A DNA stretch of 50,762 nt. Source: a virus. Its lineage: Duplodnaviria > Caudoviricetes. This document shows positions 1 through 50,762 of the stretch, one piece after another. Position numbers and translations under genes: made by a program. The notes under the pieces are model-generated. The model searched no databases, had not been told where the DNA came from, and saw only the letters and a list, made by a program, of their open reading frames with translations. Each line of letters begins with the position of its first letter. The stretch's first letter is position 1. The stretch is taken from positions 1-50,762 of IMG/VR virus record IMGVR_UViG_3300023104_000006, one strand, 5' to 3'.

Positions 1-11
1 TTGATGGTCTG
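1..11 (+). repeat. Terminal overlap TTGATGGTCTG, identical to 50752..50762 (circular assembly)
   Basis: Direct sequence identity; joining the ends restores one TerL frame. Confidence 0.9.
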
Positions 12-662
12 TTAGATCCGATACGACTTGGCCGGGATGTACTTAACGAAATGGCTATAACATTGGGCAGCTATGGTTATGCCGGGCAAATACAGCAAAC
101 GCCTGCGCCAGAAAACGGGGCTATATGGGATAAGAACTGGTTTATTGTTGTGCCGGACAGCGAAATGCCATCTCCGTCAGAATTGGAAGCCTATGGCACA
201 GATTGGGATTTAGCTTATACAGCTGACGAAATGAACGCGGCCAATGCCTATGTTACTGCTGGTAAGAAAGATGGTAAGATGTACGTGGACTACATTGATT
301 TTGAATGGCTTGAATTTCCAGAGCTAATTGCCTTTATGAAGAAACAAGCTGAGCCACATTTTATTGAGGCTAAAGCTTCAGGTAAGAGCGCTAAACAATC
401 TCTTACCAAACAAGGCATCCCGGCCATTGAGATTAAAGTAGATGGTGGGGATAAGGTAGCCCGTACTAAAATGGTTACACCTTATGCGGAGGCTGGCATG
501 ATATGCGTTCGTAAATCCCAAATCGATAAACTACTACATGATGATCGACAGGGAATACTCAAATTCCCAAATGGCAAGTTCAAGGATTTAAATGATGCGT
601 TCGGGCAAAGCATTAGCCGGTTAATGAGTAGAGTTATTAAAGAAACAAGTTTTGGCTGGTAA
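1..662 (+). CDS. terL: Terminase large subunit, C-terminal (nuclease) part; continues from 49983..50762 across the circular junction
   Basis: Frame open from position 3 (DGLLDPIRLG...MAITLGSYGYAGQIQQTP). Contains TDWDLAYT, IEAKASG, GDKVAR and FPNGKFKDLNDA RNase H-like terminase motifs. In frame with the ORF at the end of the window. Confidence 0.9.
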   Translation, partial: DGLLDPIRLGRDVLNEMAITLGSYGYAGQIQQTPAPENGAIWDKNWFIVVPDSEMPSPSELEAYGTDWDLAYTADEMNAANAYVTAGKKDGKMYVDYIDFEWLEFPELIAFMKKQAEPHFIEAKASGKSAKQSLTKQGIPAIEIKVDGGDKVARTKMVTPYAEAGMICVRKSQIDKLLHDDRQGILKFPNGKFKDLNDAFGQSISRLMSRVIKETSFGW

Positions 663-689
663 AATAAAATCAGTATATTCGTACATACT

Positions 690-869
690 ATGGATATAAT
701 AAGCGAAATCAAGTCGGGTAAGTATAATTACAAGTACATAGCATTACGTTTGTACCCCGACAAAGCGGATAATGTGGCAATGGCTACCTTTAGCAATAAG
801 ATCAACGGAACCCAAAACCGTAAGTTCACTCAATCTGAAATTGATCAGATAAAAATTATTTTAAAATAG
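690..869 (+). CDS. Small HTH-like DNA-binding protein (59 aa, not in ORF track)
   Basis: MDIISEIKSGKYNYKYIALRLYPDKADNVAMATFSNKINGTQNRKFTQSEIDQIKIILK; HTH-like pattern; -7-like box TATATTCG at 674-681. Confidence 0.6.
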   Translation: MDIISEIKSGKYNYKYIALRLYPDKADNVAMATFSNKINGTQNRKFTQSEIDQIKIILK

Positions 870-873
870 TTCT

Positions 874-903
874 TGTATATCTGAATATACAATTGTATCT
901 TTG
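874..903 (+). promoter_or_regulatory. Inverted repeat TTGTATAT-n4-ATATACAA next to Bacteroidota -7 box TATCTTTG
   Basis: 8-bp perfect inverted repeat at 874-893; TAnnTTTG at 896-903. Confidence 0.6.
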
Positions 904-924
904 TTTAACAAAACAAACAGAGAT

Positions 925-1053
925 ATGAAAACTTCAAAAAACACTTACACAAATCAACTTGCAGCCGTAATGAACGCCGCTGACAAAAAGAAACTACCCG
1001 CTCAAATTTCAGCATTAGCAGCGTCTTTAGTGCGCGGAAAGGATTTGAAATAA
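925..1053 (+). CDS. Hypothetical 42-aa peptide
   Basis: A-rich start region; MKTSKNTYTNQLAAVMNAADKKKLPAQISALAASLVRGKDLK; TAATG coupling to the next gene. Confidence 0.55.
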   Translation: MKTSKNTYTNQLAAVMNAADKKKLPAQISALAASLVRGKDLK

Positions 1054-1343
1054 TGAAAAGGCGAGTAATGTTAACAGCATGGTCAGTAGCTGACAAGTTC
1101 AATTCTTTTGCAGATGCTTTGGTGTATGCCTGGCGTGTAATCAAATTACAAATAGCCCTATTGTGTGGAGTTGTTGAATTTCAATACCGTAAGGTTGATG
1201 GTTCGGTTCGTAAGGCGGTTGGAACGCTTGATATATCTTATGAGCGTAAAAGTTCACAGACTTCCAAACGCGGTGCGTTTACTTATTGGGATATTGAAGC
1301 TGGTGGTTTTAGGAGTTGCAGGATTGAATCGTTAATATTTTAA
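1053..1343 (+). CDS. SH3 beta-barrel / WYL-like (DUF2693-type) protein
   Basis: VVEFQYRKVDGSVRKAVGTL...TYWDIEAGGFRS pattern typical of this family in Bacteroidota elements. Confidence 0.8.
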   Translation: MKRRVMLTAWSVADKFNSFADALVYAWRVIKLQIALLCGVVEFQYRKVDGSVRKAVGTLDISYERKSSQTSKRGAFTYWDIEAGGFRSCRIESLIF

Positions 1344-1347
1344 GATA

Positions 1348-1530
1348 TACTCGCAAGGGAGCCATTTTCAGACATGGTAGAGTAGCGAGTCAAATGCTGG
1401 ATTAATATGTTTTGCCCTGATTTTTACCAGCCCCTACATTGAAAACAGAAGATATATGTCTGATATATTGAGTTTTTAGTGTAGGGAACAACAGGGATTT
1501 TAATAACCCATTTATCCGGTTAGGGTCGGC
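1348..1530 (+). ncRNA. Candidate structured ncRNA with kissing loop and pseudoknot
   Basis: Several helices found by eye, including a 15-bp stem 1432-1446/1472-1486 and loop-loop pairing CAGAC/GTCTG; no ORF-track gene here. Confidence 0.55.
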
Positions 1531-1558
1531 TATTTATAAAAGATTGATGATAAATTTG

Positions 1559-1662
1559 TATCTTTATAATGTAGGGTTGCAGCTACAATTAAACACATTA
1601 AAAAAACTTAGCCTATTGGTTAGTACCGACTGCAACCGGGAAAGCCAGTAGGTTTTTTATTT
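1559..1662 (+). promoter_or_regulatory. Promoter plus kissing-loop leader/attenuator upstream of HNH gene
   Basis: -7-like boxes (1551-1558, 1559-1566); hairpin loop GGTTGCAG complementary to CTGCAACC in a second hairpin that ends in a U-tract. Confidence 0.6.
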
Positions 1663-2310
1663 ATGGAAGATTTGAAAGGGTTGATTTTTGGTAAAGTAAT
1701 AGTACTTGAATATGATAAGCCAATATACGTTACTGACAAGAACGGTGTATCTATTAAAAAAAACTATTGGTTATGTAAATGCGATTGCGGATACATCTTT
1801 TCAAGACTTGCAGGTCTAATAAAGAATAGAACTAAGGCATGTAAAAAATGTAGTAGAAAAAAGGAAAAGCTAAGTATTAAAAAAAGCAGTTCATACGCTT
1901 TTAAAAAATCTAAAGTAATTCCCGAAGACAAAGAGCTTTATAAATTAATTCAAATTAGATACCATGGAATGATTTACAGATGCTATAACAAAAATCATAA
2001 TTCTTATAAATATTATGGAGAAAGAGGTATATCAGTATATAATCCATGGAAAACCAGTATTTATTTGTTTTATATTTGGTGTGTAAATACTGGTTTTAAT
2101 AAAGATCTAACATTGGATAGGATAGATGTAAACGGTAACTATTGCCCTGAAAATTGTAGGTGGGTAACGCCAGAATTTCAGCAGAATAATAGACGATGCA
2201 ATATTAAGAGGGTGTTTAATGGTTTACTTTTAACATCATCTGAGATTGCAAAAATAACTGGTCGTTCTTATATGCAGGAACGGGTATTAACTAATAGAGC
2301 AAATAAATAA
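1663..2310 (+). CDS. Free-standing HNH homing endonuclease
   Basis: WLCKCDCG zinc motif; YHGMIYRC...YYGERGISV...LTLDRIDVNGNYCPENCRW HNH signature. Confidence 0.85.
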   Translation: MEDLKGLIFGKVIVLEYDKPIYVTDKNGVSIKKNYWLCKCDCGYIFSRLAGLIKNRTKACKKCSRKKEKLSIKKSSSYAFKKSKVIPEDKELYKLIQIRYHGMIYRCYNKNHNSYKYYGERGISVYNPWKTSIYLFYIWCVNTGFNKDLTLDRIDVNGNYCPENCRWVTPEFQQNNRRCNIKRVFNGLLLTSSEIAKITGRSYMQERVLTNRANK

Positions 2311-2333
2311 TTTTTCATATCAGTTTTGTTTTG

Positions 2334-2368
2334 AACGGGAAAAGCGCCAGGCTTTTACCCGTTTTTTT
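2334..2368 (+). terminator. Rho-independent terminator
   Basis: AACGGG-AAAAGC...GCTTTT-ACCCGTT stem followed by a T-run. Confidence 0.8.
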
Positions 2369-2398
2369 ATTTGCGTAGAAATTACCTACATTTACAAC

Positions 2399-3766
2399 AT
2401 GGGAATTGTAAGTGCATTATTCGGGGCGGCTATACAGAAAGAGGCTAACGAAGCAATAGCGAAACGTGCTGCTAATCAAATGGCAAATAATGTGAGTTTG
2501 ATCAATATAGGACTTAACTCATCATTACCGGCAATCAATCCCGATGCAGCGGATTACCAAAACATATTTAAAACGATTGGTGCTGTTTACGAAGTAACCG
2601 ATAGTATCACTAAGAAAGTATTGAACTGCCCATTTGTATTTTACAAGGTTAAGGATAAAGCAAAACTGCAAAAGTCAAAGCAGGTTCAAAAACACGATTC
2701 CGTTCAGGCTTATATTCTAAAGATGCAAGCTATTGAGGAAGTAGATAATAGCGAACTACTTGCCCTGCTTACCAACGGCAAAGCTAACCCATACCAAAAC
2801 GGGTACCAGGTAATGTGGACTGCTATACTATCTTATTTGTTGCAGGGGAATACATATTTGCACGGTGTGCCAGCAGGCAGTAAGATAAAAGAATTATACT
2901 GCTTCCCTAATATGGAGATCAATGCCGATTCGGAAGACTTACTGGATCCAATACGTGGATATACTTTACTGACTGATAAGCGTCCCAAGTTTGAAATCGA
3001 CGAAATACAACATATTAAAACAGGCAATCCATGCCCGGTTGATATCACCATGCAATATTTGTACGGTGTTGCTCCATTACGCGCTTATCTGGAGCCGGTA
3101 CGTTCTATCAAGGAGGGTAAATCACAGGGCAGCAAGCAACTTCGTAACGGTGGTACGTTCGGTATACTTTCGCCACGTGACAAAGAAGACCAGTTAGACA
3201 CCGACCAAAAGAACCAGCTCAAAGAAAAGATGATTGAATCCCGTAGGTCGGATGATGAATTATCGAGGGTATTCCCCTCATCTATTCCGCTAATGTGGCA
3301 AAGTATAGGGTTACCTGTTGGAGATTTGAAACTGTTGGAGATTGTTAGCGCAAGCGAGGAAGATATTTACCGGGCATTTCACTGGCCGTTGCAGTTCCAT
3401 AACCAAAAGGCGAGTACAAGTAACAACCAAGCTACCGCAGTTAAGCAGGCTATTTATGATGCAGTGGCACCAGTGTGTGATGTGATAGGCGAGGCATTAA
3501 CTTCATTCCTGGGTAAAGGATTTGGCGGTATAACTATTGAATTGGACTATACGCAACTCCCCGAAATGGCTGTTAATATGAAGGATGTAGCGGCTTATCT
3601 TTCAGCACTACCAAAAGGAATACTGACCCCAAATGAGATGAGGTCAGTATTGCGATACGGTGAGAAGCCAGAAAAGTATATGAGTGAGCATTACGTAGAG
3701 TCAGGACTTACCACCCTTGCTGCTGTATATCAATCCTCTATTCAACCACAGGCAACAGGTGAGTAA
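2399..3766 (+). CDS. Portal protein (HK97 family)
   Basis: LLQGNTY, IQHIK, LYGVAPL and ILTPNEMR motifs; position after terminase. Confidence 0.9.
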   Translation: MGIVSALFGAAIQKEANEAIAKRAANQMANNVSLINIGLNSSLPAINPDAADYQNIFKTIGAVYEVTDSITKKVLNCPFVFYKVKDKAKLQKSKQVQKHDSVQAYILKMQAIEEVDNSELLALLTNGKANPYQNGYQVMWTAILSYLLQGNTYLHGVPAGSKIKELYCFPNMEINADSEDLLDPIRGYTLLTDKRPKFEIDEIQHIKTGNPCPVDITMQYLYGVAPLRAYLEPVRSIKEGKSQGSKQLRNGGTFGILSPRDKEDQLDTDQKNQLKEKMIESRRSDDELSRVFPSSIPLMWQSIGLPVGDLKLLEIVSASEEDIYRAFHWPLQFHNQKASTSNNQATAVKQAIYDAVAPVCDVIGEALTSFLGKGFGGITIELDYTQLPEMAVNMKDVAAYLSALPKGILTPNEMRSVLRYGEKPEKYMSEHYVESGLTTLAAVYQSSIQPQATGE

Positions 3767-4310
3767 TGTCTGTCAGTGGCGTATCGCTACCTGTACGGTA
3801 TAGGTGGTACACATAAACACCTAACATTAACCCTAATTTCATACCCATTGCTCGTGCTTTGATGCTAAATATGGAATCAAATTGCAATGATTTTTCCTCA
3901 AAACCCCCAAGTGCCTGCCATGTACGAACCCGAAAGCACAGACAACATGCAGCAAGAATATTAGTATAGGGTTCAACCTCGCTATACGCCATGTCCCGCC
4001 TACTCTTAGCCACCTCTATATGATGCCTAATATCGTAAACATCAAACATGCCTTGGTGTAATTGATAAGGCATAGCCAAGCGGTTTGTTGTGGCACCTAA
4101 TAAGTCGTAATCAGTGGTGCTGAGTATGTGTTCAACCTGTGCTTTACTATCGGCCAGAAGCCACAAAACGTCATAATCTGTCAACACGATCCAATCTTCG
4201 CTATTGGCTGCCAGTTGAGTGATCGCTTTGTTGATTGAGCCTCCAATGTTTTTGGATGGCGATGAATCGAATGGACTGATATAGTGTGCTTTTACTTGTG
4301 CTTCCACCAT
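3738..4310 (-). CDS. Glycosyltransferase (GT-A fold, GT2-like)
   Basis: WIVLTDYDV DxD motif; WQALGGFEE; VYVYHLY. Confidence 0.75.
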   Translation of the reverse strand: MVEAQVKAHYISPFDSSPSKNIGGSINKAITQLAANSEDWIVLTDYDVLWLLADSKAQVEHILSTTDYDLLGATTNRLAMPYQLHQGMFDVYDIRHHIEVAKSRRDMAYSEVEPYTNILAACCLCFRVRTWQALGGFEEKSLQFDSIFSIKARAMGMKLGLMLGVYVYHLYRTGSDTPLTDITHLLPVVE

Positions 4311-5608
4311 GCCGTTAAATTATTTTCTTCATACCCCTTAAACACTGTATTCACATGCGCCCCCTGCTCAAACCTGCCCTTAAAATCAATATAAGCAGTA
4401 TAATTAAACATAGCCATATCGGTTAGCTGGTTTTCTAATCCCGACCGTTCGCACATGATATTGCAAAACTCTAATACCGTGTCACGGTTACCACCACATA
4501 TGCCAGCATTCAGTAAAGGTAATGGCGTATCAAACATTTCATTGTAAAACTCGTGCATGTGGTGATTTCGTAACCAGGGGTGTGTAAGGTTCGAGACAGC
4601 CTCGTTACCAACATACAATACACCCCACTTCATATGGGGGAATGGATTGCGCAGCATAGTAACATCCGTTCCATCTGTGAGCCATACGTAGCACAATGGG
4701 TCAAGTGAGGCTACGTAGTCGCGGTAATAAAACCAACGGGCAAAGTAGGGGTTGGTATGAGTTTGAACGGCAGCGTCACGCAACACTATGGGGGCAACCC
4801 CAGATACATCCAACACCGACTGTTCCCATAGTGAAGTTTCCACCATGTCCCGCTTAAACCCGTATTGCGGATCTACCAATTCAGTGATTGCACACGTAGC
4901 CGCATATCCCGGCACCGGCTTGAATGGTATAAACTCTTTACTATCTCTTACCCTTGTAAGATGGTTGTAATTAGCTGCAATATACAACGCGCGGTTATCC
5001 TGTACCGATGATAATGTTTCCATAGCCCAATCCATTGAGTGGAATAATTCCAGGGAGTTCGGCACATCCTGAAACTTGTATGTGGTTAAACCGGCATTGT
5101 ATATGCGGTTACTCCATTCCGCATGCTCGTGGGAGTAGACAAGGAAGCGAGGGTCGAAACCACCTACTTTGTCGAGCGCGGATTTGTGAACGTATAAGAG
5201 GCATCCGCATGGATTTTGGTACTCTATGAGTTCGCCGGTGTTTACGGCTATGCGGTTTCCGTTCGGCCTCCCGTCCTTCAACTCTGAAAATGTGAACATC
5301 AAATGCGGTTCTGGACTGTTAACGTAGGGTTGCCACCAATTTTTAGTTATCGGCCAGCAATCGTCGTCGCTGAGAAATATGTCAGTGCAGCCAGCATCGG
5401 TTAAAAGTTCAAGGCACTTGTTTTTAGCAACCGATATTCCTTGTGCTTTTTCAAACCTGAAATCAGCACCGGGGAACGGAACTTCACTGCCATCATCTAC
5501 TATAACAAGCGTTGCGCCTTTAGGTAGATGTTTGCGCCAATTCTTTACAGCTATAGTTGCTGATTCATGGCGATTGTGAACTGATATTGCAATTCCTATT
5601 TTAACCAT
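4292..5608 (-). CDS. Two-domain glycosyltransferase (GT2 N-terminal domain plus second GT-A domain)
   Basis: IGIAISVHNR, VIVDDGS, IFLSDDDCWP and KVGGFD; second domain WLTDGTDV and LNAGICGG. Confidence 0.85.
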   Translation of the reverse strand: MVKIGIAISVHNRHESATIAVKNWRKHLPKGATLVIVDDGSEVPFPGADFRFEKAQGISVAKNKCLELLTDAGCTDIFLSDDDCWPITKNWWQPYVNSPEPHLMFTFSELKDGRPNGNRIAVNTGELIEYQNPCGCLLYVHKSALDKVGGFDPRFLVYSHEHAEWSNRIYNAGLTTYKFQDVPNSLELFHSMDWAMETLSSVQDNRALYIAANYNHLTRVRDSKEFIPFKPVPGYAATCAITELVDPQYGFKRDMVETSLWEQSVLDVSGVAPIVLRDAAVQTHTNPYFARWFYYRDYVASLDPLCYVWLTDGTDVTMLRNPFPHMKWGVLYVGNEAVSNLTHPWLRNHHMHEFYNEMFDTPLPLLNAGICGGNRDTVLEFCNIMCERSGLENQLTDMAMFNYTAYIDFKGRFEQGAHVNTVFKGYEENNLTAWWKHK

Positions 5609-5931
5609 GTGCTTCCTTTCACAATTGGTATAAATTCTATTACGGAAGTTATTTTATTGTCTATAAAATTACCATTCAAGTTGCCCATTTTAATAAATAT
5701 AGTTCCAATATGATTCCCATCGGCCATTAACTTAGTTTGATTACTATCGTTGTTGGATATTAATCCAAATCGATGTTTGTCTATTTCTGGATTAAACTCT
5801 CTGCCCAAGTAAATTTCAAGGGTTACAGATAGAACATCGTGCCATTTGTTTAAAAAGTCTACTTTAATAGTATTTGTTAGATATGAAACATCTGAAACGT
5901 CGTAATCAGTCCAGCTTTTTATTCTTTTCAT
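5596..5931 (-). CDS. Hypothetical protein
   Basis: ORF overlapping both neighbours in the minus-strand operon. Confidence 0.6.
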   Translation of the reverse strand: MKRIKSWTDYDVSDVSYLTNTIKVDFLNKWHDVLSVTLEIYLGREFNPEIDKHRFGLISNNDSNQTKLMADGNHIGTIFIKMGNLNGNFIDNKITSVIEFIPIVKGSTWLK

Positions 5932-6101
5932 TTCCCCTCCTCCAGTTTTACATCCTTAACGGCTTGGTAAATCAAGTTATTAACTAAGTATGAAATGGAA
6001 CGGTCTTGCCCATCGGCCAATTGCTTTAACTTTTGATAAGTTAGCCAGTCAGGGTAAGCTTGTACTTTTGCCCTGCTGGGGTACGTGTGTTGTTTGGCCA
6101 T
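5928..6101 (-). CDS. Ribbon-helix-helix (Arc/CopG-like) regulator, 57 aa, not in ORF track
   Basis: KVQAYPDWLTYQKLKQLADGQDRSISYLVNNLIYQAV RHH pattern; TAATG and ATGA coupling on either side. Confidence 0.65.
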   Translation of the reverse strand: MAKQHTYPSRAKVQAYPDWLTYQKLKQLADGQDRSISYLVNNLIYQAVKDVKLEEGK

Positions 6102-6388
6102 TATAAACCAGCCTCCTTTTTTAATTCTTTAGCATTGTTGAAAATATAGTCGCCAATGCGTTTGTGCATTTGAGATTGATCTTCATTATCAAACCCTCTA
6201 AACTTAACACGTGCCGGATAGCATTTAATAACCGGCGCATCATCGCCTAATTCTTTGTAGTTATCTACCTCAACCACCAACGCCCACCCGAAGGCGTGCA
6301 ATAAGGTATTGACAAACATAAATAAACCTGTTTTACGGAACTCATCCCACGACTTTGGATCAACCCATTTAATATCTTTCTTTTTCAT
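6101..6388 (-). CDS. Hypothetical phage protein
   Basis: First ORF of the inverted cassette; coupled to the RHH gene. Confidence 0.65.
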   Translation of the reverse strand: MKKKDIKWVDPKSWDEFRKTGLFMFVNTLLHAFGWALVVEVDNYKELGDDAPVIKCYPARVKFRGFDNEDQSQMHKRIGDYIFNNAKELKKEAGL

Positions 6389-6469
6389 GAAGTAAATTAA
6401 CGCATATTAATTTGCAATCGCAACCGGTTTTATAACTATTCCGCTCGCTTATACTATTTTTACACCAAC

Positions 6470-6592
6470 ATGCAAGACAAAAACAACGATTTAGATAAGT
6501 TGAAGCAATTGCAAACAAAGCCATTGCCTGAAAAAGCACGTAAAGCGATCAACGAAAAGGTAAAAGGCCACCAGAAAGAGGTTAAGAAATGA
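6470..6592 (+). CDS. Hypothetical 40-aa basic peptide
   Basis: MQDKNNDLDKLKQLQTKPLPEKARKAINEKVKGHQKEVKK; ATGA overlap with the protease gene. Confidence 0.55.
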   Translation: MQDKNNDLDKLKQLQTKPLPEKARKAINEKVKGHQKEVKK

Positions 6593-7431
6593 TATTAAAA
6601 ACAAAGTATTTTCCAGAAAAAGAATTTGCAAGCAAAGAAGAATTGTTTGCGGATTTCAGGAAAAACTATCAGGACTTCATATCATTTAAAAAAGGTGACA
6701 TACAAAAAGGCTGTGAAAAGGGTGCTCATGTAACCTGTAAGTTAATTAGCCCCACCCGATTGCATGAAACCAACAAGGCTATTGCTACCGATGAAAGCAA
6801 CTACTATATTGTAGTGAACACCACCGGTATATTGGATAGCCACGAAGATTTGCACGTAAAGGGCATTTGGAATAAATCTGTAAAAGAACAACAAGGCCAA
6901 AATTACCTTACTGTAGACCACCAACTAACCATTGAAGGGATTGCTGTTCGCAAGGAATATGTGCAAATGATGGTTGCAACTGTGCCGTTTAGCATGTTAG
7001 GTAAATCTTATACTGGAGATACCGAAGCATTAATATACGTGGTGCCAAAAGATAAATTCATTCATACTAAGGCTAAGGAATGGCTCGAAAGTGGCGATGA
7101 AATACAGGCATCAGTGCGTATGTTGTACGTCACTGTGCTATTCGGCATGGATAGCAACGATCCCGCTGATGCGGAGTTGAAAAAGAACTATGATGCCTAT
7201 ATTGGTCAGGTTGCCAACAAAGACGAATTTGAATATGTGCCTTACTTCTTTGTTATCAAAGAGGCTAAGAACGTCAAAGAAAGCGCACTTGTTGTTTATG
7301 GCAGCAATCACGTTACAGGAAATGTATTTAACATGAAGCCGGAAGAAAAATCCACTTCACAGGAAAATAAGTCAGAACCCGCAGAGAGCAGTTCTACTAC
7401 AAAATCAAATTATTACTCACTAATTCACTAA
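6589..7431 (+). CDS. Prohead protease-like protein
   Basis: LDSHEDLHVKGIWNKS, VDHQL and ESALVVYGSN motifs; directly before capsid gene. Confidence 0.7.
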   Translation: MILKTKYFPEKEFASKEELFADFRKNYQDFISFKKGDIQKGCEKGAHVTCKLISPTRLHETNKAIATDESNYYIVVNTTGILDSHEDLHVKGIWNKSVKEQQGQNYLTVDHQLTIEGIAVRKEYVQMMVATVPFSMLGKSYTGDTEALIYVVPKDKFIHTKAKEWLESGDEIQASVRMLYVTVLFGMDSNDPADAELKKNYDAYIGQVANKDEFEYVPYFFVIKEAKNVKESALVVYGSNHVTGNVFNMKPEEKSTSQENKSEPAESSSTTKSNYYSLIH

Positions 7432-7433
7432 AA

Positions 7434-8720
7434 ATGAACTTAAAAGATTTTAAAGTATTGTCCAAAGAGGCATACGAAGCTCTCTCGGAAAGAGAACAAG
7501 TAAAGTACGAGATCAACCTGGAGGCTTACAAAGAAGCTGAAAACACCAAGTTGGTTAATGAGGCCGTGAAATTGGCTATTGAAGCACAGCGCGAAGAAGC
7601 AAAATCGGAGGTTGAGAAACTTATTGCCGCTATTAAGTCGGAAAACAAAGAAGAACTTGACAAATTATCCGAGGCCAACAAAGCCAAGTTAGAAGAAGTT
7701 GAAGCCGCTATGAAGCGTGCTAAAATTGGCGAGGCTAACATCCGCATGAAGGGTTTTAGCGAGCATATCATTGAAAAACTTTCTACTGATGAAGGTGAAG
7801 CAATGATCAAGGCTTTCTTCTCTGGCCAGCGCGAAAAGTTCAACATGGAAATGAACGATGGAGAAATCAAAGCTCTTGGTGTGCCAACTGGTGGAACCGC
7901 ACCGCAGTTTACTTCTATTGTAGGTCCCGGCCACGATGATTTTCACGCACGCCAAATTATACCTGTTTTTCCAACAAGTACCGACCTCGTAAAGTTCATT
8001 CAGTACGTGGTTGATGGTTCTGCAACAGGTTTCGCTACAGTTGCTGCTGGTGGTCAAAAGCCGTTTACGGGTTACATTGGCACTTCAAAAGAAGCTCCTG
8101 TTCGTAAAATTGCAGGGTTGCTCGACGTACAGGACGAGTTGATGGATGACGTTGTAGGTTTCCGCGCTTGGATTGCTTACGAGCTACCAAAGGCTTACAT
8201 GGATGCTGAAGATTTGCAAATATTCAAGGGTGATGGCACCGGGACTAACCTATTAGGCTTATGGACACAGGCTGGTGCGCAAACATTCCCACAAGGAACC
8301 GTAACAGCGGCTTCTAATGCTATCGATAAAATAATTGCAGGGATCACACAGGTTCGTAAATTAAAACGCGGCACATCGGCTGTAACAATTTCTGCCGTGC
8401 AATGGCAAGAAATTTTGATCAACAAGAGCACAACCAAAGAATACACCTATCCAATTGTTTTAGATGCTAACGGCGTTATGCGCATCGGTGGCGTGCCTAT
8501 CTTCTGGTCAAACGTATTCCTTGATAACGAAGGCTTAGTAGGCGACTTCGCGCGTGGTACTGCTATTTTCCAACGCAAAGCCATGACAATTGGTTACTTT
8601 GATCAAAACAAGGACAACGTGGAGAAAAATGTGGTGACAATTCGTTTGGAAGGCCGTATCGCCCTTCCTATTTACTTCCCTGAAGCATTCAAAAGGTTAT
8701 CGTTTACCATTACCACTTAA
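7434..8720 (+). CDS. Major capsid protein, HK97 fold, with N-terminal coiled-coil delta domain
   Basis: Helical Glu/Ala-rich N-terminus; KIAGLLDVQDELMDD, GDGTGTNLLGL, LVGDF and VTIRLEGR. Confidence 0.93.
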   Translation: MNLKDFKVLSKEAYEALSEREQVKYEINLEAYKEAENTKLVNEAVKLAIEAQREEAKSEVEKLIAAIKSENKEELDKLSEANKAKLEEVEAAMKRAKIGEANIRMKGFSEHIIEKLSTDEGEAMIKAFFSGQREKFNMEMNDGEIKALGVPTGGTAPQFTSIVGPGHDDFHARQIIPVFPTSTDLVKFIQYVVDGSATGFATVAAGGQKPFTGYIGTSKEAPVRKIAGLLDVQDELMDDVVGFRAWIAYELPKAYMDAEDLQIFKGDGTGTNLLGLWTQAGAQTFPQGTVTAASNAIDKIIAGITQVRKLKRGTSAVTISAVQWQEILINKSTTKEYTYPIVLDANGVMRIGGVPIFWSNVFLDNEGLVGDFARGTAIFQRKAMTIGYFDQNKDNVEKNVVTIRLEGRIALPIYFPEAFKRLSFTITT

Positions 8721-8742
8721 TCTTCTGTTGTAGTTTTCATAT

Positions 8743-8774
8743 AGCCCTGGTAGTTAATTCTATCAGGGTTTTTT
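8743..8774 (+). terminator. Rho-independent terminator after capsid gene
   Basis: AGCCCTGGTAG...CTATCAGGGTT plus T-run. Confidence 0.8.
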
Positions 8775-8788
8775 ATTACATTTGAATA

Positions 8789-9259
8789 ATGAACGAAGGA
8801 CAGAACGTAATATCATTAGATGCTGCAAAGAATGTACTTGCAGTTGACTTTAGCGACGATGACGAGCAAATAGCTTTGTTGATTGATACCGCCGTTTCTA
8901 TGGTTGAGAAATACACGGATCATATGCTTTATTGGCGTGAAAAAACATGGAATGCTACATCTCGTGAGGTTTGTATATCCTCTTATCCTATTAGGGACAT
9001 ATCTGCTACCTATAATGATGAACCAACTGTATTCGGAATACGGTACGGGTCGTTAACCACATATGTAAGTTGCCAGTGCGGTTCAATAATATCAGCTACG
9101 GTCGGATATGAAGACATTAGCCAAATACCATCACCGTTAATATCTGCATGTTATAAGATAATAACTTATTTGTACCAGAATAAAGATAATTACACCGCTA
9201 CATTGCCAACCGATGTGCAAATATTATTAAACCAATGGCGCAGATCCGCAACAATATAA
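8789..9259 (+). CDS. Head-tail connector (HK97 gp6-like)
   Basis: ISLDAAKNVLAVDFSDDDEQIALLIDTA; IITYLYQNK; synteny. Confidence 0.8.
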   Translation: MNEGQNVISLDAAKNVLAVDFSDDDEQIALLIDTAVSMVEKYTDHMLYWREKTWNATSREVCISSYPIRDISATYNDEPTVFGIRYGSLTTYVSCQCGSIISATVGYEDISQIPSPLISACYKIITYLYQNKDNYTATLPTDVQILLNQWRRSATI

Positions 9260-9597
9260 AGTCATACGATCCGGGATTATTCCGGTTTGCCATAGAGTTT
9301 TGGGCGCACGATGCTATTCCTGATGATAGCGGTGGCACAGACTTAACATTTAACGGGTTATTACGAACCCGTGCCGTACGTGAAGAAATAAGAGAGGGCA
9401 GTCAATTAGCTATTGTGGCAGGGGCATCTTTACTTAATCAGGATTGCTACTTTGTTATTCGCAACCGCAAATGGTTCTACCCGGCTAAAGACATGCAAAT
9501 TAGGGTAGATGGCGAAGCTTATGTGCTTAGTGCGGTAGTGCCAATAAACAATCCAGTTACTTATCTGAAGTTATTGTGCATTAAAACACCTATATGA
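9235..9597 (+). CDS. Head closure/head-tail adaptor
   Basis: DDSGG...FVIRNR...DMQIRVDGEAY pattern; synteny. Confidence 0.7.
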   Translation: MAQIRNNIKSYDPGLFRFAIEFWAHDAIPDDSGGTDLTFNGLLRTRAVREEIREGSQLAIVAGASLLNQDCYFVIRNRKWFYPAKDMQIRVDGEAYVLSAVVPINNPVTYLKLLCIKTPI

Positions 9598-10004
9598 ATA
9601 TTACCGGTATAGATAAAGCAATGCGTGACCTGCAAAAGTTAGCAGAGGGAGCGCAAAGAGCCCAGCGCGCAGGTGAGAAACGTATAGCTGATAAGATTGC
9701 AGCAGAGGCGCAGGTGGCAGCACCGGGGTCACTTAGCGCAAAGATCAATGTAACACAAACAGAAACAAAAACTACTATTAACGGTGGTGATGATTTCAGC
9801 GCATGGGTAGAGTTTGGAACAGGTGAGAATGCAGCGTTGTTCTTAGCCAGCCAACCGCCCGAAGTTGTGGAAGAAGCGCGTAAGTTCTTTGTGAATGGGA
9901 AAGGACGCGGTGCAGCTAAGCCTTTTTTCTTTCCTTCTGTGTTTAGAAATATACCAAACTTGATACCGGCTGTAGAGGAGGAGTTGGGGAAGTTGCTTAA
10001 ATAG
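9594..10004 (+). CDS. HK97 gp10-like neck/tail component
   Basis: AWVEFGTG and KPFFFPS motifs. Confidence 0.75.
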   Translation: MNITGIDKAMRDLQKLAEGAQRAQRAGEKRIADKIAAEAQVAAPGSLSAKINVTQTETKTTINGGDDFSAWVEFGTGENAALFLASQPPEVVEEARKFFVNGKGRGAAKPFFFPSVFRNIPNLIPAVEEELGKLLK

Positions 10005-10057
10005 GTCATGATAAAAAGTTATAATGACAAAATATTGATTTAAGCCTCCTATATTTG
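10005..10057 (+). promoter_or_regulatory. Palindromic operator GTCATGATAA-AAAG-TTATAATGAC plus -7 box TATATTTG
   Basis: Operator at 10005-10028, -7 box at 10050-10057; repeated elsewhere at the same spacing. Confidence 0.7.
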
Positions 10058-10092
10058 TCATAGGCAATTCAGCCAAATTAAAAGTTACGATA

Positions 10093-10386
10093 ATGCCAGA
10101 AAAGGTAAAGTTAACAGACCAGCAGGTCACTATTAATAAGTTCGCATTCTGCTTACTTAAACATTTCTCACCGAAAGTAAAGGTGCAGGATACACAGATT
10201 AAAATTCATGTAGAACAGTTGTCCACACAGGACTTTGAGTTCTTGGTTGATCTTAATAAATCTACAGGTGGATTGTTAGGGTTAAATGTTTCCCGCTCGG
10301 CAAAGGGCTTGTGTTTGTTAATTGGGGTCGCTCAATTGCAAGACGTACCTGATTTTTTGATGAAGTATAAAAGGGAGGGTAAGTAA
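10093..10386 (+). CDS. Hypothetical moron protein
   Basis: First gene after its own promoter inside the morphogenesis cluster. Confidence 0.6.
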   Translation: MPEKVKLTDQQVTINKFAFCLLKHFSPKVKVQDTQIKIHVEQLSTQDFEFLVDLNKSTGGLLGLNVSRSAKGLCLLIGVAQLQDVPDFLMKYKREGK

Positions 10387-10625
10387 TGATAACAGCAGTA
10401 AGAATAAACAGTAAAGAGCAATTCGACATAGTAGTTGATTATAACGACAGTAACGGGTTTAAAATGATTGGGGGCGTAAATCATATTTACCATGTCAATC
10501 GTAACTGTGTTGAAATCGGGTCTCACTTTCAATGCTTTAATGAGTGGTTGTCTCCATTGTCTTTTGATAGGCATATCATAAGTTTTACAGCTTTTGAAGC
10601 TGCTTGTTTAACCTTAATGAATTAG
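10386..10625 (+). CDS. Hypothetical moron protein
   Basis: TAATG-coupled ORF. Confidence 0.55.
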   Translation: MITAVRINSKEQFDIVVDYNDSNGFKMIGGVNHIYHVNRNCVEIGSHFQCFNEWLSPLSFDRHIISFTAFEAACLTLMN

Positions 10626-10629
10626 AAAC

Positions 10630-10872
10630 ATGTCTAAGAAATCAATTATTGAAAGAGATAAAACAGCAAGGTACACTTCAAAACTGAACCAGATCTACGG
10701 TAAAAATGACGAACAGAAAGAAGAAGAAATGATTTTTTGGGGTCATGCTCCATCAGCCAATTCAATTCCTTATGAGGAACGTATTTGTGGTGAAAATTGC
10801 GACTGTAAAACTGGTGAAGATTGCTACGGCGATGCTGCTTTAAATCTAATCAAAAAATTGGAAAATAAATAA
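10630..10872 (+). CDS. Hypothetical Cys-containing moron protein
   Basis: CGENCDCKTGEDC cluster; followed by a terminator. Confidence 0.55.
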   Translation: MSKKSIIERDKTARYTSKLNQIYGKNDEQKEEEMIFWGHAPSANSIPYEERICGENCDCKTGEDCYGDAALNLIKKLENK

Positions 10873-10901
10873 CATACATTTTTCTTAATTTTTAAAGGGT
10901 G

Positions 10902-10936
10902 AGCCGTACAGTCGTGATGATTGAACGGCTTTTTTT
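10902..10936 (+). terminator. Rho-independent terminator
   Basis: AGCCGT...ACGGCT plus T-run. Confidence 0.75.
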
Positions 10937-10966
10937 ATTTCAATCATTTTTTACTACATTTACACC

Positions 10967-11392
10967 ATGCCAATACTTAATCCGAATAAATACCTACGCA
11001 CCGCCTATGTGGAAGCACTGCGGCCGGCGTTAACGGGTGTTAATGTATGGGCTAAGAAAATACCCAAGGATGTAAAGCCGGTGCCACAGAGGTACGTACT
11101 CATAACCAGCCAAACAAAATCCCGTACTGAAGTTAGTAAAGGTTGTTACGAATGGTTGTGTAGTATCACTGTAGATGTTGTTAACGTTAATTTGGCCGGT
11201 TATGCTAAGCCAGAGAATAACGATGATTACGAAGAAACGATAATTGACACAATTGAATCAGGTATAGTGGTGCCATTCTTTCAGGTAAAATCTTATGACT
11301 TTATAGATAGCATAGATTTGGATATTGAAACACCAGCACAGAGTTTAGAGAGGCGTGTTATAGTTTATCAACATTGGTTATGCCAGCGGTAG
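10967..11392 (+). CDS. Tail terminator/completion protein
   Basis: Size and position before tail tube; YVLITSQT...SITVDVV pattern. Confidence 0.6.
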   Translation: MPILNPNKYLRTAYVEALRPALTGVNVWAKKIPKDVKPVPQRYVLITSQTKSRTEVSKGCYEWLCSITVDVVNVNLAGYAKPENNDDYEETIIDTIESGIVVPFFQVKSYDFIDSIDLDIETPAQSLERRVIVYQHWLCQR

Positions 11393-11862
11393 CAGGGAGT
11401 ATATTAGGGCTTAAAGCCAACGGTGCGTTTGTTAGTTGCGAACTAAGTTGTTCGATCAACTTTGACCGTGAATTATTACCAGCAACCGCAGTTGATAGTG
11501 GTGGATGGAAAGAGTTTATATATTCTGTTCGGTCGTGGTCTGTTAGCGTGAATGGTAACCTATTGCTTGAAGCAGTGGGAAGCGATATAAAGTCATTCCT
11601 AAATGCAGGTTATTTCGAGTCACGTACCATTTACATTCAATTCAGTACACGGCCATCGAGCGATATACAATTAGTGTTTTCGGGAACTGCTTTGTTTCAG
11701 TCTGCAGATATAACAGGCGCGAATACAGGTAAAGCGAATTGGAATGCAAAGCTACAGGGAAGCGGCAAGTTGGCAATGACATTTCAGGATTATTCTTTGT
11801 TAATTGATGCTATGCCTCCGGAATCCGATTACCCGACTACAATAGATCAAGATGTAATATGA
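11380..11862 (+). CDS. Tail tube-like protein 1
   Basis: SCSINFDRE...DSGGWKEFIYSVRSWSVSVNG...LQGSGKL siphovirus tube motif. Confidence 0.75.
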   Translation: MPAVAGSILGLKANGAFVSCELSCSINFDRELLPATAVDSGGWKEFIYSVRSWSVSVNGNLLLEAVGSDIKSFLNAGYFESRTIYIQFSTRPSSDIQLVFSGTALFQSADITGANTGKANWNAKLQGSGKLAMTFQDYSLLIDAMPPESDYPTTIDQDVI

Positions 11863-12200
11863 TAGGCTCTGCATTCATACTCCACACCAATACATGGTCA
11901 TGCAGCAACGATGTAACTTATTCAGTCACTAATACTCCAGTGTTTGCTAAGCCCGGCGATATGGTGCCAGTATCGGTAAAACAGGGTCAGGAAATTAAAG
12001 TACGTGGACTATTCAGCCCTAACCAACCAATGCAAAAAGGCGAGCAGGTTGAGATAGCATTCAAAAACGAAGCAAACGAATCACAATATGCTTTCTCAGG
12101 CGAAGTGCAACATATTGGCGATGTATACACTATCATAAAAATATTCACAAAAACAGATAGAATTAAAGAAATATTGAGTAATATTACATTCAAAAATTAA
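11859..12200 (+). CDS. Hypothetical tail-region protein
   Basis: ATGA-coupled ORF between the two tube paralogs. Confidence 0.55.
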   Translation: MIGSAFILHTNTWSCSNDVTYSVTNTPVFAKPGDMVPVSVKQGQEIKVRGLFSPNQPMQKGEQVEIAFKNEANESQYAFSGEVQHIGDVYTIIKIFTKTDRIKEILSNITFKN

Positions 12201-12204
12201 AGAC

Positions 12205-12678
12205 ATGGCAGATAGCAAAATACCAGGTAGTGTTTTTGGCGTTCAAATTGGCAATAAATGGCTTCAGTGCCAAGCAGAGGCTACTTTAAACACCACAGTT
12301 AACGTAACTGAAGATGAACTTTGTAAGGACTTTAGCGGCACATCAGGTGCAGATGCTATTCCATTTTTAACCCGCACTGCCGATTCAAGAGATTGGAGTA
12401 TTGATGTAAGTGGAGCTTTACTGAAAGATAGCTTTGCTGCAGCTAATGCTGATGTTGATTTGGGTAAGTTGTTCGTGGATGGTGCTGTCTATGTGGATAA
12501 TGTTTTATTCCGAACCGCGCTCAACCAAGACTCTGTTGATCACGATGTTATTTATTCGGGTGCCGCAATTTTAACGTCTTTCAATATAACCGCAGGAGCA
12601 ACCGGCGCAAATACCACTGCTGCTACGTTTACCGGAAATGGCGCGTTAACCCGTACTGTTACACCAGTAACCACATAA
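12205..12678 (+). CDS. Major tail tube protein (paralog 2)
   Basis: CQAEATLN...RDWSIDVSG...YSGAAILTSFNITA...TFTGNGAL. Confidence 0.8.
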   Translation: MADSKIPGSVFGVQIGNKWLQCQAEATLNTTVNVTEDELCKDFSGTSGADAIPFLTRTADSRDWSIDVSGALLKDSFAAANADVDLGKLFVDGAVYVDNVLFRTALNQDSVDHDVIYSGAAILTSFNITAGATGANTTAATFTGNGALTRTVTPVTT

Positions 12679-12679
12679 T

Positions 12680-12859
12680 ATGAATACCTTAGTCGGCGTA
12701 ACAAAGGTTCGTAATGGCGTTTGGCATATTGCCTATGACCATTCATGTGAATGCGGATGTACTAAAAAGCGTTACACATTTACCATTAACCAAAAATCAG
12801 AACCAGCAAGGGCTACAGCGCAAAACAAAGTAGACGAACACTACAACCTGAATAAATGA
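12680..12859 (+). CDS. Hypothetical 59-aa protein (CECGC motif), not in ORF track
   Basis: MNTLVGVTKVRNGVWHIAYDHSCECGCTKK...; ATGA overlap with the chaperone gene. Confidence 0.55.
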   Translation: MNTLVGVTKVRNGVWHIAYDHSCECGCTKKRYTFTINQKSEPARATAQNKVDEHYNLNK

Positions 12860-13221
12860 ATATCACTATAAACAGTAATGAATACCCGCTTCAATGGGGT
12901 ATGGGTGCAATTGAATTGTATTGTGAAAAGATGGATTGTGATATTGATGGTTTATCATTGATAGACAATGCCCCCTCTCAAAAAGAAAGCGCAAAAGCTA
13001 TTGTTACATTGGTATTGTCTGCTATTCAAAATGGATGCGAGTTGGCCGGTAAGCCTTTCTCTGTAACATACCGCCAACTACAAGCCGCCTTTGATGAAAT
13101 GCCGCAGGATGATTTTAAGCTGATTATGGAGGATTTTACCAAAAGTAAATATCTGGGTAAAACTATACTGGAACACCTTTCCGCATCTGTTACTGAATCT
13201 GATAAAAAAAAAGAAGCGTAA
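12856..13221 (+). CDS. Tail assembly chaperone (G-like)
   Basis: ITINSNEYPLQWGMGA start; position before TMP; A9 slippery run near stop. Confidence 0.75.
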   Translation: MNITINSNEYPLQWGMGAIELYCEKMDCDIDGLSLIDNAPSQKESAKAIVTLVLSAIQNGCELAGKPFSVTYRQLQAAFDEMPQDDFKLIMEDFTKSKYLGKTILEHLSASVTESDKKKEA

Positions 13222-13514
13222 CATTATCTCAAATAATCCTGTATTGTTATGAAATGAAAATGAAGCCTTTAGAAGTAAAGGCTTTGTTGTTGAAAGACTT
13301 TAACCTAATGCTAACAGGCTACATGCGTGCGGAGGAAAGAGAGTGGAACCGTACTCGTCACCTTATGAGTTTCATCCTTAATTACGGCGGTATGGGCTCT
13401 AAAGACTATCATACTCCACAATCAATCATGCCGTTAGATATGGACGCGGAAAACACCAAACGTATGATAACAACCATGAAGCAAGCTATTCAATTATTCA
13501 AAGAATTTAGGTAA
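13206..13514 (+). CDS. Tail assembly chaperone C-terminal extension (T-like), reached by -1 frameshift
   Basis: -1 frame open from 13206 (KKRSVTLSQIILYCYEMKMKP...) to 13514. Confidence 0.7.
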   Translation, partial: KKRSVTLSQIILYCYEMKMKPLEVKALLLKDFNLMLTGYMRAEEREWNRTRHLMSFILNYGGMGSKDYHTPQSIMPLDMDAENTKRMITTMKQAIQLFKEFR

Positions 13515-13523
13515 GTTTACAGC

Positions 13524-16500
13524 ATGGCAAAATTGGTTTATGAGATAGTCGGTGTAAATAGCCTCGGGCAGGCTACAAAGCAGGCCAATGCCGATTTATA
13601 TTCATTAGAACAATCCGCTGCGCGCACGAATGCCGCGATAGGTAAAGATATAACCTCTATTGCGCAACTTAAACGTGATATAGTTGAACTTAACAGGCAA
13701 AAGGTTAACATTATCGACGAGTCAAAACTTGCGCGTCAAAACAAACTTATACAGGAACTTGAGGCCGAATTAAAAAGGGCTGAAAACATAGGCAAGGTTG
13801 GTTTTGACAATGTTGGTGTTGCCATTAAAAAAACCGGTGATGAAGCAGAAAGAACACGGGAAAAGTTCAGGAAAATATATGAGCCAGGTGCATTTAAGGG
13901 GGTAACAACTGAGATACAAGGCGCCTCTAGCGAAGTAAAGGGCCTTGGAGGTGTATTTGGAGGACTGAGTGGAAGTATTCTAGGTTCTCTTGCACCACTC
14001 GCGCTTCTTACAGCAGGATTGGCGGCGGCAAAAGCTGTTTTCACTAATAATGTAAACCTTTCAGATGAGTTCGTTGACGTACAGCGTACTGCAAAATTGT
14101 CTGCTGAAGAGGTAGATGCGTTAGGCGATGCCCTTAAGCGAATAGACACACGTACGCCGCTTGCCGGTTTGCTTGATATAGCCTTCATTGGTGGTAGATT
14201 AGGAGTAGCTAAAAATGACATGGTGGGCTTTGTTACCACCGTAGATCAATTAGCAGTTGTTTTAAAGAAAGAGTTTCCGGGCGGAGCCGAAGCGGTTGCT
14301 AACTCTTTAGGTAAAATCATATCGGTTTATAAGATTACTCAACGCGAAGGTATAACGCTAGATCAGGCTTTAAAGAATACAGGTTCTGCATTTTTAGAGC
14401 TTGCACATAGTGGACAAGTAAACGTTCAATACCTTCAAGACTTTGCTCTTAGAACAGCGGGTATAGCTCAAATAGCTAAAATTTCCTTGCCCACAATGCT
14501 GGCTTACGGGGCTGTTTTATCCCAGGCTGGTATATCCGCACAAGTAGCTGGAACATCGTTAACTAGGTTAATATCAAATTTATCCACCAAAAGACAGGCA
14601 TTTTTTGCAATTGCTCAATTAGGAGATTCGACCTTAACAATTGAGAAATTTACAAACCTGATAAATACCGATACAAAAGCAGCGTTAGAGAGCTTTTTTA
14701 AAGGATTAAAGGCCGGTAATCCAACTCAAACGGAGTTCTCAGATCGTTTAAAAACACTCTCACTTACTACAGGCGCTGCAAAAAATGCTGTAATAGCATT
14801 AGCAGAGAATCAGGACGTATTATTTCAAAAAACTGCGCTTGCTAATAAAGCAAATGCAGAAGGAACAAGTGTGTCTCATAATTTTGAGTTGGCAAACAAT
14901 AGTCTTGCAGCTAGCATTGATAAAATTGGCAATTCCATTTCAAATGCTTTTACGAGTTCTTCTTTCGCCAGGTCAATTGCTAGTTTTTTAAACAGTATCA
15001 CATCTACTAAAAGTGAGGCTGCTGAGTTGGCAGAAGTCTTACAAAGAAACAAGCATGCAAATGAACAATTAGAGGCTTCTCTAAAGCCATTAGTGAATCG
15101 GTATGACGAACTAAAGGGGAAAAGTAAACTAACTACTGCTGAACAAACGGAATTACGAGATATTACAGCGAAGATTGGTGTTTTATTACCCAACGTAACC
15201 ACTAAATTTGATGAGTACGGAAACTCTCTTGATATTAACCGCAAAAAAATTAACGATTTAACAAAAGCGCAAAGAGAACTACTTTTAGCGCAAAACCGTG
15301 GAGTTGTTAAGAAAGCAAACGATTTATTTAATGTACAGGAACAGCCAAAGGCCATTATTCAAAACGCCCTTGCTGGTGCCTTTGGTGAAGATGATAAAGG
15401 AAGATTAAGAGATCAATTAATCCAAGTATTAGGCAGACAATACGAACTAGCTAAAACAATACGTGACGTTGGTGGAAAATTAACTAAATCACAACAAGGC
15501 GTAATTGATTATTTTGAAAAATTAGATAAAGCACGAAAGCCGACTAAAACAACACCTACTATTACGGGAGATGGCACAGAAACAATATTGCCAGATGATG
15601 GTGTAAGAACTATAGATGATATTAAAGCCGATATTAAGCGTGTTACTGACTTAAAAAAACCACTTGATGTTGCTTCTAAACAATACAAAGAATATTTATT
15701 ACAACTTAAGGGGTTCAAGGCTGAACTAAAGGCGGCAATGGGCTCCGATCTGGGATCCGGTAGGGTTCAACAAACAATAGTTAAAGAAGTAAACCTTAGG
15801 CAGCAGTTAGATGATATAATAAACAAAGCTAAAACATCAGCTACTGAATCAGGATTAACGGGCTATGCTTTAGAAATTAAACAGATTGAGAACAGATACC
15901 TATCTCTTAATCGTGAAATTAATAAATTTATCACAAACGTTCAGGCTCAAGAAAGGCTTTATAAAAAAACAGGTGGTAAACAGGGTATATCAAATAGTGC
16001 GGGAAACGCGCTTATATCTGAAGCACAATCGACTAAGGCAGGCCTTGTTTCACCTTTTAACAAAGAGATTGGCGATGCGTCCATCAAAGAAGCCGAACGG
16101 GTCGCCAATGAGATACAGCGCATTAATAATGAGTTTGGCGTTAAATCGCAAGAGAGCAAAGGGCGTGAATTAGCTGTAATACAAGCTCGTTATGATGCAG
16201 AAGTTGTAAAAGCTAAAGGCAATGCTGAAATACTAACCGCTCTGGATGCTGGCCGATTAACGGCTATTGAAGCTATTAACGCTAAGTATGAAGCCATACA
16301 AGCCGATCTCCAAAGTAAGATATTAGGCATTCAAGAAACTACCATAGCTACACTCACCGGCCGCGAAGAAGAACAAACCACTAAAATACAGAAAGAGTGG
16401 GAAACTAGAAGGCGGGCATTAAATGGCTACTATGCCGATTTATTAAAGATAGCGAGTGCGAGTAACTTTAACGTAACCGGTGCGGGTGTAAACCTGAACG

Positions 16501-17258
16501 GTGTTGTTGCGGGTGCCATATCCGGACAGCAGGCTAAAGACAATGGCAATATCGATAGTGCAGGAATAAGGGCGGTAAACAACTACCTGAACAAAGATTT
16601 TAACAACGCGTTAAAGGGAGTTACACGGGGTTTTGTTAGTGATCTAACCAATGGCTTATTCAATGCCAGTTCTCAGGCTAATTACAGTTTTCAATCGGTG
16701 TTTTCTAACATTACCGAATCGTTTAATAAAACTATCCAAAATGGTGTATTTAACGTTATTCAATCTCAATTAGAAAAGAAGTTACAAGCTGGAATTGATG
16801 GTGGATTAGGTGGTCTAAGTACTAAATTGCAGGGAATTATTGGTGGCCTCGCAGTAGCAGGCGGATTAGTTTCGGGACTCACTCCAAAAACATCAGTAGC
16901 TGGACAAGGCTTGGGTGGTGCCTTGTCTGGTGCCGCAAGTGGTGCCGCATTAGGAAGTATTATACCAGGTTTGGGTACTGTTGCCGGTGGCGTTGTAGGT
17001 GGTGCTATTGGGTTAATAGGTGGTATATTGGGAGCTAATAAGGCTCAGAAAGAACTGCAAGCACAACAATTAGCAGAGCAGAAACAACAAACAGACCTAT
17101 TAAGGCAATCAATAGCCTATACCGCTTCTGTAATAGGACGGATGACTAATCAAGGCGTAGTAGCTGGTGTAGAAGTTGGTGCATTTGGCGACCTTACTAC
17201 ACGTATTTCAGGGCAGGATATAGAAATTGTATTGAACAGAAGAACAAGAACAAGATAA
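13524..17258 (+). CDS. Tail tape measure protein
   Basis: 1244 aa, helical and Ala/Gly-rich; TP901-type core (AQVAGTSLTRLISNL); Gly-rich hydrophobic C-terminus. Confidence 0.93.
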   Translation: MAKLVYEIVGVNSLGQATKQANADLYSLEQSAARTNAAIGKDITSIAQLKRDIVELNRQKVNIIDESKLARQNKLIQELEAELKRAENIGKVGFDNVGVAIKKTGDEAERTREKFRKIYEPGAFKGVTTEIQGASSEVKGLGGVFGGLSGSILGSLAPLALLTAGLAAAKAVFTNNVNLSDEFVDVQRTAKLSAEEVDALGDALKRIDTRTPLAGLLDIAFIGGRLGVAKNDMVGFVTTVDQLAVVLKKEFPGGAEAVANSLGKIISVYKITQREGITLDQALKNTGSAFLELAHSGQVNVQYLQDFALRTAGIAQIAKISLPTMLAYGAVLSQAGISAQVAGTSLTRLISNLSTKRQAFFAIAQLGDSTLTIEKFTNLINTDTKAALESFFKGLKAGNPTQTEFSDRLKTLSLTTGAAKNAVIALAENQDVLFQKTALANKANAEGTSVSHNFELANNSLAASIDKIGNSISNAFTSSSFARSIASFLNSITSTKSEAAELAEVLQRNKHANEQLEASLKPLVNRYDELKGKSKLTTAEQTELRDITAKIGVLLPNVTTKFDEYGNSLDINRKKINDLTKAQRELLLAQNRGVVKKANDLFNVQEQPKAIIQNALAGAFGEDDKGRLRDQLIQVLGRQYELAKTIRDVGGKLTKSQQGVIDYFEKLDKARKPTKTTPTITGDGTETILPDDGVRTIDDIKADIKRVTDLKKPLDVASKQYKEYLLQLKGFKAELKAAMGSDLGSGRVQQTIVKEVNLRQQLDDIINKAKTSATESGLTGYALEIKQIENRYLSLNREINKFITNVQAQERLYKKTGGKQGISNSAGNALISEAQSTKAGLVSPFNKEIGDASIKEAERVANEIQRINNEFGVKSQESKGRELAVIQARYDAEVVKAKGNAEILTALDAGRLTAIEAINAKYEAIQADLQSKILGIQETTIATLTGREEEQTTKIQKEWETRRRALNGYYADLLKIASASNFNVTGAGVNLNGVVAGAISGQQAKDNGNIDSAGIRAVNNYLNKDFNNALKGVTRGFVSDLTNGLFNASSQANYSFQSVFSNITESFNKTIQNGVFNVIQSQLEKKLQAGIDGGLGGLSTKLQGIIGGLAVAGGLVSGLTPKTSVAGQGLGGALSGAASGAALGSIIPGLGTVAGGVVGGAIGLIGGILGANKAQKELQAQQLAEQKQQTDLLRQSIAYTASVIGRMTNQGVVAGVEVGAFGDLTTRISGQDIEIVLNRRTRTR

Positions 17259-19252
17259 TGGGCGTTAAATATACCATACCATTTAAATCTGATGATAATG
17301 CGTCGTGGCGTGTTGACGTATCATTGGACACTTGGACTACAGAGCCCATAACAGTTCGTGGCGTAGGCAGGCAATGCGCAACATTGTCACGGGATCCCGA
17401 CAGTATAGATGATCCCTACTCTGTTTTTATTAAATCGTTTTTAACGGTTAATCTATACAATCAGGGAGAAATAGATGTCAGGGAACTACAACGTGCAACA
17501 GATAAGCAATTTGTAGTTACACTATATAACGACGAAACTATAAAGTTCATTGGCTACTTAGATGCCGAGGGAATACAACAACAACTTAAAACCAATGCAA
17601 CCGTTCAATTGGTTTCAAAGGATGGATTAGGCATGTTGGAGGACATATCTTATACACATAAAGATTTACCAGGGACAACAGCAACAACAAGTCGCTGCGT
17701 AATGAATTACATACGCCAAATATTGTTCGCCACTGAAAATTTGGGTTTGCCACTGCCAATTCGCTGGACTAATTACTTAGAATGCACCGCATTCCCCGGT
17801 GAAGATATAATGACGGGCGGTGTGCAATGGTCACCCAACGGGGAGGGTTATTATAATTCAATATCTGGCGAGAGCAAGTCATGCGCACATGTATTAGAGG
17901 GCTTGCTTAAATCTATGCAATGCAGGATAGTACAGGATAATGGCATGTGGATAATATCCCGCATAAACGATATATCAACTGGTTATGTTACCTACAAGCG
18001 TATTGCTGGCGATTTGGGTCGAATGCAGATATTGTCAGGTACTGAAAATATTACTCGCCAAATTGGCCGAAATGGTTATAGATTTGTCGATGAAACAGAT
18101 GTAATTATTAATAAATCCGGTGCTAAAACAATTAAGGCCGAATACAAGGCCGATGTAAAGGAGAATATATTACCTAATGGTGACTTTGATAATGTAATTG
18201 CAAGTAGTAGCATATTGGGGACAGATTTCTTGTATTGGGGGACTATAGGCAATCAACCAATGAGAGCCGACATAATGCCACCGCTCGATGGCAGAAAAGG
18301 TAATTCTGCAAAATTAACCCCGATTGGCGGTTCGGCAGAGCAGCCGTTTTTTTACTACGGCTTACTAAATCCATTGCCGATTGATTCTAATACACTCGTA
18401 CCACGCATAAGTTTTTCTTTTTTATTCTCACCAGTAATTTGGTATACAACCAGATTCGATTCGGATGGTAATCCTTATAATAATGGCATTGTAAACTTCG
18501 AGGCATCGCCATTTCATTTGCAGGTAATTTACAGAGTAGCAGGACAAATATATTATCTTAATGATTACGGTTATTGGACTACCGATGACACTGAAATAAA
18601 CATCGTGATTGATGGTATTAAGTTAGGTGAAGTAGCAAGGGTAGCTTTTGATAAATTTCAGGGTATTATATTACCGGCTCCTCCAAATCAACCTCAGCCG
18701 GGTGATATAAATGATATACAAATTATTTTCAGGGCAATTGGCTTAGGTTCTGGATCTGTTGGAGATCAGATTTATATCATAGACAATGTATCTATAACCA
18801 TAGAAGACAATAACGATATTTATGAAATAACTGAAACAACAAGCAAAAACACACTCAAGGAGACGGTTGAATTAAATATAAGCAGTTCGTTTAGCGGATA
18901 TATGTCAAGCAACCTAATGACTGCTTATTATAATTCACCAAATGAATTTTACTTTAAAGATGGGCAATTCTACACCGGTTCACTAACTGCTATTACAGCT
19001 GCAGCCGTTCTTAGGTTCAGGCATTCTCCCTCGCTAATATATACGGGTTCTGTTTACGTTGGGAATAAAGACTATTCATACAACGAAATATATCTCATTG
19101 ATAGCTTAGGACAATCACGCTTCATGCCAATGCAGTCATCTTACAATATCGAAACATGTAAAGTAACCCTTACGGCTATTGAATGTAGAAATGATAATGT
19201 TATATTTACAGAAAAGTTCTACGGCAGTAACGATAAAATATTAAGTAACTAA
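17258..19252 (+). CDS. Tail tip/baseplate hub-type protein
   Basis: Directly after TMP; DGLGMLED and CRIVQDNGMWII typical of Bacteroidota phage distal tail proteins. Confidence 0.6.
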   Translation: MGVKYTIPFKSDDNASWRVDVSLDTWTTEPITVRGVGRQCATLSRDPDSIDDPYSVFIKSFLTVNLYNQGEIDVRELQRATDKQFVVTLYNDETIKFIGYLDAEGIQQQLKTNATVQLVSKDGLGMLEDISYTHKDLPGTTATTSRCVMNYIRQILFATENLGLPLPIRWTNYLECTAFPGEDIMTGGVQWSPNGEGYYNSISGESKSCAHVLEGLLKSMQCRIVQDNGMWIISRINDISTGYVTYKRIAGDLGRMQILSGTENITRQIGRNGYRFVDETDVIINKSGAKTIKAEYKADVKENILPNGDFDNVIASSSILGTDFLYWGTIGNQPMRADIMPPLDGRKGNSAKLTPIGGSAEQPFFYYGLLNPLPIDSNTLVPRISFSFLFSPVIWYTTRFDSDGNPYNNGIVNFEASPFHLQVIYRVAGQIYYLNDYGYWTTDDTEINIVIDGIKLGEVARVAFDKFQGIILPAPPNQPQPGDINDIQIIFRAIGLGSGSVGDQIYIIDNVSITIEDNNDIYEITETTSKNTLKETVELNISSSFSGYMSSNLMTAYYNSPNEFYFKDGQFYTGSLTAITAAAVLRFRHSPSLIYTGSVYVGNKDYSYNEIYLIDSLGQSRFMPMQSSYNIETCKVTLTAIECRNDNVIFTEKFYGSNDKILSN

Positions 19253-19254
19253 TT

Positions 19255-20292
19255 ATGCCACCACCATACGAAGTAATATTAGCCAGGGTTAAGCAAAAAA
19301 TCGCCACAGAGAGCGAATGGCTATTGGTGGAAGATGATTTAGGCGTGCTGTTTGAAGGCGAACAGGCTTTTGTTGTTGACGACAATGGACTACCGGTTAA
19401 CTTTAAAATAGGAGATGGTACAAAGAAGTTTAGTGAATTACCCTATTTCTTAGCTTATTACGATGGGATACAGTCTCAAAAAAGACTTATATTTCCACTA
19501 CAATCAACAGACATTACTATTGCGAATACCTTTCGTAATAACTCCAGTTTGTATGACCTCATATTTAATAACACGTCCGGTGGAGAAATAGCCCTACGGA
19601 TTGGAACTACTGTGGGTGGCAATGAGGTTGCCGAATTTGATGTGCCAATTGGTCTAAGCACTATTTCGCTTAAACAACTGTTTAACGAAAGCGTAACCTT
19701 GTACTTTAGCGGGTTAGCCGGTAACTCTTATTCCCTCACCGTTATCTATTACCAATATGACGAAAGTCCGGTTATACCAGCACCGGGACAGGGTAGTGGT
19801 AATTCGTTTTACAAAAAGGGTACTATGGGGATGTTTGTATCATTGTACGACGGGCACGAAAACGATGTTTGGGACTTCTTAACAGGATTGGGGAAGCCGG
19901 GTAGTGGCTATGATAATTGCGCGCTCATGGGTACAAACCAGTTGCCAAGCATGGCGAACATGTATCCAGTTGGTGCGTCCACAGGCGAAACTATAGGTGC
20001 CAGAAAGGGCAACACCGACAATACAGCCCCGATAGGTGTAACTAATCTACCTGCCTCTGGTGTAGGCTTGTTCAAACAACAAATAGGAACAGTAGGGGGA
20101 GATGTTCCGGCCGAAGGTGACAATATATCTCGGGCGCGCTTGATACCTGGTAGTGATCTAAACTACGAAATCGTAAGGTCAACATCGCCAACGGCTGCAT
20201 TCGTTGGCAAGTCTGCTAATTTAGGGGATGGCACCGAATTGAATATTCAGCCCGATTCAAGAATAGTTTTATACTTTATAGCAATAGAATAA
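19255..20292 (+). CDS. Minor tail/fibre-base protein with hyaluronidase/Mtd-type N-terminal motif
   Basis: EW...VLFEGE...FKIGDGTKKFSELPY motif. Confidence 0.6.
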   Translation: MPPPYEVILARVKQKIATESEWLLVEDDLGVLFEGEQAFVVDDNGLPVNFKIGDGTKKFSELPYFLAYYDGIQSQKRLIFPLQSTDITIANTFRNNSSLYDLIFNNTSGGEIALRIGTTVGGNEVAEFDVPIGLSTISLKQLFNESVTLYFSGLAGNSYSLTVIYYQYDESPVIPAPGQGSGNSFYKKGTMGMFVSLYDGHENDVWDFLTGLGKPGSGYDNCALMGTNQLPSMANMYPVGASTGETIGARKGNTDNTAPIGVTNLPASGVGLFKQQIGTVGGDVPAEGDNISRARLIPGSDLNYEIVRSTSPTAAFVGKSANLGDGTELNIQPDSRIVLYFIAIE

Positions 20293-20699
20293 TGGCAAAT
20301 CATATAGAAGCGTTAGATATACTGGTTTCCAAATTAAAGGGTGTTGCTATTAAGGTTAGGAGCAAACTTGCAAGTTCTGTTTCGTGGAGTTTAGCCGACT
20401 TTGAAGATGATGAGTATATAACTAAAAGGGCAGCTTTAGAATTAACGTCCGGTGGCTCTGCATCCATTATCACCTACCAATCCGGTACCTCACAAGTTGC
20501 CATATTAGGCGATGACATACAGGTAATATTTACCGAACCATATCAGTCAGTTACGGGTGTCCAGGTGGTTAGTGGTGATATAACTTATGAGGGGTTAAGT
20601 AAGCAGTATCAAACGGGTGGCGGGGCTATCAATGGGTTCTTAATCATTGGAGGTGGTAGCATTCCAACACCTTTTAGGGTTGACTTTGTAGCCCAATAA
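20292..20699 (+). CDS. Hypothetical structural protein
   Basis: Coupled last gene of the tail operon; beta-rich C-terminus. Confidence 0.55.
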   Translation: MANHIEALDILVSKLKGVAIKVRSKLASSVSWSLADFEDDEYITKRAALELTSGGSASIITYQSGTSQVAILGDDIQVIFTEPYQSVTGVQVVSGDITYEGLSKQYQTGGGAINGFLIIGGGSIPTPFRVDFVAQ

Positions 20700-20730
20700 A
20701 AAAGCGCACTACCGGGATGGTGAGTGCGCT
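20698..20730 (-). terminator. Rho-independent terminator of inverted cassette
   Basis: Minus strand AGCGCACT...AGTGCGCT plus T-run. Confidence 0.75.
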
Positions 20731-20754
20731 CGCTCGCTAAGAATAGCGACAAAC

Positions 20755-21198
20755 TTAACGAAAGTTCTTAAATGATTTTTCGCCGCCTTTATTATCCTGT
20801 TCAAACCATTTCAATACCGCCCTTTTTGCCTCGCAGCTATCACCAAACAATTTAGGTTGCGACTCAGGCCGAACACTTTCAGCAAGCATTCCTCCATAGT
20901 GGCCATCATTGCCATATAAATAACCTTTCCCATATTCACCCCAAACTTCAACCAGGTATTTAGAACCATCTGTTTTGATTTTAATACTGGGTGGCATTTT
21001 TGCTATGCAAAACGCAGAATAATCAGTGGGCTTGTATTGTAATTTTAATAAATTTTCGTCATTACTCTTAATGCTTTCTTTTAAGAATCCTGGCAATATG
21101 TACATTAAAAAAGAGCCCAAAACCATTCCTAATAAAATAAATGGGATGTGAGATTCTTGTTTTAAATCCTCTTTTACATTTTCGTTTGTAGTATTCAT
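20755..21198 (-). CDS. Hypothetical single-TM membrane protein
   Basis: Hydrophobic segment IPFILLGMVLGSFLMYILPGF. Confidence 0.6.
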   Translation of the reverse strand: MNTTNENVKEDLKQESHIPFILLGMVLGSFLMYILPGFLKESIKSNDENLLKLQYKPTDYSAFCIAKMPPSIKIKTDGSKYLVEVWGEYGKGYLYGNDGHYGGMLAESVRPESQPKLFGDSCEAKRAVLKWFEQDNKGGEKSFKNFR

Positions 21199-21285
21199 AT
21201 TTCGCTATTTTTCCGGCACCATTGCCACCTCAAAACCCCGCATACCGGAGCATGCAGGGTGAGTCCGCAAGAGCTTAGCGGGAAC

Positions 21286-21765
21286 TTACGGGAGGGTGTT
21301 AATGTCTATCGCGAGCCCAGCGGTAATTAAACCGAATACATCGAAGTGGTATTCAAACATCCACCAGTTAATTTCCGTTATTGGCACAAATGCTTTTGGT
21401 GATTCTCCATAATAAGCATCGTAAACATCACAAAAACACCCCTCATCTATTCTTAAATCGTGTCGGCTATAAAAAACGACCACTTCATCATTTATTAAAA
21501 TCGGTTTTTTAATATCAGACAAAGGCCTAAGAATAGGTTTTAACAATAAATCAGCATCCTTTCTTATTTCGAAATCGACAACTGAAAAAGTGCCGCCAAG
21601 TTTAGACCGAACACGACCGGACATTATTGCGTTACCGTTAAGTCCTTTAGATAATTTGAACAATTCATATTGAGCATCTTTAATGCCAAATATTTTATTT
21701 TCCGTGCCTTGTAGTTTTAATCCGTAAGGTAGATACGGGGCTAAATGTTTAAGTTCTAATTTCAT
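21286..21765 (-). CDS. Conserved Bacteroidota phage hypothetical protein (start re-assigned to MKLELKHLAPYLPYGLK)
   Basis: LKHLAPYLPYGLK...KPILRPLSD...HFDVFGLITAGLAIDINTL recurrent family pattern; the track's upstream start lies inside the tRNA-like RNA. Confidence 0.75.
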   Translation of the reverse strand: MKLELKHLAPYLPYGLKLQGTENKIFGIKDAQYELFKLSKGLNGNAIMSGRVRSKLGGTFSVVDFEIRKDADLLLKPILRPLSDIKKPILINDEVVVFYSRHDLRIDEGCFCDVYDAYYGESPKAFVPITEINWWMFEYHFDVFGLITAGLAIDINTLP

Positions 21766-21807
21766 TTTTACTGCTAAGCTTTTAATTCGTTCACCATTAT
21801 ACAAAAG

Positions 21808-21956
21808 TGAGTATGGCAGGACTCGAACCTGCATGATAGCTTTTAATCTACGGGCAGCAGCCTAACTGACTTCCCCCTTACGGTTCCCATGTACCTACGT
21901 ATCGCCGAGTCGTATCTATCTTAAGTCAAAGCGTCTACCAGTTCCGCCACATACTC
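21808..21956 (-). ncRNA. tRNA-Leu-like RNA (149 nt) with expanded anticodon/variable region
   Basis: Perfect 7-bp acceptor GAGTATG/CATACTC plus discriminator A; Leu-type D arm GCGGAACTGGTAGACGC; canonical T arm GCAGG-TTCGAGT-CCTGC; no normal 7-nt anticodon loop. Confidence 0.8.
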
Positions 21957-21963
21957 AACAAAA

Positions 21964-22016
21964 CAAATATACTTTGGGTTATGTATCTTTCCAACACTAT
22001 AACTTTTTATCATAGG
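21964..22016 (-). promoter_or_regulatory. Promoter (-7 TATATTTG) and operator ATGATAAAAAGTTATA for the tRNA-like operon
   Basis: Minus-strand -7 box at 21971-21964; operator at 22016-21993. Confidence 0.7.
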
Positions 22017-22036
22017 TTGGTGAGTTTGGTTATAAT

Positions 22037-22063
22037 AAAAAAAGGCCATCCGAAGCCAGCCTT
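22037..22063 (-). terminator. Rho-independent terminator after C5 methylase
   Basis: Minus strand AAGGC...TTCG...GCCTT plus T-run. Confidence 0.65.
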
Positions 22064-22091
22064 ACGCCTCAACTAAGGTTATCTCACTAAC

Positions 22092-22967
22092 TTAGTGAGG
22101 GATATTTTTAAAAAACTCTACTATTGTATCTACTTGCCATCCATTACCCAGGGCGTGATAACGTGCAGAATCGCTACCAAAAGTATAATCATCTTTTATA
22201 CCCTGCAATCTTTCATATTCATTTGGTGTAAAGTACCTTGGGCCCGCACTTGTCATTACTGATTGAACGCGTCCACCACCCTGTGATGTATCGATTGCCT
22301 CCGTTTTGCCATTGGAATCAAATACCTGATTATTACGCCTAAAGCTTTTATTGTGAAATAATATTTTAATTAACTTATCCTGATTTGTGCCAGATGGTAC
22401 TAATTTGTTAATTACTATCTTAGATAGGTAATATTTTACTTTTACCTTGTCTTGTATAATATCACGAATCAATACACCTTTATCTTCAGGCATGACAAAA
22501 CCGGGAATATTAGTCCAGTATAATCTTTGCCTATTTTGCGCGCTAACTAAAGCAGAATTAACAAAAACGGGTTCCACTCCTAAATATTTGCTAATAACAT
22601 CTTTGCTTTCCTTTGCCATCCTGACATTCTCTAAAAAGAAATACTTTGGTTGTAATTCTTCACGTAACCTAACAAACTCGAAAAACAGTTTACTACGTGG
22701 GTCATTGAAATTCAACTGCTTACCGGCAAAAGAAAAACCCTGGCATGGACTACCTCCTATCAATAGATCAATAGGAGACATAAAATGCTCTTTTCGTATC
22801 TTTGTTACGTCCCCGAACTGAATTGTTTTCGGCCAATTACGTTGCGTTACCTTAACAGCACGTTGATCAATTTCGGAAGCATAGTATTTATTAATCGGGA
22901 TTCCTGCTCTATGCAGTGCAACTTGACCGCAGCTTATCCCGTCAAAGAGTGATAGTACGTTATACAT
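22092..22967 (-). CDS. DNA (cytosine-5) methyltransferase
   Basis: LSLFDGISCG (motif I), GGSPCQGFS (IV), FLENV (VI), QNRQRLYW (VIII), LGNGW (X). Confidence 0.93.
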   Translation of the reverse strand: MYNVLSLFDGISCGQVALHRAGIPINKYYASEIDQRAVKVTQRNWPKTIQFGDVTKIRKEHFMSPIDLLIGGSPCQGFSFAGKQLNFNDPRSKLFFEFVRLREELQPKYFFLENVRMAKESKDVISKYLGVEPVFVNSALVSAQNRQRLYWTNIPGFVMPEDKGVLIRDIIQDKVKVKYYLSKIVINKLVPSGTNQDKLIKILFHNKSFRRNNQVFDSNGKTEAIDTSQGGGRVQSVMTSAGPRYFTPNEYERLQGIKDDYTFGSDSARYHALGNGWQVDTIVEFFKNIPH

Positions 22968-23076
22968 TGTGAGATTTTATTTCCAAATATACCCACTCTC
23001 CACCCACCCCGCAAATCACAAATAGTTATACCTGACACACTTTTGGTTATAATGCCATTAAATACTATATTTGAAC

Positions 23077-25650
23077 ATGATTCGTAAGTTACTCTTATTC
23101 TTACTACTCCCGTTCGCTACGTATGCACAGCAAACAGGATCCCCTGCAACAGGTGGCTACGTAGTCAAACCGCAGAATACGGCATATATAAAAGGAATGG
23201 GTATTGAGGCGCAAATGCGTGTATATTTTGGCAGTAATCAGTACTTTGACATACCTACACTAAAGCAAACGCAATTCAAAGTTGATAGCTCTGGTGCTTT
23301 AAAGTTTCCGATACAGAGACCGATTACAGATATGAATACTATTAGCCAAAACAGTGGTTATAATATATTTTACTCAAACATGAATCCAGCAAACGGATTT
23401 AGTAATTCATATTATCAGGGTATACAATTTTCGGCCGATCAAAACCCGTTGTTTAGGAATCAATTATTTTTCGATACAAATGGTGGTTTATATACTAGGT
23501 CTATGTTCAACGGAAACTGGCTTCCCTATAAGCAAATAATTAACCGTGATGATTTAACAAACTACCAATTAATACCAGATGGATTACAAAGCGTTAGTAG
23601 TATAACACAATCAGGCAATATAGTTACTGTAAATAATGCCGTATGGAGAATAAACCAAGTTAATTACACAGCGCCGGGGGCTGTTAATTTAACTATTGCC
23701 GCCGCAACTACAGGATTTAAACGAGTTGATTTGATAGTAGGTAATACAAGTAATCAGTTAACTGTGGTGCAAGGTGTTGAAAACGCTACTACAGCGGTAG
23801 AGCCAAACCTGCCAGCTAATACAGCGCGTATAGCACCTGTGTATGTAAACGGCACAACAGTTTCGCCACCGCAACCAGACCTAAACGAGTACGCAAAGAA
23901 AAGCGAGGTTGTTCCAAGACAAACACAAGTAACGGACTTGAATAACGTAACCAATGCAAATAGTAATTTCGGGTTCTTTTACTCCAGCGGTACAGCCGCA
24001 AATACGCCGTTTGGAACTTCCTTTAATCAGGGTATACAAGTTTCGGCCGACCAGAACCCGCAATTTCTTAATCAGTTAAGTTTTGATGTTACCGGGGGTT
24101 TATTTACTAGGACAAAATTAAACGGTGTTTGGGGTACATGGAATAGACTAGGAACGGGCACGGTTAGTTCGGTGGCAAGTGCAAATACCGATATATCTGT
24201 GACAAACCCGACCAGTACCCCTGTAATATCTTTAGATAATGTGAATGGTATAACCAAATCTTTTTACGATCCCACAAGCAGTATTCAAGGACAATTAAAT
24301 AATCGGGTGACGTTAAACACCACGCAAACAATACCGGGCTATAAGGTATTGGGAAGGGTGGATGTGCGTGGTTCTGATACAACCCTTGCAACGGGTGTGA
24401 CTGGATACGCGTCAACTGTAGTTACCAGGCGTTCGATATTCAACAGCAATAACAACGAAACAGTGTTAATGTCTTTCAGGCCACTATCTACTACCAATAC
24501 AGACCCCGGCACAAGTTTGCCGTACACTGGAAATAATGCTAAGGCGTTTGATTGGACAGGTGATATATCAGGGCCTGTATCTGGAACGGCTACTATTGGT
24601 GGTACAAGGCCTATAAATTCATTGACGGCAAACGCTGTTACGAGTAACGGGAACCTAACAGGGCTTACCCTGAACAGCTTGAATAACTTACCGATTGGTT
24701 TTGGCGCAGGTAGCCAGTTTGGATTTATGGATGTTTCATCGAATGGAACGCAACGGAATAGGTTTGTGTGGGGTAACGCAACTGCATTAGCAGAGGCTAA
24801 AATGGCGGTTAATAATTCTAACTTATATGCTACAGGTGGACAGGTTAGCGGAATTAGGAATGAGGGGAATCTAAACGCCTCTGTTGATAATGATTTGTTA
24901 GTTGGATTCAGATCTTCAGCTACGTACGGACTTGGGACTACCGCTATTTCAACTTTTACAACTTCTTTTTCAGGTACAGGCACGCCAGCAGCAAATAGCC
25001 AATACACATTTACAGGCGGTTCGGGGTCGGGGGCTATATTTTCAGTTTCTTTCGCTAACAACGCTACATCTGCAACAATCACAAGGGTTAGTGGCGGAAC
25101 AGGTTATACAGTTGGAAATGTTTTAACACGTACAATAAATGGGCTTACTATAAATATAACTGTTACAGCGGTAGGATTAACAGGTGTAAAAGCATATTCT
25201 TTTTATGCTGAGAACGCACCTTTATATATTAGTAATAGCGCAATCAACACAGCAACAAGCTCAGCAACTGTTTTAATGCGCGAAACGGATGGGACGGTGA
25301 CACAAACGGCAAGCAATGCACGTATTCCCTTAGATGTTACTGCCAATGCAACAATGGCTTTAAACCGGGATTACTTAAATAAAACAGCAACCCAATATAC
25401 ACTAACATTGCCACCTTGTAACGATTGGAATGTAGATGGTAGCAAGATTATAACCGTTTTGGCTACTGGAACAGGTGGAGTACGTATTTCTGTACCATCG
25501 GGTTATTCATTACAGGCAGGCACCATATTTGCCACAACAACAGGTAGCGGCGGAGCAACACTTACACAAGGTCAAAAGGTACAATTAGTGCCGGTTGGCG
25601 TTAATGCATATTCACTGCAAGCATTTAACGGAACAGTAACGGTTAATTAG
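23077..25650 (+). CDS. Tail-fibre-like beta-rich protein with N-terminal Sec signal peptide and two knob-like repeats
   Basis: MIRKLLLFLLLPFATYA|Q signal; repeated QGIQxSADQNPxFxNQLxFD..GGLxTR...NGxW domain; Thr/Gly/Asn-rich; TLTLP-type C-terminal beta sandwich. Confidence 0.7.
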   Translation: MIRKLLLFLLLPFATYAQQTGSPATGGYVVKPQNTAYIKGMGIEAQMRVYFGSNQYFDIPTLKQTQFKVDSSGALKFPIQRPITDMNTISQNSGYNIFYSNMNPANGFSNSYYQGIQFSADQNPLFRNQLFFDTNGGLYTRSMFNGNWLPYKQIINRDDLTNYQLIPDGLQSVSSITQSGNIVTVNNAVWRINQVNYTAPGAVNLTIAAATTGFKRVDLIVGNTSNQLTVVQGVENATTAVEPNLPANTARIAPVYVNGTTVSPPQPDLNEYAKKSEVVPRQTQVTDLNNVTNANSNFGFFYSSGTAANTPFGTSFNQGIQVSADQNPQFLNQLSFDVTGGLFTRTKLNGVWGTWNRLGTGTVSSVASANTDISVTNPTSTPVISLDNVNGITKSFYDPTSSIQGQLNNRVTLNTTQTIPGYKVLGRVDVRGSDTTLATGVTGYASTVVTRRSIFNSNNNETVLMSFRPLSTTNTDPGTSLPYTGNNAKAFDWTGDISGPVSGTATIGGTRPINSLTANAVTSNGNLTGLTLNSLNNLPIGFGAGSQFGFMDVSSNGTQRNRFVWGNATALAEAKMAVNNSNLYATGGQVSGIRNEGNLNASVDNDLLVGFRSSATYGLGTTAISTFTTSFSGTGTPAANSQYTFTGGSGSGAIFSVSFANNATSATITRVSGGTGYTVGNVLTRTINGLTINITVTAVGLTGVKAYSFYAENAPLYISNSAINTATSSATVLMRETDGTVTQTASNARIPLDVTANATMALNRDYLNKTATQYTLTLPPCNDWNVDGSKIITVLATGTGGVRISVPSGYSLQAGTIFATTTGSGGATLTQGQKVQLVPVGVNAYSLQAFNGTVTVN

Positions 25651-25651
25651 T

Positions 25652-26245
25652 ATGAAGAAAGTAATTTATATAGCAGGGTTGATTTGCATAATCGCTACAA
25701 CACACGCGTTGCGGCTGAACGCAACGGCACAAGCACAGTCTCAAAAGATAACTTCACCTATGGGTGGCATTATCTCTATATCTCCAGGTACAGCTATAAC
25801 TCAGGCAAGTCCCGCTACGGTGTTTTATAGTGAAGTCATACCAGCAAATACCTTAATGCCTAATAGATGGTTTACTCTTAAGCAATCTTTTAAACTAACT
25901 ACGCCTGCATTAGTGGGCATTCCAGGTATTTCTATTACGGTACAGTTCGGGAGCCAGACCTTTAATATAATGAGTTCCGCACCGCTTATAGGGGGAGCAA
26001 ATGGCGGACTGTTTAAAATAGAATTTAACCTTATATCAGTGACTAACAGTAGTCAAATGTTGGAAGCTATAGTGACACAACCGAATGGCTCGCTTATTAC
26101 ACTTGGATCAGGCTACACACCGGTTGGCAGTTTTACAGTAAACAATGCCATAGATAATAACTTCATAGTGACCATATCATTTACTGGTGTAAGCTTAGGA
26201 ACATCGCAATTAATCAATTACTGGAATTTAAGAGATCCTTATTAG
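25652..26245 (+). CDS. Beta-rich protein with signal-peptide-like N-terminus
   Basis: MKKVIYIAGLICIIATTHA N-terminus; beta-strand-rich body. Confidence 0.6.
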   Translation: MKKVIYIAGLICIIATTHALRLNATAQAQSQKITSPMGGIISISPGTAITQASPATVFYSEVIPANTLMPNRWFTLKQSFKLTTPALVGIPGISITVQFGSQTFNIMSSAPLIGGANGGLFKIEFNLISVTNSSQMLEAIVTQPNGSLITLGSGYTPVGSFTVNNAIDNNFIVTISFTGVSLGTSQLINYWNLRDPY

Positions 26246-26246
26246 T

Positions 26247-26612
26247 ATGCCATTTACAGAACCACAAACATTAACTATTAATGTTACACTTGCTGATATT
26301 CAGGCAAGTACAGCAACCGCGCTTAATTTAGCCGCTAACGTTTATGTAAACTCATTAGCACAATGCCTAAAGCGTCTAGCATTAGCTAAGCAATTACCGG
26401 GGATGGAACAAGACACCGAACAACAAAGTTGCGTGTTTTATGCAGAAACGGGTGTTCGCTTGCAAAACGGTAAATTAGTTTCTATCCTCGATGTATCCGT
26501 GTGTACTGCGGTATATGCCGGTGATGAACAAACTGCTATTTTGATTGCTTTGGAAAATATATCAGGGATTAAACCGACCGCTGGTTATACTGTTAATTTG
26601 GTAAAGGCGTGA
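26247..26612 (+). CDS. Hypothetical protein
   Basis: ORF in the fibre operon. Confidence 0.6.
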   Translation: MPFTEPQTLTINVTLADIQASTATALNLAANVYVNSLAQCLKRLALAKQLPGMEQDTEQQSCVFYAETGVRLQNGKLVSILDVSVCTAVYAGDEQTAILIALENISGIKPTAGYTVNLVKA

Positions 26613-26632
26613 TAATAAATTATATTTGGGAC

Positions 26633-26782
26633 ATGGAAGAAATGTTAGAATTAGAGATTCCGGTTATGGATATGCCGAATGAAAACCAACCTGGAGAAAC
26701 AAAAAAACAAAAGTGTGAACGATTGCATCATGGCGAAGTTGGCACCTGTGACGAGGATGGCAATTTCACACCTGCGGTATAA
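26633..26782 (+). CDS. Hypothetical acidic 49-aa peptide, not in ORF track
   Basis: ATG 4 nt after TATATTTG (26621-26628); TAATG-coupled to the next gene. Confidence 0.55.
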   Translation: MEEMLELEIPVMDMPNENQPGETKKQKCERLHHGEVGTCDEDGNFTPAV

Positions 26783-27162
26783 TGAATAAATTAGCAATAG
26801 TCGGATTTTCTATAATCGTTGCCAGGTTAATTTATTCAGAATTAATAACAGGCATTTATGAAGACAGTGGATTGGCCGCTTTGCGTATTCAGTACACTTT
26901 AAATTCGTTTGATTATGTTCTTTGGGCTATTGTGTTTTGCATTTGTTTAAATCATGTTTCTGTGTGTTATATACCATTAATGAAGTGTAGTATAGCATTC
27001 TTCTTATCCATGTCAATACTCTCGCTGTACGTATGGCTTCCTGCTACAATCAGGACTCAAATTAAGGATGTTAGTAATCCGTTCTATGCGGTTTGGTGGG
27101 CTTTATCTATAGCTATGGCAGTTTATTACTTTTTTTGCAGGAAAGGAAGGTTAATAGCATGA
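26782..27162 (+). CDS. Multi-pass membrane protein (possible holin/antiholin)
   Basis: About four hydrophobic segments; basic C-terminus. Confidence 0.55.
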   Translation: MNKLAIVGFSIIVARLIYSELITGIYEDSGLAALRIQYTLNSFDYVLWAIVFCICLNHVSVCYIPLMKCSIAFFLSMSILSLYVWLPATIRTQIKDVSNPFYAVWWALSIAMAVYYFFCRKGRLIA

Positions 27163-27770
27163 ATATTGTAGCAACAGTTCCCAAAGGGGGATATATGATT
27201 GCATTGATTTTTTGCTTTATCATTTCGTGCGGAACGATTAAAGAAGGTGTAAAGCCAACACATAACAGTATGTTTACGGGCGCATTGCCCTCTATACCCT
27301 TCCATCAATATAAAGCTGATACCCCTAAAATCAAACAACCGTCCTTTGATACAAAGCAAATTCAATCAGTATTAAACCGACTGCCTATAGCTATGGATAG
27401 GTTGGATAAAGTTTCCGATCGGGTAGATGGTGTTTCTTTACAACTTGATTATTTCATTAAATCACAGGCTATTAAAGATAGTCAATTTAATATTATGTTT
27501 AATGTGGCTAACTCCAGACGCAAGCAAATAGCTAACATGAAAGCTGATAGTGTTCAGAAAGAGGGGCAGATTTTAGCTGCAATCAAAAGAATGTCCGATG
27601 CAGCGGAAAACGACCGTAAATACAAATCCAAAATAGCTATTGAAGAAAGAGTAGACACCAATATTGTTTTATTTACATGTATAGCCACTTTAGTAATAGG
27701 ATTTCTATCTAATCTGGATAAGTTAATACTTTTTTGGAACAGGATATTTAAGAAAAAATCTTATGCATAA
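27159..27770 (+). CDS. Putative unimolecular spanin (lipoprotein signal plus C-terminal TM helix)
   Basis: Lipobox IIS-C24; helical middle; C-terminal IVLFTCIATLVIGFL followed by a basic tail. Confidence 0.55.
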   Translation: MNIVATVPKGGYMIALIFCFIISCGTIKEGVKPTHNSMFTGALPSIPFHQYKADTPKIKQPSFDTKQIQSVLNRLPIAMDRLDKVSDRVDGVSLQLDYFIKSQAIKDSQFNIMFNVANSRRKQIANMKADSVQKEGQILAAIKRMSDAAENDRKYKSKIAIEERVDTNIVLFTCIATLVIGFLSNLDKLILFWNRIFKKKSYA

Positions 27771-28085
27771 ATGGTACAACGCAAAGAGAAAACAACATGG
27801 GATCAACGGGTGCAAAAACGCTTGTCGGTATGGGCTGTTTGCTGTATCGTTATATTCTACGTTCTAAAAAGACCTGATGTACATACAGGATTGGGCGATT
27901 GGCTTTGGGGCTATTTTAATCGGGGTGTAATTGTATCTGGCATAATATCTTTTTTAATATCAGGATCTATTGGACTAAATGAGTTATCAAAGCGGTTTAA
28001 CTGGAAAGGTGCCGGTATAAAATTCATACAAGCATTATCTGAGGTAAAAGATAAAGAGAACGATTCAGATAATCCCAATAATTAA
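27771..28085 (+). CDS. Holin-like two-TM protein
   Basis: Two hydrophobic segments, charged C-terminus, adjacent to the spanin candidate. Confidence 0.5.
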   Translation: MVQRKEKTTWDQRVQKRLSVWAVCCIVIFYVLKRPDVHTGLGDWLWGYFNRGVIVSGIISFLISGSIGLNELSKRFNWKGAGIKFIQALSEVKDKENDSDNPNN

Positions 28086-28097
28086 CTATATTCGCAC

Positions 28098-28844
28098 ATG
28101 GCATTACCCATAGTAAAAGTTTACGCACAGGATGGCAGTATCATTATTGATATGGGTAACGGTGTTGCTATTACTGCTGCACCTGTAAACCTTGTAGCGA
28201 AATACATCCGTCGATTACCCTCTACCATTTACGATGATCGGGTTTCGTTGTTCGTAGTAGGACAACAGTATGTGGGATTTCAAGACAAATTACCCGATAC
28301 AATACGGGATCAGAATGGCGACAAGTTGGTGACGAGTCGTGCGCAAACTATAGATGATGTTGAAGATTATTTTACCTCATTAGGGATCGGGCAATCATCG
28401 GGGGGTAGTGTTGATTTGTCGGACTACTATACTAAAGAGCAAGTACAGGCGGGGTTTGTAAGCCTATCTCAATTCAATACATACGTAGCATCGCAACAGA
28501 CAATTAACGACCAGATATTTGCAGCTATTGGTGTTACGCAACTTGATTCACCAACACTTATAGCAGGAACACCGACAGAAAACAGTGTCCCCCTTGTTAT
28601 CGGTAGTGTAGCTAATGCAACATCTTATGTGCTTAGCCGGGATGGGGAGGTTATTTATACAGGTGTATCGGGTATGTATAACGCAACCGGCTTAGCCCCC
28701 GATACAGAATATACCTTTTCGGCGGTGTCTAAGGGCACAGGCTTTATTGATAGCGCACCGACATTTGTAACTATTACTACAGCGGGTGGTATTACGCCGC
28801 CTCAAAATACACTCCCATATACATTACCGTTTATATTATCATAA
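28098..28844 (+). CDS. Virion protein with C-terminal fibronectin type III domain
   Basis: ATSYVLSRDG...YNATGLAPDTEYTFSAVS FN3 signature. Confidence 0.75.
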   Translation: MALPIVKVYAQDGSIIIDMGNGVAITAAPVNLVAKYIRRLPSTIYDDRVSLFVVGQQYVGFQDKLPDTIRDQNGDKLVTSRAQTIDDVEDYFTSLGIGQSSGGSVDLSDYYTKEQVQAGFVSLSQFNTYVASQQTINDQIFAAIGVTQLDSPTLIAGTPTENSVPLVIGSVANATSYVLSRDGEVIYTGVSGMYNATGLAPDTEYTFSAVSKGTGFIDSAPTFVTITTAGGITPPQNTLPYTLPFILS

Positions 28845-30040
28845 TGGCAACAAAAATTACATACGCTGATAAGGTTACAGGCGACTCGGTTTCGGCCAGT
28901 GATATGAACTCTATTAAAGTAGCGGCTAATGGTGCTATTGACGATGCAGCCACCGCTATAAATTCAGCAGGTACAGCGCAATCTTCGGCAACAGCGGCAC
29001 AACAAGATATTGATACCCACGAAGCGAGAGTAGATAACCCGCATGCGGTTACAAAGGCGCAGGTTGGATTAAGCAACGTTAATAATACTGCCGACGCTAA
29101 TAAGCCGATTAGTGATGCTACTCAAACAGCATTGGACGCTAAGGTTCCCACATCAAGAACCGTAAACGCTAAACCGCTATCAGGCAATATAACGCTTAAC
29201 CAAGACGATATTGCAGCCGGTACAACCTATACTCAATATTCCAAAACAGAGCAAACTAACTTAGCAGGGGTTGTTACTGACTTTGTATCGCTCCCTTTTG
29301 CATCTACCATTAATTGGGATATGCAAAATCAAAAATCGCCCTTAGCTAAATCCACGATAACGGCAAGCTTCAGCCTGGTTATAAGTAATTTTAGATCAGG
29401 TGGGAAGGCTGAATATAAAATTACTGTAAATACAGGTTCACAAGTTACAATTGCATTAACTGGAACTGGACTTACTTTCAGTATGGCAAATACATCATTA
29501 ACGTCTTATGCTTTGCCGATAGGAACGGGTAAAACATATTTCATTAAACTTACTAATGATGGTGGATTGGTAAATGTTGTGATAGAAGATTATAGTGTTC
29601 CATTGAATGCTATAAACTTTACTAAAGCCAGCAGGACAACAGCACTATCAACGGCCACGGGGGTATATGTTCCAATTCCACTTGAAACACCCGATTACAA
29701 CCCGATAAACAACTGGTCTGCTGCGAATCCAACTCGTTTTTTGATTCCAGGGACTGGACGTAAATTGATTACGATTACTGTTTATGCAAAGCATTTAGCA
29801 AATGCTACAGCATCTACAAGAAGGGTGGGTGCATCGGTAAATGGTGTTCAAATACCAGAAATAGATAGTATCCCAGCAGTAGTTTCTGGGGGTGCAGATT
29901 CGTTTAAGACATCAACATTTCAAGCTATCATAAATACCACCGGCACCGATTATGTTGAAGGTCTGGCTTTTCAAAATACTGGAGCTTCATTAAACTTGTT
30001 AGCCGCTTCTGTCTCGGTTAAAATAGAGGATTTGGCATGA
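28844..30040 (+). CDS. Tail fibre/receptor-binding protein
   Basis: DNPHAVTKAQVGLSNVNNTADANKPIS and RTVNAKPLSGNITL fibre repeats; C1q/TNF-like C-terminus. Confidence 0.75.
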   Translation: MATKITYADKVTGDSVSASDMNSIKVAANGAIDDAATAINSAGTAQSSATAAQQDIDTHEARVDNPHAVTKAQVGLSNVNNTADANKPISDATQTALDAKVPTSRTVNAKPLSGNITLNQDDIAAGTTYTQYSKTEQTNLAGVVTDFVSLPFASTINWDMQNQKSPLAKSTITASFSLVISNFRSGGKAEYKITVNTGSQVTIALTGTGLTFSMANTSLTSYALPIGTGKTYFIKLTNDGGLVNVVIEDYSVPLNAINFTKASRTTALSTATGVYVPIPLETPDYNPINNWSAANPTRFLIPGTGRKLITITVYAKHLANATASTRRVGASVNGVQIPEIDSIPAVVSGGADSFKTSTFQAIINTTGTDYVEGLAFQNTGASLNLLAASVSVKIEDLA

Positions 30041-30900
30041 GTTACAGACCTAACATATCCAATATAAACAACTTCCCTATTATTGTTTTCATTGGGGATA
30101 GTACAGCGCATGGTAATGGTTTAATTAATAGCTATTCGGATGGGATTGATCCTAAATATATGGTTCCATCATTGAAGTTATTTAATTATTACAAACCTGA
30201 TCGAACAAGTACTAATAATGGGAATTGGGAACTTTACGACCCGACTATAGCCAACGGGAAGTGGAATAGCACTTCTGGATATGCAAGGCCAACGTCATTC
30301 CCTTATGAAATGGGGCCCGATGCTGGATTTATGTATCGGATGCAAGAGTTAGGAAACCAGCCATTTTTAGTGATTAAATGGGCTTTGGGCGGCACACGAT
30401 TAATAGGCGACTGGTTAAAATCTAATAATTACATGTACCAGGGGCTTATCGACTACAGCTACAAAATAGCTATGCAAAAATTACAGCCTTTAGGTGTTAG
30501 GAACCCGGTAGTTAAAATAGTAGATGTATGCTTAGTTACTAACGATGTATCTTCGACCGATTGGAACGCGGCAACGTTCTCTGCCGGAATACAACAAATT
30601 AATTCTGATCTTAGAAAGGATTTTAATAATCCTTTGTTAAACATGTTCTGGACACAAGTTAGGACAGATTTATCAACAACAACAGCCTTTCCTACTCCCC
30701 CAACACCGGCAAAAATAGCTGAGGCACAGGCTTGCATAAACAACTGTCAAGACATTAGTAATCCTGCTTATATTAAAAACTTTACCGTATTTAATGGATT
30801 TCAGAATCTACCTTTACAATCTGATATTGTACATTACACAAGTCAAAGCTACATTGATATAGGAATAACCAAAGCTAACACATTTTATCCTTTGTTATAA
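30037..30900 (+). CDS. SGNH / sialate O-acetylesterase-like hydrolase
   Basis: FIGDSTAHG, KWALGGT and DIVHY catalytic blocks. Confidence 0.75.
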   Translation: MSYRPNISNINNFPIIVFIGDSTAHGNGLINSYSDGIDPKYMVPSLKLFNYYKPDRTSTNNGNWELYDPTIANGKWNSTSGYARPTSFPYEMGPDAGFMYRMQELGNQPFLVIKWALGGTRLIGDWLKSNNYMYQGLIDYSYKIAMQKLQPLGVRNPVVKIVDVCLVTNDVSSTDWNAATFSAGIQQINSDLRKDFNNPLLNMFWTQVRTDLSTTTAFPTPPTPAKIAEAQACINNCQDISNPAYIKNFTVFNGFQNLPLQSDIVHYTSQSYIDIGITKANTFYPLL

Positions 30901-30951
30901 TTCTCACCAAATAGCCCTCCTTTCACTTTTTGTTATATCGTGTGGGAGTTG

Positions 30952-31148
30952 TATATTTGTAAATCCTGCTTGAAGTCAAATAGTATTAGAATCCGTAAAT
31001 TAAGCCGTGACTATTACAGCTATACCAGTAGCGTTATTTGATGGAGAGGTATTATACAGAAGTGCCACAGGAAGAAACGGTGGTGATATTCTACTCTGGT
31101 AGGTAGACAGGAATAAGAGCGATTGGCTTAATAGCTGGTCGCTTTTTT
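30952..31148 (+). ncRNA. Candidate stand-alone structured sRNA with own promoter and terminator
   Basis: -7 box 30952-30959; closing stem TCCTG/CAGGA; kissing loops TACCAG/CTGGTA; terminator 31115-31148; only a 21-codon ORF inside. Confidence 0.6.
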
Positions 31149-31179
31149 GTTTTGTGATTATGGAGTTGTATATTTGGGT

Positions 31180-31650
31180 ATGTTAACACAGGCACAAATC
31201 GAGGCAAAGTACGGCAAGGCTAATCCAACTGGCAGGGGCTACCTGGTAACATTAATATTGCCATTCCCCATGCGCCTATCATGGGAACGTCAAACCAAAA
31301 TCAAATCATTTCAATGTCATAGGTTAATTAAGGATAGGCTATTAATGGTTTATACCGATTTATTACTACACTATGGCTATGATAAACTTGTTGAACTTGG
31401 TATAGATATTTATGGTGGTTGTTTCAATTACCGGCTCATGCGTGGAAGCAACAAGACATTGTCTCATCATTCATGGGGTATTGCAGTAGACCATGATCCC
31501 GATCGTAACCTACTACATGAAACAGCCCGCACGGCTCGCTTTGCACGACCTGAATATAAGCCAATGATTGATATTTTTTACAAGCATGGTTTTAAAGGAT
31601 TAGGCCCTGAAGAAAATAGAGATTGGATGCACTTCGAGATTGGCTCATGA
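31180..31650 (+). CDS. Endolysin, M15 family zinc peptidase
   Basis: GGCFNYRLMRG, LSHHSWGIAVD and DWMHFE motifs; start re-assigned to ATG 31180. Confidence 0.9.
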   Translation: MLTQAQIEAKYGKANPTGRGYLVTLILPFPMRLSWERQTKIKSFQCHRLIKDRLLMVYTDLLLHYGYDKLVELGIDIYGGCFNYRLMRGSNKTLSHHSWGIAVDHDPDRNLLHETARTARFARPEYKPMIDIFYKHGFKGLGPEENRDWMHFEIGS

Positions 31651-31829
31651 TTACCCTCGCTCCTGGCACTAAACTAAGGGCAAGATATAGCCTGCCTGAA
31701 TTTAATATAGTTGGTAATATGCTATATCAAGTTGGTTATCATGGTGACAGAGTTGGTATACGTGTACTTAATACTGTTTTATACCTTGACAACCTTATGG
31801 AAGATGAATTAAAGGTATTTGGATTATAG
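31647..31829 (+). CDS. Hypothetical protein
   Basis: ATGA-coupled to the endolysin gene. Confidence 0.5.
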   Translation: MITLAPGTKLRARYSLPEFNIVGNMLYQVGYHGDRVGIRVLNTVLYLDNLMEDELKVFGL

Positions 31830-31832
31830 ATT

Positions 31833-32075
31833 ATGGAACAACAAACCAAATTCGGAATAGGACAAATCGGTAACGAAACACCTCAGTTTGCTAAAAACGC
31901 TTTTCGAATCTATTTCTTTGCCAGTAAAGCTTTAATTGGCTGGTTTGCTTATACTAAACTGTTCCCGCCTGAATGGATATATGAAGCAATGGGTATAGTT
32001 ACTTTGTTATTAGATCCAATTGTTTACGGGTTGTCTAAAATGGTTGGTGTAGTGCCTGAGAAAGATGAGAAATAA
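31833..32075 (+). CDS. Holin-like small membrane protein
   Basis: ETPQFAK followed by two hydrophobic segments; downstream of endolysin. Confidence 0.5.
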   Translation: MEQQTKFGIGQIGNETPQFAKNAFRIYFFASKALIGWFAYTKLFPPEWIYEAMGIVTLLLDPIVYGLSKMVGVVPEKDEK

Positions 32076-32121
32076 ATAGCGCGACTTATTCGGATTGTCC
32101 GGGCGCGCATGTGTGGGGTGG

Positions 32122-32313
32122 TTACCTTCTCATGTTTGCCAATACAAATATAAATCCCTCATCTATGCATCCCAAATATGTATCAGTCGGTGTGGCTACA
32201 ACCTGCGCATGATATTTTAATTCATCATCATCATTCCCGATAAACGTAACAGTTCTTTGTCTATCAGTTTCGCTTAGTTTTTGTAATCTGTCAATCAATT
32301 CCTGTACTTTCAT
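32122..32313 (-). CDS. Hypothetical protein
   Basis: MKVQELIDRLQKL start common in phage early genes. Confidence 0.6.
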   Translation of the reverse strand: MKVQELIDRLQKLSETDRQRTVTFIGNDDDELKYHAQVVATPTDTYLGCIDEGFIFVLANMRR

Positions 32314-32401
32314 CTTCCTAATACTAAATAATCTAATGTTAAAAACAATATTACCAGCCCACCCAATAAGTAGGTGAGCCAGTGTTTGCGGAGGTGGTTA
32401 A

Positions 32402-32869
32402 TCATACCTTAACCTTATTTTTCACATACGTATCATAAACGTACTTCAATAACCCTAAAGCGATAGCCTCCCAGTTAATATCGCTTACTATAAAAGCCAA
32501 TGCGTTACTTAATCCGCTGAAGAAGCCAACTCGACCGGCCTTGCTGGTTAATGCGCTCATATCAGCCCATATCAGGCCAAATGCCTCTTGTAAGTTATCT
32601 ACCTGATGTCCGACACCCTCAAAGTACTCTTTTAGCCAAGCAAAGATAGTAGCTTCATTTACTCCGGTCTTTTGCTTAGCTATTTCTAAGGCTTCAGGGA
32701 ATGGTTTTCCCGCGGTTAGCTTAATTACTTCTACCAGCTTTGATATTTGTATTAGCTTCATTTGTTGATCTTGTGGCAACTTATTAAAGCTATCCCGTAC
32801 AGCGTTTCTTAATGCAGGCAGGATAAATAGTATTACTTTGCCTAAAATGGTATTCCAAAAGTTTGTCAT
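32402..32869 (-). CDS. Hypothetical helical protein
   Basis: 155-aa ORF with A-rich start context. Confidence 0.6.
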   Translation of the reverse strand: MTNFWNTILGKVILFILPALRNAVRDSFNKLPQDQQMKLIQISKLVEVIKLTAGKPFPEALEIAKQKTGVNEATIFAWLKEYFEGVGHQVDNLQEAFGLIWADMSALTSKAGRVGFFSGLSNALAFIVSDINWEAIALGLLKYVYDTYVKNKVKV

Positions 32870-32881
32870 ATTGTTTATTGT

Positions 32882-33079
32882 TTAATCGTTATTAAGTAAA
32901 ATTAAATGGTTTTCTGAATGAGGGCTATTCAGGTTATGAATCTCTACCAATTTTCTTATAAGATTTGGTAAGTCATAAATTAAAACCTCTTTGTACTCCA
33001 TGTCTTTAATGAAGCAAACTCCAGCATCATCGACTAAAAGTTCTTGAGTTGATGATATACTAATTCTCTGTGTTATCAT
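32882..33079 (-). CDS. Hypothetical protein
   Basis: ORF in the leftward arm. Confidence 0.5.
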   Translation of the reverse strand: MITQRISISSTQELLVDDAGVCFIKDMEYKEVLIYDLPNLIRKLVEIHNLNSPHSENHLILLNND

Positions 33080-33112
33080 AATATAGTTTAATTATAAAGG
33101 TAGTGAATAATT

Positions 33113-33397
33113 CTAAAACGGGGCCTTGTTATCCCATACATGCCAAACAAGGCTATTGCTCATTACAACCGTATCGATATATTCCCAATACTCAAATAAT
33201 TGGTTAGGTTCATCTATTGGATTACCGGTGCCAATGATATGAATTTGTGCGCCAGATATTGGGTTTTCATTATCCACCAAAGCCCACAATATAATTTCGC
33301 CATGTTGTTCTTTAGCTGATAATAGTTTGTAGTCGTCAGGCATTCTTATAAATTGCCGGTCTTTTATTTCCAGTGGGTATTTTAGGATTCGTTTCAT
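33113..33397 (-). CDS. Conserved small phage protein
   Basis: ILKYPLEI...ILWALVD...IIGTG...LVWHVW recurrent phage family pattern. Confidence 0.7.
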   Translation of the reverse strand: MKRILKYPLEIKDRQFIRMPDDYKLLSAKEQHGEIILWALVDNENPISGAQIHIIGTGNPIDEPNQLFEYWEYIDTVVMSNSLVWHVWDNKAPF

Positions 33398-33403
33398 GTG
33401 TTT

Positions 33404-33814
33404 TTAATTGTTAAATGTTAGTTCGGTGCCGGTTAATGATTCAAAGTAGAATGTTATTCGTTTAGGTTTACACTCAATTAAACCAAACCTTTCGGCTAAT
33501 TTGAATGTAGGCTTATATTTTCTCAATCGCTCTACCTGAGCCTCCAATTCAGACCTGAAACTTTCCAAATCATAAGCTGATTTAAACTTATTACAACCCC
33601 TGCATGATGGCATTAGGTTATCAAAGTGGTTTAAATGGCTTAATGTTAAGTGAGATAAATGTGGTGGTATTTTGTGTTGATTACGTATGTGCCATTCAAA
33701 ATTACGCTGTGATATACAGTGATCAACCTGCATATCTTTTATTGCTAAGTCATTGCCACAATATGCGCATTTACCACCATACTTTTGATGGACTATTGCT
33801 CGGTTAATTTTCAT
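33404..33814 (-). CDS. HNH endonuclease (McrA/HNH_5-like)
   Basis: KYGGKCAYCG, MQVDH and NLMPSCRGCNKFK; start re-assigned to MKINRA. Confidence 0.85.
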   Translation of the reverse strand: MKINRAIVHQKYGGKCAYCGNDLAIKDMQVDHCISQRNFEWHIRNQHKIPPHLSHLTLSHLNHFDNLMPSCRGCNKFKSAYDLESFRSELEAQVERLRKYKPTFKLAERFGLIECKPKRITFYFESLTGTELTFNN

Positions 33815-33890
33815 TTTAAATTCAAATAAACAGCACCGCCAACATAGCAGAACCAGGTGAGGAGGAATAGGGTGGTGTGGAGGGTGTGCT

Positions 33891-34226
33891 TCATAATGTA
33901 GTACCAATCTGTCTTTTAGCTGAGTTTAGCATATGTATATACCTAAGAGGGTCAGCATCAACCAGACTTTTGCATCTTGAAAGCTTTATTTTACTTTGTG
34001 ATTTGCCATTAACCTTAACTCGTGACTTTCTATCAATTGAACTGACTATGTTTGAAAAGGTAGGTCTCATGTCATAAGTGAATATCTGAATAAACAATTG
34101 GAATTGCCTAATTCCCTTTTTAATATCCCAAATTCTAAGACCGAAATATTCTGCATGTTCGTCCTTGCAATTTATATATCTATTAATAAATATTTCTCTG
34201 TTTTTAAGATATGTTTCTAACTTCAT
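33891..34226 (-). CDS. Hypothetical protein
   Basis: ORF in the leftward operon. Confidence 0.5.
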   Translation of the reverse strand: MKLETYLKNREIFINRYINCKDEHAEYFGLRIWDIKKGIRQFQLFIQIFTYDMRPTFSNIVSSIDRKSRVKVNGKSQSKIKLSRCKSLVDADPLRYIHMLNSAKRQIGTTL

Positions 34227-34233
34227 TCTCTTT

Positions 34234-34578
34234 TTACTTTTCTTGGTTTATAGGTGGGGATGGTATTTCAAAGGCTCCAATAGCTTCAGCAAAAGGCCAA
34301 TTTCGACCATAGAATAATATTTGACCGTTATCGAATAGTATTAGTGTCCTATCTTGATCTATGCTGTTTAAGTATGCAGGATTCGCCTTTATATCAACCC
34401 ACACAGGCACCAACGCCCTCAACCTGTCTACTTCGGCTTGCAGGGTGGTGATGGTGGATTTCTGCTCTGCTCTCTGCTGCTTCTGCCACTCGCAGTAGCC
34501 TTGAAGCACTTCATATGCATGTTTCAGCACATCGTAGTTGGTTTCCTCCGCTGCCTGTTCTGTTGTTTTTGAGTTCAT
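34234..34578 (-). CDS. Hypothetical coiled-coil early protein
   Basis: ITTLQAEVDRLRALVPVW module. Confidence 0.55.
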   Translation of the reverse strand: MNSKTTEQAAEETNYDVLKHAYEVLQGYCEWQKQQRAEQKSTITTLQAEVDRLRALVPVWVDIKANPAYLNSIDQDRTLILFDNGQILFYGRNWPFAEAIGAFEIPSPPINQEK

Positions 34579-34591
34579 TTTTGGTTAGGGG

Positions 34592-34807
34592 TTAATCGTG
34601 ATTGTGTGGCGTTTGGTTTAAAGCGTGTATTATTTCATCGTATAGTAACCATTCGCTACAGTCATCACCGGATGCGGTTGACATTTTCCAAAGGCCACAA
34701 ACATTGCGCGAGTTGTCAATCATCCATTCTATTCCGTTCTCCTCGAGAACTTTTATTTTTTCTATTTTAGTTGCCATAATTTTCTCTTTATTAAAATCCC
34801 GCTTCAT
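34592..34807 (-). CDS. Hypothetical protein
   Basis: ORF in the leftward operon. Confidence 0.5.
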   Translation of the reverse strand: MKRDFNKEKIMATKIEKIKVLEENGIEWMIDNSRNVCGLWKMSTASGDDCSEWLLYDEIIHALNQTPHNHD

Positions 34808-34819
34808 GAGGGGTGGGGG

Positions 34820-36181
34820 TTAAAAAACCGACTCTATTTTATCAATAATAACTTGAGCATCATCTCGGTATCGGTCATTAAGTATGCCATACTCAATAAG
34901 TGTACTATAGCCATTGGATGCATATTTTAACATGTTTTCCAATTTAGATACCCGCTCTTTCAAGTCCGCTATTTCTTTGGCGGTGTTTTGGGCTTGCCAT
35001 TGTGCGCCAGATATGAAATCCCTAACAGTTGTTGGGTTGGTGTCAACCTTTCGTCCCCATTTACTTTCTGCATACTTCAAAGCTGCTTCCTCTATCCTTT
35101 CCTTACCCTCACTTAACAGGGTGGTAGGGGTGGTGGATGCTGTTTCAAGTTCAAAATCTTCTACAAATTTCTCGAAAGTGTAGCCGTTTTCACTATCGAG
35201 GTAATCTTTAATTGCTTCCTTGTATCGATACAACTCGGCAGATGAATTAAGCCAACAGTTTTTTATAAGTTCTTTATGCTGGTTGGTTCTAATTAACTGA
35301 CTTTTTAACTGCTCAACACTTTCTGTAATTGGCTTGCCAACAACGGACGTTTCAATACTTTTATTACCGGTGGTAATGATTGATAAACCCCTGAACCTGT
35401 TAAGCAAAATAGCAACCTTATAAAATGGTATCTCACCGTGCTTATCTTTCCAGTCGTGCGCTATTAAAAATTTCTCTGCTTCCGCTGTATTATTGAACCA
35501 TTCTCTGGTTTGTTCGGGTTTTTCCTTACCCTCTAATGGGCTGGCAGGGGGTGTAACTTGTCTGTACATAATTTTACGATAAGATGGGTTGTGTTTATTG
35601 TAATCCTGCTCGGTGGTTGGTTCCCATTTTACGGGGTCAGTAGCCACGTTATAGCCGGTGTTTTTATAGTACACCTTTACGAACTTTGATTGATGGGCTT
35701 CCGTCAGTTTATAATACTCGTCAAGTGTTAAATCCTTACTACCGTCAAGACCGTATATATCTGTAATGGAGGTGTTGAAATCTTGAACTGTGTATTCTTC
35801 CTTCAAGGCAGCGGGTGTAACTTCAGCAACTGGTATAGTCTTAACCACAACTGAATCTGATTGCTTAATCAACCAATGGTTTCTGTACTCCTTATAGTCC
35901 GTAGCGGTGTACTCGGTAATAAAAAACCCAAAATCTTCAAGCCTTTCAATGTCTTTTACGGGAAACCATAACAATAGTTCGTCAATGGTTTTAGTAGCTG
36001 ATAAATATCCTACTACATTTTCATCAAATGGCATTTGTAGTTCTTTGTTGGCGCAAAAATTTAGTTGGCCATGTATCAGGCCAGTAAACTCTCCGGTTGA
36101 TTTATACCATAAACCCTGGCCTGTGATGTCGTGTGCTACTCGGTAAAATGTAGCAGGGGGTGTAACTTGTTTATCTTGCAT
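34820..36181 (-). CDS. Mosaic multi-module early protein
   Basis: 453 aa with recurring QVTPPA/EGKE linkers and an IEEAALKYA...FISGAQW module. Confidence 0.7.
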   Translation of the reverse strand: MQDKQVTPPATFYRVAHDITGQGLWYKSTGEFTGLIHGQLNFCANKELQMPFDENVVGYLSATKTIDELLLWFPVKDIERLEDFGFFITEYTATDYKEYRNHWLIKQSDSVVVKTIPVAEVTPAALKEEYTVQDFNTSITDIYGLDGSKDLTLDEYYKLTEAHQSKFVKVYYKNTGYNVATDPVKWEPTTEQDYNKHNPSYRKIMYRQVTPPASPLEGKEKPEQTREWFNNTAEAEKFLIAHDWKDKHGEIPFYKVAILLNRFRGLSIITTGNKSIETSVVGKPITESVEQLKSQLIRTNQHKELIKNCWLNSSAELYRYKEAIKDYLDSENGYTFEKFVEDFELETASTTPTTLLSEGKERIEEAALKYAESKWGRKVDTNPTTVRDFISGAQWQAQNTAKEIADLKERVSKLENMLKYASNGYSTLIEYGILNDRYRDDAQVIIDKIESVF

Positions 36182-36378
36182 AATAGTTGTTCATTATAAG
36201 ATTAGCTAATTTAACGGCTTGATGCTCTGACAGGTTTAATACAAAGCCATATTGGACTATGGTAGTAGTGTTATCCTCATAGTCAAAGTTTACTTTAACC
36301 GGATCTCGCTCACTATCGGTTATTATAATTTCTTCCGACATGGTATCAGTAGTACTGAGGGCAGGGGGTGTAGCTTGT
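35544..36378. repeat. Dispersed 18-bp repeat GCAGGGGGTGTAACTTGT (35544, 36153; variants 35808, 36361)
   Basis: Two identical and two near-identical copies, all encoding xxTPPA-like linkers. Confidence 0.8.
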
Positions 36379-36767
36379 GTTTCGGCAATGGCGATCATCT
36401 GGCGGGTTTCAATTCCGGTCTTATACTTTGCCTTATTATGGGTATCTAAATAATCTTGAATACTATCAAAAGATTCAAGATACTCCATTTCTTCATCTTG
36501 CCATTCCTGTTCATGAATGCGCCATTGTGCTTTAAAAACCAATTCGCTCGACTCATGGGTGCCGTTGGGTATTCCAAGGGTGGGATAGGTGTGTTGTTTG
36601 GCGAACTTGTCGAAGTCGTTATGTTCCCAATCATTTAAGCCAAAGAATGTACCATTTTCGGCACGTCCGTCAAGTTGGTGCGGATTTTTCGGCCTCGCCT
36701 CGCCGTTTATAACTTCCCATTGGCTGGGATGGATGCTGGCAGGGATTTCTTTATTTATATTCTTCAT
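36171..36767 (-). CDS. Hypothetical mosaic early protein
   Basis: 198-aa ORF with a QATPPA linker. Confidence 0.6.
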   Translation of the reverse strand: MKNINKEIPASIHPSQWEVINGEARPKNPHQLDGRAENGTFFGLNDWEHNDFDKFAKQHTYPTLGIPNGTHESSELVFKAQWRIHEQEWQDEEMEYLESFDSIQDYLDTHNKAKYKTGIETRQMIAIAETQATPPALSTTDTMSEEIIITDSERDPVKVNFDYEDNTTTIVQYGFVLNLSEHQAVKLANLIMNNYYAR

Positions 36768-37083
36768 CGAAATAATTGTTTAAATGTTCATCACACGGTT
36801 TACAAACTAAATACCCGTGTCCATTGTAATCGGTTATGGCTTCACGACGTTTACACTCATGGCATATAACCTCATGGTTCATCATAGAACAATACCACTC
36901 TGCTTTTTCTTTGTTCACGGTTTCGGACTTCATCCAATCGCCAACGAATTGCCATGCTAACATATCGTTGTTCCATATACCGAAATATAATTCGCCCTTT
37001 GGTCGGACTTCGAATTTGACTGGCGTTTCATCTTTCTTCATAACAAAACTATTTTGCGTGTATTCTTTGGTGATGGGGATCAT
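36751..37083 (-). CDS. Hypothetical zinc-finger protein
   Basis: CHEC...CKPC motif. Confidence 0.6.
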   Translation of the reverse strand: MIPITKEYTQNSFVMKKDETPVKFEVRPKGELYFGIWNNDMLAWQFVGDWMKSETVNKEKAEWYCSMMNHEVICHECKRREAITDYNGHGYLVCKPCDEHLNNYFDEEYK

Positions 37084-37235
37084 AATTTACTTTTGGCTAT
37101 TTGATGATGAACTACAATTAATAATACTGAGATTATAATCGAGTCTATTATTAAAATTAATCCGCCTATTCCAAAAAACCTGTTCAGTATTAGGATAACA
37201 AATATGGCGGTAAGATTTCGTATGCTGGCACTCAT
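37080..37235 (-). CDS. Small membrane peptide (51 aa), not in ORF track
   Basis: MSASIRNLTAIFVILILNRFFGIGGLILIIDSIIISVLLIVVHHQIAKSKL; ATGA-coupled. Confidence 0.45.
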   Translation of the reverse strand: MSASIRNLTAIFVILILNRFFGIGGLILIIDSIIISVLLIVVHHQIAKSKL

Positions 37236-37240
37236 CTCCC

Positions 37241-37516
37241 CTATCCCTCCTTTATATCATTTTTCAATTCGGACAGGATGGCGGCGGGGTCAAGTGTGGC
37301 AATGCTCATCTGGGCATGCCCTGAGGTTTTGGTTAAGCACTTCTTCAAAGCCAATTCAATACCGGCTATGGTTTGGGCGTCTTTTACAATGTTGGCCCAT
37401 TCGTCCATGCAAGCTATAACATCGTTACCCGTTATCATTACAGACTCAGGACTACTTGTATCAAAAAGTAAGCACGAAGGGATGTGCTTGTCCATTATTT
37501 CCTCTTTTGTGGCCAT
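37241..37516 (-). CDS. Hypothetical protein
   Basis: ORF in the leftward operon. Confidence 0.55.
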   Translation of the reverse strand: MATKEEIMDKHIPSCLLFDTSSPESVMITGNDVIACMDEWANIVKDAQTIAGIELALKKCLTKTSGHAQMSIATLDPAAILSELKNDIKEG

Positions 37517-37518
37517 AA

Positions 37519-37749
37519 TTACTTTGCTAAAAGTTTACTAACCTTGCCGCCCTCGATAAGTTCTGATAGTGGCTTATTTAATGCCTGAACTAAATAATTA
37601 ATAAAGTTCAGTTCGGTTAACCTTTCGCCATCGCTATCAAGATACTTATTCATTGTAGCCTGTTTAACATTTAAGATCACGCATCCTTGCACAAATATGC
37701 CAGGGTTACTTTTAATTGTTTTTTTTGTTTCGTTGCTTAATAGTATCAT
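37519..37749 (-). CDS. Possible HTH regulator at the divergence point
   Basis: CVILNVKQATMNKYL HTH-like segment; first leftward gene; start re-assigned to MILLSNE. Confidence 0.5.
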   Translation of the reverse strand: MILLSNETKKTIKSNPGIFVQGCVILNVKQATMNKYLDSDGERLTELNFINYLVQALNKPLSELIEGGKVSKLLAK

Positions 37750-37922
37750 GTATTTCTTTTTAATTGACACCTCAAAGTAACGGATAATAAATATTATATG
37801 CAAATAAAAATGTAAATAATTATTATCACATATAAAATCAGATAGTGAAAATAAAAATAAAAATAAATTTGCGCGTCCCATTTCTTATACCGTTATTTGT
37901 TCCAACAAAAAGAAAAGAAAAT

Positions 37923-38012
37923 ATGAAAACAATATTAATCAACACAGCCGCTTACTCATTAAGCGCACTTGCAGGAGTAGGTTTTATTTTAGCAATTATT
38001 AACTCTTTATAG
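37923..38012 (+). CDS. 29-aa hydrophobic peptide
   Basis: MKTILINTAAYSLSALAGVGFILAIINSL; very A-rich start region; first rightward gene. Confidence 0.5.
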   Translation: MKTILINTAAYSLSALAGVGFILAIINSL

Positions 38013-38014
38013 AT

Positions 38015-38278
38015 ATGAAAAGCGATAACTTACAAATCCACCGCATTACAAAATCAGGCAACAAGTTCGAAGTAGACTTTACAGTATTTGATGGCGAGTC
38101 ACAATCAGATTGCACCATGCCGGTTACTCTTAAAACCTTAGTAGCGCATGCACAAGACAACGCTATGAATGTTTGGAACGATGGGGAGGCGCAAATTACT
38201 GACGACCTGCTTACTTACGTAGGCGACAACTACGAGTTGGTTATTGAGGATTTATTATTGAGTACTGTAGTAGCGTAA
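38015..38278 (+). CDS. Hypothetical acidic protein
   Basis: ORF with good start context. Confidence 0.6.
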   Translation: MKSDNLQIHRITKSGNKFEVDFTVFDGESQSDCTMPVTLKTLVAHAQDNAMNVWNDGEAQITDDLLTYVGDNYELVIEDLLLSTVVA

Positions 38279-38282
38279 TAAC

Positions 38283-38462
38283 ATGAAAAACAAACAAAAA
38301 ATCCGATTAACAAAAGATAACGAAACCGAACCTGATTACGGAGTTACTTTAAAATGTATTTATTGCGACATGTACCATGCGGTAAGTGGGCAATGGGCCG
38401 ATTTTAATGAGGTAGATAATACGAACTTCGTATGTCATGATTGCCAATACTTATGCGATTAA
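38283..38462 (+). CDS. Small zinc-finger protein (59 aa), not in ORF track
   Basis: CIYC...CHDC; fills the gap in the operon. Confidence 0.55.
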   Translation: MKNKQKIRLTKDNETEPDYGVTLKCIYCDMYHAVSGQWADFNEVDNTNFVCHDCQYLCD

Positions 38463-38486
38463 CTAACCCCCTTAACTGATTGAAAT

Positions 38487-38672
38487 ATGAAAACGGAATA
38501 CAAGAACTTAACAACAGCAGTATTTTTATCTGCTTTATTAATTTATCTATTAGGGTCTTTTGCATCTGCTGACTTTAATATTCAGCACTGGAGTGAATTA
38601 GCAAGATGGGTTATAGCATGTATTATGCTATGTGTTATAGTTATTATAATTGGTGCAACAATCAATCCTTAA
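38487..38672 (+). CDS. Two-TM membrane peptide
   Basis: Two hydrophobic helices around FNIQHWSELAR. Confidence 0.6.
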   Translation: MKTEYKNLTTAVFLSALLIYLLGSFASADFNIQHWSELARWVIACIMLCVIVIIIGATINP

Positions 38673-38825
38673 AGAACATGCCCCGAACCCAACAACTAAA
38701 CACCATGTATGACAGGGCATTCGAATTAGGATGCTTACTGGATGGCGCAATCGGTTTTAAATACCTCGGCATCGCAGCCCGAATAAGCTGCTGGTTAATT
38801 GAAAATTCACATAGATAAATAGAAT

Positions 38826-39173
38826 ATGAAAACACAAATTAAAAAACTATCAAACACACCAAAGGCGTATCAATATACAGCCGAAGATGTATGCAAAATT
38901 ATGAACTTATTTATCGAAGCTAATTATGGCGAAAAGGCGGGTAAATTTGAAAGTAGTTTTATAAATATTTCAAGCGATGGCAATTTAGAGGTTAGTGGAT
39001 TTGCTAATCCTAAATTAAGCAGAGGTGTATTTGCGTTGCTATTTACACTTGACACAGAATGTGATGATAATATCATTTACACAAATCTTAGCAGGAATTT
39101 AAAAATTATCCTCCATGATAAAAAAACATGGAATGACGCTTATATAGAAGTTTACAAAGCTTTATACGCTTAA
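38826..39173 (+). CDS. Hypothetical protein
   Basis: ORF in the rightward early arm. Confidence 0.55.
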   Translation: MKTQIKKLSNTPKAYQYTAEDVCKIMNLFIEANYGEKAGKFESSFINISSDGNLEVSGFANPKLSRGVFALLFTLDTECDDNIIYTNLSRNLKIILHDKKTWNDAYIEVYKALYA

Positions 39174-39175
39174 CC

Positions 39176-39448
39176 ATGAACAACCAAACACAACAATACA
39201 TCGATTACATTAAAAACCACTTTGATATGGAAGAAAGGAAAAGGCAACTCGAGCCACTAAAAGTTGATCTGATTGACTTTAGCAATCGTAATCATCACGG
39301 ATACTTAATTAGTGATAGTGCAGAGCATCAGGACGTGAACAGCGGTATTAGGACGGCTATTATTGCCGTGACAATCCTTTTGTTAGTTGCCATCGCCTGG
39401 TATTACTCACCGGCTATTAATTATGTGCTTCAGGGGGGCCGGCCATGA
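39176..39448 (+). CDS. Hypothetical protein with C-terminal TM helix
   Basis: TAIIAVTILLLVAIAWYY. Confidence 0.55.
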   Translation: MNNQTQQYIDYIKNHFDMEERKRQLEPLKVDLIDFSNRNHHGYLISDSAEHQDVNSGIRTAIIAVTILLLVAIAWYYSPAINYVLQGGRP

Positions 39449-39714
39449 AAACTAAAAACTACCCTTGGGTACTAAGGTTAAGTATCTCAATTCGAAAAGA
39501 CTGGTTTTCTTATTGGTGGAAAACAAGAGGTTCAAATTACCTTGAAATGCAGATTTGGATTTTCAGAATAAATATCGGCATGCCGTGGTTGCCTTATGTA
39601 CTTGAAGGTAAAATTAGAGATTATGGTAGCCTTGATGATGCAAGACGGACTAATGATAGCTTCATTAAAAATGGGATAGGTGTATTGATAGGAAAATACC
39701 CTGACTCCCTATAA
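39445..39714 (+). CDS. Hypothetical protein
   Basis: ATGA-coupled ORF. Confidence 0.5.
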   Translation: MKTKNYPWVLRLSISIRKDWFSYWWKTRGSNYLEMQIWIFRINIGMPWLPYVLEGKIRDYGSLDDARRTNDSFIKNGIGVLIGKYPDSL

Positions 39715-39725
39715 CCAAATCCACA

Positions 39726-39875
39726 CCCATTATAACTTTTTATCATGACAAACGCGGTGTATTTAGCCGTATATTTACAGTCAGAGTTAAGACGCTGCCA
39801 CGTCACATAATTAACTTAAAAACATTGGCCTTTGATGGCGGTTGGCAGACCGTTGTTGGGGGCTTTCTTATTTTT
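39726..39875 (+). promoter_or_regulatory. Operator, promoter and kissing-loop leader
   Basis: Operator 39726-39749; TATATTTA 39770-39777; loop CTGCCA complementary to loop TGGCAG of a 15-bp hairpin followed by a U-rich tract. Confidence 0.65.
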
Positions 39876-40154
39876 ATGGAAAGAGAAAATTTCACACTCG
39901 AAACAGAAGAGGCACAAGAAATCGTATCACGCGATCACCGCGGATATGAAGTAGTATCAGAAGAAACAACTGGCAATAGCCGTTGGAGTATCCACAGAAA
40001 GATTATTGTAAAAAGGATATCTGATGGTTTATTCTTTGAAAGTAATTACTCAGAGGGTGCTACTGAAATGCAAGATGAGGCACCTTATGAATATGGGGAT
40101 GCTGATTTTAACCAAGTGTTTCCAGTTGAAAAAACAGTAATAGTGTACGAATAA
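39876..40154 (+). CDS. Conserved small acidic phage protein
   Basis: SRWSIH...IVKR..DG.FF...YSEGATEMQDE pattern; start re-assigned to ATG 39876. Confidence 0.7.
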   Translation: MERENFTLETEEAQEIVSRDHRGYEVVSEETTGNSRWSIHRKIIVKRISDGLFFESNYSEGATEMQDEAPYEYGDADFNQVFPVEKTVIVYE

Positions 40155-40224
40155 TTCACAAGCCTTGCTTTAAGTGGATTAGTTGACGCTGCCGCTTATT
40201 GTGAGGCTTTTAACGTAGGAAAAT

Positions 40225-40428
40225 ATGATAACACAACAGCAAGCAGAAAACATGGTTCATGAATCTTTATTGACTGATTATACCGAACAAGAAATTAAAC
40301 AAATGCCATATAGGGTCACAGTAAACAACTACGAGGTTATAGTAACTGGCGATACTTCCACAGGTAAACGTTGGACTGATAGGTATAAGATAGAAATGAT
40401 GCCTCAGCTAATATTAATAGGCCACTAA
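40225..40428 (+). CDS. Hypothetical protein
   Basis: ORF in the rightward arm. Confidence 0.5.
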   Translation: MITQQQAENMVHESLLTDYTEQEIKQMPYRVTVNNYEVIVTGDTSTGKRWTDRYKIEMMPQLILIGH

Positions 40429-40475
40429 AGCCCGCTTTGTCGCCTAACCCACACAAAAATTAACTTAAAATAGAT

Positions 40476-41150
40476 ATGTCAAACACAACAGTTGCCACTA
40501 CCAAAGACAAGCCAGCAACCATTCAGGCACTATATAAAAATCCTGAATTACAACTTGACCGCGATAAATTAATCACATTCCTTAATCAAGATCCACCAGT
40601 TGCATGGGTAAAAGAACACCCTTATATAAAAGGTCATAAGTACTTACCTATAGAAAAGGTTGAGTTTATGTTAAAGCGTTTCTTCAAGGACTATAAAATT
40701 AAAGTCAAAGACTACAAGCAAGTTCTAAACGCCATTACATGTAGCGTTCGTGTAAAGTACCGTGACCCTGTAACTGAAAAAATGACTTGGCACGATGGGG
40801 TAGGGGGATGTGAACTGCAGACTGTAAAAGATAGCGGTAACTTAAAATTAGATGCCAGTAACATAAGCAAAGGAGCTGTTCCAATGGCTTTAGGTATCGC
40901 TAAGACAATTGCAGTTAAAGATGCATGCGATCACATCGGAAATATCTTTGGTGCCAATCTTAACCGTAAGGATGTACTTCCGGTTAAAGCAGATGATAAC
41001 CTTAACGCTATTGTTGAAACTAAAGAGCATCAGCGTATGGTAAAACTTATTGCCGCCGCAAAAGACAGGCAAACTCTTGAATCATTACGTGACCATTTAA
41101 CAGAATTATTAACACCAATATTTGAGAAAAGATGGAACGAATTAAGTTAA
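40476..41150 (+). CDS. Single-strand annealing recombinase (Rad52/Sak-like)
   Basis: KYLPIEKVE, WHDGVG and AVKDACDHIGNIFGANLNR; precedes exonuclease and SSB. Confidence 0.65.
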   Translation: MSNTTVATTKDKPATIQALYKNPELQLDRDKLITFLNQDPPVAWVKEHPYIKGHKYLPIEKVEFMLKRFFKDYKIKVKDYKQVLNAITCSVRVKYRDPVTEKMTWHDGVGGCELQTVKDSGNLKLDASNISKGAVPMALGIAKTIAVKDACDHIGNIFGANLNRKDVLPVKADDNLNAIVETKEHQRMVKLIAAAKDRQTLESLRDHLTELLTPIFEKRWNELS

Positions 41151-42013
41151 CACCTCAAGAAATTGCAGCGCGGTTTAAAATTCGATGTTCGGCCATTCTT
41201 GATATTTGCGCTGGTGAAATTGGATTGACTGAAAAGCAACAGTTAAAATATGATACCCTTATTCAGCGAGCAAAAGATTTCAAGAATGGTGTCGCGAAGG
41301 TTAAAGACCTTACTGATATAATGAAATCGGAACTTTCTGAACTGCAATTCAAGAAAGATAATCCCGAATTGCCGGAGGGTGCGAAAACTTATTGCAAAAA
41401 ATGGCTTAAAGAGTTTTTATACAAACGCCGCGCTGAAATTAAAAGCAAGTATCTTGATAAAGGCAACCAGTGTGAGGAAGATGGTTTTACGCTTATGTGC
41501 CTGGAACTTAATTTAGGTATGGTTTATAAGAATACTGAATATTTTGAAAACGAATATATTTGTGGCACGCCAGATTTATTTGTACGCAAGATTGTCTACG
41601 ACAATAAATGTTCTTATTCACTCGATACATTTCCAATGTTCGAAACTGAAAATCCTAAGCCTGAATATGAGTGGCAATTAAACGGATATGCGGAACTTTT
41701 AAAGACTGATGATGCAGTATTAGCGTACACTTTAATTGATGCGCCTAATGATATTATATCGCGCGAGGTTAAGTGGTTAATAGACCCGAATGATATTTAC
41801 AATAAGCTTTGTGATCTTATTTACACAAAAGACAATTTTGTCAAAGCTGTTTCAGAATATTGCCCGGATTCAACCGCCGATCACTTCATTGAAATTCCGC
41901 AAGAAGAAAGAATTGTAAAGTTTGAATTTAAAAAAGACCAGTCTAAAATTAACAAAGTAAACGAACGTGTGCCAATGTGCCGCGAATATATTATTTCACT
42001 TTTAACTAAATAA
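41132..42013 (+). CDS. YqaJ/lambda-exonuclease-like PD-(D/E)xK nuclease
   Basis: KGNQCE, GTPDL...DNKCSYS and YEWQLNGY. Confidence 0.8.
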   Translation: MERIKLTPQEIAARFKIRCSAILDICAGEIGLTEKQQLKYDTLIQRAKDFKNGVAKVKDLTDIMKSELSELQFKKDNPELPEGAKTYCKKWLKEFLYKRRAEIKSKYLDKGNQCEEDGFTLMCLELNLGMVYKNTEYFENEYICGTPDLFVRKIVYDNKCSYSLDTFPMFETENPKPEYEWQLNGYAELLKTDDAVLAYTLIDAPNDIISREVKWLIDPNDIYNKLCDLIYTKDNFVKAVSEYCPDSTADHFIEIPQEERIVKFEFKKDQSKINKVNERVPMCREYIISLLTK

Positions 42014-42015
42014 CA

Positions 42016-42312
42016 ATGGGAAAACCACTACAGGGGAGCATAGACTTCACCGTTTTAATGGACGCTGCAAAAGCAGCTCACACCGCTTTTAGCAGGTCTG
42101 AAAAGAATCAACATGTTTACGGTAATGTAACATTGTGGTTTAATGATGAACCGGATAAATTCGGCAATACTGTTTCAATTCAGCTTAATCCTAAAAAAGA
42201 TACTCAGGATAAAAAATTATACTTTGGTAACTTTAAGGGTGATATTGAAAAGCAAAAAACAGGGGATGCAAATGTAACTCAACTACCTGATGACTCAGAT
42301 TTGCCATTTTAA
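42016..42312 (+). CDS. Single-stranded DNA-binding protein-like
   Basis: Acidic C-terminal DDSDLPF tail; synteny with recombinase and exonuclease. Confidence 0.65.
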   Translation: MGKPLQGSIDFTVLMDAAKAAHTAFSRSEKNQHVYGNVTLWFNDEPDKFGNTVSIQLNPKKDTQDKKLYFGNFKGDIEKQKTGDANVTQLPDDSDLPF

Positions 42313-42445
42313 TCATGAGGTTTGGACTGTAAGTGACTCCTGCCCTCACACATGGGACTTCAGGATTCACGGTCAAGACTGCCCGTATTGCAAACAAAAT
42401 TAATAACTCCCCCGGCTGATTGGGCTGGGGGTAAAAAGGAAAGAA

Positions 42446-42811
42446 ATGGAACAGAAACCCATAAGAATACAAAGAAAGCGAACTAAAGGATGGAAAATGC
42501 CCGAAAATACAGTTTCGGTAACAAGGCCTGGCAAATATGGAAACCCGTTTAAAGTGGGTAGATATTACAAAGTTTTCGCGAATGGATGGTTTTCTCCATG
42601 CCATCCTAAAAGCATAGAAGAGGCTTTGATTGATCCAAGTTATACTTTAATTAATTCAAATGAAGATGCGGTAATAATGTATAAAAAATATCTATCTGTT
42701 TTAGAAACCAAACCTGATTTTAGTGAATTAAGAGGTAAGAATTTGGCATGTTTTTGCGCTCTTCAAAACGCGTGCCATGCTGACGTGCTATTGGAGGTGG
42801 CTAATTCATGA
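42446..42811 (+). CDS. DUF4326-like protein
   Basis: PIRIQRKRTKGWKMP, RPGKYGNPF, LRGKNLACFC and CHADVL. Confidence 0.8.
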   Translation: MEQKPIRIQRKRTKGWKMPENTVSVTRPGKYGNPFKVGRYYKVFANGWFSPCHPKSIEEALIDPSYTLINSNEDAVIMYKKYLSVLETKPDFSELRGKNLACFCALQNACHADVLLEVANS

Positions 42812-42946
42812 CCACTCTACACACCCTAACCCGCGAATACATCGCCGCCGTTAAAGCGTTCGATAAGTCGGCAACACGTGACCGACGAGCCAAGATGCTC
42901 ATGTGCCTGGCTAAACTGGAGAAAGAATTGGATAAGGAGGGGAAAG

Positions 42947-43633
42947 ATGGTAAGTGAGGTAACGAACGAGGACAACATGGCCATGATGAGCCGGTATCCT
43001 AATAAGTTTTTTGACTTGGCAATAGTTGATCCGCCTTATGGCATCGACTTTGGAAAGTTCAATCGCACCAACACTGACTCAACAGGCGTTAAAGTAAAAG
43101 CCAATAAATACAAACAGGCTGATTGGGATACCGGAATTCCCAATCAGGAGTATTTTGATGAGTTAATGAGAGTAAGTAAAAACCAAGTTATATGGGGTGG
43201 TAATTATTTTCCTTTACCGCCAACACAATGCTTCATATTTTGGTATAAACAAAATCCAGTTGCTAACTTTAGCGATGGTGAGTTAGCATGGACTTCATTT
43301 AAGAAACCGGCGTTATGTTTTGATTATCGATACTATGGCAATTTAAGTGGCAATACTTCAGCAGAGGCAAAACATCACCCTACACAGAAGCCAATTGCTT
43401 TATATGATTTCGTGTTAAAGAAGCTTGGAAAGCCAGGACAATCAATACTTGACACCCACCTCGGCTCAGGTTCATCACGTATAGCCGCCTATGATTTAGG
43501 ATTTGATTTTTATGGATGTGAGCTTGACCCGGATTATTACAACGCCCAAGAAAAACGTTTCGCCACCCACATAGCTCAACAAAAACTATTCGCACCACAA
43601 CAACAGATATGCACACAAACCAGCCTACTGTAG
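42947..43633 (+). CDS. DNA amino-methyltransferase (N6A/N4C, beta class)
   Basis: DPPY, HPTQKP and LDTHLGSGS; start re-assigned to ATG 42947. Confidence 0.92.
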   Translation: MVSEVTNEDNMAMMSRYPNKFFDLAIVDPPYGIDFGKFNRTNTDSTGVKVKANKYKQADWDTGIPNQEYFDELMRVSKNQVIWGGNYFPLPPTQCFIFWYKQNPVANFSDGELAWTSFKKPALCFDYRYYGNLSGNTSAEAKHHPTQKPIALYDFVLKKLGKPGQSILDTHLGSGSSRIAAYDLGFDFYGCELDPDYYNAQEKRFATHIAQQKLFAPQQQICTQTSLL

Positions 43634-43753
43634 ATTTTTTAACCCGCGACCTCACCCTCCAACAGGCCAAAGAGAAACGCCTGCAGGAAGAACTAACCGA
43701 ATGCCAAAACACCATCGCCAGCCACCAGGCGGTTATTAAATTGATTGAAGAAA

Positions 43754-43999
43754 ATGAGCTATCAACTAATAAATAATCCATACCTGGATAGACCGGCGAA
43801 GCCAAATATAATATATAAGAAAGCGAATAGATTACCAAGGGCTAAGCAAGCAATACCAGAACTTATTGAATGGCCTAAATGCCCACAGGCATACATGAAT
43901 GTTAACAACTTCAAAGACATGCCTTTATCAAATCCTGATTATGAATGCGATAAGCCTGATTGCTTGTATTGCTATTGCATGCGTGAAGGTGTAAAATAA
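43754..43999 (+). CDS. Hypothetical Cys-containing protein
   Basis: CDKPDCLYCYC; followed by a terminator. Confidence 0.5.
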   Translation: MSYQLINNPYLDRPAKPNIIYKKANRLPRAKQAIPELIEWPKCPQAYMNVNNFKDMPLSNPDYECDKPDCLYCYCMREGVK

Positions 44000-44006
44000 T
44001 TTCCAC

Positions 44007-44034
44007 AAGCCGGTTGAAATATATCGGCTTTTTT
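44007..44034 (+). terminator. Rho-independent terminator
   Basis: AAGCCGGT...ATCGGCTT plus T-run. Confidence 0.75.
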
Positions 44035-44071
44035 GTATTGTTTATTAACTTTAATATATGTATATTTGAAT

Positions 44072-44239
44072 ATGGAAGGTAAAAACCTTAAATTAATCCT
44101 TAAAGAACGTGGTGTAAAGCAAACATGGGTTGCTGATAAACTAAAAGTTAACAAAGCCCAGGTAAACCAATGGGTTAACGGTGTATATCCTATACCGGAT
44201 AAATACAAGATTGAGCTTAAAACTTTATTAAGCGTTTAA
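44072..44239 (+). CDS. Cro/XRE-family HTH regulator
   Basis: LKERGVKQTWVADKLKVNKAQVNQWVNG; ATG 3 nt after TATATTTG. Confidence 0.85.
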   Translation: MEGKNLKLILKERGVKQTWVADKLKVNKAQVNQWVNGVYPIPDKYKIELKTLLSV

Positions 44240-44274
44240 TCTTATTGCTAATAACTTTTAACAAAAGTAAATAA

Positions 44275-44637
44275 ATGGGAGAATTACTTAACGAAAGACT
44301 AAAGAAATATAACCGTTTTGCATTTGAACTTACGAATTGGAATCAGGCACCGGACTGTGCTGGTGTCTATTTTATAGTAGATGAATTAGACGACCAATGT
44401 TTGATTCAGTATATAGGAAGTAGCAAGTGCTTAATTGATAGAATTAGAAATCATGAAATTATCAGGTCAATTAAAAAGAAAGGACATTTTTACTTTACTA
44501 AGATATATATCGTGCCAATGAACCTAAAAGACTACCGACCTGCTGAGGCTTTTTTCATTCAAGAATTTAAACCATCACTTAATAAAAACAAACCAGATTA
44601 TCATTCTTGTTTAAGAAGGGAACATGAAAATGTCTAA
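44275..44637 (+). CDS. GIY-YIG nuclease domain protein
   Basis: AGVYFI...QYIGSS...RIRNH...E.FFI....PSLN. Confidence 0.75.
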   Translation: MGELLNERLKKYNRFAFELTNWNQAPDCAGVYFIVDELDDQCLIQYIGSSKCLIDRIRNHEIIRSIKKKGHFYFTKIYIVPMNLKDYRPAEAFFIQEFKPSLNKNKPDYHSCLRREHENV

Positions 44638-45100
44638 AGATACTTTTTACTTCAGCCATGACTACAATGCTAGACACGATCCTAAAATAAAAAAACTGAT
44701 TATAAAGCACAGTTTTGCTGGTTTGGGTATGTATTGGTACATAATTGAAATGCTTTATGAGCAGAACGGTTATTTGCTTATATCAGATTGCGAAGGCATT
44801 GCATACGATATGCGAACGAAATGCGACCGCATAATGAGCGTAATAAATGATTTCGGATTATTTAAAAAAGATGATGAGAAATTTTGGTCTGAGAGTGTGC
44901 TTAGACGTTTAGACTTACGGAAAGAGAAATCCGAAAAGGCATCAAAATCAGCACGTTACAGATGGAATAATGCGAACGCACAGCAATCGCAATCCGGTGG
45001 CAATGCTATAAAGGAAAATAAAATAAATAATAAGCCTAAAACCGCTGCTCCTAACGGGCAGCTATCGGATAGGAAGAACAACCTTAACCCCCACTTTTAG
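44630..45100 (+). CDS. Replication initiator-like protein (DUF4373/Lin1244-type)
   Basis: YFSHDYNARHDPKI...GLGMYWYIIEMLYE; precedes helicase; internal 11-bp repeats. Confidence 0.75.
   Translation: MSKDTFYFSHDYNARHDPKIKKLIIKHSFAGLGMYWYIIEMLYEQNGYLLISDCEGIAYDMRTKCDRIMSVINDFGLFKKDDEKFWSESVLRRLDLRKEKSEKASKSARYRWNNANAQQSQSGGNAIKENKINNKPKTAAPNGQLSDRKNNLNPHF
44788..45035 (+). repeat. Degenerate 11-bp tandem iteron-like repeats plus AT-rich tract (putative origin)
   Basis: ttgcgaaggca/ttgcatacgat/atgcgaacgaa/atgcgaccgca (44788-44831); atgcgaacgca/cagcaatcgca/atccggtggca (44970-45002). Confidence 0.55.
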
Positions 45101-45102
45101 CC

Positions 45103-46095
45103 ATGCCAATCAAAAACATAATGGATTATCTCCCCGAAATTGAAAAACTACGAAACGAGGGATTAACCAGGGGATTTAACACCGGCTTTAAATGCTTAGA
45201 TGAACTTTACAGCATAAAATTAGGATCGTACACTACTGTATTAGCAGAGCCAGGTCACGGAAAGTCAGAATTTATACTGGAGGTATGTTTAAATCAGGCA
45301 ATTAAATTCAATCACGTCAGCCTTATTTGCTCACCTGAAACAGGCAATCCAGAGCAGATAGTTGCTGAGTTGATACATAAGTACACAGGTAAAAGCATGT
45401 TACTTTCTGACTACAACCCAATACCGGAAAAAGAGTTTTATATAGCACTGGAATGGCTTAACCAGTTCTTTGTAATACCGACCGACACAAAAGGTTATTC
45501 GATTGAAGAATTATTCCAGTATGCCGATGATTGGCAAAAGGAAAATGAGAGAAAAATACATATCATAGTTGGTGAGCCTTACAACGAATTAGAACATGAT
45601 ATGCGTAAATTCGGAACACGTCAAGATCTTTATATTGAGTGGTTATACTCATGGTTTAGACGTGAATGCCGTAGAACTAATCGCCACTTCTTTTTAAGCA
45701 TACACCCTACAAGCCAGCAAGCAATAACTGAAAAGGGGTTTACTTACTACCCTAAACCATTACCTAGGCAAGCGGCAGGTGGTCAAGCAGCATTTCGTAA
45801 ATCAATGACATGGATTACCCTTTGGAGGCCACCTTCACAATTAGCTGATAGTTCGGGTTGGCAGTATAGAGAAAACGAATTGCACGTGTTCATTGATAAA
45901 GCTAAACCTAAAGGCGTTTCATTTAAGGGCATGTGTAAATTATATTTTGACTGGAAGCGTAACAGGTACTATGAAGAAATAGACGGTAAGCCCTTTTACG
46001 GATTTGAACACGAAAGTTTAAATATACCTCCTGAAACAAAAGATTTTACTATGCCTTTAAGCAGCAATTTTGACGATGAAGAACCTCCTTTTTAA
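45103..46095 (+). CDS. DnaB/SF4-like replicative helicase
   Basis: TGFKCLDEL and Walker A AEPGHGKS; acidic PF tail. Confidence 0.8.
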   Translation: MPIKNIMDYLPEIEKLRNEGLTRGFNTGFKCLDELYSIKLGSYTTVLAEPGHGKSEFILEVCLNQAIKFNHVSLICSPETGNPEQIVAELIHKYTGKSMLLSDYNPIPEKEFYIALEWLNQFFVIPTDTKGYSIEELFQYADDWQKENERKIHIIVGEPYNELEHDMRKFGTRQDLYIEWLYSWFRRECRRTNRHFFLSIHPTSQQAITEKGFTYYPKPLPRQAAGGQAAFRKSMTWITLWRPPSQLADSSGWQYRENELHVFIDKAKPKGVSFKGMCKLYFDWKRNRYYEEIDGKPFYGFEHESLNIPPETKDFTMPLSSNFDDEEPPF

Positions 46096-46561
46096 TAACA
46101 ACGAACCCAAATACAGCCCATCACTGATTTTGCCGTTACCTGGTAAAGATGAGCGATTAGAAACTGTTAGCCAATTATCATTATACAACGGCTTGCAAGG
46201 TGAACCGGATAAAGACTTGGTTAATCATTACAAAACTGTATCTGAAATATACGCCCTTAACTTTGACAACACTGTTGAATCAACAGAGGCACTTATAAAC
46301 TCAGACGGTGCTATTGCTGAAATGTACATGGACGTTATTAAGCATGAACAGGATAAAGGCGAAAGCCCAAGATCTAAGCAACAGAAAGGACGGTTAGTAA
46401 TTATACAGAGATCAATTGAATTGCTCCGTAAATACTTTAATAAGTTTGAACAGGCAAAGCACATGTTAAAATTAAGTATCGATGAGCGTACCCGGATGTT
46501 AGTTTATATCAAAGAATTGAAAGAAGAAAACGAGAAACTTAAAAAACAGTTAAAATTTTAG
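46076..46561 (+). CDS. Hypothetical coiled-coil protein
   Basis: ORF overlapping the helicase end. Confidence 0.55.
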   Translation: MKNLLFNNNEPKYSPSLILPLPGKDERLETVSQLSLYNGLQGEPDKDLVNHYKTVSEIYALNFDNTVESTEALINSDGAIAEMYMDVIKHEQDKGESPRSKQQKGRLVIIQRSIELLRKYFNKFEQAKHMLKLSIDERTRMLVYIKELKEENEKLKKQLKF

Positions 46562-46600
46562 GCCTTGATTTAGCCGATTATTTATTAAGATAGAAAGATT

Positions 46601-46810
46601 ATGAAAGCGATAGATTACGTAAAAGAAAATTATCAGGATGCTGTATGCGAAAAGCATAGAACAAGTGGTCCGATGGGAAGCCGTCATTACTTTATTTACA
46701 CCACATTTAAACAGTCTGCAAAACAACTGATCGGAGATGGTGAAACAGAAAGTAAAGCATGGGTTGATGCCAAATTGAATATTTTAGAAAGCAAAGACAA
46801 TGAGCGTTAA
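46601..46810 (+). CDS. Hypothetical protein
   Basis: ORF with good start context. Confidence 0.55.
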   Translation: MKAIDYVKENYQDAVCEKHRTSGPMGSRHYFIYTTFKQSAKQLIGDGETESKAWVDAKLNILESKDNER

Positions 46811-47378
46811 GAATTACAAACCATCACTTTGCCATCGATCAGACATTAAAGATTTTATTGAAACCTGGCACTATTCCAAAAACGTCAATGGCCTTACGAT
46901 AGATTATTGTTTTCGGTTAGATGATGAAAACGGCAATTTGATTGGAGCGATGATCTACGGTAAAATAGCAATGGCTAATGTTTGGAAAAAATATACCGAA
47001 CAAGAATCCGAGTTAATAGAACTTAAAAGGTTGTGCTGCATAGACGATACACCTAAAAATACGGAGAGTTATTTTATTGGATGGACAATCAGGTATCTTA
47101 AAAAGATAAAGTCTATTAAAACGATTATAAGCTATGCTGACATGACATATAACCACGCTGGTACTATCTACAAAGCGTCAAATTTTAAACACTATGGCTT
47201 TACAGCTAAAGGTAGGGTGATTATGTATAACGATAAACGCTATCATGATAAGACTATCAGAACAAAATATAAAGGCGAATTAAAGCCTTTTGCCAGACAG
47301 ATAGCCGATGCCTTAATTGATGGATCTGCGAAATATGTAGAGACTAAAGGTAAACACGTTTATTTATATTCATTATGA
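46800..47378 (+). CDS. Mom-family (GNAT-fold) DNA adenine modification enzyme
   Basis: WHYS, ELKRLC, NTESYFI and ISYAD...HAGTIYKASNF. Confidence 0.8.
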   Translation: MSVKNYKPSLCHRSDIKDFIETWHYSKNVNGLTIDYCFRLDDENGNLIGAMIYGKIAMANVWKKYTEQESELIELKRLCCIDDTPKNTESYFIGWTIRYLKKIKSIKTIISYADMTYNHAGTIYKASNFKHYGFTAKGRVIMYNDKRYHDKTIRTKYKGELKPFARQIADALIDGSAKYVETKGKHVYLYSL

Positions 47379-47602
47379 AAAGTAGTAATAATTATTTAAT
47401 TGAAATCTGTAAGAGGTTTAAAATAGATAGGAGGTTAAAGCCTTTCTTTTACAATGGGGATTTGGTTTGTAATGATAAGTTTACCGGAATATGTACTGGC
47501 TGTGATGGGGTAGGATGCTCTGAATGTGGCTATAGAGGTAAACGAATTGTTTATTTTCCTAATCTACTCGTATCAAGAGAAGAAATAAATGCCACCCCGT
47601 AA
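47375..47602 (+). CDS. Small zinc-finger protein
   Basis: CTGCDGVGCSECGYRG. Confidence 0.55.
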   Translation: MKSSNNYLIEICKRFKIDRRLKPFFYNGDLVCNDKFTGICTGCDGVGCSECGYRGKRIVYFPNLLVSREEINATP

Positions 47603-47786
47603 GATCCACGCCAATGGAAATCTATTTGAAGACCAATTAGGCAAAACTAAATACAAAGCCAAACCCCGGGAATACATCCCACCCGAATGGCTAACCGAAT
47701 ACCTACGCAAACGGGATAAAGTAATTAACCTCTTACATGAGGGTTATACAGTTGAACAGATTAAAGTAATGATGAAAGTAAAATGA
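47589..47786 (+). CDS. Hypothetical protein
   Basis: Overlap-coupled ORF. Confidence 0.5.
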   Translation: MPPRKIHANGNLFEDQLGKTKYKAKPREYIPPEWLTEYLRKRDKVINLLHEGYTVEQIKVMMKVK

Positions 47787-48040
47787 TTAGTAGTAAAAAA
47801 ATAGCGGAACGGGCAATACAATGCTATCCCGACAATGAGAACGAAAAAAGCGCATACATACAAGGCGCATCAATGGTAAAAGCTACATGGTGTAAATTAC
47901 AAGAAGAAGATGTAAAGAAAATGGCTAAGTGGTTCCTTCAAGGTAGCGACTTTCAAAACTTTTCTGATTTCTTAGACGAACGAGATAGGATTGAGTGCTT
48001 AAAGGAATTTTATTATTATTTAAATTCAGACGCGCAATGA
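47783..48040 (+). CDS. Hypothetical protein
   Basis: ATGA-coupled ORF. Confidence 0.5.
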   Translation: MISSKKIAERAIQCYPDNENEKSAYIQGASMVKATWCKLQEEDVKKMAKWFLQGSDFQNFSDFLDERDRIECLKEFYYYLNSDAQ

Positions 48041-48606
48041 ATAATCTATCCAACAAACAACTATCCACCATCATGCCAGGCTACGCGCTGCCGGTTAAGA
48101 AACGTGCTAAACCCTCACGAAAGGAAGAACACATACAAACAGCCTTTTCTAAGTGGTTTAAAAGCCAATACAGAGATTTTCCATTTAAATGCGATGAAGT
48201 AGTACATAAAAGGTCTTTCGCCGCTCAGAACGTCTTAAAAAGCCAACAGTTTAAACCTGGCCATCCGGATATAAACATCCAGGTGATGCGTATGGGTTTT
48301 GGCGGGTTATATATCGAGCAAAAAAAATCATTCGAGGAACTATTCTACATAGAGAAAGAGCGATATGGTATGATGCGCCCTGGCAGTAATAACCACTTCA
48401 TTGACCAGGAAATTTACATGTGTCATTTGCGCGAACAAGGTTACTTTGCTACCTTTAGCACATCGTTAGAGCAGAGTATCTACTTCGCAGACAGATATAT
48501 TAAGGGGTTATTAATCGTGCCGCTTCCAGTTAAGTATGAGTATAACGCCAAGACCATGATGGAATATATGGGTTGTAAGCACTTTAAGCCGGTCGACTTA
48601 TTTTAA
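48037..48606 (+). CDS. VRR-NUC-like nuclease
   Basis: EEHIQ, PGHPDI, GLYIEQK and LREQGY. Confidence 0.7.
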   Translation: MNNLSNKQLSTIMPGYALPVKKRAKPSRKEEHIQTAFSKWFKSQYRDFPFKCDEVVHKRSFAAQNVLKSQQFKPGHPDINIQVMRMGFGGLYIEQKKSFEELFYIEKERYGMMRPGSNNHFIDQEIYMCHLREQGYFATFSTSLEQSIYFADRYIKGLLIVPLPVKYEYNAKTMMEYMGCKHFKPVDLF

Positions 48607-48636
48607 CACCACATCACACCAAATAACACAAACAAG

Positions 48637-48825
48637 ATGAAAAATTACTACGAACGGGCAATAGGAAGACGCGAAGCTATATACTATTGTCAACATAAAA
48701 CAGCATGGGGATCTGGCTATAAAAATGTATTGCCGGGTGGATTGACCGAAAAAATGCTAATCCAAATGAGATGGAAATTAGTTGGGTATTGTGTTTTACG
48801 TAAATTAAATTATGGATCAGTATAA
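48637..48825 (+). CDS. Hypothetical protein
   Basis: ORF with A-rich start. Confidence 0.45.
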   Translation: MKNYYERAIGRREAIYYCQHKTAWGSGYKNVLPGGLTEKMLIQMRWKLVGYCVLRKLNYGSV

Positions 48826-48983
48826 TCAAACCGGGTATCAATACAAAATAAATGAACCCGTAATTTTAAATGGAGTAGAAACTGTTATAAGTTATATTAT
48901 AAATGATGCTGTAGATGAAACATCTTATCTTATTGATGATTTCTGGTATAGCGAATCAGATTTTTCAAGAATAAAATCATAAC

Positions 48984-49340
48984 ATGAAGCCACTAAAAGT
49001 AAAAATGACAACAGAGGAACTAATAACCAAAGTAACCCAATGGGCTAACGATAGAAATATTATTGATGGATGCCCACCAATTAAGCAGGCTTATAAGACT
49101 CTGGAGGAATGTGGGGAGTTGATTGAGGCGGTAGCAACACAAAACGCATCAAGGGCTGTTACTGAAGCTTTACTATCTAAAGAGCAAATCAAAGACGCTA
49201 TAGGCGACATAACCGTTACCTTAATCATCCAATGCGGTATGCAAGGCGTTGACTTTATCGAATGCCTTGAGGGTGCTTACAATGAGATTAAGGATCGTAA
49301 AGGCAGGTTGGTTAACGGGCAGTTTCAGAAAGAGGGTTGA
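48984..49340 (+). CDS. MazG-like nucleotide pyrophosphohydrolase
   Basis: KTLEECGEL, DAIGD and AYNEIKDRKG. Confidence 0.85.
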   Translation: MKPLKVKMTTEELITKVTQWANDRNIIDGCPPIKQAYKTLEECGELIEAVATQNASRAVTEALLSKEQIKDAIGDITVTLIIQCGMQGVDFIECLEGAYNEIKDRKGRLVNGQFQKEG

Positions 49341-49341
49341 T

Positions 49342-49632
49342 ATGAAAAAAGAGAACGTTACAAAAGTTATTTTTACAGTCGGGATTATTCCGGTGCTATA
49401 TATTTTAAAGGACTTGGAAAAGAAAGAAAGATATGAAGATTGCGCTGTTATTAAGTCTGTAATAGACAACTTTAACTATTCTTACAATGAAACCATACCA
49501 ACTACCATAAACGGTTTAAACGTTGGTAAGTTTATCAATGGGAATGGGCTGAGGTATGATAGTTATAAGTCTTTACTGCCGGGGTATATAACCAAGGCTT
49601 GCCTATTGCTAGAGGTACCGGTCGTTGATTAA
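49342..49632 (+). CDS. Hypothetical protein
   Basis: ERYEDCAVIK UVR-like motif; start re-assigned. Confidence 0.5.
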   Translation: MKKENVTKVIFTVGIIPVLYILKDLEKKERYEDCAVIKSVIDNFNYSYNETIPTTINGLNVGKFINGNGLRYDSYKSLLPGYITKACLLLEVPVVD

Positions 49633-49684
49633 TAAATAAATTGTATATTTGAACTAAATTCGAAAATTACGATAAATTTACGGA

Positions 49685-49993
49685 ATGGCACTATTCGAAA
49701 AGGGCAACCCTGGTAAACCCAAAGGTGCCGTAACAAAATCAACAAAGTTAGTTAAAGAAGTGTTCGCAGAGGTTTTTGCGGCACTTCAAGATGGTGGACC
49801 TGCATCTTTAGAAAACTGGGCTAAAGAGCAACCCACTGAATTCTATAAACTCGCCAGCAAACTAATCCCGACACAAATCAGCGGCGACCCTGATCAACCA
49901 TTGGAGATAAAAACAGACCTTTCCAAGCTATCTACAGAGGAACTATCCGCGTTAGCTACGGCTGTGGTTAAGTTAAGACCCGATGCAGATTGA
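49685..49993 (+). CDS. terS: Terminase small subunit
   Basis: FEKGNPGKPKG, FYKLASKLIP and DLSKLSTEEL; overlaps TerL start; promoter box at 49644-49651. Confidence 0.75.
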   Translation: MALFEKGNPGKPKGAVTKSTKLVKEVFAEVFAALQDGGPASLENWAKEQPTEFYKLASKLIPTQISGDPDQPLEIKTDLSKLSTEELSALATAVVKLRPDAD

Positions 49994-50762
49994 TCTTAAC
50001 CGACTACCATCGCTATCATCTATCAAAGGTGAACTATGCAAGCGCAGGTTCTTCTACTTTGTGCAGGAGTTCTGGGAAATTATAATACCCGAAAGCGCGG
50101 TTTGGAACTGGCATATTGAGTATATATGTGACGAACTGCAAGAAATGGCATTTAGAATACGTGATAGGCAACCAAAGCTACACGACCTAATCATTAACGT
50201 GCCTCCTGGTAGCTCTAAAAGCTCTATTGTAACACAATTATTCCCTGCATGGTGTTGGACTATAGATCCGACAATACGTGCGCTTACAGGGTCTTATTCT
50301 GCGTCATTATCAACAGATCACGCCGTTAAGAGCCGGGACATCATTAAATCGGATAAATTTAGAGCGTATTTCCCTAACATTGCCATTAAACAAGATCAGG
50401 ATAATAAGACTTATTACAAAAACACTCACAACGGCGATAGATATTCAACTTCTGTAGGCGGTACGGTTACTGGTTTTCATGCTCACTTGATCGTTGTAGA
50501 TGACCCATTAAATCCAAAACAGGCGGCAAGTGAGGTTGAATTGACCAGCGCAAACCAATGGATGGATGTAACGCTATCTACTCGGAAGGTAGATAAGGCC
50601 GTTACGCCTACCATCCTGGTCATGCAGCGGCTGAGTGAGAATGACTGCACAGGTAATTGGTTAAGTAAAAAAGGCAAGTCAATAAAACACATCTGCCTAC
50701 CTGGTGAATTGAGCGATGGTGTGCGCCCGGTTGATTTAAAAGAGAAATATGTTGATGGTCTG
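49983..50762 (+). CDS. terL: Terminase large subunit, N-terminal ATPase part (absent from ORF track; runs off the end into position 12)
   Basis: NWHIEYICDELQ, IINVPPGSSKS (Walker A), LIVVDDPL (Walker B) and VMQRL. Confidence 0.92.
   Translation, partial: MQIDLNRLPSLSSIKGELCKRRFFYFVQEFWEIIIPESAVWNWHIEYICDELQEMAFRIRDRQPKLHDLIINVPPGSSKSSIVTQLFPAWCWTIDPTIRALTGSYSASLSTDHAVKSRDIIKSDKFRAYFPNIAIKQDQDNKTYYKNTHNGDRYSTSVGGTVTGFHAHLIVVDDPLNPKQAASEVELTSANQWMDVTLSTRKVDKAVTPTILVMQRLSENDCTGNWLSKKGKSIKHICLPGELSDGVRPVDLKEKYVDGL

Follow-up and report, generated by a model that had tools for sequence, protein, structure and literature searches.

The pRNA of phage phi29 is a stand-alone phage RNA in which a helix of the 5' and 3' ends closes a junction, two covarying loops pair and multimers are formed. 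The PR'-tR' '6S' RNA of lambdoid phages is a short, terminated late transcript that lies upstream of the lysis genes and acts in cis, and the put RNA of HK022 is a cis-acting site. The tRNA cluster of phage T4 encodes two small, stable RNAs that are not tRNAs, species 1 and species 2, and ROOL and GOLLD are large, phage-associated orphan RNAs found near tRNA genes. The purine riboswitch is an aptamer with a loop–loop lock. Phages also carry morons, independent cassettes of promoter, gene and terminator. To our knowledge, few phage-encoded structured RNAs have been described, and fewer have comparative support.

We analysed a stretch of 50,762 nucleotides from a tailed phage (IMG/VR record IMGVR_UViG_3300023104_000006), referred to here in its full length as the window. 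On its + strand, just 5' of an endolysin gene, the segment at about 30963-31150 is very probably a stand-alone gene of ~190 nt for a structured non-coding RNA that belongs to a real family. The original prediction, made from this one sequence, had described an uncharacterised stand-alone phage RNA with kissing loops at this place, and compensatory changes in homologues from other phages now bear this out; the coordinates that it gave were each confirmed on re-mapping. The family is absent from every catalogue that we searched, is so far found only in uncultured phage contigs, and looks like a genuinely new phage RNA.

The window gene resembles phi29 pRNA in being a phage RNA gene of similar size, with a multi-helix junction closed by a 5'/3' helix and with two complementary loops on that junction that covary between phages while most of the sequence drifts. 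It differs in its junction, which is predicted to be four-way and not three-way, in helix lengths that favour an intramolecular contact, and in its carriers, which are large tailed phages that encode a portal and a major head protein and whose close relatives dispense with the RNA; homology to pRNA was not found, as no Rfam family matches and the close relative G001 lacks the RNA. With the PR'-tR' '6S' locus it shares the order of promoter, RNA of ~190 nt and terminator directly before lysis genes. Compared by description, it is unlike 6S and put in having a second promoter-like site past the terminator and in occurring also in tRNA-like islands. Two of the five full-length copies lie among phage tRNA-like genes, as T4 species 1 and 2 do (again by description), whereas the window copy is outside a tRNA cluster and has its own putative promoter and terminator.

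Complex fold, phage carriers, a tRNA-gene neighbourhood and the lack of a partner protein recall ROOL and GOLLD, but those RNAs are 3-4 times longer and their Rfam models do not match here. Loop-locked riboswitches likewise have a P1-closed junction, conserved joining strands and kissing loops, followed in the window by a terminator after P1; in contrast to them, the present RNA matches no Rfam riboswitch, and several of its copies lie outside a 5' UTR. Finally, tRNA (RF00005) has the same order of four helices about a single junction, with the loop of the second arm contacting that of the fourth, an arm adjacent to the 3' strand of the closing helix; here the neighbours are tRNA-like, and the loop of the second arm (L4) has a make-up like that of an anticodon loop (UU-ACC/GCC-AG). 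The tRNA model was nevertheless silent at E values up to 10 and ARAGORN called no tRNA on the RNA, which lacks T-loop and D-loop consensus and a CCA-type end, has a first joining strand (J1/2) of 7 nt, makes its loop contact through 4-6 Watson–Crick pairs and measures 157-245 nt across the family.

Signals and predicted fold of the RNA gene

We counted matches in the window to TTTG-N18-21-TAnnTTTG, which we take to be the Bacteroidota promoter consensus. Eight sites were found against 2.07 expected, a number reached by 0 of 100 shuffles, and the box TATATTTG occurred 14 times against 6.11 expected. One site precedes the RNA gene and another the endolysin gene (Table 1); they have 24 of 31 positions in common, including an identical 15-mer, and the TTTG of the second is supplied by the T run of the terminator-like hairpin. 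It had been proposed that this 15-mer brackets the unit and forms the endolysin promoter. Both copies are in place, they are the only two in the whole window, and the second sits in a promoter-like site whose box ends 3 nt before the endolysin ATG.

An ATG at +3/+4 also follows two other boxes of the window phage. Because three boxes precede an ATG at this distance, the RNA would start near 30963. The endolysin mRNA is probably leaderless, since its ATG comes 3 nt after the box; relatives of the endolysin align from residue 1. The likely 3' end of the RNA is given by a terminator-like hairpin of 14 pairs (5 G-C) with a loop of 4 and the tail TTGTTTTGTG, which is not conserved in the other copies. 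A clear frame of promoter and terminator belongs to the window copy only: the two copies in G007 have just a T run after P1, and those in G008 and G006 have neither element.

Table 1. Features of the RNA gene and its surroundings, in window coordinates
Feature	Position	Strand	Sequence or parts	Remark
Promoter-like site of the RNA gene	30929..30959	+	TTTG (30929-32), N19, TATATTTG (30952-59)	pattern enrichment
Direct repeat, copy 1	30945..30959	+	GGAGTTGTATATTTG	
P1, 5' strand	30960..30968	+	firm core TCCTG, 30964-68	pairs with 31108-31116
J1/2, single strand	30969..30975	+	CTTGAAG	near-invariant, 5/5 copies
P2, 5' strand	30976-82	+		pairs with 31035-41
P2a, 5' strand	30983-86	+		pairs with 31014-17
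P3, variable insert	30987..31013	+		~27 nt in the window copy, at most ~80 nt in the others
P4 hairpin	31019..31032	+	GCTA/TAGC; loop L4 TACCAG, 31023-28	stem invariant, 5/5 copies
P2, 3' strand, and J2/5	31035-41 and 31042-47	+	J2/5 TGGAGA	conserved; includes ATG 31041-43
21-codon ORF	31041..31106	+	MERYYTEVPQEETVVIFYSGR	not a gene
P5a	31048..31090	+	GGTATTA (31048-54) with T.GATATT (31084-90)	
Hairpin in the variable insert of P5	31064-68 / 31080-84	+	local hairpin GCCAC/GTGGT	
P6 hairpin	31090..31107	+	(T)CTAC/GTAG(A); loop L6 TCTGGTAG, 31095-31102	
P1, 3' strand	31108..31116	+	CAGGAATAA	CAGGA at 31108-12 pairs with the core
Intrinsic-terminator-like hairpin and T run	31115-31146, T run to 31154	+		likely 3' end of the RNA
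Second promoter-like site	31146..31176	+	TTTG (31146-49), N19, TATATTTG (31169-76)	
Direct repeat, copy 2	31162..31176	+	GGAGTTGTATATTTG	inside the second promoter-like site
Endolysin, Peptidase_M15_4	31180..31650	+		Pfam PF13539, E 1.2e-07; PHROG 17001 'endolysin', E 4.8e-41

The RNA is modelled as a four-way junction of P1, the P2 domain, P5 and P6. P1 closes the 5' and 3' ends, with 7 of 9 positions paired in the window, and in three copies its ends make up a 9-bp inverted repeat, TTAAACCTG...CAGGTTTAA. The P2 domain is itself a three-way branch that bears the variable P3 and the invariant hairpin P4, and P6 is a short hairpin adjoining the 3' strand of P1. The junction strands CUUGAAG and UGGAGA are near-invariant. 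As an alternative, RNAalifold pairs CUU of J1/2 with GAG at 31046-48. The two loops that had been called complementary are present and are so: CTGGTA at 31096-31101, within L6, pairs with the TACCAG of L4. Helix lengths are constant across all five copies (P2 7 bp, P4 4 bp, P6 3-5 bp), so P4 could bend back alongside P2 and touch L6 of the same molecule.

Folded as a single sequence, the RNA does modestly better than shuffles, and the proof is comparative. The window copy gave -49.3 kcal/mol (z -1.87), with 5 of 200 shuffles folding equally well, and z was -1.20 for the opposite strand of the unit and -0.67 for the L179 copy.

Homologues and compensatory changes

Exact-pattern scans of IMG/VR gave L179, L180 and L185, as well as the truncated L191 and L192. 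Records that matched by chance in the seed word only (L175-L178, L181-L184, L186, L187 and L188-L190) were dropped before counting. R1, a covariance model built on the 5' domain, then matched all five of the records kept and added a second copy in the 345-kb record. IMG/VR thus holds four further full-length copies, one in a 72-kb phage, two in the 345-kb phage and one in a 24-kb fragment, and a truncated copy in two related records. R1 scored 103.2 bits at 30960-31051 of the window, where the next match reached 14 bits, and 73.9 bits or more on the full-length copies.

Other collections were searched without a match to the RNA. These were the INPHARED phages (blastn with the window region and two homologues as queries), the PLSDB plasmids and 185,579 prokaryote genomes, the last scanned with two exact patterns that can miss diverged copies (0 matches). 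By blastn, the window region aligned to 78 Flavobacterium phage records, in each case within the endolysin gene and nowhere else. At 160 loci that encode relatives of the M15 endolysin (80 from IMG/VR, 80 from metagenomes; 58-81% identity), R1, blastn and nhmmer found the RNA at none, and the best R1 score was 22.4 bits. A spurious antisense ORF, used as a proxy for copies in a protein collection, yielded no candidates, and the upstream esterase gene, used as bait, found no relatives. The Rfam scan suggested by the original prediction returned no family for the window copy or for its homologues: none of the 4227 models of Rfam 15 matched 30700-31400 at E values up to 10, the sole match in the whole window was a tRNA at 21808-21956, and at the homologue loci (E up to 1) tRNA matches and chance matches fell elsewhere and none on the RNA. 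In those parts of the literature that were accessible, nothing on this RNA appeared, and its conserved words matched primers and siRNAs of unrelated papers.

Covariation among homologues, also suggested at the outset, is present. We aligned the five full-length copies (41 pairs) to a model derived from two of these copies; in this alignment, which leans towards structure, both sides had changed in 15 of 41 pairs (mean of shuffles 4.8), and standard pairs filled 94.1% of pair cells against 84.4% in shuffles. None of 500 shuffles reached 15, and controls with slid alignments gave 0-4 compensatory pairs. The truncated copies L196 and L197 and a 22-nt match in L198 fell outside alignment A9 by its E-value cut. 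The changes are located in P1 (5 of 9 pairs), P2 (one U-A to C-G swap), P2a (2 of 4), P5a (4 of 7), P6 (2 of 3 counted pairs) and the kissing loop, where L185 has one A-U to G-C swap and at least 4 contiguous complementary bases are kept in every copy. P4 and most of P2 are invariant and give no covariation signal; the GCTA/TAGC stem is therefore neither backed nor contradicted. Unaided, RNAalifold recovered P1, P2, P2a, P4 and P6, and the covariation of P2 and P2a was visible in a plain MAFFT alignment as well.

Five of the six pairings first proposed are kept in the four other full-length homologues, namely TCCTG/CAGGA, TCAAATAG/TTATTTGA, the GCTA/TAGC and TCTAC/GTAGA hairpins and the loop–loop contact; the sixth, GCCAC/GTGGT, is lineage-specific and lies in a variable region. 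All five copies have a G-U pair at 31048/31090, and at each of three further positions one or two copies have G-U. On the other strand these pairs would be A-C; the RNA is therefore read on the + strand.

Genomic context and mobility

In two of the four carrier lineages, the RNA lies immediately 5' of an endolysin gene and in the same orientation, and the two endolysins are unrelated: M15_4 in the window, and GH24/Phage_lysozyme in G008 and its relatives G009 and G010. This placement is above random expectation and may point to a link to lysis in cis. Of the roles offered in the original prediction (protein sponge, anti-defence, lysis timing), the link to lysis genes alone gained some support, from the finding of the RNA just before an unrelated endolysin in the second lineage. 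In G009 and G010 only half of the RNA is left, and the lysozyme downstream is intact and 96% identical. Besides the copies among tRNA-like genes, one copy sits among unknown ORFs. A strict link between the RNA and over-long tRNA-like genes was rejected, as the non-carrier G004 also has such a gene. Relatives have a holin gene at this place, and a decayed holin was likewise rejected; tblastn of their upstream ORFs of <130 aa against 30881-31200 gave at best 18.9 bits.

The closest whole-genome relative of the window phage, G001 (80% major capsid identity), has neither the RNA nor this endolysin, and each of the other carriers has 0-2 proteins detectably in common with the window phage. With the window phage as query throughout, blastp of its ORFs against those of G001, G004 and G006-G009 found no carrier-only protein.

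Cassette-like insertion had been suggested from the 15-mer alone, and a second phage strengthens it: its copy too is bracketed by an exact direct repeat, of 14 nt and different in sequence. Exact repeats of 14-15 nt thus flank two of the five copies, and the other three have none. In shuffles of the flanks, 0 of 300 reached a repeat as long as 15 nt. In the manner of a moron, and as far as transcription can be predicted, the window copy has a promoter-like site and a terminator-like hairpin, lies between two genes and is absent from G001 and from the 160 loci of endolysin relatives. The one sequencing run that contains this DNA is of DNA and is probably the source sample. Fresh flank duplications at two of the five copies, together with carriers that differ greatly as phages, suggest an accessory gene that travels from phage to phage as a small cassette.

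Function and competing readings

We favour, with a probability of roughly 0.6, a late-expressed accessory RNA that acts in trans. Late transcription alongside the endolysin gene is suggested by the 15-mer and the 24 of 31 positions that the two promoter-like sites have in common, as given above, and the compact fold of the RNA may bind either a factor of the host or a small ligand. The RNA would not be the leader of the endolysin mRNA, for three reasons: it has its own terminator, followed by a separate promoter-like site with the box 3 nt from the ATG; two copies lie among tRNA-like genes; and in G009 and G010 the RNA is truncated yet the lysozyme is intact.

The placement before unrelated endolysins (M15_4 and Phage_lysozyme) in two lineages could instead reflect a cis-acting leader of the lysis genes, a riboswitch-like sensor or a polymerase-modifying RNA that gates read-through from the upstream promoter past the terminator into the endolysin, similar to the lambda '6S' transcript or HK022 put RNA. 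The terminator of the window begins where P1 ends, both G007 copies have a T run right after P1, and aptamers typically combine invariant junction strands with peripheral helices that vary. We nevertheless consider such a leader unlikely. The endolysin has its own promoter-like site past the terminator, and, read by eye only, the RNA showed no stretch able to pair with one or the other arm of the terminator. Two copies precede tRNA-like sequences instead of protein genes, and several copies are not in a 5' UTR. Moreover, G009 and G010 keep the lysozyme with half of the RNA, and none of the 160 loci that encode an M15 endolysin relative has the RNA.

Some 25 conserved unpaired nucleotides in junctions and loops, a tertiary loop–loop lock and the tolerance of insertions in P3 and P5 would also suit a stand-alone catalytic or ligand-binding RNA, either a self-cleaving or processing ribozyme, which would release itself and adjoining genes from transcripts of RNA genes, or an abundant free aptamer, which would take up a small molecule. 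No co-occurring phage protein was found, and two copies lie in islands of tRNA-like genes, whose transcripts need cutting. This reading is doubtful all the same: no Rfam ribozyme or riboswitch matched (E up to 10 in the window, up to 1 for the homologues), and the window copy, with its own start and terminator, needs no cutting. The words UGAUGGAG, GAAG and GUC, which we take to be those of the hammerhead core, do not come in the right order around the helices when read through. A broader proposal, which we think improbable, is a self-sufficient class of RNA that would combine the four-way junction, a mobile cassette and the endolysin's late promoter without any phage protein, as an aptamer sponge for a host signal or as a ribozyme. 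The sponge would be the RNA counterpart of the phage protein 'sponges' that counter cyclic-nucleotide immunity; the ribozyme variant would be tied to RNA-gene processing or lysis timing.

It is quite improbable that L4 and L6 pair between molecules to form dimers or rings, like phi29 pRNA or the assemblies of ROOL and GOLLD. Two loops with 4-6 complementary bases do covary, the closing 5'/3' helix and junction are as in pRNA, and a phage setting near tRNA genes is what is said of ROOL and GOLLD. However, constant helix lengths in all five copies fit an intramolecular contact, no Rfam family of any kind matches, and the closest relative, G001, does without the RNA, so the RNA cannot be an essential part of packaging.

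Less probable still is a MITE-like mobile DNA without RNA function, in which P1 would be a terminal inverted repeat and the 14-15-nt repeats target duplications. Exact direct repeats of different sequence at two of five copies, the 9-bp inverted repeat of P1 at the very ends and the very different carriers would fit. Against this, covariation extends to the internal helices P2a, P5a and P6 and to the loop contact, G-U pairs that are specific to the strand persist and the junctions are invariant, none of which a DNA repeat element would be expected to show; three of five copies lack the flank repeat, the window repeat encloses the terminator too, beyond the inverted-repeat unit, and no transposase is nearby.

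That the unit encodes the 21-residue peptide MERYYTEVPQEETVVIFYSGR is barely credible: its frame is indeed the sole ATG-started ORF of the unit, as originally reported, but the ATG sits in a conserved RNA block, and the same ATG opens frames of 1, 3, 3 and 3 codons in the other four copies. Codon-type conservation, which the original prediction had named as contrary evidence, was not found, and substitutions track base pairing instead.

The carriers range from phages of ~50 kb to one of 345 kb, and the RNA has landed twice before unrelated endolysins and twice among unusual tRNA-like genes. That it was recovered at all indicates that exact-word scans from one sequence can find families that similarity searches around a neighbouring gene miss. 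The RNA has a clear tertiary lock and a length that lends itself to biochemical work without delay, and for RNA biology it offers a well-defined new fold for assays of ligand binding, catalysis or protein capture. For phage biology, it is a candidate RNA accessory gene expressed at the time of lysis.

Members of the RNA family

We identified a conserved, strand-specific, non-coding and structured RNA element, of which the unit before the endolysin gene of the window phage is one copy. IMG/VR was scanned for exact words, initially ones that occur in the hairpin region and afterwards ones drawn from conserved blocks. These scans returned 5, 0, 2, 8 and 8 loci, of which 1 (L179), 0, 2 (L179 and L180), 2 (L179 and L185) and 5 (L179, L180, L185, L191 and L192, the last two with the 3′ half only) were homologous; the remaining loci had nothing in common beyond the seed word and were dropped. 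R1, a covariance model built on the 5′ domain, matched all five homologous records and revealed that G007, a 345-kb record, has a second copy. The five full-length copies measure 157–245 nt, and length variation is confined to the inserts in P3 and P5. The original prediction, a structured non-coding RNA with kissing loops, had its coordinates all correct on re-mapping and included a 21-codon ORF within the unit. The ATG of this ORF sits within the conserved block UUUGAUGGAG, and from it the other four copies read 1, 3, 3 and 3 codons, which bears out the non-coding claim.

No Rfam family matched any copy, and for the window copy none did even at E values up to 10. We found no copy by blastn in 50,697 deposited phage records or in PLSDB, and neither of two exact patterns, the first fitting 4/5 copies and the second 5/5, matched in 185,579 prokaryote species (one genome each). 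Full-text literature searches found no description of this RNA.

Fold and covariation

Single-sequence evidence for a fold was weak: the plus strand of the unit reaches −49.3 kcal/mol (z −1.87; 5/200 shuffles fold as well) and the minus strand gives z −1.20. For the comparison between copies, the two G007 sequences and a hand-set structure were made into a full-length model; all five copies were aligned to it and 41 pairs counted, with the loop–loop contact L4–L6 written as a pseudoknot. Standard pairs filled 94.1% of 202 cells against a shuffled mean of 84.4%, and 15 pairs, a count reached in 0/500 shuffles (mean 4.8), were changed on both sides; these figures come from five sequences, in an alignment fitted to a model that is itself structure-based. 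Sliding the partners by 1–3 columns as a control gave 30–48% pairing and 0–4 both-side-changed pairs. Compensatory change was seen in 5/9 pairs of P1, which closes the 5′ and 3′ ends, 1/7 of P2, 2/4 of P2a, 4/7 of P5a and 2/3 of P6, and in 0/4 of P4, which is invariant. L4–L6 showed it in 1/7 pairs; its central C-G, C-G is invariant and at least four contiguous pairs form in 5/5 copies. A plain MAFFT alignment already shows the covariation of P2 and P2a, invariant flanks anchor P1, P5a and P6, and RNAalifold independently recovers P1, P2, P2a, P4 and P6, while offering as an alternative a CUU/GAG pairing that lengthens P1 in competition with the first P5a pair. G-U pairs, found at one P5a position in 5/5 copies and at three further sites that have them in one or two copies, place the RNA on the endolysin strand.

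Helix lengths are constant in P2 (7 bp in every copy), P4 (4 bp) and P6 (3–5 bp), so that P4 folded back along P2 would bring L4 level with L6, and we infer that the contact is intramolecular. Near-invariant unpaired strands comprise CUUGAAG and UGGAGA in the junction, ACAG preceding P4 and GU following it. The feature is real, and the original prediction was essentially correct about its structure. L4 also resembles an anticodon loop (UU-ACC-AG in G007, U-ACC-AG at window 31023–31028, UU-GCC-AG in L185), and L6 (window 31095–31102 and its L185 equivalent) has the matching GGU or GGC; the contact may represent a built-in glycine codon–anticodon pair, or the likeness may be coincidence.

Genomic settings and transcript frame

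Coordinates of the RNA copies and of features around them
Feature	Record	Position	Strand	Remark
Full-length copy	window	30960-31116
Full-length copy a	G007	105402-105589
Full-length copy b	G007	89282-89486
Full-length copy	G008	751-947	(-)
Full-length copy	G006 (L179)	1566-1810	(-)
RNA 3′ half	L191	6790-6885	(-)
RNA 3′ half	L192	3630-3730	(+)
14-nt repeat of copy b	L198	1489-1503, 1708-1722		G007 89272-89285, 89489-89502
Tail-fibre-like ORF	window	28844-30040		several PHROG tail families
SASA-type carbohydrate esterase	window	30037-30900		Pfam PF03629
Esterase–endolysin gap	window			279 nt
Promoter-like site, RNA unit	window	30929-59		full pattern
Terminator-like hairpin	window	31115-31146		14 pairs and T run
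Promoter-like site, endolysin	window	31146-76		full pattern
Peptidase_M15_4 endolysin	window	31180-31650
Box and ATG, 857-aa ORF	window	23066-23079		23073/23077
Box and ATG, 49-aa ORF	window	26621-26635		26628/26633
Box and ATG, endolysin	window	31169-31182		31176/31180
Holin-like ORF	window	31833-32075
Promoter-like site	window	32176-32145	(-)	full pattern
ORF, weak HNH match	window	33404-33907	(-)
tRNA-Leu(UAA)-like gene	window	21807-21956	(-)	150 nt
TATATTTG box of that gene	window	21964-21971		8 nt upstream
Odd tRNA-like genes	L179	1171-1321, 2031-2089	(-)
tRNA-Leu(CAG)	G004	13772-13911		62-nt insert
Odd tRNA-like genes	G007	98365-99304

The window record (50,762 bp; IMG/VR completeness estimate 95%) has portal and major-head genes, and the RNA lies at the end of its tail-fibre block. 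G001, the closest phage as judged by the major capsid protein (80% identity, complete), has the structural block in common with the window but, compared with window 28844–33000, lacks the M15 endolysin, the esterase and the RNA, which indicates a mosaic tail-fibre and lysis region. No close relative of the esterase gene was found. Relatives of the endolysin (58–81% identity; the best 80 of 300 IMG/VR and best 80 of 328 metagenome stretches) had neither DNA similar to the RNA nor an R1 match at any of the 160 loci (best score 22.4 bits). In many of them the endolysin is immediately preceded by a short membrane ORF that is probably a holin; the 279-nt gap of the window holds no trace of a decayed holin (best match 18.9 bits). 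One ORF, some 2.2 kb downstream from the RNA, weakly matches an HNH endonuclease, with a Pfam E value of 0.004 that falls short of the curated cut-off.

The pattern TTTG-N18-21-TAnnTTTG, which we take to be the Bacteroidota promoter consensus, has 8 sites in the window where 2.07 are expected (0/100 shuffles reach 8), and its downstream box TATATTTG alone has 14 against 6.11. Two of the eight precede the RNA and the endolysin; read by eye they are identical at 24/31 positions, and they hold the only two exact window copies of the 15-mer GGAGTTGTATATTTG. In the window phage the RNA has a promoter-like site on one side and a terminator-like hairpin on the other, and the T run of the hairpin provides the TTTG of the endolysin site. 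Since an ATG lies 3–4 nt past the box at three sites, the endolysin is probably made from its own, leaderless mRNA, and the same spacing suggests leaderless mRNAs for the 857-aa and 49-aa ORFs. Applied to the RNA, this spacing would put its start near 30963, where P1 turns regular. The minus-strand site has no ORF behind it. It faces the holin-like ORF in antisense orientation and may give rise to an RNA antisense to the lysis region. The pattern is enriched in the window phage, G006 and G007, and not in G008 or G009, making a Bacteroidota host likely for these three carriers.

The window phage has 0–2 detectable proteins in common with each other carrier, and none of these is carrier-specific. 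In G008 the RNA follows small membrane ORFs and immediately precedes, in the same orientation, a Phage_lysozyme gene (PF00959, E 1.1e-32); among 108 records matching this lysozyme, the 12 listed have an endolysin or lysozyme annotation. This lysozyme recurs in G009 and G010 (96% identity in G009), which retain only the RNA 3′ half, fused directly behind a 41-residue membrane ORF and placed before the GH24 lysozyme gene; relative to L185 they lack a 74-aa ORF and the RNA 5′ half. The G006 copy is flanked by two aberrant tRNA-like genes, with tRNA-Met and tRNA-Glu nearby. Copy b of G007 has tRNA-like fragments on both sides, and copy a lies among ORFs without a Pfam family. Exact direct repeats, unrelated in sequence, bracket 2/5 copies (15 nt in the window, 14 nt at copy b), lengths reached in 0/300 shuffles; the other three full-length copies have none. 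The 14-nt repeat, TTTAGTTCTTTTAA, precedes both copy b and the next tRNA-like sequence.

Over-long or otherwise odd tRNA-like genes occur in related and unrelated phage records and are not confined to RNA carriers. The tRNA-Leu(UAA)-like gene of the window (Rfam tRNA, 37 bits) has a long extra arm, and its anticodon loop carries a 52-nt insert, which is shorter than a group I intron could be. ARAGORN recognises the gene solely when introns are allowed (72-nt intron). Among the others, one has a 91-nt insert and one lacks any anticodon arm.

Possible roles of the RNA

Its own terminator, the separate leaderless-type promoter of the endolysin, the copies in RNA-gene islands, the truncated copy persisting before an intact lysozyme and the lack of the RNA in the closest relative together suggest a late-expressed, accessory RNA gene that would move as a cassette and act in trans. 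The main rival is a cis link between RNA and lysis: the RNA occupies the same place in two lineages with unrelated endolysins, which would be rare for a random position, but insertion at a favoured site on a late-module boundary could explain this placement equally well.

In outline the RNA is closest to phi29 pRNA, which likewise has a 5′/3′ helix, a junction and covarying complementary loops, and the order of its arms is like that of tRNA; it belongs to neither, being dispensable and matching no model. Lambdoid phages also place a short terminated late RNA before their lysis genes, and T4 stable RNAs and ROOL/GOLLD are likewise located among tRNA genes. A conserved junction core, a tertiary lock and tolerated peripheral inserts would fit aptamers or ribozymes as much as protein-binding RNAs. 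Absent from every catalogue searched here, the family is a small, tractable orphan phage non-coding RNA, of interest for its clear fold, its wide phage range and its lysis and tRNA contexts.
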